Position numbers and translations under genes: made by a program. Positions 1 to 64,000 of a stretch of 64,000 nucleotides of DNA are shown piece after piece. Source of the stretch: Nitrosopumilaceae archaeon (GTDB taxonomy: Archaea; Thermoproteota; Nitrososphaeria; Nitrososphaerales; Nitrosopumilaceae). Position 1 is the stretch's first letter. Every line of letters begins with the position of its first letter. The notes beneath the pieces were generated by a model. The model ran no database searches. It was given only the letters and a program-made list of their open reading frames with translations, and was not told the origin of the DNA. Where the stretch lies: NCBI GenBank assembly GCA_965207375.1, contig OZ242274.1, forward strand, positions 32,001 to 96,000, in the 5' to 3' direction.

Positions 1-134
1 ATACGCAAGCCTTCAAATGCCTGAGGAGAGGTCACCTCATGTATCAGATGCCTGTCAATGTACACTAGTGAGGGACCATCTGTTTTTTGAACTATTAGAT
101 GATTGTTCCAGATTTTTTCAAACAAAGAAGGCAT
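1..134 (-). CDS. leuC: 3-isopropylmalate dehydratase large subunit, N-terminal part (runs off window start)
   Basis: Not in the ORF track. Manual translation from ATG at 134 gives [44 protein letters not shown], the typical bacterial-type LeuC N-terminus ([16 protein letters not shown]). Confidence 0.93.
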
Positions 135-136
135 AT

Positions 137-622
137 CTATTCGGGTTTGAATTTAAAGAGTCCGCCTGCGGCAATGATTCTGCTTATAATGTCAGAAAAT
201 GGCTTCATGGAATAGGTTTCATTTTTGGTGATGTTTGTGATTTTATTTTCTTTGATGTCAATTTCTATCTGGTCGCCTTCGGATATTTTCCTATACGTGG
301 CATCATCGATTTCAATAGGCAAAAGAAATGCACCGTCAACTGAATTTCTGTAAAAAATCCGGGCAAAGGAGACTGCAAGTACTGCCTTTATTCCGCAATG
401 AGACAGTGCTATGGGGGCATGCTCTCTACTAGAGCCGCATCCAAAGTTTTTACCTGCCAAAATAAAATCTCCAGGATTTACCTTGGAGTGAAAGTCAGGA
501 TCCAGACCCTCCATTGCATGCGTTGCTAGTTCGTCATAGTCATGGATTTTCAGGTATTGACCAGGTATGATGACGTCAGTATCTATATTGTCACGCTCGT
601 ATTTGATGATGTTTCCCTTCAA
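137..622 (-). CDS. Aconitase-family small subunit (LeuD/HacB type), probably homoaconitase small subunit
   Basis: [10 protein letters not shown] and [13 protein letters not shown] motifs; overlaps the large subunit gene by ATGA. A separate bacterial-type leuC follows, which favours a homoaconitase role (inference). Confidence 0.85.
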
Positions 623-1890
623 TTCAAATCCCTCGGATCGGTAATTTTGCCTGTAACTGCAGATGCTGCAGTCACAAGAGGGGATGCAAGATATGTCTGA
701 GACTCAACATGGCCCATTCTGCCAGGAAAGTTGCGATTGGTGGTGCTTATACATATTTCATCTTTGGCCAATACACCCATGTGTGCACCACAGCAAGCAC
801 CACAGGTTGGAGGCCCCACAGTGACACCGGCGTCAAGAAATATTTTGATGAATCCTTTTTCTAGAGCCTTTTTGTATATTGATATGGCAGCAGGCAAAAC
901 TTCGGTTCTTATTTTTACGGTACGCCCTTTGAGAATTTTTGCAGCAGCCTCGATGTCCTCTAATTTTGCACCGGTACAAGAGCCAATGTATGCCTTGTCT
1001 AATTCAACAGATGGTGCTTCACGAACAACTGTTACGTTTTCAGGTGAAAACGGTTTTGCAACAATTGGCTCCATGCTTGCACCGTCGTATTCAAAAACTT
1101 TAGCATATTCTGCATCATCATCACCTGTGACAGGGGTGAAATTGCCTGCGCCTCTTGCTGCAAGATAGTCGTAAATCTTTTGATCAGGCTCGATAATTCC
1201 ATTTTTTGCACCTGCCTCAGTTGTCATGTTGCATAAAGTCAATCTCCCTTCCACAGACATTTCATCTATTCCCGAACCCCCAAACTGCATAGTTTGGTAT
1301 GCACCGCCATCGGTGCCAATGTCGCCAATAATTTTCAAAATAAAGTCCTTTGCCATTACATGATCGGGAAGTTTTCCATCAAGTTTGAAATATATCGTTT
1401 CAGGTACCTTAAACCAAATTTGTCCGTAAAGTAGAACGTATGCAATGTCTGTATGTCCCAATCCACATGCAAATGCGCCAAGAGCACCAGTAGTATTAGT
1501 ATGAGAATCGCCTCCAACGTATACCTCTCCAGGCAAGACCATTGCTTCCTCGTGAGACAAGGTATGACATATTCCGTATTGGCCCATGCCGTATTTGAAA
1601 TGCTTTTTAATTCCGTAATTTTTGGTAAAATTTGATAGCTTTACAATATTTTCAGCAGATATTTTTTCTGCAGAAGGTACAAAGTGATCTTCTGCTACCC
1701 AAACTTTGGCAGGATCCCATAATTTATCAGTAGGAATTCCCTGTTTGTTTAGTTTATCAAATACCTTCAGCACTCCAGGTCCAGAAACATCATGAACCAT
1801 GACTTTGTCCACATTGGCAAATATCACATCATCAGGTGCTAGTTTGGCCTTTCCTGATGCACGTGCCAGTATTTTCTCTACTATATTCAC
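619..1890 (-). CDS. Aconitase-family large subunit (LeuC2/HacA type), probably homoaconitase large subunit
   Basis: GDSHTNT, IGSCTG, PPTCGACCG and STTNRNFPGRMG motifs in a 423-aa archaeal-type protein. Confidence 0.88.
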   Translation of the reverse strand: MNIVEKILARASGKAKLAPDDVIFANVDKVMVHDVSGPGVLKVFDKLNKQGIPTDKLWDPAKVWVAEDHFVPSAEKISAENIVKLSNFTKNYGIKKHFKYGMGQYGICHTLSHEEAMVLPGEVYVGGDSHTNTTGALGAFACGLGHTDIAYVLLYGQIWFKVPETIYFKLDGKLPDHVMAKDFILKIIGDIGTDGGAYQTMQFGGSGIDEMSVEGRLTLCNMTTEAGAKNGIIEPDQKIYDYLAARGAGNFTPVTGDDDAEYAKVFEYDGASMEPIVAKPFSPENVTVVREAPSVELDKAYIGSCTGAKLEDIEAAAKILKGRTVKIRTEVLPAAISIYKKALEKGFIKIFLDAGVTVGPPTCGACCGAHMGVLAKDEICISTTNRNFPGRMGHVESQTYLASPLVTAASAVTGKITDPRDLN

Positions 1891-1982
1891 GATCCAAAAA
1901 GCCCAGCCTATGAATTAAAATCTTTTCAGAAGTGGAATACTGTCAAAGTTTATCTCTTATAATTTACAAACAGGCCTGTTAG

Positions 1983-2210
1983 AAGGAGAGGTCGATCAAC
2001 AATGCACACTTTAGCAATAGGAGGCGTGTACCAGTAGAATACGTCTTTGCACATGTGAAAAATTGGAAGCGTATAGCGGGACGATATGATGGCACTGCAG
2101 AAGAGTTCAATGTTGAATTCAACGGTATCTGTGGCATGTACAACAAGCGCAAGATGTGGGCAGACGGCACATATCATTACTGGAAAGACAAGATACTGAA
2201 CAGTAAATAA
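1983..2210 (+). pseudogene. C-terminal remnant of an IS5-family (ISL2-like, DDE_Tnp_4) transposase
   Basis: Start-less frame translates KERSINNAHFSNRRRVPVEYVFAHVKNWKRIAGRYDGTAEEFNVEFNGICGMYNKRKMWADG..., matching the N-(x)n-R-x-x-VE-x-x-F-x-x-x-K-x-W-(x)n-RY pattern around the catalytic Glu. An in-frame TAG lies directly upstream. Confidence 0.7.
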
Positions 2211-2601
2211 CAATACTATATTCAAATCGATACATGTAATTTACAAATGCACATGTCTGCGCATAATTTTTTGCTGTGTATGCATATTTTACTTGAGACT
2301 ATGACAAATCTCACACAGATATTTGATTGGAAAAATTATTTCAGTTGATTACGCATAAACTCTATTGATGTTTTACCAACAATTAACGCTGAAGAATCCC
2401 TTTTTCATTATGTACATTATTACATTTTTTTATATAAAAATATCATTCTTGTTCATATTGTGCTGTCTGATTATGAATTGTCTGGATTCCTCTGCCAGTC
2501 TTTTTACCATGGGTTTTCTTGATCTATGCAACTTGAAATAATCAGCGAACGTCTTCTTGATCCTAGGCGGACCTAGTTTTTGAACAATAGAACATATCTA
2601 G

Positions 2602-2700
2602 GATTGCACATACTCAGGTCGCCTCTGATTCTATGCCTAGTTTTTGAACATGTATGAAAATTTTATGCCTGAAAAATTTACGACCTGAGTTTGTACAATC
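2602..2700. mobile_element. MITE-like element (99 bp, 20-bp imperfect terminal inverted repeats)
   Basis: gattgcacatactcaggtcg (2602-2621) is the reverse complement of cgacctgagtttgtacaatc (2681-2700) at 18/20. A related end occurs at about 12533-12552. Confidence 0.65.
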
Positions 2701-2727
2701 TGTCTTTGTGATGAGTCCAAATCACCA

Positions 2728-3054
2728 TCAACCGTATTTTCGAGAGAATCCAAAAATATGCTTGTTATCATCCAACCAAGCTACGATCCTGTGAATAAAT
2801 ATTGCAAACAACGCCCAAACTACTACTGTTCCAATAAAGCCTACAATTACGCCCAAATATTCTTCAAAGGTGGTTTCAGAATACGCGCTGTCGCCAACTA
2901 GAGCATAAACCACATGAACAAAAATGAAAAATGTTTCAGCTCCCCCGTGTAGCATGACAGGAAATTCCGACATAAAAAACAGTATAGATGAGAGTGCAGA
3001 TACTATTCCATAGGATACAAACCCGATTACGAACAACAGCTTTAATCTATCCAC
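2728..3054 (-). CDS. Hypothetical membrane protein (about 3 TM helices)
   Basis: 108-aa ORF with hydrophobic segments, lying between MITE-like elements; no family recognised. Confidence 0.6.
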   Translation of the reverse strand: MDRLKLLFVIGFVSYGIVSALSSILFFMSEFPVMLHGGAETFFIFVHVVYALVGDSAYSETTFEEYLGVIVGFIGTVVVWALFAIFIHRIVAWLDDNKHIFGFSRKYG

Positions 3055-3135
3055 TCATTTTCATCTAGATTAAGACCCATTTATGATTCCATTCTTTTTT
3101 TCAAATTACTATGCATATGGTCAGAATCATACAGC

Positions 3136-3235
3136 CAGCTAAGCGAAATGTGTGCAAAATAGACCAAAATCTACCCCAAAATGCAAAGAGAATAACAGGG
3201 CAGATTAAGAATTTGGGCTACATTTCGCTTAGCTG
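3136..3235. mobile_element. MITE family A, copy 1 (100 bp, perfect 16-bp TIR)
   Basis: cagctaagcgaaatgt ... acatttcgcttagctg; homologous copies at 12875-12976 and 46936-47036. Confidence 0.88.
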
Positions 3236-3409
3236 TACAAATAACTCAAATTAAATATGACAATCATAATCTTATGATTACCAGGCATTGAAACGTATTC
3301 TAGTCATCACACACCATAGATGTTAAAGAATTTGTCAACTTGCACAAGACGTACTCAAATCCATAGTGCTCTACATATCCATTTAGAGAAACCTTACGAA
3401 TAAAAGAGA

Positions 3410-4192
3410 TTGTTCCTTAACAAATATGTGGTATTTAAGATACATCCAATTACAGTTGATAAAAAAACTGGCAGATTTAATCTGTTTGAGGATTTGGTTG
3501 TATCCATGAAAAAAAATGAAATAGAAATAGAAAATGAGGATATCGTAGTTGTTTCAAGCAAATACATTTCAAGCTCGCAAGGAAGAATCATTGATCTAAA
3601 AGACGTACAGGTATACCCCCAAGGAAAAGAGATTTCAAAAAAATACAGCATGCCAGAAACACTAGCAGAAACAATATCAAGAGAGTCAGATCAGATATTT
3701 GGAGGAATCTCAGGTTTTGTCATGTCTACAGTTGACAATATTTTAGCACCTAATGCAGGTATCGACAAATCAAACTCAAAAAAAGATACCGCAATTTTGT
3801 ATCCAAATGAACCATACAAGACAGCAGAAGAATTGAGGCGGAAAATTTTCTTAAAATTTACAACAAATGTGGGCGTGATAATTATAGACAGTAGATTAAT
3901 GCCATCTAGAGTAGGGACAGTAGGAGTAGCAATATCATGTGCAGGAATTGAACCAATCAACGACATGAGGGCACAAAAAGATCTAGATGGGAATCCGCTA
4001 AAGGTCACAATGCAGGCAATAGCAGATAGCTTGGCGACAATGGCAAATCACATCATGGGCGAAGGTGCAGAATTAAAACCGTACGTAATAATTAAAAAAT
4101 CAGATGCAAAACTGACTGGAAGAAAAATATTTTCTGATGAGATTGCAATTGCACATGAACAATGCGTGTATGTACGAAGTTTAAAAAACTAG
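3410..4192 (+). CDS. cofE: Coenzyme F420-0:L-glutamate ligase
   Basis: DIVVVSSKYIS, PNAGIDKSN, IIIDSR and G-EGAE motifs of the F420 ligase family; the true start may be slightly downstream. Confidence 0.85.
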   Translation: MFLNKYVVFKIHPITVDKKTGRFNLFEDLVVSMKKNEIEIENEDIVVVSSKYISSSQGRIIDLKDVQVYPQGKEISKKYSMPETLAETISRESDQIFGGISGFVMSTVDNILAPNAGIDKSNSKKDTAILYPNEPYKTAEELRRKIFLKFTTNVGVIIIDSRLMPSRVGTVGVAISCAGIEPINDMRAQKDLDGNPLKVTMQAIADSLATMANHIMGEGAELKPYVIIKKSDAKLTGRKIFSDEIAIAHEQCVYVRSLKN

Positions 4193-4563
4193 GCAGAGTT
4201 TGTAGCCAAGCAAAATACAGCGACAATGTAAAGATTCTAGGGTTCACTGTTTCTGTATATTCTATACACGATCTGCATAAACGAAATCACGCAGGACCTA
4301 GGGCATCTTATGTCAATATCTAGGTACGGTACATCTTGTAGGTGTAAATCAATATAAAACAAACATCAAGATAAAAAATCTGAAAGGATTATTTATTCCA
4401 CATCTTGCCTGCAATTAATGCTAGAGAATAGATGCGTACGAGTCTGAAATTTTGACAGTGATTCTACAAATTAGCAAGTTGTATCCCCTTGCAATGTATC
4501 CATATCAGATTTAGAAAAAAATCGATTTCAATTTTAAATAAGGCATATGGAAATAAAATTTCA

Positions 4564-5115
4564 TTGGAGTACAATACAAAATATCCCAAAACCGTAGTAC
4601 TAGAAGATGGAACCGAGCAAAAATTAACAGTAGATCCTCGTCAGGGCATAGAACAGTTGCATATAGTTGTAAAAGAAAAATTTGAAAAAATATACGGAAT
4701 TTTTCAAAACAGGGGATTTACCAAAGTAAAATTCGAACACAAACAGCCATCACAGTTAGGAAACGGACTGTCACTCAAACTAAACAAACCATGGGAAATA
4801 CATCTCAGACTCTCAAGGATGGATGAAAAAAACATATTGATTCATGCAGAAGTAGAGGTATCTAGAGACTATATGCAGCATCTATTTTCTCAAAGAACAC
4901 CGGTAATTTACGAAGTCATTGAAATTTTAAAACAAAACAAGATAGAATCAAAAATATGGAATGTCAGAATAAAAAAATACGTCAAAAATACTATTGAAAA
5001 TTACAAGGTAAAATTGCAAAATCCTGCTTTGCCTACATTTGCATGGAAACCCATGGTATATTCAATTGGCGTTGTAGGTCTGTTCTATCTTGTAAAATAT
5101 TTGTTGACAATTTAG
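4564..5115 (+). CDS. Hypothetical protein with C-terminal TM helix
   Basis: ORF track 4489..5115; likely TTG start at 4564 (LEYNTKYPK); hydrophobic C-terminus. Confidence 0.7.
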   Translation: MEYNTKYPKTVVLEDGTEQKLTVDPRQGIEQLHIVVKEKFEKIYGIFQNRGFTKVKFEHKQPSQLGNGLSLKLNKPWEIHLRLSRMDEKNILIHAEVEVSRDYMQHLFSQRTPVIYEVIEILKQNKIESKIWNVRIKKYVKNTIENYKVKLQNPALPTFAWKPMVYSIGVVGLFYLVKYLLTI

Positions 5116-5119
5116 AACT

Positions 5120-5440
5120 TTAAACGCCCAAGCCTTCGGCCTTGCTTAGATCAACGTATACCTTGTCACCTACAGAGAGGTCCATGTCCTTGTATTCGTG
5201 CATGTCAAGCTGAATGGAAGTAACACCGCTTGCCATGCCTCCCATATTAGACATCATTTTGTTAAGATCCTTCATCATGTCATTCATGTTAGAAATACCC
5301 ATGACCTTTGGTCCTCCAAATGGATTCATAGATGGGCCTTTTCCTTCACGCATATCCTTTGCAGACATTAGTGAAACTATCACATACGGCTGTCCATCAG
5401 GCGCAGAATCTATGCTTTTTACAATATACTCTTTTCTCAT
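5120..5440 (-). CDS. Hypothetical protein (possible arcadin-1 / swapped-hairpin-like fold)
   Basis: 106-aa ORF with N-terminal beta-hairpin (PDGQPYVIVSL), Met/Gly-rich linker and C-terminal EY-(x)n-LSVGDKVYVDL. Confidence 0.7.
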   Translation of the reverse strand: MRKEYIVKSIDSAPDGQPYVIVSLMSAKDMREGKGPSMNPFGGPKVMGISNMNDMMKDLNKMMSNMGGMASGVTSIQLDMHEYKDMDLSVGDKVYVDLSKAEGLGV

Positions 5441-5544
5441 GATAAAATATGTGATATATCGTATAATTTTAATTTTAGGTATTATTGTGCACCAGATGGT
5501 TCAATTTTAGAACCTTTAATTAGAAATTTCGACGCAGTCATATA

Positions 5545-6081
5545 GTGAATCAGGCACTAGTTGTAGAATTTACATATTATGGAATTTCTCCCTGGGAATC
5601 AGAGGTGGCATACGGTTATTTTAATTCAAAATTTTCTGTAAAACAAAAAGAGATAGAGCCTGACGATGATGAATTTGTGAGTTTTTTACGTTTAATAATA
5701 CCTGTTGGGTTTAGTGAGGAATTTTTCAAGTGGTTTGAATTTAGAAGGTGGGAAAAGGTAAAAGCCCTGTTCAAAGAAATGAAAAGGCGCAGGGGTTCAG
5801 GCAATGCCCTAAAAATTGAAATAATTTTCAAGGCAATGCCCTCAATCAGATTCGTAGTTGATGTCCATGACAAGCAATGGTTTGGCAATGCAATAGAGAA
5901 GATGGATTTTGTATTAGAGTTGATACCGTACCATGCATCGCCTGAAAAACTTCCAGAGAATGTAGATCAAATTACATACAAATTTGATTCAGAATCTGTA
6001 AGATGGAAGTTACATTCAGCAGATTCTCTGGGAATCACATACATGCACAAAAACGGCAAATGGAAAAACCCCGCTAGTTGA
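5545..6081 (+). CDS. Hypothetical protein
   Basis: 178-aa ORF with globular-protein composition, tightly packed between neighbours. Confidence 0.7.
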   Translation: MNQALVVEFTYYGISPWESEVAYGYFNSKFSVKQKEIEPDDDEFVSFLRLIIPVGFSEEFFKWFEFRRWEKVKALFKEMKRRRGSGNALKIEIIFKAMPSIRFVVDVHDKQWFGNAIEKMDFVLELIPYHASPEKLPENVDQITYKFDSESVRWKLHSADSLGITYMHKNGKWKNPAS

Positions 6082-6508
6082 GATCCTTTTCTAACGGCTC
6101 AATCAAGGAATAAAGTTCCTTGTATTTTGATTCAAGAAACACCAACGCCTCTGAGAGTTTTTTGGATTTTCCATACTTGTATCGGATAAGCTCCCTGTGA
6201 TGCCAGAAGGTCTTGCCGTCTTTTACCGAAATGGTGGTAAAATAATCAGAACCCTTCAAAGAGTCCGGCATTGTAACATCATATGGAAAAAGAAACTCGG
6301 CAATAAACCACTCATCGCCGTCAGGATAATCAGAGCCCGTATCAATGTCGAAAAAAATATGCAACATGCTGCTTTGCATCAAACCGTCATCATTGATATC
6401 AGGATGTTTAATGCCTGATTTTTGAAAGTCTAAATTAAGCAGCTGTGGTTCAAAAAAACCTTTGATGATGGACTTGCGAAATATTTGGTTGGCCTCATTG
6501 ATGTTCAA
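6074..6508 (-). CDS. Hypothetical protein
   Basis: 144-aa ORF just downstream of the oxidoreductase beta gene on the same strand. Confidence 0.7.
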   Translation of the reverse strand: MNINEANQIFRKSIIKGFFEPQLLNLDFQKSGIKHPDINDDGLMQSSMLHIFFDIDTGSDYPDGDEWFIAEFLFPYDVTMPDSLKGSDYFTTISVKDGKTFWHHRELIRYKYGKSKKLSEALVFLESKYKELYSLIEPLEKDLN

Positions 6509-6557
6509 GGATTAATGAGATTTCTCAAGCTTGCCTATAACTTCTTTGGGTGGCACA

Positions 6558-7520
6558 TCATACCTTCATAGAATCCAAGATTGAATCAATGTTGGTAATC
6601 GGCGTACCGTCTTTGGAGATTACCTGCTTTGCAGGAGGATTTTCCAAATAGTTTGGAATTTGGTCTGCAATACGGCGCGCATATGGGGTGATAAAGCCGT
6701 TTTTGTAAAATACCCCGATTGGAATTTTGTTTCCCCATTCTAGGGATTTTATCAGTGCCTGAGCCAGTTTTTCATCAAGCTCGGCAGCATCGTTTTCGTG
6801 TACTGTACCATCATAACCGGTGTCTTCTAATTTGTAAATTCTAGAATGGCGCTCTTGTGCCTCTTGTACCAAATCTACGCCTGCAAACCAATCACGGGTA
6901 TTGATATCATTATACGTAGGACATGGTTGTAGCACGTCTAAAAATGACAGTCCCTTGTGCTGGATTGCCTGAATAATTAGATCCTTGAGATGTCGTATAT
7001 CATATGAATAACCTCTTGCAACAAACGTAAAGCCGCTAGTAACTGCAAGCCCGATGGGATTTACGTTGTAATTGGTATTAGGTGATGGTAGAGATTTTGT
7101 TTTTTCTCCCAATTTGAGGGTGGGAGAGGCCTGTCCCTTTGTCAATCCATAAACCCCGTTATCAAATATGATATAGGTCATATCCACATTTCGTCGCCCT
7201 GCTGCAACAAAGTGTCCTGCACCAATGCCTAGTCCATCACCGTCTCCGCCTACGGCAACTATCGTCATTGCAGGATTGGCAATTTTTGCACCCTGGGCAA
7301 AGGTGAGAACCCTACCATGTAGCGTGTGAATTCCATACACATTGACATAGTGAGATGTTTTTCCCGAGCAACCAATACCGGAAAATAATGCTGCACAGTC
7401 TCGTTTTATTTCCATTTCAGCCAAAGCCATCTGGATTGCATTGACAATTCCAAAATCTCCACATCCTGGACACCAGTCATTGTGTACATCTGTTTTATAG
7501 TCAGCCAGCTTAAGCGCCAT
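6558..7520 (-). CDS. 2-oxoacid:ferredoxin oxidoreductase subunit beta
   Basis: WCPGCGDFG, SGIGCS, GGDGDG TPP-binding motif, DNGVYGLTKGQASPT. Confidence 0.95.
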   Translation of the reverse strand: MALKLADYKTDVHNDWCPGCGDFGIVNAIQMALAEMEIKRDCAALFSGIGCSGKTSHYVNVYGIHTLHGRVLTFAQGAKIANPAMTIVAVGGDGDGLGIGAGHFVAAGRRNVDMTYIIFDNGVYGLTKGQASPTLKLGEKTKSLPSPNTNYNVNPIGLAVTSGFTFVARGYSYDIRHLKDLIIQAIQHKGLSFLDVLQPCPTYNDINTRDWFAGVDLVQEAQERHSRIYKLEDTGYDGTVHENDAAELDEKLAQALIKSLEWGNKIPIGVFYKNGFITPYARRIADQIPNYLENPPAKQVISKDGTPITNIDSILDSMKV

Positions 7521-9420
7521 GTGTCAATATCTCACGTTTTTTCGCACTGTTTTGTAAAATGTTGTTCAATGATTCGTAAATTTCGGTACTAGTCATTGCT
7601 CTTCCTGTATACTTTAGAACATAATAGTCTATATCCCTGCCGGTGTTTTGTTTGAAGATCTTTCCTAGCTGTCCAGAGTGGTTGGCCTCAATGTCAATGA
7701 TTGCCTTTGTATTCTCAAGCAAGGACAGCACATGTTTGGTAGGAAACGGATGAATTAATTTTATTTGGACAAATCCAATATTTTTGCCCTCAATTTGTAA
7801 CATTTTGAGCGCGTCTAGTATCGGCCCCTTTGTAGAGCCCCAAGACACTATTGTAAACTCACCCAAACCATGGCAGACAATTTGCTCCTCTTTTGGTATC
7901 GTATCAAGTATCAAATCCAGTCTGGACATTCGTTTGTCCATCATCTGTACACGCATGACCGGATCCTCTGTAATATGGCCAAATTCGTCGCTTTCATCGC
8001 CAGTATTCCAAAAAATTCCATTTTTCATGCCTAATCGTGAACGCGGAGATACACCATCATCAGTTAGTGCAAATCTTTTGTACGATACATCATCTAATTC
8101 ATCTAATAGTTTTCCGCGCTGGATGGTTATTTTGTCTGGATCAAAGCGTTTGCATGTGACAACGGAGCTTGCAAGAAATTTGTCCATCATGTGTATTACA
8201 GGCAACTGAAAAATATCAGAATAGTTAAAACATAGGCCCGTATCGTAAAAGCTCTCCTCAACATCACCTGATGCATAAACCAACTTTGGAAAATCCCCGT
8301 GTCCTGCATTTACTGCAAACAGTAAATCATCCTGTCCGTGTCTTGTAGGCAGCCCCGTAGATGGACCGCTTCTTTGATACAGTGTTATTACTATTGGAAC
8401 CTCGTTTATTGCCGCCCATCCCAAGGCTTCAGTCATGAGCGCAAATCCGGGGCCAGATGTAGATGTTGAAGAACGAGTGCCAGTCAATGCAGCACCTATC
8501 ATCATTCCCATGGCAGAAATTTCGTCCTCGGTCTGAATTACTACAGTACTTGCAGTATCCTGATTTTTGACATCAAGTATCTGGTGTGATTCCAAATATA
8601 CGCTCTCATCAGATGCAGGCGTGATTGGGTAATACGATTGGAACCTACATCCAGATACGATCTTGCCAATCGATGTTCCTTCATAACCCTGAACTAGAAT
8701 TGTTCCCTGCTCTTTTGCAACACCGGGCAGATTAATCTCAAGGCTTGGAAATTTAGCAGATGCATAATTGTAAGAATAGTTTGCAGCCTTTTTGTTTAGT
8801 TCTGCAATCTGTGGTTTTTGAGAAAATATAGAATCAATAGAATCTAAAAGTTGTTCAGAGGAAAGCTTGATCAGTCCGCAAGAAAGCGAGACTCCTATAA
8901 CATTGAACATTCTGACAAGGTTTTTTAGTTTTGGATTACCTGTTTCTTCAGCAAGACTAGCCAAGATAGATTTGAATGAGACAGGAAGCAATCTTACGCC
9001 GCGTTTTTGTGCAAGCTCTAGGGCAGACCGTATAGTAAACGGTTTACCCTCAGAGGAAAAAACAGAGTGTAGTCGCTGCTTGAATTGAGAGTCAAGTGTG
9101 AGTACTCTGTCAGTTATAATATCCTCTAGTGCAGAATCGTAAATTATTGAGCCCGTGCTTCTTACCTGATCATAATGGCGAAAGATAGTTTCTGCATCAA
9201 AGGAGGTCATCAGATCAACCTCGTTGACATTGGATGCGATTTTTTGATCCGAAACCCGGACTATAAAGTAGCTGTGCTCACCCTTGATATTAGAATAAAA
9301 CTCACGCTTGCCAAATATCTGATATCCTAGCTTTGCACATACCTTGGAGAAAATGTTAGCGCCAGATTCTACTCCACTGCCCTGAGGACCTCCGATTAAC
9401 CAAGAAAAATCAACGGTCAT
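7510..9420 (-). CDS. 2-oxoacid:ferredoxin oxidoreductase subunit alpha (gamma-alpha fusion)
   Basis: GGPQGSG, YYPITPAS, QTEDEISA, TSGPGF and QRSGPSTGLPT motifs; likely start ATG 9420. Confidence 0.95.
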   Translation of the reverse strand: MTVDFSWLIGGPQGSGVESGANIFSKVCAKLGYQIFGKREFYSNIKGEHSYFIVRVSDQKIASNVNEVDLMTSFDAETIFRHYDQVRSTGSIIYDSALEDIITDRVLTLDSQFKQRLHSVFSSEGKPFTIRSALELAQKRGVRLLPVSFKSILASLAEETGNPKLKNLVRMFNVIGVSLSCGLIKLSSEQLLDSIDSIFSQKPQIAELNKKAANYSYNYASAKFPSLEINLPGVAKEQGTILVQGYEGTSIGKIVSGCRFQSYYPITPASDESVYLESHQILDVKNQDTASTVVIQTEDEISAMGMMIGAALTGTRSSTSTSGPGFALMTEALGWAAINEVPIVITLYQRSGPSTGLPTRHGQDDLLFAVNAGHGDFPKLVYASGDVEESFYDTGLCFNYSDIFQLPVIHMMDKFLASSVVTCKRFDPDKITIQRGKLLDELDDVSYKRFALTDDGVSPRSRLGMKNGIFWNTGDESDEFGHITEDPVMRVQMMDKRMSRLDLILDTIPKEEQIVCHGLGEFTIVSWGSTKGPILDALKMLQIEGKNIGFVQIKLIHPFPTKHVLSLLENTKAIIDIEANHSGQLGKIFKQNTGRDIDYYVLKYTGRAMTSTEIYESLNNILQNSAKKREILTHGA

Positions 9421-9655
9421 GACAATCAACATGTCTTGTATAATTTAACAGTGTTTCCAATCAACCACCTGTTGCTGCATCAAATAATGCACACTCACAT
9501 TTGTCTAGTTCACCGCAATAAGGACATACACATACACATTTTTCGATAGAATTTCCACATTCCACACAAATTGCAAATTCTTCTGAATCGTCAGAAGCCA
9601 CTTCGTTGTTGCTAAGATGAAATGTTATAAATGGTTTGAGGTAAAAGGCAGTTTC

Positions 9656-10624
9656 ATGAGGAAAAAGGTGCTACTTACAAGAAAATTGCATCCATTTGCA
9701 ATGCAAGAGTTGAAGAAAAAATTTGCAGTAAAAATCCATGCGGGAGAAATTCCAATGCCAAAAAATGAGTTAATTTCGCAAATCAGAGACGTTGAGGGTC
9801 TTGTCTGTTTTCCGTATGACAAAATAGACAAGACAGTAATTGATGCAGCAGACAATCTCAAGGTGATCAGCACGTATAGTGTGGGCTTTGACCACATAGA
9901 TATACAACATGCAAAAAATGCAAAGATCCGTGTAGGATATACACCCAAGGTGTTAACTGATGCCACAGCAGAGCTGACCATGGCCATAATTTTAGATGTC
10001 TTGCGCAGGGTTTCAGAAGGTGACAGAGTCATCCGCAACGGATTATGGCAGCAGATCTATAGTGCAGATGAATTTGTCGGATCCGATGTAAGGGGCAAGA
10101 CGCTTGGAATTTTGGGCCTCGGCAGGATAGGGGAGGCAGTAGTAAAAAGGGCAGGTGTCTTTGGCATGAAAATAATCTATCACAACAGAACTAGATTGTC
10201 AGGTACAAAAGAAGGCATGCTGGGTGTAAAATTTGCATCATTTGAAAAATTGATTGGTACAAGTGACGTGATATCTTTGCATGTACCGCATACAAAAGAC
10301 ACCGAGAAAATAATTGATTATACAGTATTAAAACAGATGAAAAAGACTGCATTTTTGATAAATACCGCAAGAGGAAAAATAATCAATGAAAAAGATCTCA
10401 TAAAGGCACTAGAACAAAAAGAGATAGCAGGGGCCGCACTAGACGTATTTGAGAATGAACCAATTTCTAAAAATCACAGATTGACAAAATTAGAAAATGT
10501 GGTATTGGTCCCACACATTGGAAGTTCTACAAGGGAAACTAGAGAAAAGATGGCAGAGGTCACATTAAATAATTTAAAGCTTGGAATAAACGGTAAAAGG
10601 CCGGTTTATTCGGTAGGATACTAG
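9656..10624 (+). CDS. D-isomer-specific 2-hydroxyacid dehydrogenase (glyoxylate reductase-like)
   Basis: GILGLGRIG Rossmann motif, LINTARG, LDVFENEP, PHIGS; likely start ATG 9656. Confidence 0.9.
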   Translation: MRKKVLLTRKLHPFAMQELKKKFAVKIHAGEIPMPKNELISQIRDVEGLVCFPYDKIDKTVIDAADNLKVISTYSVGFDHIDIQHAKNAKIRVGYTPKVLTDATAELTMAIILDVLRRVSEGDRVIRNGLWQQIYSADEFVGSDVRGKTLGILGLGRIGEAVVKRAGVFGMKIIYHNRTRLSGTKEGMLGVKFASFEKLIGTSDVISLHVPHTKDTEKIIDYTVLKQMKKTAFLINTARGKIINEKDLIKALEQKEIAGAALDVFENEPISKNHRLTKLENVVLVPHIGSSTRETREKMAEVTLNNLKLGINGKRPVYSVGY

Positions 10625-10884
10625 CCAATCTGAATCAGATCATCGCCAGAGCCCTTTATACAATCTGTTCCAACTGCCTTTAATGTTTCAAAGTTGATTT
10701 TCCCGTTTGGAATTTTGCCTTCCTGTTGTAGCAATTTTATTTTTGCAGACACACCAGTTTTGTGCCGCCTGCATGTCACGCCAATCATAAATTCATCAGA
10801 ATCTACAATTACTGAGATGATAAATTCTGGTGGATTTACGCATTGTTTTTTGTTTTCTGATACGGTACAACGGTCCGGTAGCAT
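10621..10884 (-). CDS. Small hypothetical protein with Cys/His motif (possible metal binding)
   Basis: 87-aa ORF with C-x8-C ... C-x2-H. Confidence 0.65.
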   Translation of the reverse strand: MLPDRCTVSENKKQCVNPPEFIISVIVDSDEFMIGVTCRRHKTGVSAKIKLLQQEGKIPNGKINFETLKAVGTDCIKGSGDDLIQIG

Positions 10885-10958
10885 ACGACAAATGGTACAA
10901 AACAGGATTATTAATCTTGCATGTCAAAGCTTAAACTAAGAATGGACAGTATCAAAAT

Positions 10959-12257
10959 ATGCACGCAGATATTGGAATAATTGGCGGGGGTATTGTAGGT
11001 ACAACACTTGCATATTTTCTATCACAACTCAATCCAGCAAAAAAAATCTGCGTAATAGAACAAGAATGCAATGTCGCCTTGCACACTAGCAGCAGAAATA
11101 CCGGAAAGATTCATGCACCATATCTTTACAATCCAGAAACAAAAAAGATCTTTGCAAAGGCCGCATTTGCAGGCTTTGAGATGTGGAAGACATATGCACG
11201 AATCAAAAATCTGCCCTTCAAAGAAGATGGAATAGTTGAGGTCGCCTCAGATCAAAGAGGCACAGATGTTTTGAAAAAATACATGAGATGGGCAAAGGTC
11301 AACGGACTGTCTGAGGACGATATTGAATTTTTAGACAAAAATGAAATGAAAAATAGAGAGCCCCAAATCCAATGTGAGAATGCAATTTTTTGTTCAAGGG
11401 ACGGTTCTGTAGATTATGGCAAACTCACACATGCGCTAAAAAAAGACGGTGAGGAGGCAGGTGCATTATTTGTGTTAAACAACAAAGCCATTGGAATCAG
11501 AAAAAAAGAAAAAATCCAAGTGTCACTGAACAATTCAGAAACAATACATACAGACTTTTTGATAAATGCTGCAGGCGGGGAGGCAGTAGATATTGCACAC
11601 AAGCTAGGAATGGCACAGAATTATACTGATGTTCATTTTAGAGGAGAGTACTGGAAGGCACCTGACGAGTACAGACATTTGACTGCTGCTAGTGTCTATT
11701 CGGTACCGGAATTTCCAGAGTATCCATTTTTGGATCCGCATTGGATAGTCAGAGTCGATGGGAGTTGTGAGATAGGGCCAAATGCAGTACCAGTCTTTAG
11801 CCCGTATGGCTATGACAATATAGAAAACATCAAAGAGTTTGTTCCCAAAATGTTGGAAATGTTAAGCTCAGGTGCAAGAAAGGCAATTTTTGACAGTAGA
11901 TTTCAGAGTCTAGCACTAAATGAGATTACATCATCGCTGTCAAAAACTGCAATGATTAAAAGGGTGCAAAATTTTTTGCCAAAGATTAATCCTGACAGAT
12001 TTATAGAAAAGGGATTTGCAGGAATCAGATCATCTGTAATTAACAGTGATGGAAGATTCGAGCCTGATGTAATTTTGGAAAGACAACAAGGTGTGCTTAA
12101 TATTTTAAACTACAACTCGCCTGGGGCATCTGGGGTATTGCCATTTTGCGCGTATCTAATCGACCAATTGGACAAGGATGGATTTTTGCAGTATGATAAA
12201 AAAATGGACAGTTGCGGGCCCTGGAGATTTTCAGAGATTGTAGAAACCATGAGATAG
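10959..12257 (+). CDS. FAD-dependent oxidoreductase, L-2-hydroxyglutarate oxidase (LhgO)-like
   Basis: IIGGGIVG, HTSSRNTGKIH, FRGEYW, PFLDPH, AGIR and SPGAS motifs. Confidence 0.85.
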   Translation: MHADIGIIGGGIVGTTLAYFLSQLNPAKKICVIEQECNVALHTSSRNTGKIHAPYLYNPETKKIFAKAAFAGFEMWKTYARIKNLPFKEDGIVEVASDQRGTDVLKKYMRWAKVNGLSEDDIEFLDKNEMKNREPQIQCENAIFCSRDGSVDYGKLTHALKKDGEEAGALFVLNNKAIGIRKKEKIQVSLNNSETIHTDFLINAAGGEAVDIAHKLGMAQNYTDVHFRGEYWKAPDEYRHLTAASVYSVPEFPEYPFLDPHWIVRVDGSCEIGPNAVPVFSPYGYDNIENIKEFVPKMLEMLSSGARKAIFDSRFQSLALNEITSSLSKTAMIKRVQNFLPKINPDRFIEKGFAGIRSSVINSDGRFEPDVILERQQGVLNILNYNSPGASGVLPFCAYLIDQLDKDGFLQYDKKMDSCGPWRFSEIVETMR

Positions 12258-12296
12258 AGTCATCCATGTTAACTAAGTCGTGTTACTGTTTACTGT

Positions 12297-12396
12297 GTAA
12301 CACTTCGACTTTCTGAAGTTATGTGCGTAAAAAACGCCAAACTCTTGATTTTTACATTTGATTCAGGCATAGTACTTCATAAAGTCGATCTGTTAC
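12297..12396. repeat. Dispersed ~100-bp repeat (degenerate MITE-like), copy 1
   Basis: Aligns by eye with 49236-49312 (cgtaaaaa ... tgattcaggcat ... tcataaa ... gatct.ttac); ends gtaaca/tgttac are inverted. Confidence 0.6.
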
Positions 12397-12746
12397 GTTA
12401 CTGTGTGTTTTGCCCCTAGATTGCAAGAGATCGTGAAGCTTTGCAATACAATCAAAGCACAACCTTAGATCCCGCTCAAATTCACGCCTAATCCAATAAA
12501 TCAATTATTCATTTTGTGCTTTTGCAATTGTGGACCTGAGATTGTACCAATCAAATCTTTTCTCAAGCTTTTGCTGCCTTTTGCCCCTAGACAAGCAAAT
12601 ACACAAGATATCAGAAAATTTTGATTCAGTGTTGTACTCTAGTCATTTTGATTTTAGGATTGATTCTAGGCACATTTACGCAAACTGGACTGTTGAAAGC
12701 TAAGATATTATATAATCAAATTCGGTTTTATTTTGTCAAAGGACAT

Positions 12747-12846
12747 GCCGGGGTCGCCTAGCCTGGTAGGGCGCGCGCCTGGAAATAATATACACCATAA
12801 AGCGCGTTCTCGCAAGGGAACGGGAGTTCAAATCTCCCTCCCGGCG
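12747..12846 (+). tRNA. tRNA-Ser(GGA) with 16-nt intron at 37/38 (12785-12800)
   Basis: Acceptor stem GCCGGGG/TCCCGGC, anticodon stem CGCGC/GCGCG, long variable arm, T-arm GGGAG-TTCAAAT-CTCCC, BHB-like intron boundaries. Confidence 0.95.
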
Positions 12847-12874
12847 CCTTTCTTGTTATGTGTGGCCACAAGGT

Positions 12875-12976
12875 CAGCTAAACGAAATGTATGCAAAATA
12901 GACCAAAATCTACCCCAAAATGCAAACAGGACAACAGAGACTGGGACAAGAATTTGAGCTACATTTCGCTTAGCTG
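12875..12976. mobile_element. MITE family A, copy 2 (102 bp)
   Basis: cagctaaacgaaatgt ... acatttcgcttagctg; interior closely similar to 3136-3235. Confidence 0.88.
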
Positions 12977-13132
12977 TTTGATCGCAACTGTTGCAAGGTC
13001 AATGTCAGGTCACGACTTTGTTTTTTCAAATGTGTGGAAAAACTATTGATTATTAGTTAGATCTGCTATAACACTAGAAAATTCAAGTCCCGTAGAAATG
13101 ATATTATAAAATCTTGAAGTGATGCGACCAGT

Positions 13133-13425
13133 CTATGTGTAGTTGAATAATTTTTCAAGCGTATCTACAATACTAGTTTGCAGTGTATAGTCTATCTGTA
13201 GAATGGCATTACAGTAATTCTTGTATGTTGAATCGATGTTTTCTTTTGTGAACTTTCCCAGCCTTACTCCATCTTCACAGTATATGATTTTGTTAATGTA
13301 TCTGTTGCGATCCTTGATCCTTCCAAATATATCTTGGATTGGCTGTTGCATGACATGATCCAGAAAGTTGATCTCACCTGAGGAAATCAACGAGTCATAC
13401 ACATCATGGTTCAAAAAAACAGCAT
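13133..13425 (-). pseudogene. 3' half of a 178-aa hypothetical gene split by the ISH3-type insertion
   Basis: Joins in frame with 14970-14727 after removing the IS and one TSD copy (...YDQRI-YAVFLNHDVYDS...). Confidence 0.85.
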
Positions 13426-13430
13426 ATATT

Positions 13431-14726
13431 CAGTAGATGGAAAAACCTATCAAAAAAGTGAAAAATCGACATATTTTGACAGAAAATTGAATTATTTTTG
13501 ATCTATGGATCTAAAAGAATGGTGAGCCTACCCACTTTAGTGCGTCAACAAAAAAGTGGGCAAACACACCGAAGAGAGATTGGGACAAGGATCTTTAATA
13601 TCTTCTCAAACACACTTGGAACTGCAGGTATACAATTTGGCACAGCAGACAATACAAAATACAAACTAGTAAATTTTACAACAATGTTAACTGAAATGAG
13701 TCGTTCTCGTATCACTGCCGAATCCGTAGCTGCAGATTTTGAAACTAACAAAGATGCACCAGGTGGAAAATGGATACGCAACATGATAAATGGCATGAGT
13801 TCTGATCAAACAGAACATGTCTGCAATGAAATGATACTCCAGACAGCACGACCTGCAATAAAAACAATAATTCACAAAACAGACACACTGATTGCAATGG
13901 ACAAACATCTCATACCAAGATACGACAAGGGCAGTTTGGCTTATCTGATACGGTCCAAATCATACAAGGGCACCACCAAATTTGAGGCTTATGCTACCAT
14001 GCAGATAGTAGCTAAAGATGAAAATCCTACCCTAGACTGTGTTCCAATAACCAAAGACGATTCTGATGTAGATTTCGTGCGTAGATTTGCCAAAAATCTA
14101 CAAAAATACAAGATTCATCCACGCCTTTTGCTGCTAGATAGAGAATTTTTCTCAGTAGAGGTCATGGAATCACTGTACGAAAATCATTATACGTTTCTTA
14201 TGCCAGCAGTAAAAAACGCCATAATCAAAAATAGCATTATAAAATTCCACGAAGGAAAAGCAGATGCAGTGTCGTCTCATACCATGAAAAACAAAGATGG
14301 ACAAGAATTCACCTTTACACTAGTTATCAGAAAATCCAAAAAGTACAATGATCCTGATGCTAAAATAATTGAAAAGTATGTAGTCTTTGCCACCAATTTA
14401 TCACAGGAGCGTGCCATCAAAGAGATTGAGATGCTGCCAAAGGCGTATCGTCGTAGGTGGGGAATAGAGACAGGCTACAGACAGCTAGAACAATTCAGAC
14501 CTAGAACCAGTAGTCGCAATCATCTGTTTCGGATTTTTCTGTTTTTTATTTGCGTTTTCATGCGCAACATGTGGACATTGATGCGATATGATGACGTATC
14601 ACAGTCAAACATTACAATGAGACAGATGATCGGCGCAGTTATGGTGTGTGCTGTACAATATATCAGAATTGTTGGAATGCCGTACGATGCAGGTGGCGCA
14701 GGTTAGGGGTGAATTTCCATCTACTG
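13431..14726 (+). mobile_element. Complete ISH3-family (IS4-like DDE) insertion sequence, 1296 bp
   Basis: Perfect 13-bp TIR cagtagatggaaa / tttccatctactg; 5-bp TSD ATATT at 13426-13430 and 14727-14731; one transposase ORF. Confidence 0.92.
13519..14706 (+). CDS. DDE transposase (ISH3/IS4-like)
   Basis: IAMD, LLLDREFFS and YRRRWGIETGYR (YREK motif); intact frame; likely start ATG 13519. Confidence 0.92.
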   Translation: MVSLPTLVRQQKSGQTHRREIGTRIFNIFSNTLGTAGIQFGTADNTKYKLVNFTTMLTEMSRSRITAESVAADFETNKDAPGGKWIRNMINGMSSDQTEHVCNEMILQTARPAIKTIIHKTDTLIAMDKHLIPRYDKGSLAYLIRSKSYKGTTKFEAYATMQIVAKDENPTLDCVPITKDDSDVDFVRRFAKNLQKYKIHPRLLLLDREFFSVEVMESLYENHYTFLMPAVKNAIIKNSIIKFHEGKADAVSSHTMKNKDGQEFTFTLVIRKSKKYNDPDAKIIEKYVVFATNLSQERAIKEIEMLPKAYRRRWGIETGYRQLEQFRPRTSSRNHLFRIFLFFICVFMRNMWTLMRYDDVSQSNITMRQMIGAVMVCAVQYIRIVGMPYDAGGAG

Positions 14727-14970
14727 ATATTCTCTGGTCATAGTATAGCATCTTCTTCTTCTGGAATCCCTTTTTGCCTGTTAGCGTATGTAGTGTGTCT
14801 TCCAGCTCACTGTACAAGTTTTTTGAGGTGCGTTTTCTTCTAGCAGATTCGTCATGCCATTTCTTCAGAAAATAAAACACGGGTGTTCCTATTAGAGAAC
14901 TTATTGTAGATAATCTAACTATTAACTCCAAACTGTCCTGTTCCCAATAATTTGACAGATATTCTATCAT
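14727..14970 (-). pseudogene. 5' half of the 178-aa hypothetical gene (with N-terminal hydrophobic segment) split by the IS
   Basis: ORF track 14605..14970 reads through into the IS end; the native part stops at the TSD. Confidence 0.85.
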
Positions 14971-15089
14971 TTGATCTTCTTTGCTGGTAATTCAGGGGCA
15001 TCCACTATTCCTACCGGTGCCTCCCTAGCACCAGTAAGTGGACCTTCAAACTGAGTTTCTATAGATTTGATTGCCTTATCATCAGTCAT
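14967..15089 (-). CDS. Putative 40-aa small protein
   Basis: MTDDKAIKSIETQFEGPLTGAREAPVGIVDAPELPAKKIK; its TGA overlaps the ATG of the next gene (ATGA). Confidence 0.45.
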   Translation of the reverse strand: MTDDKAIKSIETQFEGPLTGAREAPVGIVDAPELPAKKIK

Positions 15090-15144
15090 AAAATAAGATC
15101 AGACGTGCTTGCTAATAAATTGTATGAACTCAGCAGTATCTATG

Positions 15145-15364
15145 TGCAGTCTTAATAAAGACTTGGTTGGATTTTACTTGTTGGAGTATGGCTTTCGCTA
15201 GAACAATATCCTTTCTCAAAAATGAAGGTCGGAAATGTATCTATTCGGGCATTAAATCCCAGTACCATGCTTCATCCATTCATTAGGGTCAAAGTGTAGT
15301 TACTTCCCCTGGCATCGAATCCCATACTGTGTTCACACAATTCCCTAACCATAATGATGTCATC
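15145..15364 (-). ncRNA. Candidate bridge RNA / seekRNA
   Basis: 3' non-coding end of an IS1111-type element with two paralogous stem-internal-loop modules sharing GTA(C)TGGGATTYRATGCC...GACC; exact transcript ends unknown. Confidence 0.6.
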
Positions 15365-16415
15365 TCAACTTCGCAGCTGACGTGCAGTGCTTTTTTGTCC
15401 CTCCTTTATGCACGTCTCAAAATCAATCTGTTTAATCAACATCCAAAATACACTGTTTAATAATTTAGCAGCAGCTGCCACCCTTGCCTTTGACCTCCCA
15501 CGCCTTTTTGCAAGACGTTTGTAAAACACACCAACAGGCGTATGTGATTTCCTCTTGTCAGTAACTGCTAGATGTGTAACTACTGCCTCAACAAGTGCGT
15601 GTCTTACTAGAGATGCGCCCATCTTTGTTATGTGTCCATGATGTACAGTATCTGCAGAACGTCTAACTGATGGAACCAATCCAAAATACGATGCCAGATG
15701 ATCTGCATCAGAAAACCTTGCAATATCATCTATTTCAGAGGATAGCACAAGTGCAGTATAGTTGGCTATTCCAGGTATCGTGGTGAGAAGTTGTGCGTTT
15801 TTATCCTCCTTTACTTTTTGTTTGATTTGCAGGTTGGCATACGTGATACTGTCTGTAACAGAGGCTAGATTCTTTAGATGCCTGGTCTATTCTCCAGTTG
15901 TTTAGCTGGATTAGTCTCTTTGTATATGGTGCACAAAATGGTGTTCCAGGTATGTCGATTCCTTCCTGCAACAAAATTCCGTGTATTATGTTCTTAAAGC
16001 GAGTAGACTCTTGGACCATCTTGTGTCTGTATCTGACAAGCTGTTGCTTGTTTACCGTGTCTTCATCTGGTACATGGCATGCTGCAACATAATCTCCACG
16101 CAGGAGGTCTGCAAGAATTTGTGTATCTACCTTATCTGTCTTTCTTTTGGATTCTGCAATGAGTCTGTTCATACGAGGATTGGACAGTATGACATCTAGG
16201 TGCAACTCGTCTCTTATCTGAAAGAATGCCGCCTTCCATACCGATGAGGATTCAATTACCAACTTTGAATCTGGATGCAGATATCCAAGGTTGTCCTTGA
16301 TCTCTCCGGGATTATTTTGTATCTTTTTGTTGGCTAGTTCATTACCGTCTGCATCTATGATAAATATCTGAATAGTCTTTTTGTGAACGTTTAGACCGAC
16401 AAAACAGGGTTCCAT
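15365..16415 (-). pseudogene. IS110-family recombinase (transposase), frameshifted
   Basis: RuvC-like DEDD region (VGLNVHK with D to N, VIES, KTDKVD) plus C-terminal Tnp domain (TIPGI, YFGLVPSVRRS). One extra base near 15880 splits a ~349-aa frame into the two ORF-track pieces. Confidence 0.9.
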
Positions 16416-16817
16416 AGATACCCTCAATTTTACGGTTTTGTGTTTGTTTGCATTGGTGCTTGTAGAACAGGATCTTGTAGAACTTGGACTACTGCCATCA
16501 TCTAATTTCCTTGATCGTGGCACATAAGATTACAAAGCAAGTGTTCCTATTCTGACAGGGTCCTCACCACAACAGTATGAATTTTTAAGCACAAAACATG
16601 TACTTTTTTGTTCACTGTGTCCACAGAAATCTTCATAATCAACTACCGGTGCCTTTTTTTGCTGTTATAGCACAACTCAAATTTTATACAAATTAATTCA
16701 CATCTAGTTTAGACAGAGTTGTACGGTACCCCTAAATCATACATGTGATAAAATTATCTAGTTTTACAGTTCCAAAACACTACAATTGGTCCTATCATCT
16801 AAAATCAGATTATGTAA

Positions 16818-17282
16818 TCAGCTTTCAAATGTCAAATCTATTTGTATAACGTTGATAATTTGGGTCTGTTCTGTTTTGATTCCAGTATCGTCAAATCCGT
16901 GGACCGAAATCTTGTAAATTCCATCAAAGACCTGCCTGCCGTCATTGTTTTTTTGATCCCAAACTATTTGAGCCTCCTGTCTTGGTTCCAAAACAATATC
17001 TGCTTGAGAGATCACAGGAGAAAAAATCACCATTCCAGACAGGCCTGTCACCTTAAAACCGTACTTGTCTTCAAAATACAACGGAGTGCTGCCAGAGTTG
17101 ACTATAGTGACACTTACAGGCTCGCCTTTTTTGTAATCTGACTTTTCTGTAAATACGGTCAATGAGGGCCCCTCAACGTATGTTACATCTGAATTATCAC
17201 GAATGTCAGCAAGAACAAATGTAATTGCTGCACCTGCAAATATGCCGACAATTAGTGCTATTTTGAGACTGTTGGGAATCAA
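16818..17282 (-). CDS. Membrane-anchored/secreted hypothetical protein with Ig-like domain
   Basis: N-terminal TM; TEKSDYKKGEPVSVTIVNSG and WDQKNNDG-x4-GIY beta-sandwich pattern. Confidence 0.75.
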   Translation of the reverse strand: MIPNSLKIALIVGIFAGAAITFVLADIRDNSDVTYVEGPSLTVFTEKSDYKKGEPVSVTIVNSGSTPLYFEDKYGFKVTGLSGMVIFSPVISQADIVLEPRQEAQIVWDQKNNDGRQVFDGIYKISVHGFDDTGIKTEQTQIINVIQIDLTFES

Positions 17283-18280
17283 TTTGGTTTTGGATTTGAG
17301 CGTGTTCTCCAGCTCTTAGGATACGTGTCAGGCGCCATGATTATTCTCTTGGTTTGAAAAGCATATCCGCGCGTCGCATCAGTAATTTCTGCTTCAGACA
17401 TTAAAGATTCTGCAAGTGCGACTGCCTCGCCCTTTTGAGTATAAACTGCAACAAGATCATCTTTTTTCAAATTTGGTGAAATCTGCAAGATTCCAGGAAT
17501 GGCCAGCTGTGCACCGTGACACATTGCATCCACTGCAGAGTCACGAATTACTACTGATTTTAACTCACTGAGTGCATGTTCTACGGGTTGAATTAATTTC
17601 ATCAGTTTAGAGTCATCAGAGTTTTCCTCCCACAATGCAAAAGCATCTGCCAATTCATGAAGTGTCACTAGTCCATGTTTTTCATAAAATTGATTTACAC
17701 GGCTTCGCCGTAATTCAACCATGGTGGCACCGGGGCCCAAAATCTCACCCATATCATAGAACAGCTTTCTTATGTATGTGCCAGATTCACACAAGACCCG
17801 CAATAATACCAGACGCTCCTTCTGCTCTGCCATGTCTAATTCATAGATGTGTCTGGTCCTAGTCCTGCGTAAAACGGCAGAACGCTGCGGAGGTTTTTGA
17901 AATATTTCTCCGCAGAATAAATCAAAAATTTGACCCAATTTTTCCTCAGAAGGCAAAGAATGAAACCGTCCCAAAGCATGATATTCCTTTGGGCCTAGCA
18001 GCAAAACGCCCAAAGCCTTGGTAGCCTCACCCAAACCTAGAGGCAACACCCCAGAAACTTGTGGATCCAAGGTTCCGCTGTGACCAATTTTTGGAAGCTT
18101 TAAAATGCGCTTGGTCCATGCAACGGTCTCATGACTAGTAGGGCCAGGTGGCTTGTCAAGCAAAATAATCCCATACTCTAATAACTGCTCAATATTTCGC
18201 CTGTCATAATACGTACCGAATTGGTCACTAGTAATATCCTGGTCAATCTCTATCAAATTTTCCAACTGTTTTAGGGTCAA
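17279..18280 (-). CDS. cbf5: H/ACA RNA-guided pseudouridine synthase Cbf5
   Basis: LDKPPGPTSH, GHSGTLDP catalytic motif, CESGTYIR, C-terminal PUA domain. Confidence 0.95.
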   Translation of the reverse strand: MTLKQLENLIEIDQDITSDQFGTYYDRRNIEQLLEYGIILLDKPPGPTSHETVAWTKRILKLPKIGHSGTLDPQVSGVLPLGLGEATKALGVLLLGPKEYHALGRFHSLPSEEKLGQIFDLFCGEIFQKPPQRSAVLRRTRTRHIYELDMAEQKERLVLLRVLCESGTYIRKLFYDMGEILGPGATMVELRRSRVNQFYEKHGLVTLHELADAFALWEENSDDSKLMKLIQPVEHALSELKSVVIRDSAVDAMCHGAQLAIPGILQISPNLKKDDLVAVYTQKGEAVALAESLMSEAEITDATRGYAFQTKRIIMAPDTYPKSWRTRSNPKPN

Positions 18281-18837
18281 GATAGTTTCTCCACTATGGA
18301 CTTTGCAAGTGCCATGACCTGTTTTGCATCAAGATCGTCGGTGTTTATTATTTCATCAAATACAGATTTGTCTTTTCCAAAATCAAAATTGTATAATTTT
18401 TTGTACAGTGCCTTGTTTTTGTCATACCTGTCCCTAGTTACCTCAAATGCCTCCTCCTTTGGCATATTGTCGCGGTTTCTCATGCGATTTGCACTGTTTT
18501 CATGGGAACCATCAAGCCAAATCTTGATTGCATTATCTACAAGCCATGGCAGTGTATAGCTGGTAATTACAACGCCACCGCCATTACAAATATCAGAAAG
18601 TTTTTGATCCACTGCCCTGTCAAATTCAGAGTTTTGTTCACGTTGATTTAAAAATTTCATGCCCTCTGCAGTGTCCCACCAGTCATCACCCCCAACATCA
18701 AAGCCTTCAGATTTTGCCATGTCTTTTAAAATGTCACCGCCGCTAAGATATTGCAGATCAAACTCAAAGGCCAGATGTTTAGCAAGAGTTGTTTTGCCCA
18801 CGGCAGGAGGACCGGATATAATTACAGATCTAGTCAA
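18277..18837 (-). CDS. cmk: Cytidylate kinase (archaeal type)
   Basis: ISGPPAVGKTT P-loop; conserved position between DUF106 and cbf5. Confidence 0.9.
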   Translation of the reverse strand: MTRSVIISGPPAVGKTTLAKHLAFEFDLQYLSGGDILKDMAKSEGFDVGGDDWWDTAEGMKFLNQREQNSEFDRAVDQKLSDICNGGGVVITSYTLPWLVDNAIKIWLDGSHENSANRMRNRDNMPKEEAFEVTRDRYDKNKALYKKLYNFDFGKDKSVFDEIINTDDLDAKQVMALAKSIVEKLS

Positions 18838-19457
18838 CTAAGATCCATTGAGGTTTTAGTGACCTTCATGATAATTCCACTAAATGCAATTGAAGAAAGA
18901 AAGTACCAGGCCCAAAGATACAATGCGTTTTCTGTTTCACACACATGATCAGGATCTGCTGCTTGCTCTGCTGTACAAGTTAACTGGAAAAGATCTCCTG
19001 GAATAACATTGAGGGGAATCGGAGATATTGCAACAGTATACGAGAACAGCTGTGGCAATACGAAATAAAATATCAAAATTAGCGGGACAAACGTAATCAT
19101 CATGGGACGCATGTTCATCTGCATAATCTCCATATTCATCTTGTTCATGTATGATGACTTTTGGTTTAGCTTTGCAATCTTTTCCTGATCTTTTGCCCTA
19201 AATGCTGCCATTCGCTCTTTTTGCCATGCACGTGTTTCCTTCATAATTCGTTTTAGCTTTACAGAGTCTACCATTTTTTTTCTGATTGCGGCATTGAAAA
19301 TATTCAAAAGAATTCCAAAGCCTGCAATTCCCAGCATTGAGGCAATTATCCCCTTGATCATGGGGTCATCGCTGCCCAATGCACCGCGGTCTCCTCCCAT
19401 AAAATCAAACTGCAAAAAGATGTTTTCGATAAACAAAAAGACGTAACTAAACTCCAA
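18834..19457 (-). CDS. DUF106 / EMC3-TMCO1 family (Oxa1 superfamily) membrane protein
   Basis: TM-coiled coil-TM layout, MRPMMITFVP, WAWYFL; position after adk. Confidence 0.9.
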   Translation of the reverse strand: MEFSYVFLFIENIFLQFDFMGGDRGALGSDDPMIKGIIASMLGIAGFGILLNIFNAAIRKKMVDSVKLKRIMKETRAWQKERMAAFRAKDQEKIAKLNQKSSYMNKMNMEIMQMNMRPMMITFVPLILIFYFVLPQLFSYTVAISPIPLNVIPGDLFQLTCTAEQAADPDHVCETENALYLWAWYFLSSIAFSGIIMKVTKTSMDLS

Positions 19458-19459
19458 AA

Positions 19460-20038
19460 CTAAACACCTATTGTCCTTATTACATTATCAGCAGCTTCTT
19501 CAATCTTTCCCTCGTTGTTAAGTATGGATTTCATCGGTGCTCCAGAAAGAACAGAGCAGGTGGCAATAATGGATTCCTGAAGTGACATCTCTTTTTTGAC
19601 CTTTTCGATTGAAATTTTATCCCTATTTCTAGTTTCATCCTTCATTCGTCTGTTGTAAATTTCCTCAGGTTTGGCCACCACTGACATAAAAAATGACGGT
19701 TTTAGAATTTTTATTACATGTTCTGGCAATCCCGGATAAAATCCAGACGGGGTCGAAATAAATGCATGTGTGTCTATTAGTACCACGTCATCTGTAATTT
19801 GGGCCAGTTTTTGGGCTGCAAATTTCTGATATTTTTGCTGATTCTCAAGTGGCTGCTTTCTTAATTGGTCCCTGTCAGCTATGCCGTGTTTTTTTGCCTC
19901 CTCAAGCATTATGGTTCCAAAACTGTAAACGCTGACACTATGATTTTTCTTACTTAATTTTTCAACCACAGTAGATACAAGAGTCGACTTGCCGACTCCG
20001 GGTATTCCTACCATTACTACCTTCTTACTTTCTGCCAA
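19460..20038 (-). CDS. adkA: Adenylate kinase (archaeal type)
   Basis: GIPGVGKST, DRDQLRK, IDTH, GFYPGLP; likely TTG start at 20038. Confidence 0.93.
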   Translation of the reverse strand: MAESKKVVMVGIPGVGKSTLVSTVVEKLSKKNHSVSVYSFGTIMLEEAKKHGIADRDQLRKQPLENQQKYQKFAAQKLAQITDDVVLIDTHAFISTPSGFYPGLPEHVIKILKPSFFMSVVAKPEEIYNRRMKDETRNRDKISIEKVKKEMSLQESIIATCSVLSGAPMKSILNNEGKIEEAADNVIRTIGV

Positions 20039-21455
20039 GTAACGCACCAAGCCGCGGCATGACAACTTCCACCTGTTCTTTGACTAGCTGGTTATAGTAG
20101 TTGATCAGAATATCAACCATCAAAAGAATTCCTATTCCGGATCCAAATACACCCAAAACATCTGAAATTCCTGCTAGCGCGCCAAGAATTAATGAACCAA
20201 TAATTGTAACAGAAGGAATATACTTGTTTAACATGGACTCTACAGGTTTGTTTGAGCGTCTAAATCCAGGAATCTGAACATCTGCATCAAGTAGGTTTTG
20301 TGCCGCACTTTTTGGAGACAAGCCTCCAAGCTCCACCCATAATCTTCCAAATACTAAAACAATACCCATCATAAACAATACATAAAATACGGCCCTTAGC
20401 GGATCACCTGCTGCAACGTCTAGTCCTCTAGGCGGAGTTACATAATAAATCAGACCTCCAATCGGCGTAGACGGACTGGTAGGATCAAAGCGCGCCAAAA
20501 TGTTGAGAAATTCATTGGCATTTCTAGGATTAAAGTTTGCCCAAAACATCTGTCCTATAAATACAGCATTTGCAGTAAGTGCAGATGCCAAAATTACAGG
20601 AATGTTTGATACATACATCAGTTTGATTGGATAAACTGCAGAAAAGCCCCTGTATTTGGTTGAAACAATTGGGATTTCGACCTTCATTCCCTGCACATAG
20701 ACTAGTATCAAAAGTACTGCAGCGGTAAGAAACAGGCCGAAAATGCTGGGCAGCTGATTCACCCGGAAAAATACATTAGACAGATCACCTGCATAGATGG
20801 ATTCACCAAGATATGTCAAAATGCCAATAGAGCCACCGTCTCCTCCAGGCAGCGGACTAAACATGTTCCAAAGAATGGTCTGAGCCACACCTGCCATGAT
20901 AAATACGCTAATACCGCTTCCTAGGCCCCATCCCTTTTGGATTAGTTCGTCCAAAAACATGATGATGACTGATGCTGCCATCAGCTGGCCTACAAGTATC
21001 CAAATTATGGTGGGATCGGTAATTTGTGGGCCGTATACTGCTAGTCCATAGACTATGGATTCGGCAACTATAACGATATAAGTTACCAATTTGGTGGCAG
21101 TTTGGAAAATTCCCCTTTCCTCTGGTTTCTTAAAGTTAAATTTGAGAATGTCCGAACCTCTCAATAATTGCATGAGCAGTCCGGCTGTAACTATTGGTCC
21201 TATTCCTAGTTCAATAAGGGTACCTTGTTGGGATGCAAAAATTACTCGGGCAAATTGAAGAAAGTCAAAGTCAGGAGTTGTTGCACCAAATAGGGGCGTT
21301 TGACCCATTACAAGGTAAATCAACAGTGCAATTCCGGTCCACAGCAGTCTGGTTTGTAGTTGTAATTTCTTTTTTGGTTTTGGAACCTGTGGAATATAGG
21401 GTTCTGCTTTAAAGACGACCTTTCGAATTATTGCAGTTGCTGTACCCTCAGCCAT
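20025..21455 (-). CDS. secY: Preprotein translocase subunit SecY
   Basis: GTLIELGIGPIVTAG, KGWGLGSGIS, YPIKLMYVSNIP, IPGFRR. Confidence 0.97.
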   Translation of the reverse strand: MAEGTATAIIRKVVFKAEPYIPQVPKPKKKLQLQTRLLWTGIALLIYLVMGQTPLFGATTPDFDFLQFARVIFASQQGTLIELGIGPIVTAGLLMQLLRGSDILKFNFKKPEERGIFQTATKLVTYIVIVAESIVYGLAVYGPQITDPTIIWILVGQLMAASVIIMFLDELIQKGWGLGSGISVFIMAGVAQTILWNMFSPLPGGDGGSIGILTYLGESIYAGDLSNVFFRVNQLPSIFGLFLTAAVLLILVYVQGMKVEIPIVSTKYRGFSAVYPIKLMYVSNIPVILASALTANAVFIGQMFWANFNPRNANEFLNILARFDPTSPSTPIGGLIYYVTPPRGLDVAAGDPLRAVFYVLFMMGIVLVFGRLWVELGGLSPKSAAQNLLDADVQIPGFRRSNKPVESMLNKYIPSVTIIGSLILGALAGISDVLGVFGSGIGILLMVDILINYYNQLVKEQVEVVMPRLGALLGRK

Positions 21456-21873
21456 CCTTAGATAACACCTCTCCCCCTGCTTGTTTTACCTTTTCTTTGG
21501 CAGATGCAGTGAAGCGATTTACTTTAACGATATAAGCATTAGATGTATTACCGCCGCCAAGAAGTTTTTCTATTTTGTTACCTGCAAGATCAATTATTTT
21601 TTTGTCGCCCTCTTGTTGTCCAAAAGAGGTAAAGAGATCATCTAGATCTCTGACGCTGGCCCACTTTTTTGTGATGTTTGGATGAGGGGGATGAGTAGAG
21701 CCGTGACCGAAATGATCCGGATTTTCCTTTAGCATTGAGCTGTAATGGTGTTTTAATTGACCAGAGACACCTAGTCCGCCCTTGTGTCCGCTGGCTCTGT
21801 GTTGGGCAACCTGTCCCCATCCGCAGTATCTAGAACCACGATTTTTTCTTGTCTTTCTGAGTCTGGTTGCCAT
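21448..21873 (-). CDS. rpl15: 50S ribosomal protein L15
   Basis: RKTRKNRGSRYCGWG, HRASGHKGG; directly upstream of secY. Confidence 0.95.
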   Translation of the reverse strand: MATRLRKTRKNRGSRYCGWGQVAQHRASGHKGGLGVSGQLKHHYSSMLKENPDHFGHGSTHPPHPNITKKWASVRDLDDLFTSFGQQEGDKKIIDLAGNKIEKLLGGGNTSNAYIVKVNRFTASAKEKVKQAGGEVLSKDG

Positions 21874-21874
21874 G

Positions 21875-22357
21875 TTAAATCATGCTCCTGACTATGACAT
21901 CTAGCTCGTTATTGTGTCCAAGTATTCCCTTTTGACCATACAGTCTTTTTGTACTGCGCTTGAATCCTCCCCTTGGTGGAGCCAAGGCAAACCAGGGTTT
22001 TAGAGGCTTTAATTTAGAGAGTGAAATTTGCCCCTCTGTAAGAGATAATGCAAGATCATCAATACTTGTAAATTTTAATTCCTTGTCATCAAGATTTGCA
22101 AGATCCTGTGGGGAAATCTTTTGATATCCAGATTTTCTTGCTTTTTTATCCAATAGTTCCTTTGCAAGGGTGACATCGATTTCTTTCCATGCGATATAGT
22201 GTTGAACCTTTTTTAGCATTCCAAGGGTGTTGTTTCGTGCAGGTATTATTGTGGCACGATACTTTTTTTCTAGTTTAAGCAGCCTCAAGGTGGTATTTGC
22301 CCAGTGAGGTACATCAGGAAGACCTTTGATTCTAACTACAATGTACGCGCTAGCCAT
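21875..22357 (-). CDS. rpl30: 50S ribosomal protein L30 (uL30, archaeal long form)
   Basis: VVRIKG, TLRLLKL, LAPPRGGFK. Confidence 0.95.
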   Translation of the reverse strand: MASAYIVVRIKGLPDVPHWANTTLRLLKLEKKYRATIIPARNNTLGMLKKVQHYIAWKEIDVTLAKELLDKKARKSGYQKISPQDLANLDDKELKFTSIDDLALSLTEGQISLSKLKPLKPWFALAPPRGGFKRSTKRLYGQKGILGHNNELDVIVRSMI

Positions 22358-22362
22358 TTTCA

Positions 22363-23001
22363 TCATCCCTGACTAAATGTCAACCTTAGACATTGTAGTA
22401 CGGCCTTTGAGGTGGAGTTCATTGTAGCAGTGGAGCCTTTTGCAGTGGTCCATGCATCCTTTAATCCTGCCAATTCTAATAGTCGCTTAATTTTTCCCCC
22501 CGCAACTAGGCCCAAACCCCTTGGTGCCGGAAGAATTTCAATTGTAACACTGCCGCCTTTTCCCTTTACTTTGAACGGAACAGAATGTTTTTGATCACAT
22601 CTGCATTCCCAACTACCGCAGCCTAGTTTGATTGGGTTTACATTAAGATATGCCTGATTGGTTGCTTTTTCAATGGCGATTCTCATCTGTTTGGATTTGC
22701 CCTGACCAATTCCCAACCAGCCGTTGCTGTTTCCTGTAGCAACAATTGCCTTAAACCTAGTAGACTGTCCATTGGATGTCATTTTTTGTATAATGCCGAC
22801 ATCAACTACCTCAGATTTCAAATCAGGCAGCAGCTTTTTGATGATTCCTGCCTCTTGTATTCGTAATCCACTCTCCAGAATCTCCTCCATGGATGTAATT
22901 TCTCCAGATGCAACCCTGTGCCCAAGAATGGTTTTTGGGATCCAAATTTCCTCTTCGGGCTCTCGTGGCTTTCTACGTTCTCGCTGTTGTGTATGACTCA
23001 T
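22363..23001 (-). CDS. rps5: 30S ribosomal protein S5
   Basis: WIPKTILG, GCGSWEC, PAPRGLGLVAG. Confidence 0.96.
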   Translation of the reverse strand: MSHTQQRERRKPREPEEEIWIPKTILGHRVASGEITSMEEILESGLRIQEAGIIKKLLPDLKSEVVDVGIIQKMTSNGQSTRFKAIVATGNSNGWLGIGQGKSKQMRIAIEKATNQAYLNVNPIKLGCGSWECRCDQKHSVPFKVKGKGGSVTIEILPAPRGLGLVAGGKIKRLLELAGLKDAWTTAKGSTATMNSTSKAVLQCLRLTFSQG

Positions 23002-23480
23002 TTTGTCTCACCATCGATAGCAGTTTTCATTTGAGAAACATCGTTTTTTACTGTAAGATGTTCTCCATTAATTCTTTGTTCTGGAGGAAATGTTTCTGAA
23101 TCGGCAGGTACTGTAAGTCCAGCATCGATAATTCCTTTCAGTGCGGCTGCCGTTCTTTGGGTATATTTCCTTGTACCAGTGTAAAGAATCGCATCTTTTG
23201 CGCCACTACCGATAGCTTTCTTGCCTGCTAGATAACCTGTAAGATATGCAGCCGGAATGCTTTTTCTTGAACCTTTCCAGCCTTTTTTAAGCAAATATCT
23301 AGAATGTGCTGAGGCTATGACCTTATCACCAGCAATTTCTGGTTTGAGAATTTGTACCTGCGTGTTTTCATTGGATACTGTGACTGTTATAAAATCACGC
23401 CTGCCAACTAACATCGTTGAACGTTTTTTGTAGTTAGTTTTTTGTTCTCGAAGTCTTCTCAATATTTTTGAATAGGCCAT
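22998..23480 (-). CDS. rpl18: 50S ribosomal protein L18
   Basis: RRLREQKTNYKKR, PAAYLTGYLAG, RINGEHL. Confidence 0.96.
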   Translation of the reverse strand: MAYSKILRRLREQKTNYKKRSTMLVGRRDFITVTVSNENTQVQILKPEIAGDKVIASAHSRYLLKKGWKGSRKSIPAAYLTGYLAGKKAIGSGAKDAILYTGTRKYTQRTAAALKGIIDAGLTVPADSETFPPEQRINGEHLTVKNDVSQMKTAIDGETK

Positions 23481-23515
23481 CTATAGCCAAAAACTCGGAA
23501 TTGCTCTTATAAACG

Positions 23516-24427
23516 TTAGATGCGGATTAGGGACATCAAAAGTGCTTTTTGCGTATAAAGTCGATTTTGTGCTTCGTCCCATACTACAGATTGTGGCCCG
23601 TCAATCACAGAAGAGGTCACCTCAACTTCACGTTTAGCAGGAAGACAATGCAAGAAAATAGAATCTTTGTTGGATTTTTTCATAATATTGTCGTTAATTT
23701 GGTATTTTGGATAGAATTTTTTGGTTCGTTTTGAGTCTTTGTTGTGAATCGAGTTAAATGTGTCAGTTATTACAACATCTGCATCTGAAACTGCTTTGAT
23801 CGGATCAGTTGTAATTACAACATTAGTAGATTTTTGACATTCTTCAATTACAGACGTATCAGGTTCAAATCCTTTTGGTGTAGCAACATAGATTTCGGAA
23901 TTGGCCAAGACACATCCATAAAGTAAAGAATTGCAGACGTTGTTTCCATCCCCTACCCAAGCAATTTTTAATCCGTTGATTTTTTTCTTTTTTTCTTTGA
24001 TGGTCATAAAATCTGCAAGTATTTGACACGGGTGGAAGGAATTAGACAATCCGTTAATTACCGGAACAGACGAACTGCTGGCAAGATCAACTAGCGTTTG
24101 ATGTTCATAAACGCGTGCCATTATACAGTTGACATACCCTGACAAAGTTTTTGCAGTATCTTGTATTGTCTCACCGCGGGAGAGCTGCATATCAGCTGAA
24201 GATAGATTGATTGCATGGCCGCCTAATTGGAACATTCCTGTTTCAAAGCTTATACGTGTACGTGTGGAAGGTTTTTGAAAAATCATTGCAAGGGTTTTAT
24301 TTGCAAGAGGTTTTTTACTTGATGTTTTTGATTCTTTTTTTAATTTAATTGAATAATCTATCAGATGTGAAAATTCCTTCTCGTTTAATTCGCCCAGTGT
24401 AAGTAAATTTTTTGTATGTAATTTCAT
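23516..24427 (-). CDS. argF: Ornithine carbamoyltransferase
   Basis: FQKPSTRTRISF, HPCQILAD, GDGNNV, FLHCLP. Confidence 0.95.
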   Translation of the reverse strand: MKLHTKNLLTLGELNEKEFSHLIDYSIKLKKESKTSSKKPLANKTLAMIFQKPSTRTRISFETGMFQLGGHAINLSSADMQLSRGETIQDTAKTLSGYVNCIMARVYEHQTLVDLASSSSVPVINGLSNSFHPCQILADFMTIKEKKKKINGLKIAWVGDGNNVCNSLLYGCVLANSEIYVATPKGFEPDTSVIEECQKSTNVVITTDPIKAVSDADVVITDTFNSIHNKDSKRTKKFYPKYQINDNIMKKSNKDSIFLHCLPAKREVEVTSSVIDGPQSVVWDEAQNRLYTQKALLMSLIRI

Positions 24428-25857
24428 TTCTTGAAGAATCCAAATAGTCCCTGTTTCTTTTTAGGTTTTTCGTTCTTGTCATCATTGTCTGATTTTCCGT
24501 CAGGTTTTGGCTTTTCATTTTTTATCCATTCTCTGATTGCGTTTGCCATTTTTACCGCATCTTCATCAGATTCAGGTGTAGGTATATCGTACAAATCAGC
24601 ATATTTTGCAATATCTGCATCACTAATTCCTTCAAAAGGATCGTCAGATTTGGTTTGGAATGTTTTGTCTTGTTGCTTTTCTTGTTGTTTCCCTGATTCT
24701 ATTTTCTCAGGTTCAGAGATGTCTTGTGTAGTCTCGGGTGTGTCTTGTGTAGTCTCGGGTGTGTCTTGTGTAGTCTCGGGTGTGTCTTGTGTAGTCTCGG
24801 GTGTGTCTTGTGTAGTCTCGGGTGTGTCTTGTGTAGTCTCGGGTGTGTCTTGTGTAGTCTCGGGTGTGTCTTGTGTAGTCTCGGGTGTGTCTTGTGTAGT
24901 CTCGGGTGTGTCTTGTGTAGTCTCGGGTGTCTGGGTCAGATCAACGTCGTCGATATTACCAAATACGTTTTTCAAAAAGAGTTCCTTGTCAAAAGTTCTC
25001 AGATCGTCGTATTGCTGACCAACACCTACAAACATTACAGGCGTTTTGGTAAGCGTCACAACTGATAGTACAGCACCGCCACGTGCATCAGCATCACTTT
25101 TTGTAAGAATCGCACCGTCGAATTTAGTATGTTCATAGAATTGTTTTGCCTGATTAACAGTATCGTTTCCTGCCAAAGAATCCCCTACAAAAATTTTCAA
25201 ATGTGGTTTTACAACTTTGGTGATTTTTTCAATTTGTTCCATTAAATTTTTGCTAGTCTGCATTCGTCCAGCAGTATCAATTAAAACACAATCAATCTTG
25301 TGTGATTTTGCATACAAGACAGCATCCCTAGATACGGCCGCAGGATCAGAGCCATAATTTTGAGCAATAATTTTTAGATTTAATCGCTTGGTGTGTTCCT
25401 TTAATTGTTCAATGGCACCTGCTCTAAATGTATCAGCAGCAGCTACTACTATAGAATATTTTGATTTTTGTAAAAGATGTGCCATTTTGGCAAGACTAGT
25501 AGTTTTACCGGTTCCATTAATTCCAACAAATAACACAATGTACGGTTCGTTTTTTTCCTTAAAACTGTCAATGTTTGCAAAAAGATCCACCTTGCCTGCA
25601 TCATCAATTAATGTAGAGACAGATCGGATAAGACGATTACGGATAAATGTCTCTATCGTATTTTTGTCCACTCTAGTACCAATCAATTCAGATTTGAGAT
25701 CATCTTTGATTGTATCTGCTACCTCAACAGCTACATCTGATTCTAAAAGTGCAATTTCTAATTCAAATAAAATATCCTCAATATCTTTTTCTTTGAGTTC
25801 TTTTTCTGCAAAACTTTTTGATGCGTTTGAAAATGCACTTTTAAGTTTATCAAACAT
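24424..25857 (-). CDS. ftsY: Signal recognition particle receptor FtsY with C-terminal repeat-containing extension
   Basis: GINGTGKTT, DTFRAGA, DTAGR and TKSD GTPase motifs. Confidence 0.96.
   Translation of the reverse strand: MFDKLKSAFSNASKSFAEKELKEKDIEDILFELEIALLESDVAVEVADTIKDDLKSELIGTRVDKNTIETFIRNRLIRSVSTLIDDAGKVDLFANIDSFKEKNEPYIVLFVGINGTGKTTSLAKMAHLLQKSKYSIVVAAADTFRAGAIEQLKEHTKRLNLKIIAQNYGSDPAAVSRDAVLYAKSHKIDCVLIDTAGRMQTSKNLMEQIEKITKVVKPHLKIFVGDSLAGNDTVNQAKQFYEHTKFDGAILTKSDADARGGAVLSVVTLTKTPVMFVGVGQQYDDLRTFDKELFLKNVFGNIDDVDLTQTPETTQDTPETTQDTPETTQDTPETTQDTPETTQDTPETTQDTPETTQDTPETTQDTPETTQDTPETTQDISEPEKIESGKQQEKQQDKTFQTKSDDPFEGISDADIAKYADLYDIPTPESDEDAVKMANAIREWIKNEKPKPDGKSDNDDKNEKPKKKQGLFGFFKK
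24721..24930. repeat. Perfect 21-bp tandem repeat x10 (encodes TPETTQD in FtsY)
   Basis: gtcttgtgtagtctcgggtgt repeated 10 times without mismatch. Confidence 0.97.
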
Positions 25858-25869
25858 TATACGTTGTCC

Positions 25870-26289
25870 TCACCGAGGAGATGCGTTAGATTGGACAAGT
25901 TTGTTTGCTTCTTGTGTGGTCTGTTCAAGTCTTCTCATAGCTTCTTGTCTCTTTGCACTTGTATCTTGTATAGAGATTTCAATTTCCTTTATTCGAGATT
26001 CAAGAAAAGTCAATGCAGATTCCCTATCTTTTTCCATTACAACACCTGCGCCAATATTTAAAACAATTTTTTGTTGAGAGGATACCTTTGCTTTGACAAA
26101 AACGCCCATACCAACGGGCATTAGAGTATCAGAGTTGTCTTTTTCTCCGAAACTTTTAACTGCATCAATGGCCGAATATGCTTCTTTTAGAACTGTAAGT
26201 AATGTAGATTCACGTTGATGCAAATCACCAACAAAATTCTCCAACATTTGTATCTGTCTCATGAATTGTTGGGTTTGTTCTTGACTCAT
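25870..26289 (-). CDS. pfdA: Prefoldin subunit alpha
   Basis: LMPVGMGVFVKA, VLNIGAGV between coiled coils; adjacent to ftsY; likely start 26289. Confidence 0.92.
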   Translation of the reverse strand: MSQEQTQQFMRQIQMLENFVGDLHQRESTLLTVLKEAYSAIDAVKSFGEKDNSDTLMPVGMGVFVKAKVSSQQKIVLNIGAGVVMEKDRESALTFLESRIKEIEISIQDTSAKRQEAMRRLEQTTQEANKLVQSNASPR

Positions 26290-26659
26290 AACAAAAGACT
26301 CATAGACGGTTATAAATACACTAAGAGATTCCAAAAATCGTTTTGAATAGAGTAATGGCACAAATCATGAAAGCAAAATCCAAATAAACCACATTCAAAA
26401 TTCTCTGTACAACAAGTCAAAACAGCACCTATTCATTTGGCGGCATACAGCAAGCAGTGTTATCTAAATTATGTATAGTACTTGGTAGCGTTAAAGTTGT
26501 GACACTAGACACGGAATTTACCGTCAAAAAATAGAACAAAAATCACAAAAGTAACGTTAACATTTTTGATAAATACAATTGAAAAGACTCGTACATCCTT
26601 TCTAATTATAACATGCCAATTTTGGCACAATACAGAATAAAAAAATAAAGAATGAAACT

Positions 26660-27280
26660 TTATTGTACTTTAGAAAGTCTGTTGTTGACCTCGTCCCAAT
26701 TGACGACATTCCACCAAGCTTCTATGTAAACAGGTCGTTTGTTTTGATACTTTAGATAGTATGCATGTTCCCAAACATCACATCCAAGCAACGGCACTAA
26801 TCCTTTGGTTCTAGGACTTGTTTGATTAGGCATTGTCTGAAATTCTACCTTAGAAGTGGATGGATTGTACACTAGCCATCCCCATCCGCTGCCTTGAATA
26901 ACGGCAGTAGCAGATGAGAATTTTTCCTTAAATTCGGCAAAACTTCCAAATGAAGCATTAATTGCATCTGCAACAGCTCCTCCTGGTTCTCCACCGCCAT
27001 TTGGTCTCATATTTTTCCAGAACAATCCATGATTGTCAAATCCGCCACCATTGAAGTTGATTGCGCCCCTTTGATCCTCAGGAACCTGATTCAAATCAGA
27101 CAGAATTTCTACAATGTCCTTGTTTTGAATGTCCTCAGGACATTTTTCAAGGGCAGCATTTAGCTTGTCAGTATATGTCTGATGATGCTTGGAATGATGT
27201 ATTTCCATGGTTTGTGCATCTAGGTGTGGTTCTAATGCATCATATGCATAGGGTAATTCTGGAAGTGTGTATTTTCCCAT
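26660..27280 (-). CDS. sod: Superoxide dismutase (Fe/Mn family)
   Basis: LPYAYDALEPH, HHSKHH, QGSGWGWL, DVWEHAYY. Confidence 0.97.
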   Translation of the reverse strand: MGKYTLPELPYAYDALEPHLDAQTMEIHHSKHHQTYTDKLNAALEKCPEDIQNKDIVEILSDLNQVPEDQRGAINFNGGGFDNHGLFWKNMRPNGGGEPGGAVADAINASFGSFAEFKEKFSSATAVIQGSGWGWLVYNPSTSKVEFQTMPNQTSPRTKGLVPLLGCDVWEHAYYLKYQNKRPVYIEAWWNVVNWDEVNNRLSKVQ

Positions 27281-27353
27281 GTTTTAAAATTCAGCTTAGG
27301 CCATTTATTGGTTTAGGCAATTAGTTTTTACTAGAATAATCAAGACTAAAAAC

Positions 27354-29423
27354 ATGAATAGTATTAAAATTATTTTCCTTGCCTCAACAATGATACTAGC
27401 TGGCATTTTGCTGTCGAATCTAGATTTGGAATCAGATGTAAAACTATTGTTAGATAAAAGTGGACCGTACATAGGTGCAGATTTTGCACAAAACCTAGGA
27501 TACACAGGAAAGGGAATAGTAATTGCAGTAATTGATACAGGTGTTGATTTTTCCCATCCTGATCTTGACAACTATTTAGAAAATGGAACAATCATCGGAG
27601 GATATAATTTTGTAAGTAAAGGCAGGCCTCCAAATGACACAAACGGACACGGAACACAGGTTGCAGGTATAATTGCAGCACAAGGAGGCACGTTTGGAAT
27701 TGCACCAGATGCAAAAATCCTAGCATATAAGGTATCAGATAATGGAGAATCAGTATCATCTGATCTAATTGTAAAGGCCATAAACAAGGCAGTTGAAGAC
27801 AAGGTAGACATCATAAACATAAGCCTAGGGGTAAACAAGACAAATTCAAAAATTGACTCTGCTGTAAATGAAGCAACAAAGAGCGGAGTTTTTGTGGTAG
27901 TTGCTGCAGGAAATGACGGACCTAAACGAGATACAATTGGTAGTCCCGGCAGGAATCCAAATGCAATTACGGTAGGTGCTACATACAACAACATCACATC
28001 TAGTTTAGTTGCTACATTTGAAATCAACCAAATACAGTATCAGGTAATTCCCATGCTAGGTGTTGATTCAATATCACAGCCCATTGTGGCAAAAATCATC
28101 GATGGAAAATATGGCAGAGCGTATGATTTTGATACAATTAATGCAACAGGTGCCATATTTCTGATGGAGCGTGGAAGTGATAAAGAAGGTGAAATAGTAT
28201 ACTTTGCAGAAAAAGAATCAAACTCGGCAGATGTAGGAGCTGCGGCAGTCATTGTGTTTAACAACGAACCAGGATTGTATCTAGGAGACGTTTCAGAAAG
28301 TTTCACAATTGAAAATTACAAGCCAAGAATACCCATTGTTTCACTATCACAAAAGGAGGGTCTAGAGATAAAGGAGATGTTAGATGATGAGCCTGAGGGA
28401 ATTCTAAATGTGTTTTATAATCCAGATTATGTTGCATTTTTTAGTTCAAGAGGCCCTGCCTCACCGTTTTACATAAAGCCAGACTTGGTGGCCCCTGGTG
28501 CATTTGTAAACTCTACAGACATCAACAGGACATACAATTTTTCTAGTGGAACAAGCTTTGCCACACCACATGTATCAGGTGCAGCAGCGATACTATTAGA
28601 AAAATATCCAAACTTGCAACCAAGCGAATTAAAGTCAATTTTGACAACTACTGCAGTGCCTGTTACAGACGCATATGGAAACGATTTTACAGTTGCAGAC
28701 GCAGGCTCTGGAAGATTGGATTTGAAAAATGCATTTAATGCAAAGATCATCATAGAACCAACATTTGCAATAATGACATTTTCCCCCGTAGAAAAAATAC
28801 ACAATCATAAAATAAATTTAAACAGTATCGAGGGTCAGACGATAAAAAACATTGTAGTAAAAGTTACAGCGCCTGAAAATATCAAAATTGAACACAGATT
28901 GGATGATGGCATACTTGACGTCTGGGCAGAAATGTTAACGGTACAAAATGGACAAAGTGAGGGCAAAATAATCATTAAACATGACGGTACAGAATATAAG
29001 ATTCCGATGATTTTCAGATATGTAAAAGGATCCATAGATACAAGCCACACACAGGGAATGATGAATTTCGAAATTATCGAGCCCAAAGATTGGAAGTATG
29101 CCAAGGTGTCTGTAATCAACAAAGAAACCGGCGAATTTTTTACCACATCAATTACTCCAAAACGCGATTCAACAATAAAGGTGACAGAATCAGGACAGTA
29201 CTGGATAGAGGCAAGCATTGATGTAAACGACACAACATACTATGCATATGACACAACACATGTTCAAGGGGCCACCTCAGACGGTGCAAATACATTTACT
29301 GAGCTAAAAATTTCTCAAAGACCAATCTACATAGCAGTTGCAATAACTGCGATAATTGCAGTTGTTGGGATCATACTGCTAATCAAAAATCGCACAGTTA
29401 GGACTTTGGACCCGCATTTATGA
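27354..29423 (+). CDS. S8 subtilisin-family serine protease with PA domain and C-terminal TM anchor
   Basis: Catalytic triad motifs IDTG, GHGTQVAG, SGTSFATPHVSG; PA-domain insert; hydrophobic N- and C-termini. Confidence 0.93.
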   Translation: MNSIKIIFLASTMILAGILLSNLDLESDVKLLLDKSGPYIGADFAQNLGYTGKGIVIAVIDTGVDFSHPDLDNYLENGTIIGGYNFVSKGRPPNDTNGHGTQVAGIIAAQGGTFGIAPDAKILAYKVSDNGESVSSDLIVKAINKAVEDKVDIINISLGVNKTNSKIDSAVNEATKSGVFVVVAAGNDGPKRDTIGSPGRNPNAITVGATYNNITSSLVATFEINQIQYQVIPMLGVDSISQPIVAKIIDGKYGRAYDFDTINATGAIFLMERGSDKEGEIVYFAEKESNSADVGAAAVIVFNNEPGLYLGDVSESFTIENYKPRIPIVSLSQKEGLEIKEMLDDEPEGILNVFYNPDYVAFFSSRGPASPFYIKPDLVAPGAFVNSTDINRTYNFSSGTSFATPHVSGAAAILLEKYPNLQPSELKSILTTTAVPVTDAYGNDFTVADAGSGRLDLKNAFNAKIIIEPTFAIMTFSPVEKIHNHKINLNSIEGQTIKNIVVKVTAPENIKIEHRLDDGILDVWAEMLTVQNGQSEGKIIIKHDGTEYKIPMIFRYVKGSIDTSHTQGMMNFEIIEPKDWKYAKVSVINKETGEFFTTSITPKRDSTIKVTESGQYWIEASIDVNDTTYYAYDTTHVQGATSDGANTFTELKISQRPIYIAVAITAIIAVVGIILLIKNRTVRTLDPHL

Positions 29424-30999
29424 TTTCAGAGTCCGTATTTTCAAATTTTGCAAAATTCTCTGTAAACATCTGTGCCAACTTTTTGGCAGACATATCATAG
29501 GAATCACTATCATTCCAGGTGTTTTTTGGATCAAGTATTTCAGAGGGCACCTCCGGACATTGGGATGGAATATCTAAATTAAACAGCTTGTTGTGTTCAA
29601 ATTTTACTGTATCTAGTGCGCCAGTTAATGCAGCAGTAACCATTGCCCTGCTGTACTGAAGCTTTATTCGTTTGCCAACTCCGTATGGACCTCCTGACCA
29701 GCCGGTGTTTATCAGATAAACAACTGTATTGTGTTGTTTGATTTTTTGTCCAAGCAATTTTGCATAAACGGATGCAGGTCGCGGCATAAATGGTGCTCCA
29801 AAACACTCTGAAAATACAGGCTTTGGCTCTTTGATTCCCCTTTCGGTACCTGCCAACTTGCTTGTATAACCGGACATAAAGTGAAACATTGCACCTTCCT
29901 TGGTCAGTCTAGATATAGGAGGCAAAACACCATATGCATCTGCAGTTAAAAAGACAATAACTCTAGGATGACTGCCAATGCTTGGAAAAACAGCGCCTGG
30001 AATGTAATCTAGCGGATATGCAGCCCTTGTGTTTTCAGTTAATCCGTTATTATCAAAATCAGGTCGCAGTGTTTGTTTATCAATTACAACATTTTCAAGA
30101 ACTGCGCCAGACTTTATTGCATTCCAAATTTGAGGTTCTGATTCCTCTGTCAGGTTAATGCATTTTGCATAACATCCTCCTTCAAAATTAAAGATGCCAT
30201 TATCAGACCAGCCGTGCTCATCATCTCCAATAAGCATCCTGTTTTCGTCTGCAGACAAGGTGGTTTTACCCGTACCTGACAATCCAAAAAACAGTGCAGT
30301 GTCGCCGTTTTTTCCAATATTGGCAGAACAATGCATTGGAAAGATATCTTTTGAGGGAAGTAAAAAGTTCATTACGGCAAACATGGATTTTTTCATTTCA
30401 CCTGCATATTTAGTACCTCCAATCAGTACAAGCTTTCTTGTCAGGTCGATTAAAATGAAGACGTTGCTTTTGGTTCCATCAACTTCTGGAATTGATTCAA
30501 AGTCATTGATACACATTACGGTAAATTCGGGTTGGTGGTGTTCCAAATCCTGGGTGGTGGGCCTGATGAACAACTGTCTGGCAAAAAGACTTTGCCAAGC
30601 ATGATCGTTTATCACCCTGATTGCCAGTTGATTCTCCTTGTCGGCACCAACAAATCCGTCAAAGGCGTAAAGCTCCTTTCCTTCAACGAATTTTTTCATC
30701 TTTTCAAAAATTTGCATAAACTTGTCAGGCATAAACCGGTGATTGATTTTTCCCCAGTCAACGGTTTGCTTGGTGGTATCATCATAAACAATGTATCTGT
30801 CATCAGGGGAACGACCCGTGTATTTTCCAGTTTTTACAGACAGCGAACCTGTAATAGTTACGATACCGTCATTTTGTCTAACGGAGGCATCAACTAGTTC
30901 CTTAGGACTAAGATTGCGATGTATCTTTGAGGGTTTGATTCCAAGGCTTTCAATTTGGGAAACAAACCTGCCGGTAACTGATGGTGTGCTATCAGTCAT
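29398..30999 (-). CDS. pckA: Phosphoenolpyruvate carboxykinase (ATP)
   Basis: TGRSP, YAGEMKK, GLSGTGKTTLS, LIGDDEHGW, NFEGGCYAK; likely start 30999. Confidence 0.97.
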   Translation of the reverse strand: MTDSTPSVTGRFVSQIESLGIKPSKIHRNLSPKELVDASVRQNDGIVTITGSLSVKTGKYTGRSPDDRYIVYDDTTKQTVDWGKINHRFMPDKFMQIFEKMKKFVEGKELYAFDGFVGADKENQLAIRVINDHAWQSLFARQLFIRPTTQDLEHHQPEFTVMCINDFESIPEVDGTKSNVFILIDLTRKLVLIGGTKYAGEMKKSMFAVMNFLLPSKDIFPMHCSANIGKNGDTALFFGLSGTGKTTLSADENRMLIGDDEHGWSDNGIFNFEGGCYAKCINLTEESEPQIWNAIKSGAVLENVVIDKQTLRPDFDNNGLTENTRAAYPLDYIPGAVFPSIGSHPRVIVFLTADAYGVLPPISRLTKEGAMFHFMSGYTSKLAGTERGIKEPKPVFSECFGAPFMPRPASVYAKLLGQKIKQHNTVVYLINTGWSGGPYGVGKRIKLQYSRAMVTAALTGALDTVKFEHNKLFNLDIPSQCPEVPSEILDPKNTWNDSDSYDMSAKKLAQMFTENFAKFENTDSEIINAGPKS

Positions 31000-31152
31000 A
31001 TATGATACTCCCAACGATCACTAAAAACTCAAAGTTAGTCATGTGATAAATCGATCCCCCTAAAATTTCCTTATTATCTCTTTTGCTCCAAAAAATTTGA
31101 AAATGCATTCATTAGAGGAACCTATTTATTCCAAAATTCGAGATTTCTTTGC

Positions 31153-31557
31153 ATGCCGATCAACAAAGAGGCACTTGAAAAAAGAGCCGAGATTGCCTCC
31201 TCAAGGCCAGACTTTGTAAGACAGGAAAGCTGGAGATATGCAAAACTAGACACTGCATGGAGAAAACCAAAGGGAAAGGACAACCACCAAAGAAAGCAAA
31301 AAAGTCGTGGCCGTCCTGGATTGGTCAAGGTGGGTTATGGCGGGCCAAAGATTGCAAAAAAATTACATCCTTCAGGTTATACGGATAATTTAGTGTATAC
31401 TATTGATGATTTACAAAAATTAGATCCTAAAAAGGACGGAATACGATTAGGTCACAGTGTTGGAACTAAAAAAAGAAAAGAGATTGTTTTACAGGCAATT
31501 GAAATGAAGTTTAAGATATTTAATGCGAGAGTGTCAGTGGATGCCAATAAATCTTAA
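31153..31557 (+). CDS. rpl32e: 50S ribosomal protein L32e
   Basis: FVRQESWRY, WRKPKGKDN, VKVGYG, LHPSGY. Confidence 0.96.
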   Translation: MPINKEALEKRAEIASSRPDFVRQESWRYAKLDTAWRKPKGKDNHQRKQKSRGRPGLVKVGYGGPKIAKKLHPSGYTDNLVYTIDDLQKLDPKKDGIRLGHSVGTKKRKEIVLQAIEMKFKIFNARVSVDANKS

Positions 31558-31996
31558 AGCAAAAAAGAGACTCGTCTCAAGGGTTACAGGTGTAGGAGTA
31601 CACAGGATTAAATTTGATTCAGATAAACTAGAGGACATTGCAGATGCAATTACACGTCAAAACATTAGGAGTCTTATTACCGCAAATACGATTTCATTTA
31701 GACCAATCAAGGGAACCTCAAGAGGAAGGGCCCAGCACAAAAAAGATCAAAAACGAAAAAGAGGAACTAAACAGGGATCAAAACAGGGACGTAAGGGTGC
31801 ACGTGTGGGAAAGAAAACAGTCTATGTGGCAAAAATCAGGTCGTTACGATACATACTAAAGGTTGTAAAAGATCGAAAAGAGATAACTAACAAGGAATTT
31901 TGGGCACTGTACAAAAAGGTAGGCGGAAATGCCGTAAGAAACAAGGCCCACCTGCGAACACTAATTGAAGAAGTAAAGACAGACAGAAAGGATTAG
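31541..31996 (+). CDS. rpl19e: 50S ribosomal protein L19e
   Basis: KKRLVSRVTGVG, AITRQNIRSLI, KGTSRGRA, GRKGAR; likely start 31541. Confidence 0.96.
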   Translation: MPINLKAKKRLVSRVTGVGVHRIKFDSDKLEDIADAITRQNIRSLITANTISFRPIKGTSRGRAQHKKDQKRKRGTKQGSKQGRKGARVGKKTVYVAKIRSLRYILKVVKDRKEITNKEFWALYKKVGGNAVRNKAHLRTLIEEVKTDRKD

Positions 31997-32361
31997 AATC
32001 TGTAACGAATTGATTTCATATTCAGAATTTTTCCTTTGGAAATTTGCAATCCCTCCCTGCAAAGCATGTTTTCTTTAATGTCAGTACCATATGCATAGCC
32101 CCCTAAATTACCGTCAGATTTTACCACCCTGTGACAGGGAACAATTGCAGGATACGGATTGCGGTTCATGATTTTGCCTATTGCGCGCTGGGCATTTTTT
32201 AATCCTACCGCCTTTGCCAAATCACCATATGTTGTAATCTGACCCTGTGGTACCTCAAGCAGTTTTTTGTAGACAAGCTCGTTTAGAGTTTTATTATTTT
32301 GAGATTTGTTTTTTCTGCTAGTTCCATGATCTGGTGTTTGTGAGATCCCAATCCTGTCCAA
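31993..32361 (-). CDS. ogt: Methylated-DNA-protein-cysteine methyltransferase (MGMT/Ogt)
   Basis: TTYGDLA HTH, active-site PCHRVV, LGGY; start codon uncertain. Confidence 0.88.
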   Translation of the reverse strand: MDRIGISQTPDHGTSRKNKSQNNKTLNELVYKKLLEVPQGQITTYGDLAKAVGLKNAQRAIGKIMNRNPYPAIVPCHRVVKSDGNLGGYAYGTDIKENMLCREGLQISKGKILNMKSIRYRF

Positions 32362-33059
32362 TCTAAAAGAATAGTAGTTGCGGTACTATTTCTGTATAGT
32401 ATATGATCAAATAGTTGCTGATCTAGGTGTTCAAGTGCATGCTTTGGCACTACAGTACCCAATCCCAATCTGCCGTAAAGTACTTCGCGAGTAAACTTTG
32501 TAGGATAGTGCGTACCACCAAAACATATGGCAGATTGGACATCTTTTCTGTCAGTTTTCATAGTGTCTAAGACAATTTTTGCAACACGATTACAAAGTTT
32601 TACATCACTCCATTGCTTGTGAGTAGTTCCAATTTCTATAAAGATGCAGGGCTTATCTAGCGCACTAGGTCCGTGATGTGTGGCCTCTATGGTTATCTCA
32701 AAATCTAAAAACTGTTCCCTGTTCTCTGACAATCTTTGCAGATATTGTTTTTGCAAGGAAGGATTTGGTATTGCAACTTGTCTGTGGTTTCCCCCAAATT
32801 CTGCCTTTGAGAAATTGCCTGTACTGTGACAGGTAAGTGCCAAAACCCCAGATTCTGCTGCATGTTTTGAAAGAAATACAAAAGAGTCATAGTCGTATTT
32901 TCCCTCCAACCAGTCAGCACAGATTGCAGGTGTGGGAATAATTAACAGATCAAAAAATTGTCCGCGGTAAAGATCCCCGTCTTGTACCATATCAGATGCA
33001 AGAAATTTTGCCATATTGTATCCTGCCGGATCATCCCTATAGGCGACTAGCAAATCCAT
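32283..33059 (-). CDS. dtdA: D-aminoacyl-tRNA deacylase (archaeal DTD2)
   Basis: FLSKH, TCHSTGN, EATHHGP, FIEIGT, FGGTHY; likely start 33059. Confidence 0.92.
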   Translation of the reverse strand: MDLLVAYRDDPAGYNMAKFLASDMVQDGDLYRGQFFDLLIIPTPAICADWLEGKYDYDSFVFLSKHAAESGVLALTCHSTGNFSKAEFGGNHRQVAIPNPSLQKQYLQRLSENREQFLDFEITIEATHHGPSALDKPCIFIEIGTTHKQWSDVKLCNRVAKIVLDTMKTDRKDVQSAICFGGTHYPTKFTREVLYGRLGLGTVVPKHALEHLDQQLFDHILYRNSTATTILLDWTGLGSHKHQIMELAEKTNLKIIKL

Positions 33060-33099
33060 GAGATAAAAGATATAAGGACACCATATTAAGTTCCAGCAT

Positions 33100-33273
33100 A
33101 TGAATCCAAAACAGACCTTCAAAAACATGGCCAACACCATGAAAATGGCTAGAAAGTCAGACAAGGAGGACTATATGCAGCATCTCCGATTGGTTTTGCT
33201 AGGAATCGGGGCAGTTGGAACGATTGGATTTATAATTCAGTTTGTGTTTGGTGTATTTACCTATCAGGGATAA
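33100..33273 (+). CDS. secE: Protein translocase subunit SecE (Sec61 gamma)
   Basis: Not in the ORF track. The 57-aa product MNPKQTFKNMANTMKMARKSDKEDYMQHLRLVLLGIGAVGTIGFIIQ... has one TM helix and sits directly upstream of spt5. Confidence 0.92.
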   Translation: MNPKQTFKNMANTMKMARKSDKEDYMQHLRLVLLGIGAVGTIGFIIQFVFGVFTYQG

Positions 33274-33275
33274 AA

Positions 33276-33734
33276 TTGTCAGAAGAAATCAAAACTCATC
33301 TCTTTGCAATCAGGACTACAGGAGGTCAAGAAAAAATGGTAATGAATTTGCTAGAAGCCAAGGCAAAGATGAACAAAATAGATATCCAGTCAGTATTGCT
33401 AGTTGACAATTTGAAAGGATATGTTGTAATGGAGGCAGTCAGTCCAAGCTCTGCATTTGCAGCAATAGAGGGGATCAGACACATCAGGGGTCAGTTAAGA
33501 GGGGAATTGGAATTTAAGGATATTGAAAGTTATCTAGTTAAAAAATCAACAGTTACACAACTTGCAGTGGACAATGTTGTTGAAATTACCGGAGGTCCGT
33601 TTAAGGGAATGAAGGCAACAATTACACGAGTTGATCACGAAAAAGAGGAGGCAACAGTCGTATTATTGGATGCATCCTATCAATTGCCGGTAACAGTAGA
33701 TGCCAACTATCTAAAACTCTCAAGCGAGTCTTAG
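33276..33734 (+). CDS. spt5: Transcription elongation factor Spt5 (NusG)
   Basis: FAIRTTGGQE, LKGYVVME, KOW motif VEITGGPFKG. Confidence 0.96.
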   Translation: MSEEIKTHLFAIRTTGGQEKMVMNLLEAKAKMNKIDIQSVLLVDNLKGYVVMEAVSPSSAFAAIEGIRHIRGQLRGELEFKDIESYLVKKSTVTQLAVDNVVEITGGPFKGMKATITRVDHEKEEATVVLLDASYQLPVTVDANYLKLSSES

Positions 33735-33769
33735 TAACGAATAAATTTTTGGAGAAGATGGATAATACA

Positions 33770-34252
33770 ATGGGCAAACCACAAAAAATATCATCATTGG
33801 TTACAGGCGGCAAGGCATCAGCAGGACCTCCACTAGGTCCGGCATTGGGACCGCTAGGAGTAAACATCATGGAGGTAATCAATGCAATCAACGAGAAAAC
33901 CAAGGATTTTGAAGGAATGAAAGTGCCAGTTACGGTTTCAGTCGATACAGATACAAAAAAATACGACATTGAGATTGGAATTCCGTCTGCTGCAGCGTTG
34001 TTAATGAAGGAGGCAGGAATCCAAAAGGGCTCTGGCACATCAGGTACCGACTGGGCAGGCGATATCACCATTGATTCAGTCATCAAGGTTGCAAATGCCA
34101 AGCTAGAAACATCATATGCCTCATCGATAAAAGAAGTGTCAAAAACCATCATCGGCACATGTGTTCCATTGGGACTAAAGATAGAAGGAAAGACACCAAA
34201 AGAGATGACTGCTGAGATCAACGATGGAAAATGGGATCAAAAATTCCAATAG
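33770..34252 (+). CDS. rpl11: 50S ribosomal protein L11
   Basis: GGKASAGPPLGPALGPLG; likely start 33770. Confidence 0.96.
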   Translation: MGKPQKISSLVTGGKASAGPPLGPALGPLGVNIMEVINAINEKTKDFEGMKVPVTVSVDTDTKKYDIEIGIPSAAALLMKEAGIQKGSGTSGTDWAGDITIDSVIKVANAKLETSYASSIKEVSKTIIGTCVPLGLKIEGKTPKEMTAEINDGKWDQKFQ

Positions 34253-34254
34253 TT

Positions 34255-34713
34255 TTATTTCTTGATTAAATATACAGGATCCTTGTCGGTTTTTTGCAGC
34301 TCAACGAAGGTTTCAGTGTTCTGAATGCCTTCTATTTTGCCAATTTTTTTTATAACTACAGAGTGAAGTTCCTCTAGATTCTCTGCATAGACTTTTATCA
34401 TAATGTCAAACCTGCCTGTAACCTCAGATATTGAGGCCACCTCGGGGGTATCCATCATCTTTTTGTGAATGGAATCCTTGAATTTGGGATCACGGTTGAT
34501 TCCAACAGAGGCCTTGACGCCGATTCCCAGCAAAGAGTCATCAATTACAATGGTAAATTTTTTGATTAGTTTTTTCTTGACTAGTCGCTTAATTCTACTA
34601 TACAACACAGAGGCGTTGATTCCAAGTTTCTTAGACAGTGCAGGAACAGAAACGGATCCATCCTTTGTTAATTCAAATAACAATTTCATGTCTAGTTCGT
34701 CAAATCTATGCAA
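34255..34713 (-). CDS. Lrp/AsnC family transcriptional regulator
   Basis: N-terminal HTH (DELDMKLL...SRIKRL) and C-terminal RAM domain (EVTGRFD, TETFV). Confidence 0.93.
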   Translation of the reverse strand: MHRFDELDMKLLFELTKDGSVSVPALSKKLGINASVLYSRIKRLVKKKLIKKFTIVIDDSLLGIGVKASVGINRDPKFKDSIHKKMMDTPEVASISEVTGRFDIMIKVYAENLEELHSVVIKKIGKIEGIQNTETFVELQKTDKDPVYLIKK

Positions 34714-34884
34714 GTCGTTTGAAAAATATCTGGCTCGAATTAATAAATGTAAGTTTTTTTAATTTTATTTGGAGTTAATTATAAAATTTAGGAGGAAAAT
34801 TCAAAAAACTTGTAATTTGCATAATATTTTGTGCCGTGGAATCTCTAAACGATTTTAAGTAGGCAATGGGCAAAATGACTCATA

Positions 34885-35535
34885 ATGGTTACAGAAACAG
34901 AGTTATCTGAGATTATAGTAGAGGCAAAGGAGGGTACAAAAAAACGCAATTTCACGCAAGCCCTAGAACTAATTATGGTGTTCAAAGATATTGATGTAAA
35001 AAAAGGATTTGCAATTAATGAAACAGTACAGCTTCCAAAAACAAATGCTCCTGCTTCAGTATGTATCATGGCAACAGGGGACATGGGCATAAAGGCAAAG
35101 GCAGCAAATGCAGACAGAGTAATTGATGCAGCCGAACTAGAGCAGTTAAGTTCCAACAAAAGGGAATCTAGAAAATTAATCAACAAATATGATTTCTTTT
35201 TGGCAGATACACAAATTATGCCAACAGTCGGCAAGACGCTGGGTCAGTTATTGGGACCTAGGGGAAAAATGCCAACGCCTGTTCCATTTAATGCACCAAT
35301 AGAGTCATTTTTGGAAAGATTTAGATCCTCAATCAAGATAAGAGTCAGGGGTTCGCTGTCATTGTCATGTAAAATCGGAACCGAGCAAATGCAAGACTCT
35401 GAACTAGCAGCAAATGCAAATGCGGTGATCAACATGATAAAAACCAAGCTTCCAAACGGCGAGAAGAACATCAAAAAAATTATGGTAAAAACAACTATGG
35501 GCAAAGTAATCAAACAAAAAGAGAGTAAAAAATAA
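34885..35535 (+). CDS. rpl1: 50S ribosomal protein L1
   Basis: KRNFTQ, LGPRGKMP, VKTTMG. Confidence 0.96.
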   Translation: MVTETELSEIIVEAKEGTKKRNFTQALELIMVFKDIDVKKGFAINETVQLPKTNAPASVCIMATGDMGIKAKAANADRVIDAAELEQLSSNKRESRKLINKYDFFLADTQIMPTVGKTLGQLLGPRGKMPTPVPFNAPIESFLERFRSSIKIRVRGSLSLSCKIGTEQMQDSELAANANAVINMIKTKLPNGEKNIKKIMVKTTMGKVIKQKESKK

Positions 35536-35536
35536 A

Positions 35537-36403
35537 ATGTACAAAGACAGGACAACATATCCAAAAAGAAAAACACAGATGCATACACAGCTTCAGGAAC
35601 TTCCAAAAAAATACAAGGTAATGGCACTAGTAAAAATGGACAAGGTCAGAGCATCACAAATTTTACCATTAAGAAAAAAGCTGCGGGGTCAGGTTGAATT
35701 TTTCAGTGTCAAAGACAAGGTTGCACAAAAGGCACTAGAGTTGCTAGACATTGAAGGAATTAAAAAAATTGCAGAGCAGTTAAGGGGTCAGTGCATGTTT
35801 ATGTTCACAGACATGTCACCGTTCAAACTAAACGTGCTTTTGGCAAAAAATTCCATCATGATGGCAGCAAGGGCAGGCGATATTGCAAGCATAGATGTCA
35901 TAGTGCCTGCAATAAATACAGGCGTGGCACCAGGACCTATGCTGACAGAGTTCAAAGAGGCAGGAATTCCGACAAAAATTGATCAGGGCACAATTTGGAT
36001 TACAAAGGAAACCATTCCTGCAAAGAAGGGGGAGCCAATATCTGAAAAACTAGCACCACTGTTAGGCAAGCTAGACATCAAACCAATAGAGGCAGGAATC
36101 GCATTGGAATCTGCACTTGAGGAGGGACTAGCATATGCAAGAGATGAAATGATAATCGATATAGATGCAATAAGGGATGAATTTGCAATTGCCCACCAAG
36201 AAGCAGTCACATTAACCATTGAGGCAGGATACATAACTCCAGACAATATAGAACAGATTCTCTCAAAGGCTGCAGCTTCAGCAAGAGCAGTCTCAATAGA
36301 ATCAGGATTCATGACAGATGAGACCAAGGAGCAGATACTTCAAAAGGCAGACAGTCAGGCACGAACCCTGGCAGAAAAGGCAGAAAATTACACTCCTGCA
36401 TAA
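35537..36403 (+). CDS. rpl10: 50S ribosomal protein L10 (P0)
   Basis: ARAGDIA, NTGVAPGP, GIPTKIDQGTI; follows rpl1. Confidence 0.95.
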   Translation: MYKDRTTYPKRKTQMHTQLQELPKKYKVMALVKMDKVRASQILPLRKKLRGQVEFFSVKDKVAQKALELLDIEGIKKIAEQLRGQCMFMFTDMSPFKLNVLLAKNSIMMAARAGDIASIDVIVPAINTGVAPGPMLTEFKEAGIPTKIDQGTIWITKETIPAKKGEPISEKLAPLLGKLDIKPIEAGIALESALEEGLAYARDEMIIDIDAIRDEFAIAHQEAVTLTIEAGYITPDNIEQILSKAAASARAVSIESGFMTDETKEQILQKADSQARTLAEKAENYTPA

Positions 36404-37036
36404 TCAGATACCCTTTACACGTGGCAGATTCCAGTTGTATTTCATGGCAATTAACCTAAGCCCCGTAGTCAATGCAACAGCTACGGCTGTTGCAACATAC
36501 AAATCTAGGCCGGATAAAAGAATCAGATAAAAAGCGACAACACCTGCAAAGCTTGCAGAAGCATACATTTCCTTTACAAATACCATAGGAACCTGATTTA
36601 CAGACACGTCACGTAAGATGCCTCCACCTACTGCAGTCAGGACGCCTGCCAGAGACATTACTAAAAAATCCAAACCAAAAAGAGTGTAAGCAAATGTGGC
36701 ACCAATTACGGTAAACACACCTAGCCCGAGCGCGTCAAACTTGAGAAAGATGTTCAGGTGTAGTATCATTCGTTTGTACAAAAAAAAGATTGCAATTGCC
36801 GTAACTATTGTAATTACAACATATAACGGATCAGAGAGAGAGCTAGGCAGGGATGGGCTGAAAATTACATCACGTATCGTGCCGCCTGCAACGCCGGTCA
36901 TCGTTGCAAGAACTACAATGCCAAAAATATCTGCCTTGTGCTCTATGGCTTTGAAGGCGCCTGTAACTGCAAAGACCATGGTTCCAAATAGATCCAAAAC
37001 GTAGATGAACAGTTCGGGGGAGGGAAAATCTACCAA
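36404..37036 (-). CDS. Trimeric intracellular cation channel (TRIC / UPF0126) family protein
   Basis: Duplicated GG-x-x-RD motifs (AGGTIRD, GGGILRD); about 7 TM helices. Confidence 0.92.
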   Translation of the reverse strand: MVDFPSPELFIYVLDLFGTMVFAVTGAFKAIEHKADIFGIVVLATMTGVAGGTIRDVIFSPSLPSSLSDPLYVVITIVTAIAIFFLYKRMILHLNIFLKFDALGLGVFTVIGATFAYTLFGLDFLVMSLAGVLTAVGGGILRDVSVNQVPMVFVKEMYASASFAGVVAFYLILLSGLDLYVATAVAVALTTGLRLIAMKYNWNLPRVKGI

Positions 37037-37091
37037 GTCAGAGATGTATTGATTTTTGTAGCAATTAAACTAACAGGAAAAAATTTTTGAT

Positions 37092-37400
37092 CTATCCAAA
37101 GAGAGAGGATAGTCCTTCCATGGCAGCTTCCTCAGTTTTGCCTTCGTCCTTCTTTTCTTCCTTCTTTTCCTCTCCACCTGCTGCAGCATCACCTGCGGCA
37201 GCTGCCGGAGCGGCTGCGACTGCTACTGGGGCGGCTTTAACTGCCTCGTCGATATTAACATCTGCTAGGGCTGCCACCAATGCTTTTACCTGTGCATCAT
37301 TGACTTCGGCACCAGATGCCTTTACTACTGAGGCAATGTTTTCCTCATTGACATCCTTTTGTAATTTGTGAAGCAATAATGCAGCGTAAACATATTCCAT
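37092..37400 (-). CDS. rpl12: 50S ribosomal protein L12 (P1/P2 type)
   Basis: [11 protein letters not shown], Ala-rich hinge, C-terminal EGLSSLFG; start 37400. Confidence 0.97.
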
Positions 37401-37497
37401 TGTATCCGGACTTGACGCTGAGGACAATATAAAACTATGGCGAGGTTTGAGGTAAGAGGTTTAGCCATAAACTCGAGTATTTTTGATCATATAGATC

Positions 37498-37540
37498 GTA
37501 TCTGTTAATGTTGTTTTGAATTTATGGTAATTTTAGGTAC
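37498..37540. repeat. 43-bp direct repeat, left copy
   Basis: gtatctgttaatgttgttttgaatttatggtaattttaggtac, 41/43 identical to 40054-40096. Confidence 0.85.
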
Positions 37541-37694
37541 AAATTTGGGATGGTAAAGAACAGGGTGAAAGTATGATGTTAACAATTACAAATTCTGTAC
37601 TGCACGAACAAATAAACCCTGTCTAAACTAGGAAAAATTGGGTGAATTTTGTACCTAAAATTTGAGTTGTGTTACTGCTATCTAAATCGTAACA

Positions 37695-37722
37695 TTTTTA
37701 GAACCCCCCCCCCGTTAATTTT
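37695..37722 (+). promoter_or_regulatory. Putative promoter: TATA-like box followed by a C10 homopolymer
   Basis: tttttaga lies about 20-27 nt upstream of the GTG start, with C10 at 37704-37713 in the spacer. Confidence 0.5.
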
Positions 37723-39909
37723 GTGAAAACATTATACTTTGCAGTTATTATGGCAGTTTCTATATCATTATTGTTTGGTGTTCAAACACCAGAGGCATTC
37801 TCCGAACATGGATTTTGCTATTACGCAGAAAGAACACCCAAAGTGGCTCATTGTGACCCCATACCTCCGCCAGTCAATAAAATGTCTGATCAGTTTTATA
37901 CAGATGATAAGGAGATAAACAAAGCCAGAGTCACACTAAACAATCCAGCTCACGGCGATCCTCTCACAGTAACTGTAACTCTAGATGAAGCAGCAAATGG
38001 AACAATAGAATTTTGGGTCCAAATTGATGACTGTCAATTATCTCACAGTTCCAAGCCACACGGTACAGCAAATAGATGTGATAATTCCAATATGGCCACA
38101 GTAGGTGGCACTAGCAGCGACACTGAAACATTTCCAACCTACGGCAGCGATGCCGACAAGGCCTCTAACACCAATCCTACCTACCTTCCTTTCCTATTCA
38201 AAAAGATAACCATCAATGAAGGGTCAAATACAGGTAGTGCCTCATGGGGTACAAATCTAGGAAATGTTGTAAATGGTGAATCACTACTTGTCAATGTTTC
38301 ACCAATAATACAACGCACTGCAGATAACCCATACCTCCATGAGTGGATAAATCCATTCAATCCATCAAATATAATACAAAGCAGCCAACATTATTGGGAG
38401 GCGGTCATTGGAGCAAAGTATACATTGCGGTTCAATGCTGGTACTACATCGGTACTAGAGGGTGAAAGGATTGTAGCACAGTTATCTGCATCACCTAATC
38501 CACAAACAGATGGAGATACGATACAAGTAAGATATTCTGTAACCCAAACAAGAGGAGCCTATGTAGCCAGTTCAAGCATAGGTACTTTTACAATCAATCT
38601 GTCATCTTCATCTCATATTATCCAGATTCACCAGAACTCTCCAGTATCGGGGGATCAAGGCGGTGGTGAGGTTGTATTTACGTTACTTCCTGGTAACGGA
38701 TATAGCATACATGGATCGAGTAGTGAGACATTCCTAATATCTGACACTGAGAGTGGCGGTGACAGTGGCATCAAATCTGGCGTTCCAATACCAGAAAATC
38801 CGTATGATGAAATTGATCCATCAGTAATAGACGGTGCAAAGATAATGGCAGCACAAACACAGCTTGGTGCAGAACACGTTGATTTATGGAATAGGGTCTT
38901 GGCAGCATTTGGAGTGATACAACATGACAATCCTATGACTGTAGAAGAGGCTCTAGCCAATGTAGAAAAATACAGCAACGTGCCATTTTGGAATTTGGTA
39001 TATGAAGAATTAAAGAAATTAGAGGCTGCAAGGGATACTGCGTCACAGCAACAACAGCAGCAGCAGCAAAATGCAACACAAAACACACCACAGCAAAACC
39101 AAACACAACCAGTACCGACACAAAACGAACAATTCTGCATCTTTGGTACTTGTTATGAAGAGCCAAAGAAACAAGACTCACCACAGCAACAGCCACAGGA
39201 AATACACGTACCACAAATTAATCATACATCAAATATCGCACAAGATACACCGATAATTGTACCAGAATCTATACCAATACCTACAGCTGACCCAGAACTA
39301 ATTGAGGACATAAAGTACCTTGCAAGTCAAGTACATCACGGTTTTAATCACGTTGACAGATGGAATAGAGCACTTGCAGCATTTGGAGTGATACAACATG
39401 ATAATCCACTTACTGCAACAGAGGCTCTGGCAAATACAAAGAAATACTCTAGTCCTTTATGGGTCAAGATTGCAAATATCTTACAAGAGCGTGAGGCTGC
39501 AATTGCACAACAACAACAGCAACAGCAACAGCAACAACAACAGCAGCAGCAGCAGCAAAATGCAACACAAAATACACCACCGCAAGAACCACAGGAAATA
39601 CACGTACCACAGGTTAACCAAACATCAGCCGTTGCTCAAGATTCACCACAGGTTGAACCAGTACCTACAGTTGAGCCAACACCTACAGTAGAACCAGTAC
39701 CTGAACCAACATATACGATAAATGCAACTCTGATTGAAGCTGTAAAAGAACAAGCTGATTTATGGAATAGAACACTTGCAGCATTTAACATTACAGAACA
39801 TGATAATCCTATGACTGCAGCTGAAGCCCAAAACAATACCCAAAAATATTCTAATCCACTATGGCAACATATAGCTGATGCCTTGAAGAAATTAGAGGCT
39901 ACAAAGTAA
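37723..39909 (+). CDS. Secreted/surface protein: signal peptide, Calx-beta-like domain, polyQ linkers, three copies of a 60-70-aa helical repeat
   Basis: Hydrophobic N-terminus ending EAFS; SVLEG...TLLPGNGYSI...ISD beta-sandwich pattern; WNRxLAAF-x4-HDNP[ML]T-x2-EA three times. Confidence 0.85.
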   Translation: MKTLYFAVIMAVSISLLFGVQTPEAFSEHGFCYYAERTPKVAHCDPIPPPVNKMSDQFYTDDKEINKARVTLNNPAHGDPLTVTVTLDEAANGTIEFWVQIDDCQLSHSSKPHGTANRCDNSNMATVGGTSSDTETFPTYGSDADKASNTNPTYLPFLFKKITINEGSNTGSASWGTNLGNVVNGESLLVNVSPIIQRTADNPYLHEWINPFNPSNIIQSSQHYWEAVIGAKYTLRFNAGTTSVLEGERIVAQLSASPNPQTDGDTIQVRYSVTQTRGAYVASSSIGTFTINLSSSSHIIQIHQNSPVSGDQGGGEVVFTLLPGNGYSIHGSSSETFLISDTESGGDSGIKSGVPIPENPYDEIDPSVIDGAKIMAAQTQLGAEHVDLWNRVLAAFGVIQHDNPMTVEEALANVEKYSNVPFWNLVYEELKKLEAARDTASQQQQQQQQNATQNTPQQNQTQPVPTQNEQFCIFGTCYEEPKKQDSPQQQPQEIHVPQINHTSNIAQDTPIIVPESIPIPTADPELIEDIKYLASQVHHGFNHVDRWNRALAAFGVIQHDNPLTATEALANTKKYSSPLWVKIANILQEREAAIAQQQQQQQQQQQQQQQQQNATQNTPPQEPQEIHVPQVNQTSAVAQDSPQVEPVPTVEPTPTVEPVPEPTYTINATLIEAVKEQADLWNRTLAAFNITEHDNPMTAAEAQNNTQKYSNPLWQHIADALKKLEATK

Positions 39910-40053
39910 ACATCTGTATCGTCTCTTTGTAACCGATGAAATCATACATAGATTCTATTCTACTTTGCAGGGGTTAACATATTTTTTTATTAAATTAAAT
40001 AGTTCAAATAATGACAAAAAAATACAGGGTTTAGATGGGACATTAACATTTTT

Positions 40054-40096
40054 GTATCTGTTAACGTTGTTTTGAATTTATAGTAATTTTAGGTAC
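40054..40096. repeat. 43-bp direct repeat, right copy
   Basis: gtatctgttaacgttgttttgaatttatagtaattttaggtac. Confidence 0.85.
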
Positions 40097-40239
40097 GAAA
40101 TTACTTTGCCGTCAAAAAATAAAAATTTAGTCGTGACGTTAACACTTTAGATCCAAATCACATTAGGTACCAAATTATACCATACGATATCAGACAGTAT
40201 TTGCACATTTCACAGTTTTGCCAAAAAATCACACACAAA

Positions 40240-40758
40240 TCAGTTGAGAATCTTTAGACTCCTAGACACCGAATAAAGTGTACGTTTAAGATTCTTGTCT
40301 GTCAGAGTATCCATTCTTTGGCGTAAAACTCGTTTTGCCTGATCTCGCTCGGTGCCTGCAGGCAAAGACAGCACACTGTTGATAATTTCAGGAATTGATT
40401 CTCTAATCCATCCGTCCAAAACAGAGTATACCCTTGGAGGAATTATCAATATACGTTCCTTGTCTAGATCTATGACATCTGTAAAATTTTCATGTTCTGC
40501 ACGATACACAAGTGCCAAAATACAGTTATCAGGGGTCGGATTTTCCAAAATTTCAATCGAGCGGGGGCCTGCCTTACCTTGTTTTACCTTGTTTTTCAAA
40601 CCTACAGGATTTACAGTTATTCCGTTAATGCCTATCTTTTTGTCCTGTACACCAGAAACTATACCAAAAAAGATATTCTTAAAATCGCCATCCTGTCTAG
40701 TTCCAAAAATATGTATGCCCTCTTTTAGAACGGGTTTTTTGTTAAACAACAAAATCAT
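40240..40758 (-). CDS. Hypothetical protein
   Basis: 172-aa ORF divergent from alaS; no motif recognised. Confidence 0.75.
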   Translation of the reverse strand: MILLFNKKPVLKEGIHIFGTRQDGDFKNIFFGIVSGVQDKKIGINGITVNPVGLKNKVKQGKAGPRSIEILENPTPDNCILALVYRAEHENFTDVIDLDKERILIIPPRVYSVLDGWIRESIPEIINSVLSLPAGTERDQAKRVLRQRMDTLTDKNLKRTLYSVSRSLKILN

Positions 40759-40827
40759 ATCACAGTATATCGTATTTATTTGATCGTAATCGACAATTCT
40801 TAATATCGGTCAATTACAGCCAAATCG

Positions 40828-43497
40828 TTGGACAAAAAAGAGATTCTAAAGGAATTTTCCTCAAAACCTGACAAACATTACAGTGTCAGACTATTCCAAG
40901 AACAAGGATTTGTAAGAAAGGCATGTATAAAGTGCAGAAGATTTTTTTGGACTCTAGATGATGGACGAAATTTGTGTCCAGATGACGGCAACGATACGTA
41001 CTCGTTTATTGGAGAGCCACCAACCTCAAAGAGATTTGACTATACACAAGCATGGAAGCAGATAGAAGAATTTTTTGTAAAAAATAACCACACATCAATA
41101 TCCCGATATCCCGTTGTTTGCCGCTGGCGGGACGACTTGTACTTTACAATAGCATCAATAGTAGATTTTCAAAGAGTGATGGGCTCAAAGGTTGTTTTTG
41201 AATTTCCTGCAAATCCGCTAATAGTTCCGCAGACATGTTTGAGATTCAAGGATTTAGAAAATGTTGGAGTCACCGGAAGGCATTTTTCAAGCTTTTGCAT
41301 GATAGGACAGCACAGTATTGCCGATACACATGGATACTGGAAGGACGAATGTGTAGATTTGGACTTTAGACTGTTAACTGATCAGTTTGGAATCAAAAAA
41401 GACGAGATAGTCTTTGTAGAGGATGTGTGGGCAGGCGGAGGCTCATTTGGACCCTCACTGGAATACTTTGTCAGAGGGCTTGAACTTGGAAACGCAGTAT
41501 TTACAGAATTTCAGGGCGAATTGGGACAACATACTACACTAGATCAGCGGGTAATCGACATGGGGGCAGGATTGGAAAGGTTTGCCTGGATTACCATGGG
41601 GACACCTACTGCCTATGACTGCTGTTTTGGTCCGATTAATCAGAAATTGTCTGAAAAAATCGGAGTCGATTCGGATTCTAAAATCCTACAGAGGTATTTT
41701 ACAGAAATTGCAAAGGCACTAGATAATTTTGAGGATCTCAATGATGTCAGACGCCATGCAATAAAGGCTACCGGTGTCACTGAATATCATCTAGACAAAA
41801 TGATAACACCCCTTGAGGGCGCATACCTGATAGCCGATCATTTACGGACACTAATCTTTGCAATTGCAGACGGCGCACTGCCAAGCAATGTCGGGGGAGG
41901 ATACAACCTAAGAATGATGGTTAGAAGAATCTATGCTACAATGGACAAATTGAATCTGAAACTAGACATTGATGAATTAATTGATGCCCACATTGATTAT
42001 CTCAAAAACACCTATCAGGAGTTAGACAGTAAAAGAGAGGATATCAAAAAAATTCTTAAAATTGAATCATCAAGATATATCGAGTCAAAAATACACATGG
42101 AGCAAAAGGCAGACAGAATCAGACAAAAAGGGACACTAGGTGTAGAGGAATTAATTACGCTTTACGAATCAGACGGAATTACGCCTGAATATCTCAAGGA
42201 AGTAAATGTAATCTCAGAGATTCCGTCATCATTTTATTCAAAATTATCTGACTTGCACCAGTCAGAGAGAGAAAAAGACACAACGGAGCTTCCACTTGGA
42301 GAGATATCAGAAACAAAAGCTCTCTTTTACAAAGATGATCCTATGGAGTTTGAGGCAAAGGTAGTAAAAGTATTTGATGATATGGTAGTGCTAGATAAAA
42401 CATCATTTTATGCAAGAGGCGGAGGTCAGGAGCCTGATCATGGAAGCATTGCAGGTTTTTATGTGTCAGATGTAAGCAAACACGCAGATATCATAGTTCA
42501 CAAGTTAGAGGGAGGAGTTCCAAACCAAGGAGATACGGTACAATGCAAAATAGATGTCACTAGGCGCTCTGAGATTACCAAAAATCACACTAGTACACAC
42601 ATCATAAATGCAGCATCTAGAAGTGTATTAGGATCATGGATATGGCAGCATTCGGCATTCAAAGATGATAATCATGCACGTTTGGACATTACACATCATT
42701 CCTCACTGACAAAGCAGCAGGTACAGCACATTGAGGATGCAGCAAATAATATAATAAAACAAAATCTTTTGGTAAATATAGAATATTTTGATCGTAGAAC
42801 TGCAGAACAAAAATATGGTTTTAGAATTTATCAGGGAGGCGTAGTTCCGGTAAAATCGGTAAGAATAGTCTCAATAGGAGATATAGATGTTGAGGCGTGT
42901 GGAGGAACGCATGTAAAAAGAACCGGAGACATTGAGCTGATAAAAATTACCAAAACCAAAAGGATTCAAGACGGCGTAGTCCGTTTGGAGTTTGTTTCAG
43001 GGCACCGTGCATACGATTATGTAAAAAGACTATACAAGAACACAATACAGCAGGAAGAAATTGACAAAAAAAGGGAAAAAATTCTGCAAGAGCGAGAAAC
43101 TAAAAGAGAGATAGCCCTAGAGAAAACGCCAAAACTTTTAGAGCAAATTATCTCAGGACAGTCAGGCACACTTGACGAAATAGAGGTAAGAGAAAAAAGA
43201 TGTTTTACCACAAGTAAACAATACAGTCAACGCTTTCACGTCGATTTTGGCAAAAAGTTAACCTTCAAGGAACCAAAGGCTGCATATTGTGGCATATTTG
43301 AGGCAGGTTCGACCATCAGAATAATAGTGTACTGCGGTGCAGAATCGGGGAAAAATGCAGAGCAGATTGCCAGAGAAATTGCTGCAATTCTTGGAGGCTC
43401 AAGCGGAGGAGATAGTAGATTTGCCCAAGGAGGAGCAAAGGACACACCTAAAAAAGACGAGGCAATATCAAAGGCAAAATCAATGATTTTAGAATGA
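40828..43497 (+). CDS. alaS: Alanine--tRNA ligase
   Basis: YFTIASI, VGVTGRH, DMGAGLER, editing motifs HTSTH and EACGGTH, GSSGGDSRFAQGG. Confidence 0.97.
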   Translation: MDKKEILKEFSSKPDKHYSVRLFQEQGFVRKACIKCRRFFWTLDDGRNLCPDDGNDTYSFIGEPPTSKRFDYTQAWKQIEEFFVKNNHTSISRYPVVCRWRDDLYFTIASIVDFQRVMGSKVVFEFPANPLIVPQTCLRFKDLENVGVTGRHFSSFCMIGQHSIADTHGYWKDECVDLDFRLLTDQFGIKKDEIVFVEDVWAGGGSFGPSLEYFVRGLELGNAVFTEFQGELGQHTTLDQRVIDMGAGLERFAWITMGTPTAYDCCFGPINQKLSEKIGVDSDSKILQRYFTEIAKALDNFEDLNDVRRHAIKATGVTEYHLDKMITPLEGAYLIADHLRTLIFAIADGALPSNVGGGYNLRMMVRRIYATMDKLNLKLDIDELIDAHIDYLKNTYQELDSKREDIKKILKIESSRYIESKIHMEQKADRIRQKGTLGVEELITLYESDGITPEYLKEVNVISEIPSSFYSKLSDLHQSEREKDTTELPLGEISETKALFYKDDPMEFEAKVVKVFDDMVVLDKTSFYARGGGQEPDHGSIAGFYVSDVSKHADIIVHKLEGGVPNQGDTVQCKIDVTRRSEITKNHTSTHIINAASRSVLGSWIWQHSAFKDDNHARLDITHHSSLTKQQVQHIEDAANNIIKQNLLVNIEYFDRRTAEQKYGFRIYQGGVVPVKSVRIVSIGDIDVEACGGTHVKRTGDIELIKITKTKRIQDGVVRLEFVSGHRAYDYVKRLYKNTIQQEEIDKKREKILQERETKREIALEKTPKLLEQIISGQSGTLDEIEVREKRCFTTSKQYSQRFHVDFGKKLTFKEPKAAYCGIFEAGSTIRIIVYCGAESGKNAEQIAREIAAILGGSSGGDSRFAQGGAKDTPKKDEAISKAKSMILE

Positions 43498-46371
43498 GTG
43501 ATGATTATGGAGATTGACTGGAATGCAATTGAGTGTAAGTGGAGGAGTAAATGGGCACAGGACAAGGATTTTGAGACGAATCCAAATGAAAAGCCAAAAA
43601 AATTCATCACAGTGGCATATCCATATCCAAACTCCCCGCAACACATAGGACACGGAAGAACATACACTCTAGCAGACGTTCATGCAAGATTTTACAGAAT
43701 GCAGGGATACAATGTACTGTTTCCAATGGGATTTCATTATACAGGAACACCAATACTTGGAATGGCAAAGAGAATTCAGGCAGGAGAAAGAGATATCCTT
43801 GATGGGTTGAAAAATATTTATCACGTACCTGAAGATGCAATCAAGACCTTTGTTGAGCCGATAAAGATTGCAGACTATTTTCACGAGGAGATAAAGTCTG
43901 GCATGATTGAGATGGGATATTCCATTGATTGGCGAAGAGAATTTACCACCGTGTCTCCGGGTTATCAAAAGTTTATCGAGTGGCAGATTACGGTCCTAAA
44001 GGAGAGAGGTAAAATCATACAGGGCTCGCATCCGGTAGGATGGTGTCCCGTTGATCAAAACCCAGTATCACAGCACGATACAATGGGCGACGTAGAACCC
44101 AAGATTGACGATAAAAATTTCCTGATCAAGTTTGGTTTTGAAGAATTTGTTTTTCCAGTTACAACGCTTCGGCCTGAAACAATTTTTGGAATAACTAATC
44201 TTTGGGTCAATCCAAATACCACATATAAAAAAATCAAGGCAGATGACCAAAGGTGGATAGTTTCAAAAGAATGTGCAAAAAAAATGGAATTTCTTGGAAA
44301 GAGGATCTCAATTGAGGGAGACATTGCAGGAACAGAACTGGCAGGAAAATACGCAGTGGCGCCTCACAACAGCCAAAAAATTCCAATTTTGGAGGCAGAC
44401 TTTGTAGAACCTGACATTGGGACGGGTCTGGTCATGTCTGTGCCTGCCCATGCGCCAAAAGACTATCAGGCATTAATGGATTTGAAGGCAAAAAATCACG
44501 AATTGGCATCAAAAATCGAGCCCATTGCAATCATTGCTACAAAAGGATACAGTCTGATTCCGGCAAAAGATATCTGTGACAGGCTTGGCATAACGGATCA
44601 AGCAGATAAAAGATTGGAAGAGGCAACAAACGAGCTGTACCTCAAAGAGTTTACCGGCGGAAGGCTAAATGAAAGATGCGGAAAATTTCAAAATATCGGA
44701 GTAAAGTTTGGACGAGATAAGGTAAGAGACTGGCTAGTTGAGAACAAACACCTAGAAGGATTTCCTGTACTTGAAAACGGTCCAATCAGATGCAGATGTG
44801 GGGCCCAATGCGTGGTAAAAATACTAAACAATCAATGGTTCCTAAATTATGGAGATGCTCAATGGAAGGATTTGGCGAGAAGTTGTTTTGACCAAATGAG
44901 TATTTTGCCTGGAAAAATCAAAACGGAATTTGCAGATGTAATTGATTGGCTTCACGAACGTGCATGCGCAAGGCAGCAGGGTCTTGGAACAAAGCTGCCA
45001 TGGGACAAAGACTGGATTGTCGAGAGCCTCTCAGACAGTGTAATTTACATGGCATACTATACGATATCAAGATTTGTAAATGATGCAACTATACTACCAG
45101 AAAATCTCACAAGGGAATTCTTTGATTATGTCTTTTTAGACAAGGGAGACGTTAATTTAGCAGCGAGTACGTCAAAGATTACAAAAGATACAATCGATAC
45201 GATAAAGAGAGAATTTTCATATTTTTATCCAGTAGACTCTAGGCATTCAGGAAGAGATTTGGTTCAAAATCATCTGTCGTTTTTTGTCTTAAATCATGTG
45301 GTAATATTTGACAAAAAACTGTGGCCCCAACAGATCGTAGTCAACGGTTCGGTCATGATGAAGGGGGCTAAAATGTCAAAAAGTATGGGAAATATCATTG
45401 CACTGCGAACCGCCATCCAAAACCATGGGGCAGATCCAATCAGATTGGCAATAATATCATCAGCGGAGCTGTTACAGGATGCCGATTTTAACATGGAATC
45501 AGTTTCAGCAATGCAGGCAAAACTAGAGTCGCTGCTAGAACAGTGCAAGGCACAGTCAGGCAAAATTGACAATTTGGAGGCAGAGGACAGATGGATTTTA
45601 TCCAAAACACATAACATGATAGCAGCAGTCACAGAATCCGTTGAAAAGATGAGACTTCGTGAGGCCTTGCACGATGTCCTGTTTGCCTTTGAGTCTGACT
45701 TGAACTGGTATACAAAAAGGGTAAAGGCCAAAAAAAGAGAGGATGTTTTTGCAATATTGCATCAGATTAATTCAGTAAGAGTTGCAATGTTGTCCCCGTT
45801 TGCACCGCACATAGCAGAAGAGATGTGGGAAAGGCTGGGATACTCGGAGATGGTATCAAAGTCTGGGTGGCCCCAATATGCCAAGGAGAATGTAGATACA
45901 GTCTCAATTCAGTCAGAGGAGCTGTTAAAAAATACAATTGAGGATATCGCAAATATTCTCAAAGTTACAAAAATTACACCACAAAAAATTGTAATTTATG
46001 TAAATTCAGACCAATTCAAGTACAAATTGTATCGCAGAGTATTAGAAATTATGACAGGAGGTCAGAGCAACATGGGGTCAATAATGAGGGAACTGATTGC
46101 AGACGCCGATACCGCAGATGCTAAAAAGATGCCTGAATACATTCAAAAAATAATAAAGGATCTGCACTCAGAATCAGAAAATATCAAGCAGATGAAACTA
46201 GAATCAGAATTTGATGAAAAAGAGTTTCTCTCAAGTGAGCTTGTCAAAATCGGCAGGTGTGAGTTTGGAGTAGATATCACAGTATATTCAGAATCAGACG
46301 AGAACATTTATGATCCAAAAGCAAAGGCAAAACATGCAAGGCCCTTCAAGCCTGCAATTTTGATTGAATGA
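43498..46371 (+). CDS. leuS: Leucine--tRNA ligase
   Basis: YPYPN...HIGH, TTLRPET, GTGLVMSVPAHAP, KMSKS; archaeal type. Confidence 0.96.
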   Translation: MMIMEIDWNAIECKWRSKWAQDKDFETNPNEKPKKFITVAYPYPNSPQHIGHGRTYTLADVHARFYRMQGYNVLFPMGFHYTGTPILGMAKRIQAGERDILDGLKNIYHVPEDAIKTFVEPIKIADYFHEEIKSGMIEMGYSIDWRREFTTVSPGYQKFIEWQITVLKERGKIIQGSHPVGWCPVDQNPVSQHDTMGDVEPKIDDKNFLIKFGFEEFVFPVTTLRPETIFGITNLWVNPNTTYKKIKADDQRWIVSKECAKKMEFLGKRISIEGDIAGTELAGKYAVAPHNSQKIPILEADFVEPDIGTGLVMSVPAHAPKDYQALMDLKAKNHELASKIEPIAIIATKGYSLIPAKDICDRLGITDQADKRLEEATNELYLKEFTGGRLNERCGKFQNIGVKFGRDKVRDWLVENKHLEGFPVLENGPIRCRCGAQCVVKILNNQWFLNYGDAQWKDLARSCFDQMSILPGKIKTEFADVIDWLHERACARQQGLGTKLPWDKDWIVESLSDSVIYMAYYTISRFVNDATILPENLTREFFDYVFLDKGDVNLAASTSKITKDTIDTIKREFSYFYPVDSRHSGRDLVQNHLSFFVLNHVVIFDKKLWPQQIVVNGSVMMKGAKMSKSMGNIIALRTAIQNHGADPIRLAIISSAELLQDADFNMESVSAMQAKLESLLEQCKAQSGKIDNLEAEDRWILSKTHNMIAAVTESVEKMRLREALHDVLFAFESDLNWYTKRVKAKKREDVFAILHQINSVRVAMLSPFAPHIAEEMWERLGYSEMVSKSGWPQYAKENVDTVSIQSEELLKNTIEDIANILKVTKITPQKIVIYVNSDQFKYKLYRRVLEIMTGGQSNMGSIMRELIADADTADAKKMPEYIQKIIKDLHSESENIKQMKLESEFDEKEFLSSELVKIGRCEFGVDITVYSESDENIYDPKAKAKHARPFKPAILIE

Positions 46372-46489
46372 ATCAGATTTTGTCATGTCCGAAGAGATGA
46401 CTATATGAACTGTACTTGTTCACGTAAGAGTTAATTTGTGTCTAAATATTATATAATGATTGAAAAATTAGGTATGAAATAAACAAGTA

Positions 46490-46772
46490 TGCCGAATTCA
46501 TTATCTATTTAATCGTGCATTATTCAAACAATTACGAAATCCAATTTTAGAATTTCTGAGCAAACATGATTATACAATATCCGATGTTATTTTTGAATGT
46601 GATAGTGATTGTAAATTTTACCAAGGATATCAGTTTACCATTTACTAACAAAGGAAAGATTCACATGATATCGGATATTGTTACATGGGCTAACAATAAA
46701 AACATCGAATCAGAGGGCGTAATACAACTTGATCTTAGAAATAAAATTTCCACTATATTACAAAACATGTGA
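46490..46772 (+). pseudogene. Possible frameshifted gene remnant
   Basis: Two overlapping protein-like frames (...LFKQLRNPILEFLSKHDYTISDVIFECDSDC and ...HMISDIVTWANNKNIESEGVIQLDL...) in AT-rich DNA next to a MITE. Confidence 0.3.
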
Positions 46773-46935
46773 ATAAATCAAATGCACAATAATCACATGA
46801 GCCCACGGTTCGCCAACGCAATGTTGGCCCGCAGGATTCGATTACGTGCAAATAATAAAACATTATTCTTAGATATTAAATTATTGTTTGTTTTTCAGAA
46901 AATTCATTAATACATTTAAAATATTTCTAATGTTT

Positions 46936-47036
46936 CAGCTAAGCGAAATGTGACCTAAATTCTTACCCCACCCATATTGTTCTATTTGCATTTAGGAATA
47001 GATTTTAGCCTATTTTATCCACATTTCGTTTAGCTG
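46936..47036. mobile_element. MITE family A, copy 3 (101 bp, inverted relative to copies 1 and 2)
   Basis: cagctaagcgaaatgt ... acatttcgtttagctg; the reverse complement aligns with 3136-3235. Confidence 0.85.
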
Positions 47037-47084
47037 ACTGTTTCAGAAAGTGTATTTATTAGGTCATGTGAGCCCAAAATCATC

Positions 47085-48098
47085 TTGAATATTGCAGTGA
47101 TGGGAATGGGAGTTGCAGGTTCGTATCTAATGGCAAGACTCGCAGATTCAGAACACACAGTTGTAGGGTATGAAAGAAATACCAAAGAAAGACACGACTC
47201 GATTTGTGCATGGGGAACAATCAAGCCGGTACTAGCAGAATTTTGTAAAAAGACGGGCAGAAATTTTGACGACTTTATGATTCATGACGGAAAAAGCATG
47301 CATGTCAAAATGAACAGTAACGTAAAATTCGACATTGGGTTGCACGGGTTGTGTACCTATGATAAATTAGGATTAATCAAGGATTTCATCAAGGATTCAA
47401 AAATAATTTATGGCAAATCCCCATCACTAGAAAAGTTGGAAGAAGAGTACGACATTATAGTAGACTGTACAGGATTTTCCAGAAGCTATTTGCCAAAGTT
47501 AAAGGAGGATTTTTTCCTGCCAACATATGAATACAAGGTAGAATATGAAAACGGGGTTCCCTATGATGACTTTTACATAGAACCGTTTCCTGGAATGTCA
47601 GGATACTTTTGGTACTTTCCATTGGGTAAAAACTGGGCGCATATAGGGGCAGGAGATTACAACAAGAATCACATAAAGGCAACAGATGAATTTTTAAAAA
47701 AACACGGAGGCCGCGTCCTAAAAACTAAGGGCCGCCCCATAAGACTTGCAACACCAGACAGGTGCAAGCCATTTTACAAGGGCAAAGTGGTAGGCGTAGG
47801 TGAGTCGATAGGTACAGTTTATGCCCTGCTAGGGGAGGGAATCATACCTAGCATGCAATGTGTCGATATTTTCCTAGAAAACATGCATGACTTTGCAAAA
47901 TACGAAAGGGAAGTAGACAAACACTATAGAGTGTATGCCAAGGTTTTCAAGTTTGTCAGGGCAAAAATCCACAAGGATTTTTCGTTTATAAGATCACTGC
48001 CTGACTTTATGACAATATTTCGATACATGAAGAAAAATGAGGACAGATTTGGCATGGATATCAAAATGGCAGACCTGATAAAGGTCGCAAAGGCCTAA
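47085..48098 (+). CDS. FAD-dependent oxidoreductase, geranylgeranyl reductase-like
   Basis: GMGVAGS, VDCTG, GYFWYFP, VGESIG...LLGEGI. Confidence 0.85.
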   Translation: MNIAVMGMGVAGSYLMARLADSEHTVVGYERNTKERHDSICAWGTIKPVLAEFCKKTGRNFDDFMIHDGKSMHVKMNSNVKFDIGLHGLCTYDKLGLIKDFIKDSKIIYGKSPSLEKLEEEYDIIVDCTGFSRSYLPKLKEDFFLPTYEYKVEYENGVPYDDFYIEPFPGMSGYFWYFPLGKNWAHIGAGDYNKNHIKATDEFLKKHGGRVLKTKGRPIRLATPDRCKPFYKGKVVGVGESIGTVYALLGEGIIPSMQCVDIFLENMHDFAKYEREVDKHYRVYAKVFKFVRAKIHKDFSFIRSLPDFMTIFRYMKKNEDRFGMDIKMADLIKVAKA

Positions 48099-48796
48099 CC
48101 AAAAGACATGCTGCTAAAATTTTTGCGCATCGTACCGTTTGATTTCATGGTATAGTCATAAATTATACTACAATATTGTTCAAACTCATCGCGCATTGGA
48201 TCTAGCGAATCTGCAAGATAGAATCCCGGACAGTCGCCGGTAAACTGATAGGTTGCATGTACACGGGCAAGTCCCTTTTCATTTTCAAGCCAAGAGGAAA
48301 ACGGATACAGATAGCATACGCCGGGGCGGTCCGGATGCATGCTACAGCCACCCTTTTCATCCAAAAACCTGCACGAAATGTGGGTGCCGTCTTCGGACTC
48401 TGTTTCACCTTTTTTGCGTTTCAGATTTATTGTAGTCATAGTCATTTGGCTTGAGGGGCCAGGTTGTCGGTACGTTACAATATTGGTCTCATTTTTTATA
48501 AAATCAGACGTCCTTTGATACTTTAATCCCTTGCCTATTGTTATCAGATCATCAGAGGTCAAAGGCAGTCTGCCCTGTCTGTCACAGCAATTATGGCAGT
48601 CAGGCCAAAAGCACTTCCACAAGACGTACTTTTGTTGCACAACAAGATACGGAATATGAAAAATCATGCCCTTGATTTTGAGTGTATGGTCTCGGACATT
48701 GCCGATTTTGCCAAGCATAAAATCATAAATTATCGGATCAACATCCCAGTCTTTTTGCAAAAGGTTCAAGGATTCCTGAATTTCTTTTTGGGACAA
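48095..48796 (-). CDS. YkgJ-family cysteine-cluster (Zn/Fe-chelating) protein
   Basis: C-x4-C-x2-CC and CRFL-x5-C-x5-RP-x2-CYLYPF. Confidence 0.85.
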   Translation of the reverse strand: MSQKEIQESLNLLQKDWDVDPIIYDFMLGKIGNVRDHTLKIKGMIFHIPYLVVQQKYVLWKCFWPDCHNCCDRQGRLPLTSDDLITIGKGLKYQRTSDFIKNETNIVTYRQPGPSSQMTMTTINLKRKKGETESEDGTHISCRFLDEKGGCSMHPDRPGVCYLYPFSSWLENEKGLARVHATYQFTGDCPGFYLADSLDPMRDEFEQYCSIIYDYTMKSNGTMRKNFSSMSFG

Positions 48797-48822
48797 CTAT
48801 TCAGTTATAACTAAATGTACAG

Positions 48823-49152
48823 ATGTTATTAATGTTGAGTGAAAAGGGAAAATATGCAACTGCCACAGAGAACAGAAGGTTTGTGTGGAGTTATATCATC
48901 TGGCCCCTGATTTTAGAGATAAATGACGTCATGTTTACATTAAAACAATATCAAAAAAAGCGAGACCAGATATGTATGGAAAAAAACATCAGCATTACTG
49001 TCACATCACGCGGACTTGCATCATTGTTACAAAAGGAAATGATACGAAAGGAGGGCGAGGTATATTCCATTCATTACAGGTTGATTCCATACATGAGGTT
49101 AAAGGCAGACTGCGATTATGCAACTGCAATCCATGAGACCAAAATCAAATAG
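48823..49152 (+). CDS. Hypothetical protein (possible winged helix)
   Basis: 109-aa ORF; SRGLASLLQKEMIRKEGEVYSI resembles a wHTH wing. Confidence 0.7.
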   Translation: MLLMLSEKGKYATATENRRFVWSYIIWPLILEINDVMFTLKQYQKKRDQICMEKNISITVTSRGLASLLQKEMIRKEGEVYSIHYRLIPYMRLKADCDYATAIHETKIK

Positions 49153-49235
49153 TTTCATTTACGTATCTTACGAATTAAACCTAGGTAAATCTCTGGTCAT
49201 AACCCTAACTCAATTTCAACATGCAGATTTTTGCA

Positions 49236-49312
49236 AAGTTGCGTACGTAAAAACCCAAATGTGTGGTTTTTGCATGATTCAGGCATGACATCTCATAAAT
49301 TTGATCTATTAC
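49236..49312. repeat. Dispersed repeat, copy 2 (homologous to 12316-12396)
   Basis: Colinear shared blocks aagtt, cgtaaaaa, ccaaa, tgattcaggcat, tcataaa, gatct.ttac. Confidence 0.6.
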
Positions 49313-49429
49313 AACCAATTACCTATACTTTTGGCATGCAAAATACCAATGAAAAAAAAAATAAACTTTAGCACGCCATACAAAACATCTGCAAATAATT
49401 ATATGCCAATCAAATAAACTCTATCTAGT

Positions 49430-49534
49430 AGCCCGATAGTCTAGCGGTCAAATAACATTTTAGATCAAGGATTCTGCCCTCTGGATCTCAGGAGAGGATA
49501 GGCAGAGACGGCAGTTCGAATCTGCCTCGGGCTA
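49430..49534 (+). tRNA. tRNA-Gln(CTG) with two introns (17 nt at 21/22, 49452-49468; 15 nt at 37/38, 49485-49499)
   Basis: Acceptor AGCCCGA/TCGGGCT, anticodon stem CTGCC/GGCAG, T-arm GGCAG-TTCGAAT-CTGCC. Removing both inserts gives a canonical cloverleaf. Confidence 0.92.
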
Positions 49535-49543
49535 CTTGTAAAT

Positions 49544-50143
49544 TTAACGTGATGCTTGTGCGATTCTTTCTAATTCGTTCTTTTTCTTTACAGAAGGAGA
49601 TGAAGGATCATTTGATGCTGCCACAATGAGTTGTTCTGCTAGATGCTCTTCAATTGCCTTTGGGTTTGAAAAGGTTGCCTCCTTTACGCCGTCGGCAATG
49701 AATCTTAATGCCAAATCGACACGCCTGATTGGTGCAACATCTACAGATACGTGATAAACGGTTCCACCATAAACAATTCTTGTAGTATCCTCGTTTGGTG
49801 CAGAGTTTTCAATTGCCCTGACTAGAACCTCTACTGGGTTTTTACCAGTCTTCAAATGGATTATTTCAAATGCAGCCTTTACAGTATTGTAAATATTCAT
49901 CTTTTTGCCAGTCATTCTTCCCGTGTTTTTGGCATATCGTTTTCCAAAATGCATTAGCTTGTTTGCTAGTCTTTCAACAATGTTTACATCTGCCTTGTTG
50001 AATCGTTTTAATGCAGAACGGCCAAAGGTCAAAGGTACAATCATTTTTCGCAGAGAAATTGCAGTCTTTAATCCAGGATCATTTATTTCAATGTCAGACA
50101 AATCCCATTTTCTAAACAATAACAAGTTCTGCGTTTGTACCAT
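49544..50143 (-). CDS. rps7: 30S ribosomal protein S7
   Basis: LFRKWD, NIVERL, VDVAPIRRVD, KKNELERIAQASR; likely start 50143. Confidence 0.97.
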   Translation of the reverse strand: MVQTQNLLLFRKWDLSDIEINDPGLKTAISLRKMIVPLTFGRSALKRFNKADVNIVERLANKLMHFGKRYAKNTGRMTGKKMNIYNTVKAAFEIIHLKTGKNPVEVLVRAIENSAPNEDTTRIVYGGTVYHVSVDVAPIRRVDLALRFIADGVKEATFSNPKAIEEHLAEQLIVAASNDPSSPSVKKKNELERIAQASR

Positions 50144-50144
50144 T

Positions 50145-50582
50145 TTATCTCCTCGGCTTTTCCTTTTTTCCAATTACCAGCTCATGCAGAGAGGTACCGT
50201 TTACTTTGAACACCTTAAAGCGGACACCTGGAATATCACCCATTGCACCGCCCTGTGTTGCACCCATGCCTTCTACATGAACCTCATCATGCTCGTCAAT
50301 AAAGTTCATTGCACCGTCCCGTGGCAAAAATGCAGTCACTGCCTTGCCATTTTTAATCAGTTGTACTCTGACACATTTTCTAACAGCAGAGTTTGGTTGT
50401 TTTGCAGCAATGCCTACCTTTTCTAAGACGATTCCCCGTCCCTGAGGGGCACCTCCCAAAGGATCTGCCTTTTTGTCAATTCCAAGTTCCCGTCGTTTAT
50501 AGGTGGAAATTGCCCAGCGTTGCTCTTTGCGTTTTGACTTTAAAACTCTGCCTGCAAATAATCCCAAAGGTGACTTTGTCAT
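50145..50582 (-). CDS. rps12: 30S ribosomal protein S12
   Basis: [24 protein letters not shown]. Confidence 0.98.
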
Positions 50583-50584
50583 AG

Positions 50585-51049
50585 TTACAGCTCCAGTGTG
50601 GCCCGCTCTGGGCTGTTAATCAAAACGCTAGTAATATCAAAATATCGTTTGGCCAAAAGGCGCGCCTTTTCTGCATTTCTTCCCTCACGGCCCACTACAA
50701 TTCCCTTTTTTCTTGCATCTACCATTACTATTGCCTGCTGTGTTCCATCTGCTCGTGTATTTAATTTTACTTCAGAAATCAGTTTTCCATTAAGCATATT
50801 TTTTAAAAATTTGGCAGGATCCTCATTATACTCTACTAGTTCTACATTTCTCTTGACGATATTTTGCAATGATTTTATGTGGGCTCCTCCCTTGCCAATA
50901 GCCAAGCCCATCTTTCCTGTATTGACAACAAAAATTACACGATTTTGTTTTTCATCTTCTACACAATCACGTGCAGTAGCACCGGTTACGTTTTGAAACA
51001 GCGACATGAGTCGCATTTGATCAGTTGTAAGTTTTATTGCCTGTGTCAT
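50585..51049 (-). CDS. nusA: Archaeal NusA (two KH domains)
   Basis: MGLAIGKGG and [10 protein letters not shown] motifs; likely start 51049. Confidence 0.95.
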
Positions 51050-51123
51050 AACCATTCCTTTTTTACTTCGGCAATTTCTGTCTCATTTAAACCTTGATTA
51101 AAAAAGTCTGGAATTGATTTCAT
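51046..51123 (-). CDS. Putative 25-aa small ORF coupled to rpl30e and nusA
   Basis: [25 protein letters not shown], with ATGA overlaps at both ends. Confidence 0.55.
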   Translation of the reverse strand: MKSIPDFFNQGLNETEIAEVKKEWL

Positions 51124-51431
51124 TGTACAGATTCAGACTCTTTGATGATTGATGTGATTGTAGCCTCTGTCATTGAGTTAAAGGCAATAGTTGAAATTCT
51201 AAATTGTAAACCGCACAGTTTTCCTAATGCGATAGATGTTCCCTCGAATTTTACGGTAGGTACTTTGTTTTTTTGTGCAGTTTCGGTGATTTTTTTCGAG
51301 GCTTCGTTGGTTAGTGATTGAGATACAACGATTAACTTTGAATTATTTGAGTTAATCACTTCCTTTGTTCCAAAGGTGCACTTGTTTTCCTTAATGCTAT
51401 CCTTTAGTGCCTTTTCTAATATCTTACTCAT
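51120..51431 (-). CDS. rpl30e: 50S ribosomal protein L30e (L7Ae/L30e family)
   Basis: GTKEV, FEGTSIALGKLCG; canonical position upstream of nusA. Confidence 0.9.
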   Translation of the reverse strand: MSKILEKALKDSIKENKCTFGTKEVINSNNSKLIVVSQSLTNEASKKITETAQKNKVPTVKFEGTSIALGKLCGLQFRISTIAFNSMTEATITSIIKESESVQ

Positions 51432-51640
51432 TGTATTCTCGTAATGTCGATCCTTTATTAGACCTTTATAGGTTTATTGACCAAAAAATGTAGTTTATTT
51501 CTGTAGTTAAAATGCAGATGTACAGTTTGTGCACACTAGATCCATAATACAACAGGTCCAAGCTCCAATTATACGTCATAAAAAAATCAAAATTCACACC
51601 TTTGAAATGGCACGTGTCAAAAAAAATCAAAATTTCCTTT

Positions 51641-52810
51641 TCATTTTACCGTTACTTTAATACTAGATGAATTCGACAAGGGACTCATAGAAGATATAGA
51701 ATCCCAAACAAATGATTCAATGATATAGGTTCCGCGCTCTTTGGGCAGCCAAGATTGTGATACATCTAAACGTCCATCAGGTTGCAAGGAACCTGAAAGC
51801 CAAGCAAGTTTTACCAATGTATCATTGTCATTTTTAATTTGTATAAGATATACAAAGGATTGTGCAAAGTTTTGATTGTTTTGTATGCTTCCCACAATCT
51901 GAATTTGTTGGTTGGATACTATATTAGAAATATTATTTCCAAAACCATCAGAAAGTCGTATAGGATTAATTGTGGCCCTAGCAGTAGGCGATACATCTGA
52001 AACAAAATCTGTTTGTGCAACAATATCTAATTGATCAAATGTTCCATATGGCGATGGCAGTGTCCTGTCCTCGTATTTGGCAATTATTTGATCCCCTGGT
52101 TTTAAAAATAATCTATTCCCGCTAGAACCATCATGACTAAACAGTACATCTGTTTCAAAGATGCCAGAATCCTTGCGTGTTTCAATGACATCAACTTTCA
52201 AGCCCACAATATCAGTATCTGAAAAGACATCAACTGTAACTGTATCAATACCTTCAGGGTTAAGATTCATGTCTGCATCTACAAGACGGATTGTAACTGT
52301 GTCATTTATGGTACGATTATTTTCAAAAAATTGCAGTGTTGCAACATTCCAAGATATTGGAACAGACTCTGTAACTATGACGCCGTCTGCAAACTCAAAT
52401 GAGATTGTAATGGCCGAATCATGTTTGGTTTCTAAAAACCCGTTTGTAGGTCCGCTGCCAGATGTTTTTGGAACAGTATCAAAATCGCCGTCGCCGTCTG
52501 CATCATGTAAAAATCCAGTCAAGATTACCTCTCCGGTAAAAATTCCATTATTGACATCAGTTTCAGTTAGCCTGTAGGGCTCTAGTGAGAAATCACGAGT
52601 AGAGATTTTGATATGATGACCAGAATCTGCACCTATATCATCAATCAAGTATCTGTCTGCATTCCAGCTAGGAGCCAAAACGGTAATTTTGACCTTGTCA
52701 GTCCAGCTGTAAATTGACTTGTCTGTAATAATTGGAGAATATGGATTATAGTAATCTGGGATCGGTTCAGCATATACAAAAGGTATTAGAAAAAGCAACA
52801 GCCAAAACAA
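51641..52810 (-). CDS. Secreted/surface protein with S-layer-like Ig domains
   Basis: Signal peptide; LTETDVNNGIFTG, DADMNLNP and C-terminal SQSWLP...FVWDSI, typical of Nitrosopumilaceae surface proteins. Confidence 0.75.
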   Translation of the reverse strand: MFWLLLFLIPFVYAEPIPDYYNPYSPIITDKSIYSWTDKVKITVLAPSWNADRYLIDDIGADSGHHIKISTRDFSLEPYRLTETDVNNGIFTGEVILTGFLHDADGDGDFDTVPKTSGSGPTNGFLETKHDSAITISFEFADGVIVTESVPISWNVATLQFFENNRTINDTVTIRLVDADMNLNPEGIDTVTVDVFSDTDIVGLKVDVIETRKDSGIFETDVLFSHDGSSGNRLFLKPGDQIIAKYEDRTLPSPYGTFDQLDIVAQTDFVSDVSPTARATINPIRLSDGFGNNISNIVSNQQIQIVGSIQNNQNFAQSFVYLIQIKNDNDTLVKLAWLSGSLQPDGRLDVSQSWLPKERGTYIIESFVWDSISSMSPLSNSSSIKVTVK

Positions 52811-52853
52811 TTCTACATACTGTATGGCATCATCATTAATCTAGTTTGTCAGA

Positions 52854-55800
52854 TTATTGTTTCTTTTTAGATACCTGCATGTACAGGTCTACTGTTCCGC
52901 TTCCGATTGGAATATTGCTGCCGACAATGACGTTTTCGGTAATGCCTTTGAGCTGTTCAATTTCGCCGCCTAGTGCCGCATGCGCTATTGTTGGAACCGT
53001 GATTTCAAAGGCGGCCCTTGCAAGAACGCTGTCCTTGGTACCTGCAATGCCGTGTCTGCCTATTTGCTGCATGTATCCACGGGAGCACATCAAATCCGAT
53101 ACTAGCATAATATACCTCAAATCGACCTCAAGACCCTGATCCTCTAGCGTATTGCTTAACTCGTTGATCAATGCATTGCGTGCTGCCTCTATTCCAAGGG
53201 TGCCTGCAATTTCAAACACATTGTTTGTTCTAACCTGTGTCCTGTCAATTCCCTGTACCTCCAAGACCTTTGGAAGGTTCGAACCCGTTGTCTGAATCAC
53301 CCACTGTTCATCCTTTTGAACAAGGGTTACACGTTCAACGTCAGGTACGCCCTTTACAGTTGTGTTTAGAACCTTGTTTCTAATTGTAATTACTGTAGGA
53401 GCATCAGATTCCTCAACGAGTTTTAGTACTATGACGTTTCTCAATGTTTCTGCCTTGAATTTCTTGTTTGAGAGCAATGCTGCCTCTACATCCTCAACTG
53501 TGCAGCCCCTCTCGCCAAGTCTTTTCTCACTCAGATTAAGTTTGATTTCTGTTGCATAATCTGTGTCGGTGCCTGTAACTAACGCACTTACCTTGGTCTG
53601 TAGCACATTTCGTGCAATCTCGATTGCCTTTTCGCGCGAGGTTTTGGATTCGGCATCAAGATAAATGTCCATGGTTGGAGTTACCGGTTTCTTTCTTGCA
53701 TCTACTAGTTCAATCAATCTTGGCAGGCCAAGTGTCACGTTTCGCTCCCTAATACCTGCAAAGTGAAATGTTCTCAAAGTCATCTGTGTACCTGGTTCGC
53801 CAATTGATTGTGCGGTAATGATTCCCACTGCCTGACCTGGTTCTACCTTGGCCTTGTCGTACAGTGCAAGACCCTTTTTCCCAACCTTTTCAACTCCTGC
53901 CTTGCTTAGCTGTGAGTTGGTCAGGGCATCAGTTACGATCTGCTGTAGTCGAGGATTAAACGTTTTTGTGTATTTTTTGGCAATGGTTGTAATCTCACCC
54001 TTGGATGCCTTGGCACCAGAATCAATAATTTTCTCAGATTCAATCAATCTTTCTGCATTAAAGGCCTCACCATGGTCGCTTTTTGCAACATCAATGCCGT
54101 CCTCTCCGTACAAGAACTGGACGATATGTCCGTGAGGATCCCTTACTGTTCCGTCATACTCTAGTCTGATGTGTTCAAGTGCATTAATCAGTCTGCGCTG
54201 CATGTAACCGCTTTGTTGCGTCCTGACTGCAGTATCTACTAGTCCTTCCCTACCACCCATTGCATGAAAGAAAAATTCCAAGGCGGTAAGTCCCTCCCTG
54301 TAATTTGTCTTGACAAAGCCGTGCGCATCAGGGTCATCGTCATGTTCCTTGTAATGTGGCAATGCCCTATTGTTATAACCGGTAAGAAGTCGCTGTCCAC
54401 GTCTTGACTGCTGGCCCAAGGCGCCTGCCATCTGGCCAATGTTTAGTGCAGAGCCCCTTGCCCCCGTGGTGGCCATGATTCTTGCAGAGTTTGTCTCATC
54501 TAGGGCCTGATCTGCTGCATTTCCTGCCTTGTCTCTTGCCTTGGAGAGCTCATTTACAATATAGGCCTCTAGTGCCTCCTCAGATGAAAGACCTCGGGTC
54601 AGCTTTAGTGTACCTTTTTTTGCCTGTGAAACCAGATCATCTACTGTATCATAACTTTTCTGAATGTCACTTAGGATTCCCTGTTTAGTTTTATCGCTTA
54701 GTTCTAGATCACCATATCCGTAACTGAATCCATAATGAGTTATGAACTGTTTTGCCACAATCAGGACAGAATTTAGAAACGTCTTTGCCTTTGCATTGCC
54801 GTAATCCTTGGCAATTCTGTGAAGTACGCTTTCTGGTTCTTCGGCACCTATTGAAGATTTGTCAATTACGCCGCTCATTAGCTGTCCGTTTTTAATTACG
54901 ACATCCTTTGGTTTTCCGGAGGTGCCCTTGGACCACTTTGAGGTGATTATATAATTGAAATCCTCTGGCAAAAATATCGAGAACAGTTGTTTGCCTGTGT
55001 ACATTGAGCCCTTTGCATCAGGTTCTGGCAATTTGCCTGTATAGCCCCCAAGCATTGCCAGATTGGAAAACTCTTGAACGGTCAGCCGTGTATCATCTTT
55101 GGTTAGCAAATAAGAGCCGGTAATAAAGTCACGAAGGCCGCCTATGATTGGTCCTCCGTATCTTGGAGAGATCAGCTGATCCTGAACTCTCATCAGCAAA
55201 ATTGCCTCTGCACGTGCCTCCTCGCTTTGAGGAACGTGTAGATTCATCTCGTCACCATCAAAGTCTGCATTGTACGGTGGACAGACTGATGGATGTAGTC
55301 TGAATGTCTTGCCTGGCAATACCCTGACATAATGTGCCATAATGGACATTTGATGTAGTGATGGCTGTCTGTTAAACATTACAATATCGCCGTTTGCAAG
55401 ATGGCGTTCAATAAGATATCCTATTTCCAAGGTTTCTGCAATAGTTGATCTGTCCTCTACAAAGTCTAGCCTAATTTTGACACCATCGGGTCTCATGATA
55501 TAATTGACTCCAGGAAACTGGCTCGGCCCGTTAATTACAAGTTTTTTCATTCTTTCAATGTTCCATTCTGTAACAATTTCTGGAATTGTAAGCTTCATTG
55601 CAACAGTTTCAGGAACACCTACCTCTGACAGATCCAAGTTTGGATCAGGTGAAATTACTGTCCTGCTAGAAAAGTCAACTCTTTTGCCCGAAAGCGAGCC
55701 TCGGAATCTTCCCTCCTTTCCCTTCAGTCTCTGTGTCAGGGTTTTAAGCGGTCTTCCGGATCTGTGGTGTGCCTGTGGAATCCCTGACACCTCGTTGTCA

Positions 55801-56639
55801 AAGTAGGTGGTAGTATGATACTGTAATAGATCAACTAGATCTTGGACAATAAGCGGCGGGGTGCCTGCCTCCTTGCTTTCCTTGAGTCTCTGATTTACAC
55901 GAATTATATCCACCATCTTGTGGGTCAGATCGTCCTCTGAACGAATACCGGTTTCCAAAATTATGGATGGTCTTACAGTTACAGGTGGAACAGGAAGTGC
56001 CTGAAGTATAAACCATTCAGGTCTTGCCGTGTTAAAGTCATATGAAAGCAAAACTAGGTCTTCGTCAAGAATCTGTGAAAAGCGCTCCCTGATTGTAATT
56101 GGCAACAGGCGGTGTTCACCTATTTCGGTCTTTTCTACAAAGATGGTAGGCTTTGTAAAGATTAGCTCGTATTGTGTCTTTCCACAGTGTGGACATTCCT
56201 TTGCCTTTTTTGCCTTTTCAAGAATCTGTTCTGGAATCCGCTTTTGTGAAATTATAGTATATGCTGCCTCGCGTTTTTTGATTTTTGCAAACTCGCTTAA
56301 ATCCTCCTGTGGAACCTTTAATCTAGAGCAGGATCTGCATGTTGCCAAAAGCAGTTTGTAGATGTTGTCAATAAATGCAATGTGCAGTACAGGTTCTGCC
56401 AGCTCAATGTGTCCAAAGTGGCCAGGACATCTTGCCGCAGTGTTTCCACACGTAAGACATTTTTGTCCAGGTTCTAGTGTTCCAAGACGTCCGTCCATCA
56501 AGCCTCCCTGTACGGACATTCCATCCTCATCATATGTTTCTGGGGCAGTTATTTCGGCAACAGAATACTTTCTGATTTCGCTTGGAGACCAGACAGAAAA
56601 CCGTATGCCGTCAATTGATTTTATTGCCTGAATTGACAT
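52854..56639 (-). CDS. rpoA: DNA-directed RNA polymerase largest subunit (A'/A'' unsplit)
   Basis: NADFDGDEMN, CPGHFGH, and in the same frame the A'' motifs SIGEPGTQMTLRTFH and TLGLPRL. Confidence 0.98.
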   Translation of the reverse strand: MSIQAIKSIDGIRFSVWSPSEIRKYSVAEITAPETYDEDGMSVQGGLMDGRLGTLEPGQKCLTCGNTAARCPGHFGHIELAEPVLHIAFIDNIYKLLLATCRSCSRLKVPQEDLSEFAKIKKREAAYTIISQKRIPEQILEKAKKAKECPHCGKTQYELIFTKPTIFVEKTEIGEHRLLPITIRERFSQILDEDLVLLSYDFNTARPEWFILQALPVPPVTVRPSIILETGIRSEDDLTHKMVDIIRVNQRLKESKEAGTPPLIVQDLVDLLQYHTTTYFDNEVSGIPQAHHRSGRPLKTLTQRLKGKEGRFRGSLSGKRVDFSSRTVISPDPNLDLSEVGVPETVAMKLTIPEIVTEWNIERMKKLVINGPSQFPGVNYIMRPDGVKIRLDFVEDRSTIAETLEIGYLIERHLANGDIVMFNRQPSLHQMSIMAHYVRVLPGKTFRLHPSVCPPYNADFDGDEMNLHVPQSEEARAEAILLMRVQDQLISPRYGGPIIGGLRDFITGSYLLTKDDTRLTVQEFSNLAMLGGYTGKLPEPDAKGSMYTGKQLFSIFLPEDFNYIITSKWSKGTSGKPKDVVIKNGQLMSGVIDKSSIGAEEPESVLHRIAKDYGNAKAKTFLNSVLIVAKQFITHYGFSYGYGDLELSDKTKQGILSDIQKSYDTVDDLVSQAKKGTLKLTRGLSSEEALEAYIVNELSKARDKAGNAADQALDETNSARIMATTGARGSALNIGQMAGALGQQSRRGQRLLTGYNNRALPHYKEHDDDPDAHGFVKTNYREGLTALEFFFHAMGGREGLVDTAVRTQQSGYMQRRLINALEHIRLEYDGTVRDPHGHIVQFLYGEDGIDVAKSDHGEAFNAERLIESEKIIDSGAKASKGEITTIAKKYTKTFNPRLQQIVTDALTNSQLSKAGVEKVGKKGLALYDKAKVEPGQAVGIITAQSIGEPGTQMTLRTFHFAGIRERNVTLGLPRLIELVDARKKPVTPTMDIYLDAESKTSREKAIEIARNVLQTKVSALVTGTDTDYATEIKLNLSEKRLGERGCTVEDVEAALLSNKKFKAETLRNVIVLKLVEESDAPTVITIRNKVLNTTVKGVPDVERVTLVQKDEQWVIQTTGSNLPKVLEVQGIDRTQVRTNNVFEIAGTLGIEAARNALINELSNTLEDQGLEVDLRYIMLVSDLMCSRGYMQQIGRHGIAGTKDSVLARAAFEITVPTIAHAALGGEIEQLKGITENVIVGSNIPIGSGTVDLYMQVSKKKQ

Positions 56640-56640
56640 T

Positions 56641-59600
56641 TCATATCTTCTCCTTTATCAGCAATCTGGGTGCAACATTGAGGCTTTGCATTTCCTGTAG
56701 TAACAGCTTGAATGCATATGCAACAGAAACAGATGAAACCTTGGCCTTGTCACCACATACCCGACAGACATATTTTCTTTGTTTAACATCATGATACGCC
56801 ACAAGTCCGCATCTTTCACAGACAAATACATCTGACTTGTCAGACTCGTCTAACAGTCTGTCTTTGAGAATCATTGATGCACCATATGCAATAAGGCAGT
56901 CCCGCTCCATTTCACCAAATCTTAATCCTCCACCGCGTGCCCTGCCCTCTGTGGGCTGTTTGGTCAGCATTTGTACCTGTCCGCGTGCCCTAGCATGGAT
57001 TTTATCGGCAACCATGTGATGTAATTTTTGATAGTATACAACACCGATAAAGACCTCAACTGGAAATGATTTTCCAGTTCGTCCGTCATACATTATTTCC
57101 TTGCCAGAATACTCAAAGCCGTGTGCGTTCATGACCTGCTTGACCTCGTCCATTTTTTCACCTACAAAGGCTGAGCCGTCAAATTTTTTGCCGCGCAGTG
57201 CAGCTGCCTTTCCACATACGGATTCCATAAACATTCCCACAGTCATTCGGGATGGAAACGCGTGTGGGTTAATCAAAACATCTGGAGAGATTCCATCTTC
57301 AGTATATGGAAGATCTTCGTTTTTTGCCAAGATACCCAAGACACCCTTTTGTCCGTGTCTTGATGCAAACTTGTCGCCAATTTCGGGAATTCTTACATCC
57401 CTGACTCTGATCTTGTACATTTTTCCACCCTCGTTGGACTGTGTCATGACTACTGTATCAACAACGCCCGTTTCTGAGGGTCTCACACCAATTGAGGTGT
57501 CGCGTCTGTACGGACCAGATGATTCAAACTCGCGATACTCTTCCATGAATCTTGGAGGACTAGTTTTTCCAATCAGAATGTCGCCGCCCAAAACCGAGGA
57601 TTCGGTTGCAATAACTCCATCCTCCTCTAGTAATCGGTATGCCTTTTCCCCCTTGTAACCACGAATATTATCATCGGCGTTGGGAATTTCGAAACTGTCT
57701 CGCATGCCACCGGGATACTGCTTTGCCTCTGCATCATATATCCTATAGAAAAATGTCCTGCCAAGTCCACGGTCTACTGATGCCTTGCTAAGTACGATTG
57801 CATCCTCAATGTTGTAACCATCAAACGGCAATACGGCAACTACACAGTTCTGACCTGCAGGCCTATCTTCTAGTCCAAGCAGATTCATTGCCTTTGTGTT
57901 GACAATCGGGGTTTGTGGATACAGCATGAAATGCTGTCGGACATATGTGCTGGTATTCATCATCGGAGTTGAAAATCCTAGACTTTGTTTTGCCATGGCA
58001 GACTCGTATGTATTTCTTGGAGACTGGTTGTGTTCAGGATACGGAATGATTGATGCACCTGCGCCAAGTATTGCAGGCGGAAAGATTTCTAGGTGTGTAT
58101 GTTTTTTGGTGTCTTTTTCATCAAGTGTGACATAACAGTTTTCCTCCTCATTTGCATCAATAAGCTCAATTACTCCCATTCTAAGCAGGTCATTCCAGGA
58201 AAGCAGTTTCTTGGAAATTTTTTCCAACAGTTCGGCTGTCAGTAGAGACTTGCCGTCTGTAATAATAATGAGTGGGCGTAAAACTCTACCGGCATTGCAG
58301 TTGATGTAAATTCGTTTTGTCGTACCCTCCTGTTCTGACTTGTGAAACGAGACACCCACATGTGGGTGAATTTTTGAGTTTCTTCGAAGCTCACGCAGTG
58401 AATCTGCAAGTTGTTCTCCAACCTTATAGTATCCGATAAACTTGCCGTCAACAAAAACTCGCGTACCATCACTTTTGATATCCTCCTTTGCCTCTGAGAA
58501 ATGAACTGCTCCCAAGTCATACAGTTTTTCAACGATTTCCTCAGACGGCACATTTACCGAAATAATTGCAGACAGAGCCAGATTTTTGACTAGACCACAG
58601 TTTGAGCCCTCCGGAGTCTCACTTGGACAAATTCTGCCAAAGTGAGTTGCATGTAAATCTCTTGCCTCAAAGTTTGGCTGTGTTCTGCTAAGCGGGGACT
58701 GGATTCTTCTCAAATGACTGATGGTTGACAGATAGTTGGTTCTATCCAACAGTTGGGTAACTCCTACCCTGCCTCTGCCCCAGTTTCCTGTAGCAATGGC
58801 ATTGTTTAGCTTGTCTGTAATAATGCCTGGCCTTATGGCTGCAGCTACTGCATTTATTCCACGTTTTTGACCTGAACGCTCCAGTTGGTACTTCATATCA
58901 CGTACAAGGTTTCTAAAGGCAGTTCTGAAAAGATCTGCCAACATCTGCCCTGCAAATTTAATGACCTTGTTGCCGTAATGATCCTTGTCATCAGGCGTAA
59001 TCCAGCCAAGTTTTAGTTCCAATAATTTGCATGCAGCTTCTCCTAGAAACTGTGCCTTTTCTTTTCTGTTTTCAGGATGTTTTCCAAGGTGTGGTAACAG
59101 ACCCCAATCCAAAAGCGTTTCTGCCCGTTTGATCTGAAATTCCTCCAACATTCCTGGTGCAATTCTCTTGCTGATGTACACTATGGCATCCTTTGAGGTT
59201 GGCACATCACCTGCCTTTTCAAAAGAGCCTTCCAATTCATCTTGGATTTGTTCCACAAGAGATACAGCAGCTGCTATTTCCCTGTCAGATTCTAGACCGA
59301 GTGCACGCATAAGTGTTACAACCGGAATATCCACAGGAGATCCAGGAATTCTTGCAACAATTAATCCGTCATTTTTCATAACAAGTTCTAGTTTTGCACG
59401 ATAGCCAACAATTGACGAGTACACCTTTGCTTTGAAAACAATGTTTCCGCCGACAGTCTCTCTGTCAACAATAATTTTGTTGTAGGAAAGATCCTCCAAC
59501 CCGACAACCACTCTTTCGGATCCATTGATGATAAAGTAACCGCCGGGATCATTTGGATCCTCTCCATGTTCAACCAGTTTTTGGTTGGTGAAATTATTCA

Positions 59601-59988
59601 AGATGCACGCATTTGATTTTGCCATTACCGGTACATCTCCAATGTGAACAAATCTAGATTCTAGTGTTTTTCCGTCTTCAACTACACTTGCATCCATCAT
59701 GACGGGGGCAGAATAAGAAACGTTTCGAAGTCTAGCCTCTGCAGGAGTGACGTGTGTAATTGAACCGTCAAGCTCCATCATTCTTGGCTTTTGAAGTTTG
59801 ATTTTTCCAAGTTGAATTTTGTATGGATATTCTGCGTTTTCGATTTCAATCTGTGCAACCTCATCAATGATACTTTGCAGTCCACGTTCTAGAAATTCGT
59901 CAAATGAATTAAGGTGCTGTCTTGCAATGCCCTCACGTTTGAGAATATCCTGAATGATTGGCCAGCGTTTGATTGAAGGATCTGTCAT
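56641..59988 (-). CDS. rpoB: DNA-directed RNA polymerase subunit B (unsplit)
   Basis: GGYFIINGSER, GDKFASRHGQKG, GGLRFGEMERD, C-terminal Zn motif. Confidence 0.98.
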   Translation of the reverse strand: MTDPSIKRWPIIQDILKREGIARQHLNSFDEFLERGLQSIIDEVAQIEIENAEYPYKIQLGKIKLQKPRMMELDGSITHVTPAEARLRNVSYSAPVMMDASVVEDGKTLESRFVHIGDVPVMAKSNACILNNFTNQKLVEHGEDPNDPGGYFIINGSERVVVGLEDLSYNKIIVDRETVGGNIVFKAKVYSSIVGYRAKLELVMKNDGLIVARIPGSPVDIPVVTLMRALGLESDREIAAAVSLVEQIQDELEGSFEKAGDVPTSKDAIVYISKRIAPGMLEEFQIKRAETLLDWGLLPHLGKHPENRKEKAQFLGEAACKLLELKLGWITPDDKDHYGNKVIKFAGQMLADLFRTAFRNLVRDMKYQLERSGQKRGINAVAAAIRPGIITDKLNNAIATGNWGRGRVGVTQLLDRTNYLSTISHLRRIQSPLSRTQPNFEARDLHATHFGRICPSETPEGSNCGLVKNLALSAIISVNVPSEEIVEKLYDLGAVHFSEAKEDIKSDGTRVFVDGKFIGYYKVGEQLADSLRELRRNSKIHPHVGVSFHKSEQEGTTKRIYINCNAGRVLRPLIIITDGKSLLTAELLEKISKKLLSWNDLLRMGVIELIDANEEENCYVTLDEKDTKKHTHLEIFPPAILGAGASIIPYPEHNQSPRNTYESAMAKQSLGFSTPMMNTSTYVRQHFMLYPQTPIVNTKAMNLLGLEDRPAGQNCVVAVLPFDGYNIEDAIVLSKASVDRGLGRTFFYRIYDAEAKQYPGGMRDSFEIPNADDNIRGYKGEKAYRLLEEDGVIATESSVLGGDILIGKTSPPRFMEEYREFESSGPYRRDTSIGVRPSETGVVDTVVMTQSNEGGKMYKIRVRDVRIPEIGDKFASRHGQKGVLGILAKNEDLPYTEDGISPDVLINPHAFPSRMTVGMFMESVCGKAAALRGKKFDGSAFVGEKMDEVKQVMNAHGFEYSGKEIMYDGRTGKSFPVEVFIGVVYYQKLHHMVADKIHARARGQVQMLTKQPTEGRARGGGLRFGEMERDCLIAYGASMILKDRLLDESDKSDVFVCERCGLVAYHDVKQRKYVCRVCGDKAKVSSVSVAYAFKLLLQEMQSLNVAPRLLIKEKI

Positions 59989-60240
59989 CTAGACTTCCAC
60001 CACGTATCTGTAATAATCAGAGGTCCCAGCAGTTGCACTCTTTCTAGTAATCTTTATCATGTCACCCGGCTTTACACCAAGTCCCAAAATTGCAGGATCA
60101 TTTGCAAAAATTAACGGTAGTTCTGTGGGCTGACAGTTGAATTTCTTGAGAACATCAGCAGCTGCCTCCTTTGGCATAATTTCATGTTTTGGAACATAAA
60201 CGTGATCGGGTACCAAAATGGGGTTTTTCTTAGTTACCAT
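59989..60240 (-). CDS. rpoH: DNA-directed RNA polymerase subunit H (Rpo5)
   Basis: HVYVPKHE, LPLI-x3-DP, IKITRKSATAG, YRYV. Confidence 0.96.
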   Translation of the reverse strand: MVTKKNPILVPDHVYVPKHEIMPKEAAADVLKKFNCQPTELPLIFANDPAILGLGVKPGDMIKITRKSATAGTSDYYRYVVEV

Positions 60241-60413
60241 AAAGGCCTACCTCTCAAAATAACATTAGATGTAGAGAAAAATAATACTGACAAACTGTCA
60301 ACGATTCTCCGAGAGGTTAATATATATCTAATCTGGAAAATTTTATTTTTTTTTGCTATTTGTCAATTAAAATTTTCTTAACCTTAAATAGTATTATTAT
60401 GAGCGTAAATTCG

Positions 60414-61271
60414 ATGAATACTCATCTATCGGTGTTATTTTTATCTGCAATACTAATTGCAAGCGTAGGATTAACACCATCTTATGCACAAGTCGCCGAG
60501 CCAATCATGGTTACCACCGACAAAGAGTCTTACTCTGATGGAGAAACCATAATGGTTTCTGGCGAAGTACGAGATATGTTGTCAGGTATTCCTGTCACTT
60601 TGAGAGTACTAGCTCCAAATGGCAACCTAGTTGCCGTGGAACAACTAACCATTGGATCTGATAAAAAATACAGTGTGGACCTTGTCGCAGGCGGTACTTC
60701 ATGGAGAGCTGCAGGTGAATACACCATAAGTGTAGTATACGGATCTCAAACCAGAGTGGCAGATACGACATTTGACTTTGGCGGGTCTACAGGCATAATA
60801 CCAAAAGACGATACAAGTCCGATATCTAGTTCTGATACGTTTAGTCTAGAGGTTGAGGGATTAGATCCTGTCAGCATAGGCTATTTGATAACAGGTGGTA
60901 GCGTCAACGGTATGACCGTAAGCGATGAATCAGCATCATTGATCGTTTCAATAGATGCAACAGATGACGGCGAACTGACCCTGACACTGCCAAGAGCTGT
61001 GATCGATGCCAAAATGAATGGTTGTGAAGGTGATGACGACGTTTTCTATATACTAGTGGACTTGGAAGAAGTAGACTTTGAGCAAACAAAGACTGACATG
61101 GATAGAACAGTAACTATTCCATTCTTTGCAGGAGCCGAGGAGATCGAAATAGTAGGTACTTGTGCAATTCCAGAATTTGGCACTATTGCAGCTTTGATTC
61201 TAGCAGTGGCAATTGTATCAATAATTGCAGTATCTGCAAGATCCAGACTCAGCATAATGCCAAAATACTAG
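60414..61271 (+). CDS. PEFG-CTERM sorting-domain surface protein
   Basis: Signal peptide, Ig-like domains, C-terminal PEFG + TM + basic tail; likely start 60414. Confidence 0.92.
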   Translation: MNTHLSVLFLSAILIASVGLTPSYAQVAEPIMVTTDKESYSDGETIMVSGEVRDMLSGIPVTLRVLAPNGNLVAVEQLTIGSDKKYSVDLVAGGTSWRAAGEYTISVVYGSQTRVADTTFDFGGSTGIIPKDDTSPISSSDTFSLEVEGLDPVSIGYLITGGSVNGMTVSDESASLIVSIDATDDGELTLTLPRAVIDAKMNGCEGDDDVFYILVDLEEVDFEQTKTDMDRTVTIPFFAGAEEIEIVGTCAIPEFGTIAALILAVAIVSIIAVSARSRLSIMPKY

Positions 61272-61334
61272 ACTTTTCAACCTTTTTTCTTATTTTTCAA
61301 ATATATAAATAATAATGAATATTTGTACAAGTAG

Positions 61335-62180
61335 ATGGTTTTACAAAAAAAGACATCAATTTCACTGATGCTTGTAGCAGTTTCAGTAATCGTAATGAGT
61401 TCTATGGGAGCATCATATGCTCAACAAACCGGAATGTCAATTACAGCAACTGCACAAGATGGTTCCAATACCATAAAAGTGACTGTCAATACAGTATCCA
61501 AAGCAAACGATGTCACCATACTAGTAGAATCACCAACCAAAAATGTGATCGAGGTCGCACAGTATAGTCCGGGCGAATCTGGAATGATTGAAGAAATGAT
61601 CAGAACTGATGGCATATTCTGGAACCAGGATGGTTTCTACACCATTACAGCACAACAGGGTGATGCTTCATTAAACAAACTATCAGTCAGGGTGCAAGTA
61701 GTTGGTGGCACAACCTTTGAAACTATGGTTACCCAATCAACATTTGAAAACACCATGATAGGAGGCAGCAACAATGTGGTCTCAATGGACGGACTTGAAA
61801 TAACAGCCGATGCGATGGAAGGTTCTGACACAATCACAATAATTGGCAAGACAGACAGAATGCAATTCCCAATTACATTGGAGGTTATTGCACCAAATGG
61901 AAACATCATCTCCGTTGATCAAGTCTCACCAACTACAGATGGCACCTTTTTAGTTGACATTATGGTAGGAGGCTCACTTTGGAGTCAAGATGGTGACTAT
62001 ACAATCACAGCTCAACAGGGAGAAAATCCAAATTACAAAGATTCAGTGCAGGTTGAAATACTAGATGGACTGGTAGTTCCAGAATTTGGTACTATTGCAG
62101 CTTTGATTCTAGCAGTGGCAATTGTATCAATAATTGCAGTATCTGCAAGATCCAGACTCAGTATAATGCCAAAATACTAG
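61335..62180 (+). CDS. PEFG-CTERM sorting-domain surface protein (two internal Ig-like repeats)
   Basis: Signal peptide; W-x-QDG-x-YTITAQQG twice; PEFG-CTERM. Confidence 0.92.
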   Translation: MVLQKKTSISLMLVAVSVIVMSSMGASYAQQTGMSITATAQDGSNTIKVTVNTVSKANDVTILVESPTKNVIEVAQYSPGESGMIEEMIRTDGIFWNQDGFYTITAQQGDASLNKLSVRVQVVGGTTFETMVTQSTFENTMIGGSNNVVSMDGLEITADAMEGSDTITIIGKTDRMQFPITLEVIAPNGNIISVDQVSPTTDGTFLVDIMVGGSLWSQDGDYTITAQQGENPNYKDSVQVEILDGLVVPEFGTIAALILAVAIVSIIAVSARSRLSIMPKY

Positions 62181-62238
62181 ACTTTTTTTCTTTTTTTAAT
62201 ATATACATAAATAGAGATATTGAATACTCGCAAACAAG

Positions 62239-63105
62239 ATGAACATCCGTACGTCGTACATGCTAGCAGCAGTTCTATCCGTAGTAGGGGCATTTGCATT
62301 ATCTCCAGCTTTTGCATTAGAACAATCATGTCCAGACTGTATTGAATCCGATTCAGCAATAGCTACAAAGGCGTTGTTAAATGATATACCGGTTTCAGTA
62401 TGGACAGATGCAGAAGTTTACAGTCATGATGCTACCATCATGGTAGATGGAATGGTGGCAAATGTGAGACATATGATTCCAGTAACTATTACTGTGATCA
62501 GTCCAACAAACAACGTTGTCACAATCGACCAAGTTGACCCAAACAGTGATGGCACATATTCTACCACACTAAATACTGCAGGAGCACTGTGGAAATATGA
62601 CGGCACATATACAATCAGAGTCCAATACGGTTCTCAGGATATTAACAACAAAGTCTTAGTTGAATTAACTGGCGGAGTTCCAACAAATATCCAACCAATG
62701 ACACCACCAATGGATTGCACAGGTAATGAATTATCTATAGATGATCATTGCATACCCTTTAGCATCACAGGCGGTTCAGTAACAGGTGGACAGATCAATG
62801 CAGGTACATCAATTGTTGTCAGAATCAGCTCAACAGAGTCAGGCATGATAACACTTAGTCCGGCACCAAGTGTGTTCCGAGGTTTGGAATTAACATTTGT
62901 TGATGGCGAACAATGGGACGATGTAAAAGTTGATGGAAATGACATTACAATATACTTCCCGGCAGGAGCCGAGGAGGTTGAGATCGTAGGCAAGTTCGTA
63001 GTTCCAGAATTTGGTACTATAGCAGCTTTGATTCTAGCAGTAGCAATTGTATCAATAATTGCAGTATCTGCAAGATCCAGACTCAGTATAATGCCAAAAT
63101 ACTAG
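62239..63105 (+). CDS. PEFG-CTERM sorting-domain surface protein
   Basis: Signal peptide, Ig-like domains, PEFG-CTERM. Confidence 0.92.
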   Translation: MNIRTSYMLAAVLSVVGAFALSPAFALEQSCPDCIESDSAIATKALLNDIPVSVWTDAEVYSHDATIMVDGMVANVRHMIPVTITVISPTNNVVTIDQVDPNSDGTYSTTLNTAGALWKYDGTYTIRVQYGSQDINNKVLVELTGGVPTNIQPMTPPMDCTGNELSIDDHCIPFSITGGSVTGGQINAGTSIVVRISSTESGMITLSPAPSVFRGLELTFVDGEQWDDVKVDGNDITIYFPAGAEEVEIVGKFVVPEFGTIAALILAVAIVSIIAVSARSRLSIMPKY

Positions 63106-63129
63106 ACTTTTTTTCTTTTTTTGTTTTTT
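63106..63129 (+). terminator. Oligo-T archaeal terminator-like tract
   Basis: T-rich run directly after the stop codon; equivalent tracts follow the stops at 61271 and 62180. Confidence 0.55.
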
Positions 63130-63186
63130 CAGAATTTTACTAGTATCAATAGCAAAGGAAATATACAATTATCATGGAAAAAAAAT

Positions 63187-63996
63187 GTGCGACTAGAATT
63201 TTTCTTGATAACAACATTGATTTTATCATTGACGGTTCCGGCATTTGCACAGGATACACCCTCACCACTGCTATCAGTAAAGGTTGCAAAGGACACATAC
63301 AGTGAGGGGGAAACAATAGTAATTTCAGGAAATGTGAGAACGGTAATTGCAGATACCCCAATAATCATACAGATAATTTACAAAGGCAATTTCATAGAGG
63401 TGGCACAAATCGCCCCCGCACAGGACGGAAGCTTTACTAGCACAGTACTTGCACAGGGTCCACTATGGCAAAATGCCGGAGAATACACAATCAAGGCATC
63501 ATACAGCACAGATGCAGCATCTGAGGCAACATTTAACTTTTTGACAGAGCAGGAAAAACCAGAAGTCAAAGATATTTTTGAAGTAGAAGCAGGAGATTCA
63601 GGAACATTTGATGTCGGATATACAATTCAGGGAGGAAAGGTATCTGATATTATAATTGATCCAGAATCACTGTCATTGATTACAACAATTGATTCATCAG
63701 ATCATGGCAGTATAATATTGGAATTGCCCAGAAAATTCATAGATGCCAAGACCAACGGCTGTGAGGGAATTGATGACAACTATATCGTCCAGATAGATGG
63801 AAACCAGGTATCATATCAGCAGAGACAGGCAGACCTAGACCGCATCTTAACAATAGAGTTTCAAGAGGGAGACGGTAAAATTACAGTTATTGGAACCTGC
63901 ATAATTCCTGAATTTGGCAGCATAGCAATGGTAATTTTAGCAATAGCTACGGTGACAGGTATAGTAATGTCAAAAAGGGCCACGAATAGAATTTAA
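63187..63996 (+). CDS. PEFG-CTERM sorting-domain surface protein (divergent tail)
   Basis: Signal peptide ending AFA; C-terminal IPEFGSIAMVILA...; likely GTG start at 63187. Confidence 0.9.
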   Translation: MRLEFFLITTLILSLTVPAFAQDTPSPLLSVKVAKDTYSEGETIVISGNVRTVIADTPIIIQIIYKGNFIEVAQIAPAQDGSFTSTVLAQGPLWQNAGEYTIKASYSTDAASEATFNFLTEQEKPEVKDIFEVEAGDSGTFDVGYTIQGGKVSDIIIDPESLSLITTIDSSDHGSIILELPRKFIDAKTNGCEGIDDNYIVQIDGNQVSYQQRQADLDRILTIEFQEGDGKITVIGTCIIPEFGSIAMVILAIATVTGIVMSKRATNRI

Positions 63997-64000
63997 AAAT

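Follow-up and report, generated by a model that had tools for sequence, protein, structure and literature searches.

A probable two-loop guide RNA in the 3' end of a decayed IS110-family element from an ammonia-oxidising archaeon

Bridge RNAs and seekRNAs, the guide RNAs of IS110 recombinases, have been characterised in bacterial elements. In the IS1111-group elements ISEc11, ISPa11 and ISKpn4, the seekRNA or bridge RNA lies in the right end (Siddiquee et al., 2024, PMC11187229, in the part cited here; Durrant et al., 2024, PMC11208160). From archaea, IS110 recombinases are on record at the protein level, with 662 in 2,835 genomes (bioRxiv 10.1101/2024.06.21.599552), and a 2026 atlas preprint sorts the non-coding DNA next to IS110 genes of bacteria and archaea into clusters (10.64898/2026.10.21.760802). 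Our literature search found no published guide RNA of an IS110 recombinase in Nitrososphaeria; the element lists accompanying PMC11208160 and PMC11187229 may already include archaeal members, and the atlas, to go by the part of it cited here, may well contain the RNA family described below without a name. A bridge or seek RNA of IS1111 arrangement is a known kind; what is new, going by the papers searched, is its description for these archaea.

The window analysed here is a stretch of 64,000 nucleotides from a Nitrosopumilaceae archaeon (GCA_965207375.1, contig OZ242274.1, positions 32,001 to 96,000). Within it lies what is very probably a decayed IS110-family element of IS1111 arrangement with a two-loop guide RNA at its 3' end (Table 1). 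The original prediction had read a minus-strand IS110 recombinase gene followed by a non-coding end with two modules, one target-binding and one donor-binding, and had proposed that a covariance model be built and that loop sequences be compared with empty target sites. This reading has held in its main lines, and the boundaries of the element have had to be redrawn.

Table 1. Coordinates of the element, its candidate RNA and its immediate surroundings in the window.
Feature	Positions	Strand	Details
Element	15138..16532	minus	~1.39 kb; left-tip joint T = 16532, right-end joint T = 15138; drawn by copy comparison
Flanking repeat GGTGAGGACCC...CTTGCTTT	16534..16581	minus	four further genomic copies uninterrupted
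Left tip TAATCTTATGTGC, subfamily-B type	16520..16532	minus	contains TATGTGC (16526-16520) and the GTG start
Internal left-end motif TAGATGATGG	16495..16504	minus	no match to own loop 2 in the window copy
Recombinase, N-terminal part	15801..16523	minus	start GTG 16523-16521, ten bases inside the element; Pfam DEDD_Tnp_IS110, E 3.1e-21
Recombinase, C-terminal part, different frame	15365..15748	minus	Pfam Transposase_20, E 1.3e-14; intact copies 94% identical
Candidate bridge/seek RNA	15219..15355	minus	137 nt directly past the recombinase gene; model R1 112.2 bits, not independent because the window sequence belonged to the R1 training set
Module 1	15282..15349	minus	P1 = 15349-15343/15288-15282; P2 = 15338-15334/15298-15294; P3 hairpin = 15324-15309
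Putative loop 1 5' guide AACACAGTA	15325..15333	minus	reverse complement TACTGTGTT expected to be joint T and right target
Putative loop 1 3' guide GGGAAG-T-AAC	15299..15308	minus	left target, joint T, first element bases
Module 2	15231..15277	minus	P4 = 15277-15273/15235-15231; P5 hairpin = 15261-15246
Putative loop 2 5' guide AAGCATGGTAC	15262..15272	minus	complements subfamily-A left tip TAACCAT, not own TAATCTT tip
Putative loop 2 3' guide AATAGATACA	15236..15245	minus	equals right end ...CATAGATAC
Five-T run	15218..15222	minus	follows module 2; many homologues with similar T runs
TATA-like box TTTATTAA	15151..15158	minus	directed outward from right end
Right end	15138..15147	minus	sub-terminal repeat GCACATA (15147-15141), then GA and joint T (15138)
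ACTG	15134..15137	minus	target remnant (ISH3-like element tip), outside the element

Both Pfam domains of the IS110 family were found in the minus-strand gene, split over two frames in the window copy. Compared with intact copies, an extra G at 15881/15882 truncates the N-terminal ORF; other copies are without one base at 15881. An intact paralogue, 91% identical in DNA across window 15131-16270, scores 217.7 bits against NCBIfam NF033542 'IS110 family RNA-guided transposase' (cut-off 140). Read from this GTG, 40 of 52 elements have an uninterrupted ORF of 353-419 codons. The arrangement is that of IS1111, with 9 nt preceding the GTG and ~226 nt between the stop (15365) and the joint. Protein similarity to IS621 and ISCro4 is weak (phmmer E 2.5e-06 to 8wt6, IS621, and 9.7e-08 to ISCro4, 9t56). 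The C-terminal motif is GLVPSVRRSA in window and intact copies alike; the IS1111 motif is GL-P----S(t)G, and its variants in the part of PMC11187229 cited here are SG, TG and rarely TA, with SA unlisted.

The ends of the element were drawn by comparing copies. Its 5' end is common to nine further places in the genome, up to window 16532-16536, and the flanks of those copies part company directly ahead of GTAATC; therefore, the element extends to 16532/3 rather than to the right-hand boundary of 16426 first proposed, and 16413-16421 is internal. The letters GTATCTATG (15136-15144) and CATAGATAC (16413-16421) are present where they had been read, but they are not the element's sub-terminal repeat, as the ATG 9-mer is absent from intact subfamily-A copies. 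Similarly, the TGAG thought to stand outside both inverted repeats has to be abandoned, since on the left it falls inside the element, and so has the rebuilt empty site, which was built on the wrong boundary. The sub-terminal inverted repeat is a 7-bp one, TATGTGC with GCACATA, which places the window copy at the lower limit of the IS1111 group criterion (7-17 bp); many relatives keep only ATGTG/CACAT. In other elements the internal left-end motif is identical to the loop-2 5' guide and forms an inverted repeat with the left tip. ACTG stands at each of the four subfamily-A right junctions, which differ thereafter, and the empty ends of the ISH3-like element read ...GGAA[CG]-T-ACTG and are divergent beyond. 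By a pattern of our own, 40 of 49 elements have a TATA-like motif 12-17 nt ahead of the CAC of the end, and the remaining nine have A/T-rich variants there. Contigs from three DNA runs of one study stop at the repeat borders, with loose ends at 15134 and 16534, which restates the copy comparison; at 14700-17000 they yielded neither a joint nor an empty site.

Exact cleavage positions are not readable from sequence, and the exchange point is given by comparison with empty sites of other subfamilies as a shared T, usually TA. Those empty sites rule out a core of AC or TAAC. A dinucleotide core TA fits every case but one genome, where the sites have TG, and for this reason we term the core a shared T, usually TA.

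The two-module non-coding end is a conserved 137-nt family with five helices and compensatory changes, and the covariance model built from it (R1) brings out a conserved two-loop structure among homologues. R1 matches all 20 loci collected afterwards; the family has 55 matches among the collected loci and, of 151 genomes sampled from the class Nitrososphaeria, 21 contain it. One further tally, 79 of 401 genomes, counts the unpublished genome G282, on which no locus, alignment or other claim depends. A search of genome contigs for related loci gave one distant locus only (30% identity), in which R1 had no match. In the model-made alignment of 47 distinct sequences, whose pair counts are biased toward the model behind it, 95.7% of the cells of the five helices are paired, against 84.6% in shuffles (0/500 reaching 95.7%) and 36-46% in slid controls, and 19 of 25 pairs have compensatory changes. 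By helix, the same alignment gives 96.0% for P1, 97.4% for P2, 85.5% for P3, 97.8% for P4 and 97.4% for P5, with compensatory changes in 6/7, 4/5 and 3/3 pairs of P1, P2 and P3, respectively. The window copy itself has a G.A mismatch in P3 (CCA for CCC). With 26 sequences in an ordinary MAFFT alignment, RNAalifold found 22 pairs; compensatory changes are seen in 15. G.U pairs are common (e.g. 44/47 and 46/46 cells at two positions), and the fold thus belongs to the strand of the gene. Single-sequence folding did no better than shuffles (z = 0.37; 131/200 equal or better) and is uninformative, so that the structural support comes from comparison.

Both modules are built alike, loop-hairpin-loop, and several details of the first reading can be recognised in them. 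TTAGGG (15348-15343) and CCCTAA (15288-15283) are present as claimed, the inner motif does occur twice, and ATAGATAC is confirmed at 15244-15237. For module 2, ATGAAG (15275-15270) and CTTCAT (15227-15222) exist as letters but are unsupported as a stem: in a fixed register 57.9% of cells are paired against 57.3% in shuffles, whereas the competing stem GGATG/TRTCC reaches 97.8%. An outer stem of free register is conceivable (mean longest run 6.6 bp), but a sequence pairs no better with its own partner than with a foreign one (6.5; 1301/5000 permutations). GACC, supposed to end both modules, is not conserved in homologues. The five-T run is a possible archaeal terminator that would fix the 3' end of the RNA. 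In Rfam 15, a search of 14900-16800 with E up to 10 gave only an unrelated match outside the element (21.2 bits against a gathering threshold of 54).

The proposal that module 1 is the target-binding loop is supported by flank matches over 36 distinct guide pairs. On the left, the contiguous match averages 2.64 bases for own and 0.32 for foreign guides, and at least 4 bases match in 16/36 own against 4/1254 foreign pairs; on the right, the best-of-8 match averages 5.97 against 4.28, with at least 6 in 25/36 own against 95/1258 foreign pairs. None of 20000 permutations attained the observed match on either side. On the left, 14 of the 36 guide pairs match the flank by only 0 or 1 base; either many copies sit in poor sites, or these were rearranged later. 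The flanks occur also where the element is missing. Uninterrupted target sites number 149 in one genome and 41 in a second, against 0 for the control pattern in each, many of the 41 being paired ~1.5 kb apart in opposite orientation; a third genome has 4, of which three show the single-T spacing that is expected, and the window's own genome has empty ends of the ISH3-like element. These many element-free occurrences show that the flanks do not belong to the element. Genome-wide, predicted 14-mer targets with at most 2 mismatches were no more frequent than reversed patterns (40/24/165 against 37/28/153), and only the specific repeat families stand out.

Three variants within one genome have distinct loop-1 guides; each matches 6-8 of 8 bases on the right, and on the left two match 4 and 6 contiguous bases and the third 1. 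Read from the sequences, natural retargeting is also seen between the window RNA and its intact relatives, as the guide base in GGAAG (window RNA) versus GGAAC (intact copies) tracks two target alleles: the window guide suits the GGAAG allele of ISH3-like ends, of which four empty ones fit, and the intact copies are located in GGAAC ends. The right flank of the window copy, T-ACTG..., agrees with the first five bases of TACTGTGTT. One-base gaps between guide and junction occur in the two intact copies and in two of four copies in another genome.

Module 2 agrees with the donor-binding loop that had been predicted: its 3' side equals the right end and changes with it, and its 5' side complements the left tip. 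The 3' side varies together with the right end (ATAGAT, ATGGAT, ATGGGT, AAGGTA; tails AC, AG, AT, AA, TAC) and scores 7.63 of 9 with own against 6.38 with foreign ends (0/20000 permutations), and the 5' side 4.60 of 8 against 4.21 (1/20000), both tests being confounded by co-inheritance because guide and end travel within one element. Loop 2 of the window copy matches the right end only. We discarded the idea of a 3' side that runs across the circle junction, as the bases past the tail are those of stem P4. For the two bases that follow TA on this 3' side, agreement with the right flank is weak (0.87 against 0.52 of 2; 13/20000), in a test that counts copies of one family several times.

Could the RNA be real and yet serve target choice only, like a short seekRNA, with module 2 as a scaffold and a recombinase that reads the ends via the sub-terminal repeats? 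Such an economy has a precedent in ISEc11, in which an 82-nt seekRNA with target matches sufficed to move a target-flanked mini-element (PMC11187229, in the part cited here). Co-inheritance may inflate the loop-2 tests, and the loop-2 5' side agrees only modestly with the left tip. We nonetheless consider this improbable: the loop-2 3' side and the right end have changed jointly several times, tip position 5 (C/T, TAACCAT or TAACTAT) tracks G/A in the loop-2 5' side with L042 as the sole TAACTAT exception, and the two modules share the same build. Less probable still is a conserved 3' region without any guide, be it a structure of the 3' UTR or terminator or a series of DNA binding sites for the recombinase, with flank matches that arise from misdrawn ends. 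The lack of an Rfam family and the T run at the end of the region would suit it. Uninterrupted flank sequences, however, place the flanks outside the element, the guides vary between variants in step with their sites, and the compensatory changes and G.U pairs indicate a folded single strand of gene polarity.

Another question regards the history of the window copy. By alignment, this copy is a chimera, with the left end of one subfamily (B) and the RNA and right end of another (A): the stretch 16270..16533 (minus) is of subfamily B, 88% identical to C1:356634-357071, and blastn aligns no subfamily-A copy there. With its gene frameshifted, its left end from another subfamily and its loop 2 mismatching that end, it is unable to work alone; two intact copies, at C1:625.3-626.8 kb and C1:1528.3-1529.8 kb, are found elsewhere in the same genome, and the intact recombinase measures 402 aa. 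The flanks of the window copy poorly fit its own or the subfamily-B guides (left, 4/5 flank bases for the B guide; right, TACTG only). A simple single insertion into GGTGAGG...CTTGCTTT/CATACA, perhaps still mobile in trans, would account for a left flank that terminates in ...CTTGCTTT and for the TTCATACA seven bases off the right junction, uninterrupted copies reading CTTGCTTTCATACA; it would also suit an RNA of 112 bits (from a training sequence) whose loop-1 3' guide suits four empty GGAAG ends. That simple course is unlikely in our view, as it leaves about a dozen surplus bases without a place in the site (a G to the left, ACTGCTGAG to the right), subfamily-A identity ends at 16270 with the remainder of subfamily B, loop 2 disagrees with both the left tip and the internal motif, the gene is frameshifted and P3 is mismatched.

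Returning to a guide RNA with two working loops, we can sketch how an intact element might operate. The candidate RNA would be transcribed, processed and bound by protein; by analogy with bridge RNAs and seekRNAs, it would stay on the DEDD recombinase and select DNA partners via base pairing. The 3' side of loop 1 equals the left flank, the joint T and then the first two or three element bases, and its 5' side the reverse complement of the right flank; in loop 2, the 3' side equals the right end and the 5' side complements the left tip. Exchange would occur at the T (usually TA) common to target and circle junction, the target being either the tip of another insertion sequence or a short repeat of high copy number. 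The excised circle would put the right-end TATA box at ~-30..-23 of the GTG ten bases inside the left end, and this junction promoter would drive a leaderless mRNA for the recombinase, with the guide RNA as its 3' part. For intact copies, the expected circle junction is the right end ...CACATAGA, T, and AACCATATGTG... of the left end.

It is conceivable, though we put it forward tentatively, that ammonia-oxidising archaea have RNA-guided recombinases of their own, active and retargeted in nature, that rely on archaeal solutions. These would comprise a circle-only, TATA-driven leaderless GTG mRNA, a copy of the loop-2 guide inside the left end, possibly folding back on read-through transcripts and hiding the start, bottom-strand guides spanning recombined junctions by 2-3 bases, and a one- or two-base core. 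The guide code is left target, T, right target; flank matches in most copies back it, as do uninterrupted sites in five cases. Together, covariance model, guide code and natural retargeting make a concrete, testable system and explain why some of these genomes have 20 or more copies in the tips of other insertion sequences. To our knowledge, these archaea are without genetic tools. If the proposal is true, intact copies, e.g. the two in this genome, could be programmable as a first such tool.

How does the element compare with known systems? It shares with the IS1111 group a DEDD recombinase with both Pfam domains, sub-terminal inverted repeats and a long non-coding end past the gene, 3' of it as predicted; this likeness is one of domains, arrangement and guide order. 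As in IS1111-type seekRNAs, the guide that would bind the top strand lies 5' of that for the bottom strand, and each variant has its own site (PMC11187229, in the part cited here). Unlike the IS1111 references, the archaeal elements come from hosts of one class and have an RNA family absent from Rfam 15, a shorter sub-terminal repeat (7 bp in the window copy and 5-6 bp in many relatives), a Ser motif GLVPSVRRSA instead of SG/TG, and what would be a TATA box in place of the bacterial junction promoter. With the IS621 bridge RNA of the IS110 group (PMC11208160, PMC11208158) they have in common two internal loops, for target and donor, each of which reads both strands flanking a short shared core, and short guide extensions that match the recombined product, like the IS621 handshake guides. 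However, the IS621 RNA lies in the left end, ahead of the gene, whereas ours follows the gene; within each loop, the strands come in the opposite order; IS621 has CT as its core and the archaeal elements T(A); and, unlike in IS621, the product-matching extensions are on the bottom-strand guides and measure 2-3 bases. Finally, IS4321/IS5075 insert in the terminal repeats of Tn21-family transposons and ISPa11/ISPpu9 in REP sequences (PMC11208160, PMC11187229, PMC12288879, the latter sources in the parts cited here). The archaeal elements likewise have mobile-element tips or high-copy short repeats as targets, but in another host domain, with an ISH3-like insertion sequence and unnamed repeats in that role.

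The element of the window is a dead chimera of two subfamilies, A and B. Window positions 15131-16270 are 91% identical to the two intact subfamily-A copies of the same genome, and positions 16108-16533 are 88% identical to the full subfamily-B copy at C1:355.65-357.07 kb (C1 being a contig of this genome), with no blastn alignment to A. The IS110-family recombinase gene is split over two frames (see table) by one extra G at 15881/15882, as judged against the two intact copies, which encode 402 aa; contigs of other element copies have one base fewer at 15881. When the sequence was read, every motif of the original prediction was found where it had been placed. The boundaries required revision. 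Across the four contigs of the 4.3-Mb genome, 14 places resemble the element. The 5' end is common to nine other genomic places up to window 16532-16536, and all upstream flanks diverge directly before GTAATC. Therefore, the element extends to about 16533, some 110 bases past the right-hand boundary first proposed. The 3' end is common to three full or partial copies and one fragment down to 15130-15135, beyond which the sequences differ. The 9-mer at the ATG (16413-16421), previously taken for part of the sub-terminal inverted repeat, is internal to the element, and the intact subfamily-A copies lack it; TATGTGC (16526-16520) and GCACATA (15147-15141) form the true sub-terminal repeat. The open frame starts at a GTG located ten bases in from the left end; it spans 353-419 codons in 40 of the 52 elements examined, and the neighbouring ATG frame meets a stop within 52 codons in all of them but one, whose left end is doubtful. 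About 100 bases into the left ends of most elements (e.g. loci L003 and L017-L033) lies a strongly conserved CAAACAAACAGATTA(G/C)(G/C); it sits in a Lys/Arg-rich N-terminal extension (peptide QTNRL), where the constraint could be on protein or nucleic acid.

Coding regions of the window recombinase and copies of the ISH3-like element
Feature	Location	Strand	Domain and remarks
Recombinase, N-terminal ORF	15801-16523	minus	DEDD_Tnp_IS110
Recombinase, C-terminal ORF, other frame	15365-15748	minus	Transposase_20
ISH3-like insertion sequence, 1.24 kb	G000 (the window's own genome) C1:626808-628051, 1428567-1429810, 1678488-1679731; outside the window		DDE_Tnp_1; ORF at L003:2971-4128

The candidate RNA consists of two modules. 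RNAalifold, applied to a MAFFT alignment of 26 of 30 loci, returned stems P1, P2, P4 and P5 with 22 pairs, 15 of them showing compensatory changes. Left out of this alignment were L019 (deletion in module 1), L035 and L043 (no complete RNA at the expected place) and L037 and L039 (large loop insertions). A covariance model, R1 (139 positions, 25 pairs, P3 added by hand), gave 55 matches in 57 sources, among them all 20 loci added later, the copy of subfamily B and three of the five omitted loci. In the resulting alignment of 47 distinct rows, whose pair counts lean towards R1 because it was fitted to R1 (a bias that the RNAalifold/MAFFT result does not share), 95.7% of cells were paired against 84.6% in shuffles (0/500 reaching it) and the covariation score was 0.459 against 0.241; a control with partners slid by 1-3 columns left 36-46% of cells paired. 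The covariance model that had been suggested for the non-coding end recovers a two-loop structure conserved among homologues, with compensatory changes in 19 of 25 pairs. G.U pairs are numerous, so the strand of the RNA is that of the gene. The alignment lends no support to ATGAAG/CTTCAT, the closing stem initially drawn for module 2, where a stem GGATG/TRTCC pairs in 97.8% of cells. In agreement with the description of the modules as paralogous, the two inner hairpins are alike within each element; for example, one lineage has two copies of GAGGGAGATCCTC, and the window copy two of TGGGATT..ATGCC. Between module 2 and a TATA-like box, a short conserved motif TAGCG...GC(C/T)A (15189-15200 and homologues) is hairpin-like in many homologues.

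Judged from sequence, the flanks of these elements are genuine targets of loop 1. Its 3' side comprises 4-6 bases identical to the left flank, a T and AA(C), the last bases being the element's own tip; its 5' side is the reverse complement of [T] plus 6-9 bases of the right flank. Guide columns were taken from the model alignment and flanks from each locus; dropping 7 of the 55 matches (end not locatable) left 48, with 36 distinct guide pairs. The mean contiguous match on the left was 2.64 for own flanks and 0.32 for foreign ones, four or more bases matching in 16/36 and 4/1254 cases, respectively. On the right, the mean best-of-8 was 5.97 against 4.28, with six or more bases matching in 25/36 own and 95/1258 foreign comparisons. 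None of 20000 permutations reached the own value on either side, which agrees with the earlier assignment of module 1 as the target-binding loop. Counting against it, the left match is only 0 or 1 base in 14 of the 36 pairs. Uninterrupted sites were also found. Four copies in one genome lie between ...TTTGC and GATTCATA, and TTTGC-T(T)-GATTCATA occurs there 149 times, against 0 for the reversed pattern. Another genome has TCAAT-TAT/TGT/TAC-GCATAAAG 41 times (control, 0), many of the sites in opposite orientation about 1.5 kb apart, the arrangement that insertion-sequence ends would show. A third genome has three occurrences of the expected site and three variants with different guides: the right side of each fits its own site at 6-8 of 8 bases, and the left matches run to 4 and 6 contiguous bases in two variants and to a single base in the other. 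Empty and filled sites in the three genomes place the exchange at one T common to target and element; a TA core is also compatible with most of these comparisons.

Within the genome of the window, subfamily A targets the ISH3-like element and inserts five bases from its tip; the ends of this target read ...AATCGGAA[C/G]-T-ACTG in two alleles (both tips read CAGTA[C/G]TTCCGATT). Two intact copies offer four empty GGAAG ends; the third has GGAAC ends, one holding an intact subfamily-A element and the other empty. The guide reads GGGGAAC-T-AAC in the intact A copies and GGGGAAG-T-AAC in the window RNA, and the single guide difference on that side therefore tracks the target allele. All four A-type right junctions, the window's among them, show T-ACTG and then diverge; thus 15137-15134 is a target remnant. 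A repeat present in 20 copies and beginning TGTACTTGTTCAC fits the subfamily-B guides (TTTTG-T-AAT; reverse complement ACATGTTCC), and the right flank of the B copy carries this repeat on. At the window's left junction, CTTTG-T-AATC, the B guide fits all but one of the five flank bases. With a left junction resembling B and a right one resembling A, recombination between two elements would be the simplest account; eight bases of the right flank that match the left-flank repeat (TTCATACA) fall outside this account. The repeat abutting the element at 16534-16581, GGTGAGGACCC(A/T)G(T/C)CAGAATAGGAACACTTG..., recurs four times elsewhere in the genome (with up to 3 mismatches allowed, the total is five), and three of these copies end ...TTTCATACA. 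The window also holds the DDE_Tnp_1 transposase gene of a separate ISH3-type insertion (13498-14706).

Loop 2 appears to read the element's own ends, as had been proposed for module 2 as donor-binding loop. Its 3' side equals the right end, and both vary together (ATAGAT, ATGGAT, ATGGGT, AAGGTA), as do the next bases (AC, AG, AT, AA, TAC). Complementarity to the left tip is seen on the 5' side (TAACCAT/ATGGT.., TAACTAT/ATAG.., TAATCAT/ATGAT..). Scores, inflated by shared descent, were 7.63 of 9 for own and 6.38 for foreign ends on the 3' side (0/20000 permutations) and 4.60 against 4.21 on the 5' side (1/20000); repeated, coordinated change makes the stronger case. Some 30 bases in from the left end lies a motif, itself an inverted repeat of the tip, to which the 5' side is close to identical as well (7 of 7 bases in most lineages). 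The A-type loop 2 of the window fits neither the tip nor the internal motif of the window copy, both B type; this copy would therefore be unable to recognise its left end.

In L004, the subfamily-B full copy (G000 C1:355650-355790), the right end is present twice, about 60 bases apart and with the TATA-like box included; L034, in another genome, has two right-end motifs 15 bases apart. In one genome (L049 and L023:918-1051), one right end directly abuts DNA that codes for another copy's loop-2 3' side, and at the neighbouring locus a right end is joined to DNA coding for the 3' side of loop 1. The guide-coding DNA imitates the ends of the element itself and seems to serve as a pseudo-site.

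Expression may depend on the circular form. In a pattern search, 40 of 49 elements had a TATA-like box 12-17 bases ahead of the CAC of the right end, and the other nine have A/T-rich variants in that position. Joining of the circle at the T would put this box at about -30 to -23 of the GTG, the usual place of a TATA box before an archaeal start site. The circle transcript would be a leaderless mRNA, and the integrated copy would be left without a promoter. The box would then be the archaeal counterpart of the junction promoter described for bacterial IS1111 and IS110 elements (PMC11187229). The first RNA stem contains the stop codon or directly follows it, and a T run comes after module 2; the RNA is therefore probably a cleavage product of the recombinase transcript's 3' portion, an origin that has been proposed for ISEc11. 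More speculatively, read-through transcripts could have their start hidden by pairing of the tip with the internal left-end motif. The element may also drive a 40-codon ORF (14967-15089, minus strand), whose start lies about 45 bases outside the right end and downstream of the outward-pointing TATA-like box.

A protein search placed relatives in 79 of 401 genomes of the class and 23 of 81 genera, a tally that takes in one unpublished genome used for no other result. In at least 26 of the 30 loci returned, inspection by eye of the sequence after the stop codon shows the two-module layout, its stems changing in step. R1 found the RNA in 21 of 151 sampled genomes (14 of 48 genera), two of them with at least 20 copies each.

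The original prediction of a two-loop bridge RNA was thus right in kind and mistaken in several details (boundary, ATG 9-mer, module 2 stem). The family belongs to a known kind, the bridge or seek RNA of IS1111 arrangement. Our literature search found no paper describing this RNA in Nitrososphaeria. Bridge RNAs were predicted in 93% of ISfinder's IS1111 elements (Durrant et al., PMC11208160), archaeal IS110 recombinases are already catalogued (10.1101/2024.06.21.599552) and a 2026 atlas clustered IS110-adjacent non-coding DNA of both domains (10.64898/2026.10.21.760802). The product-spanning guide bases recall the handshake guides of IS621 (PMC11208158, PMC13626964). In RNA position and in the strand order of each loop, the family agrees with IS1111-type seekRNAs (PMC11187229) and is the reverse of IS621 (PMC11208160).
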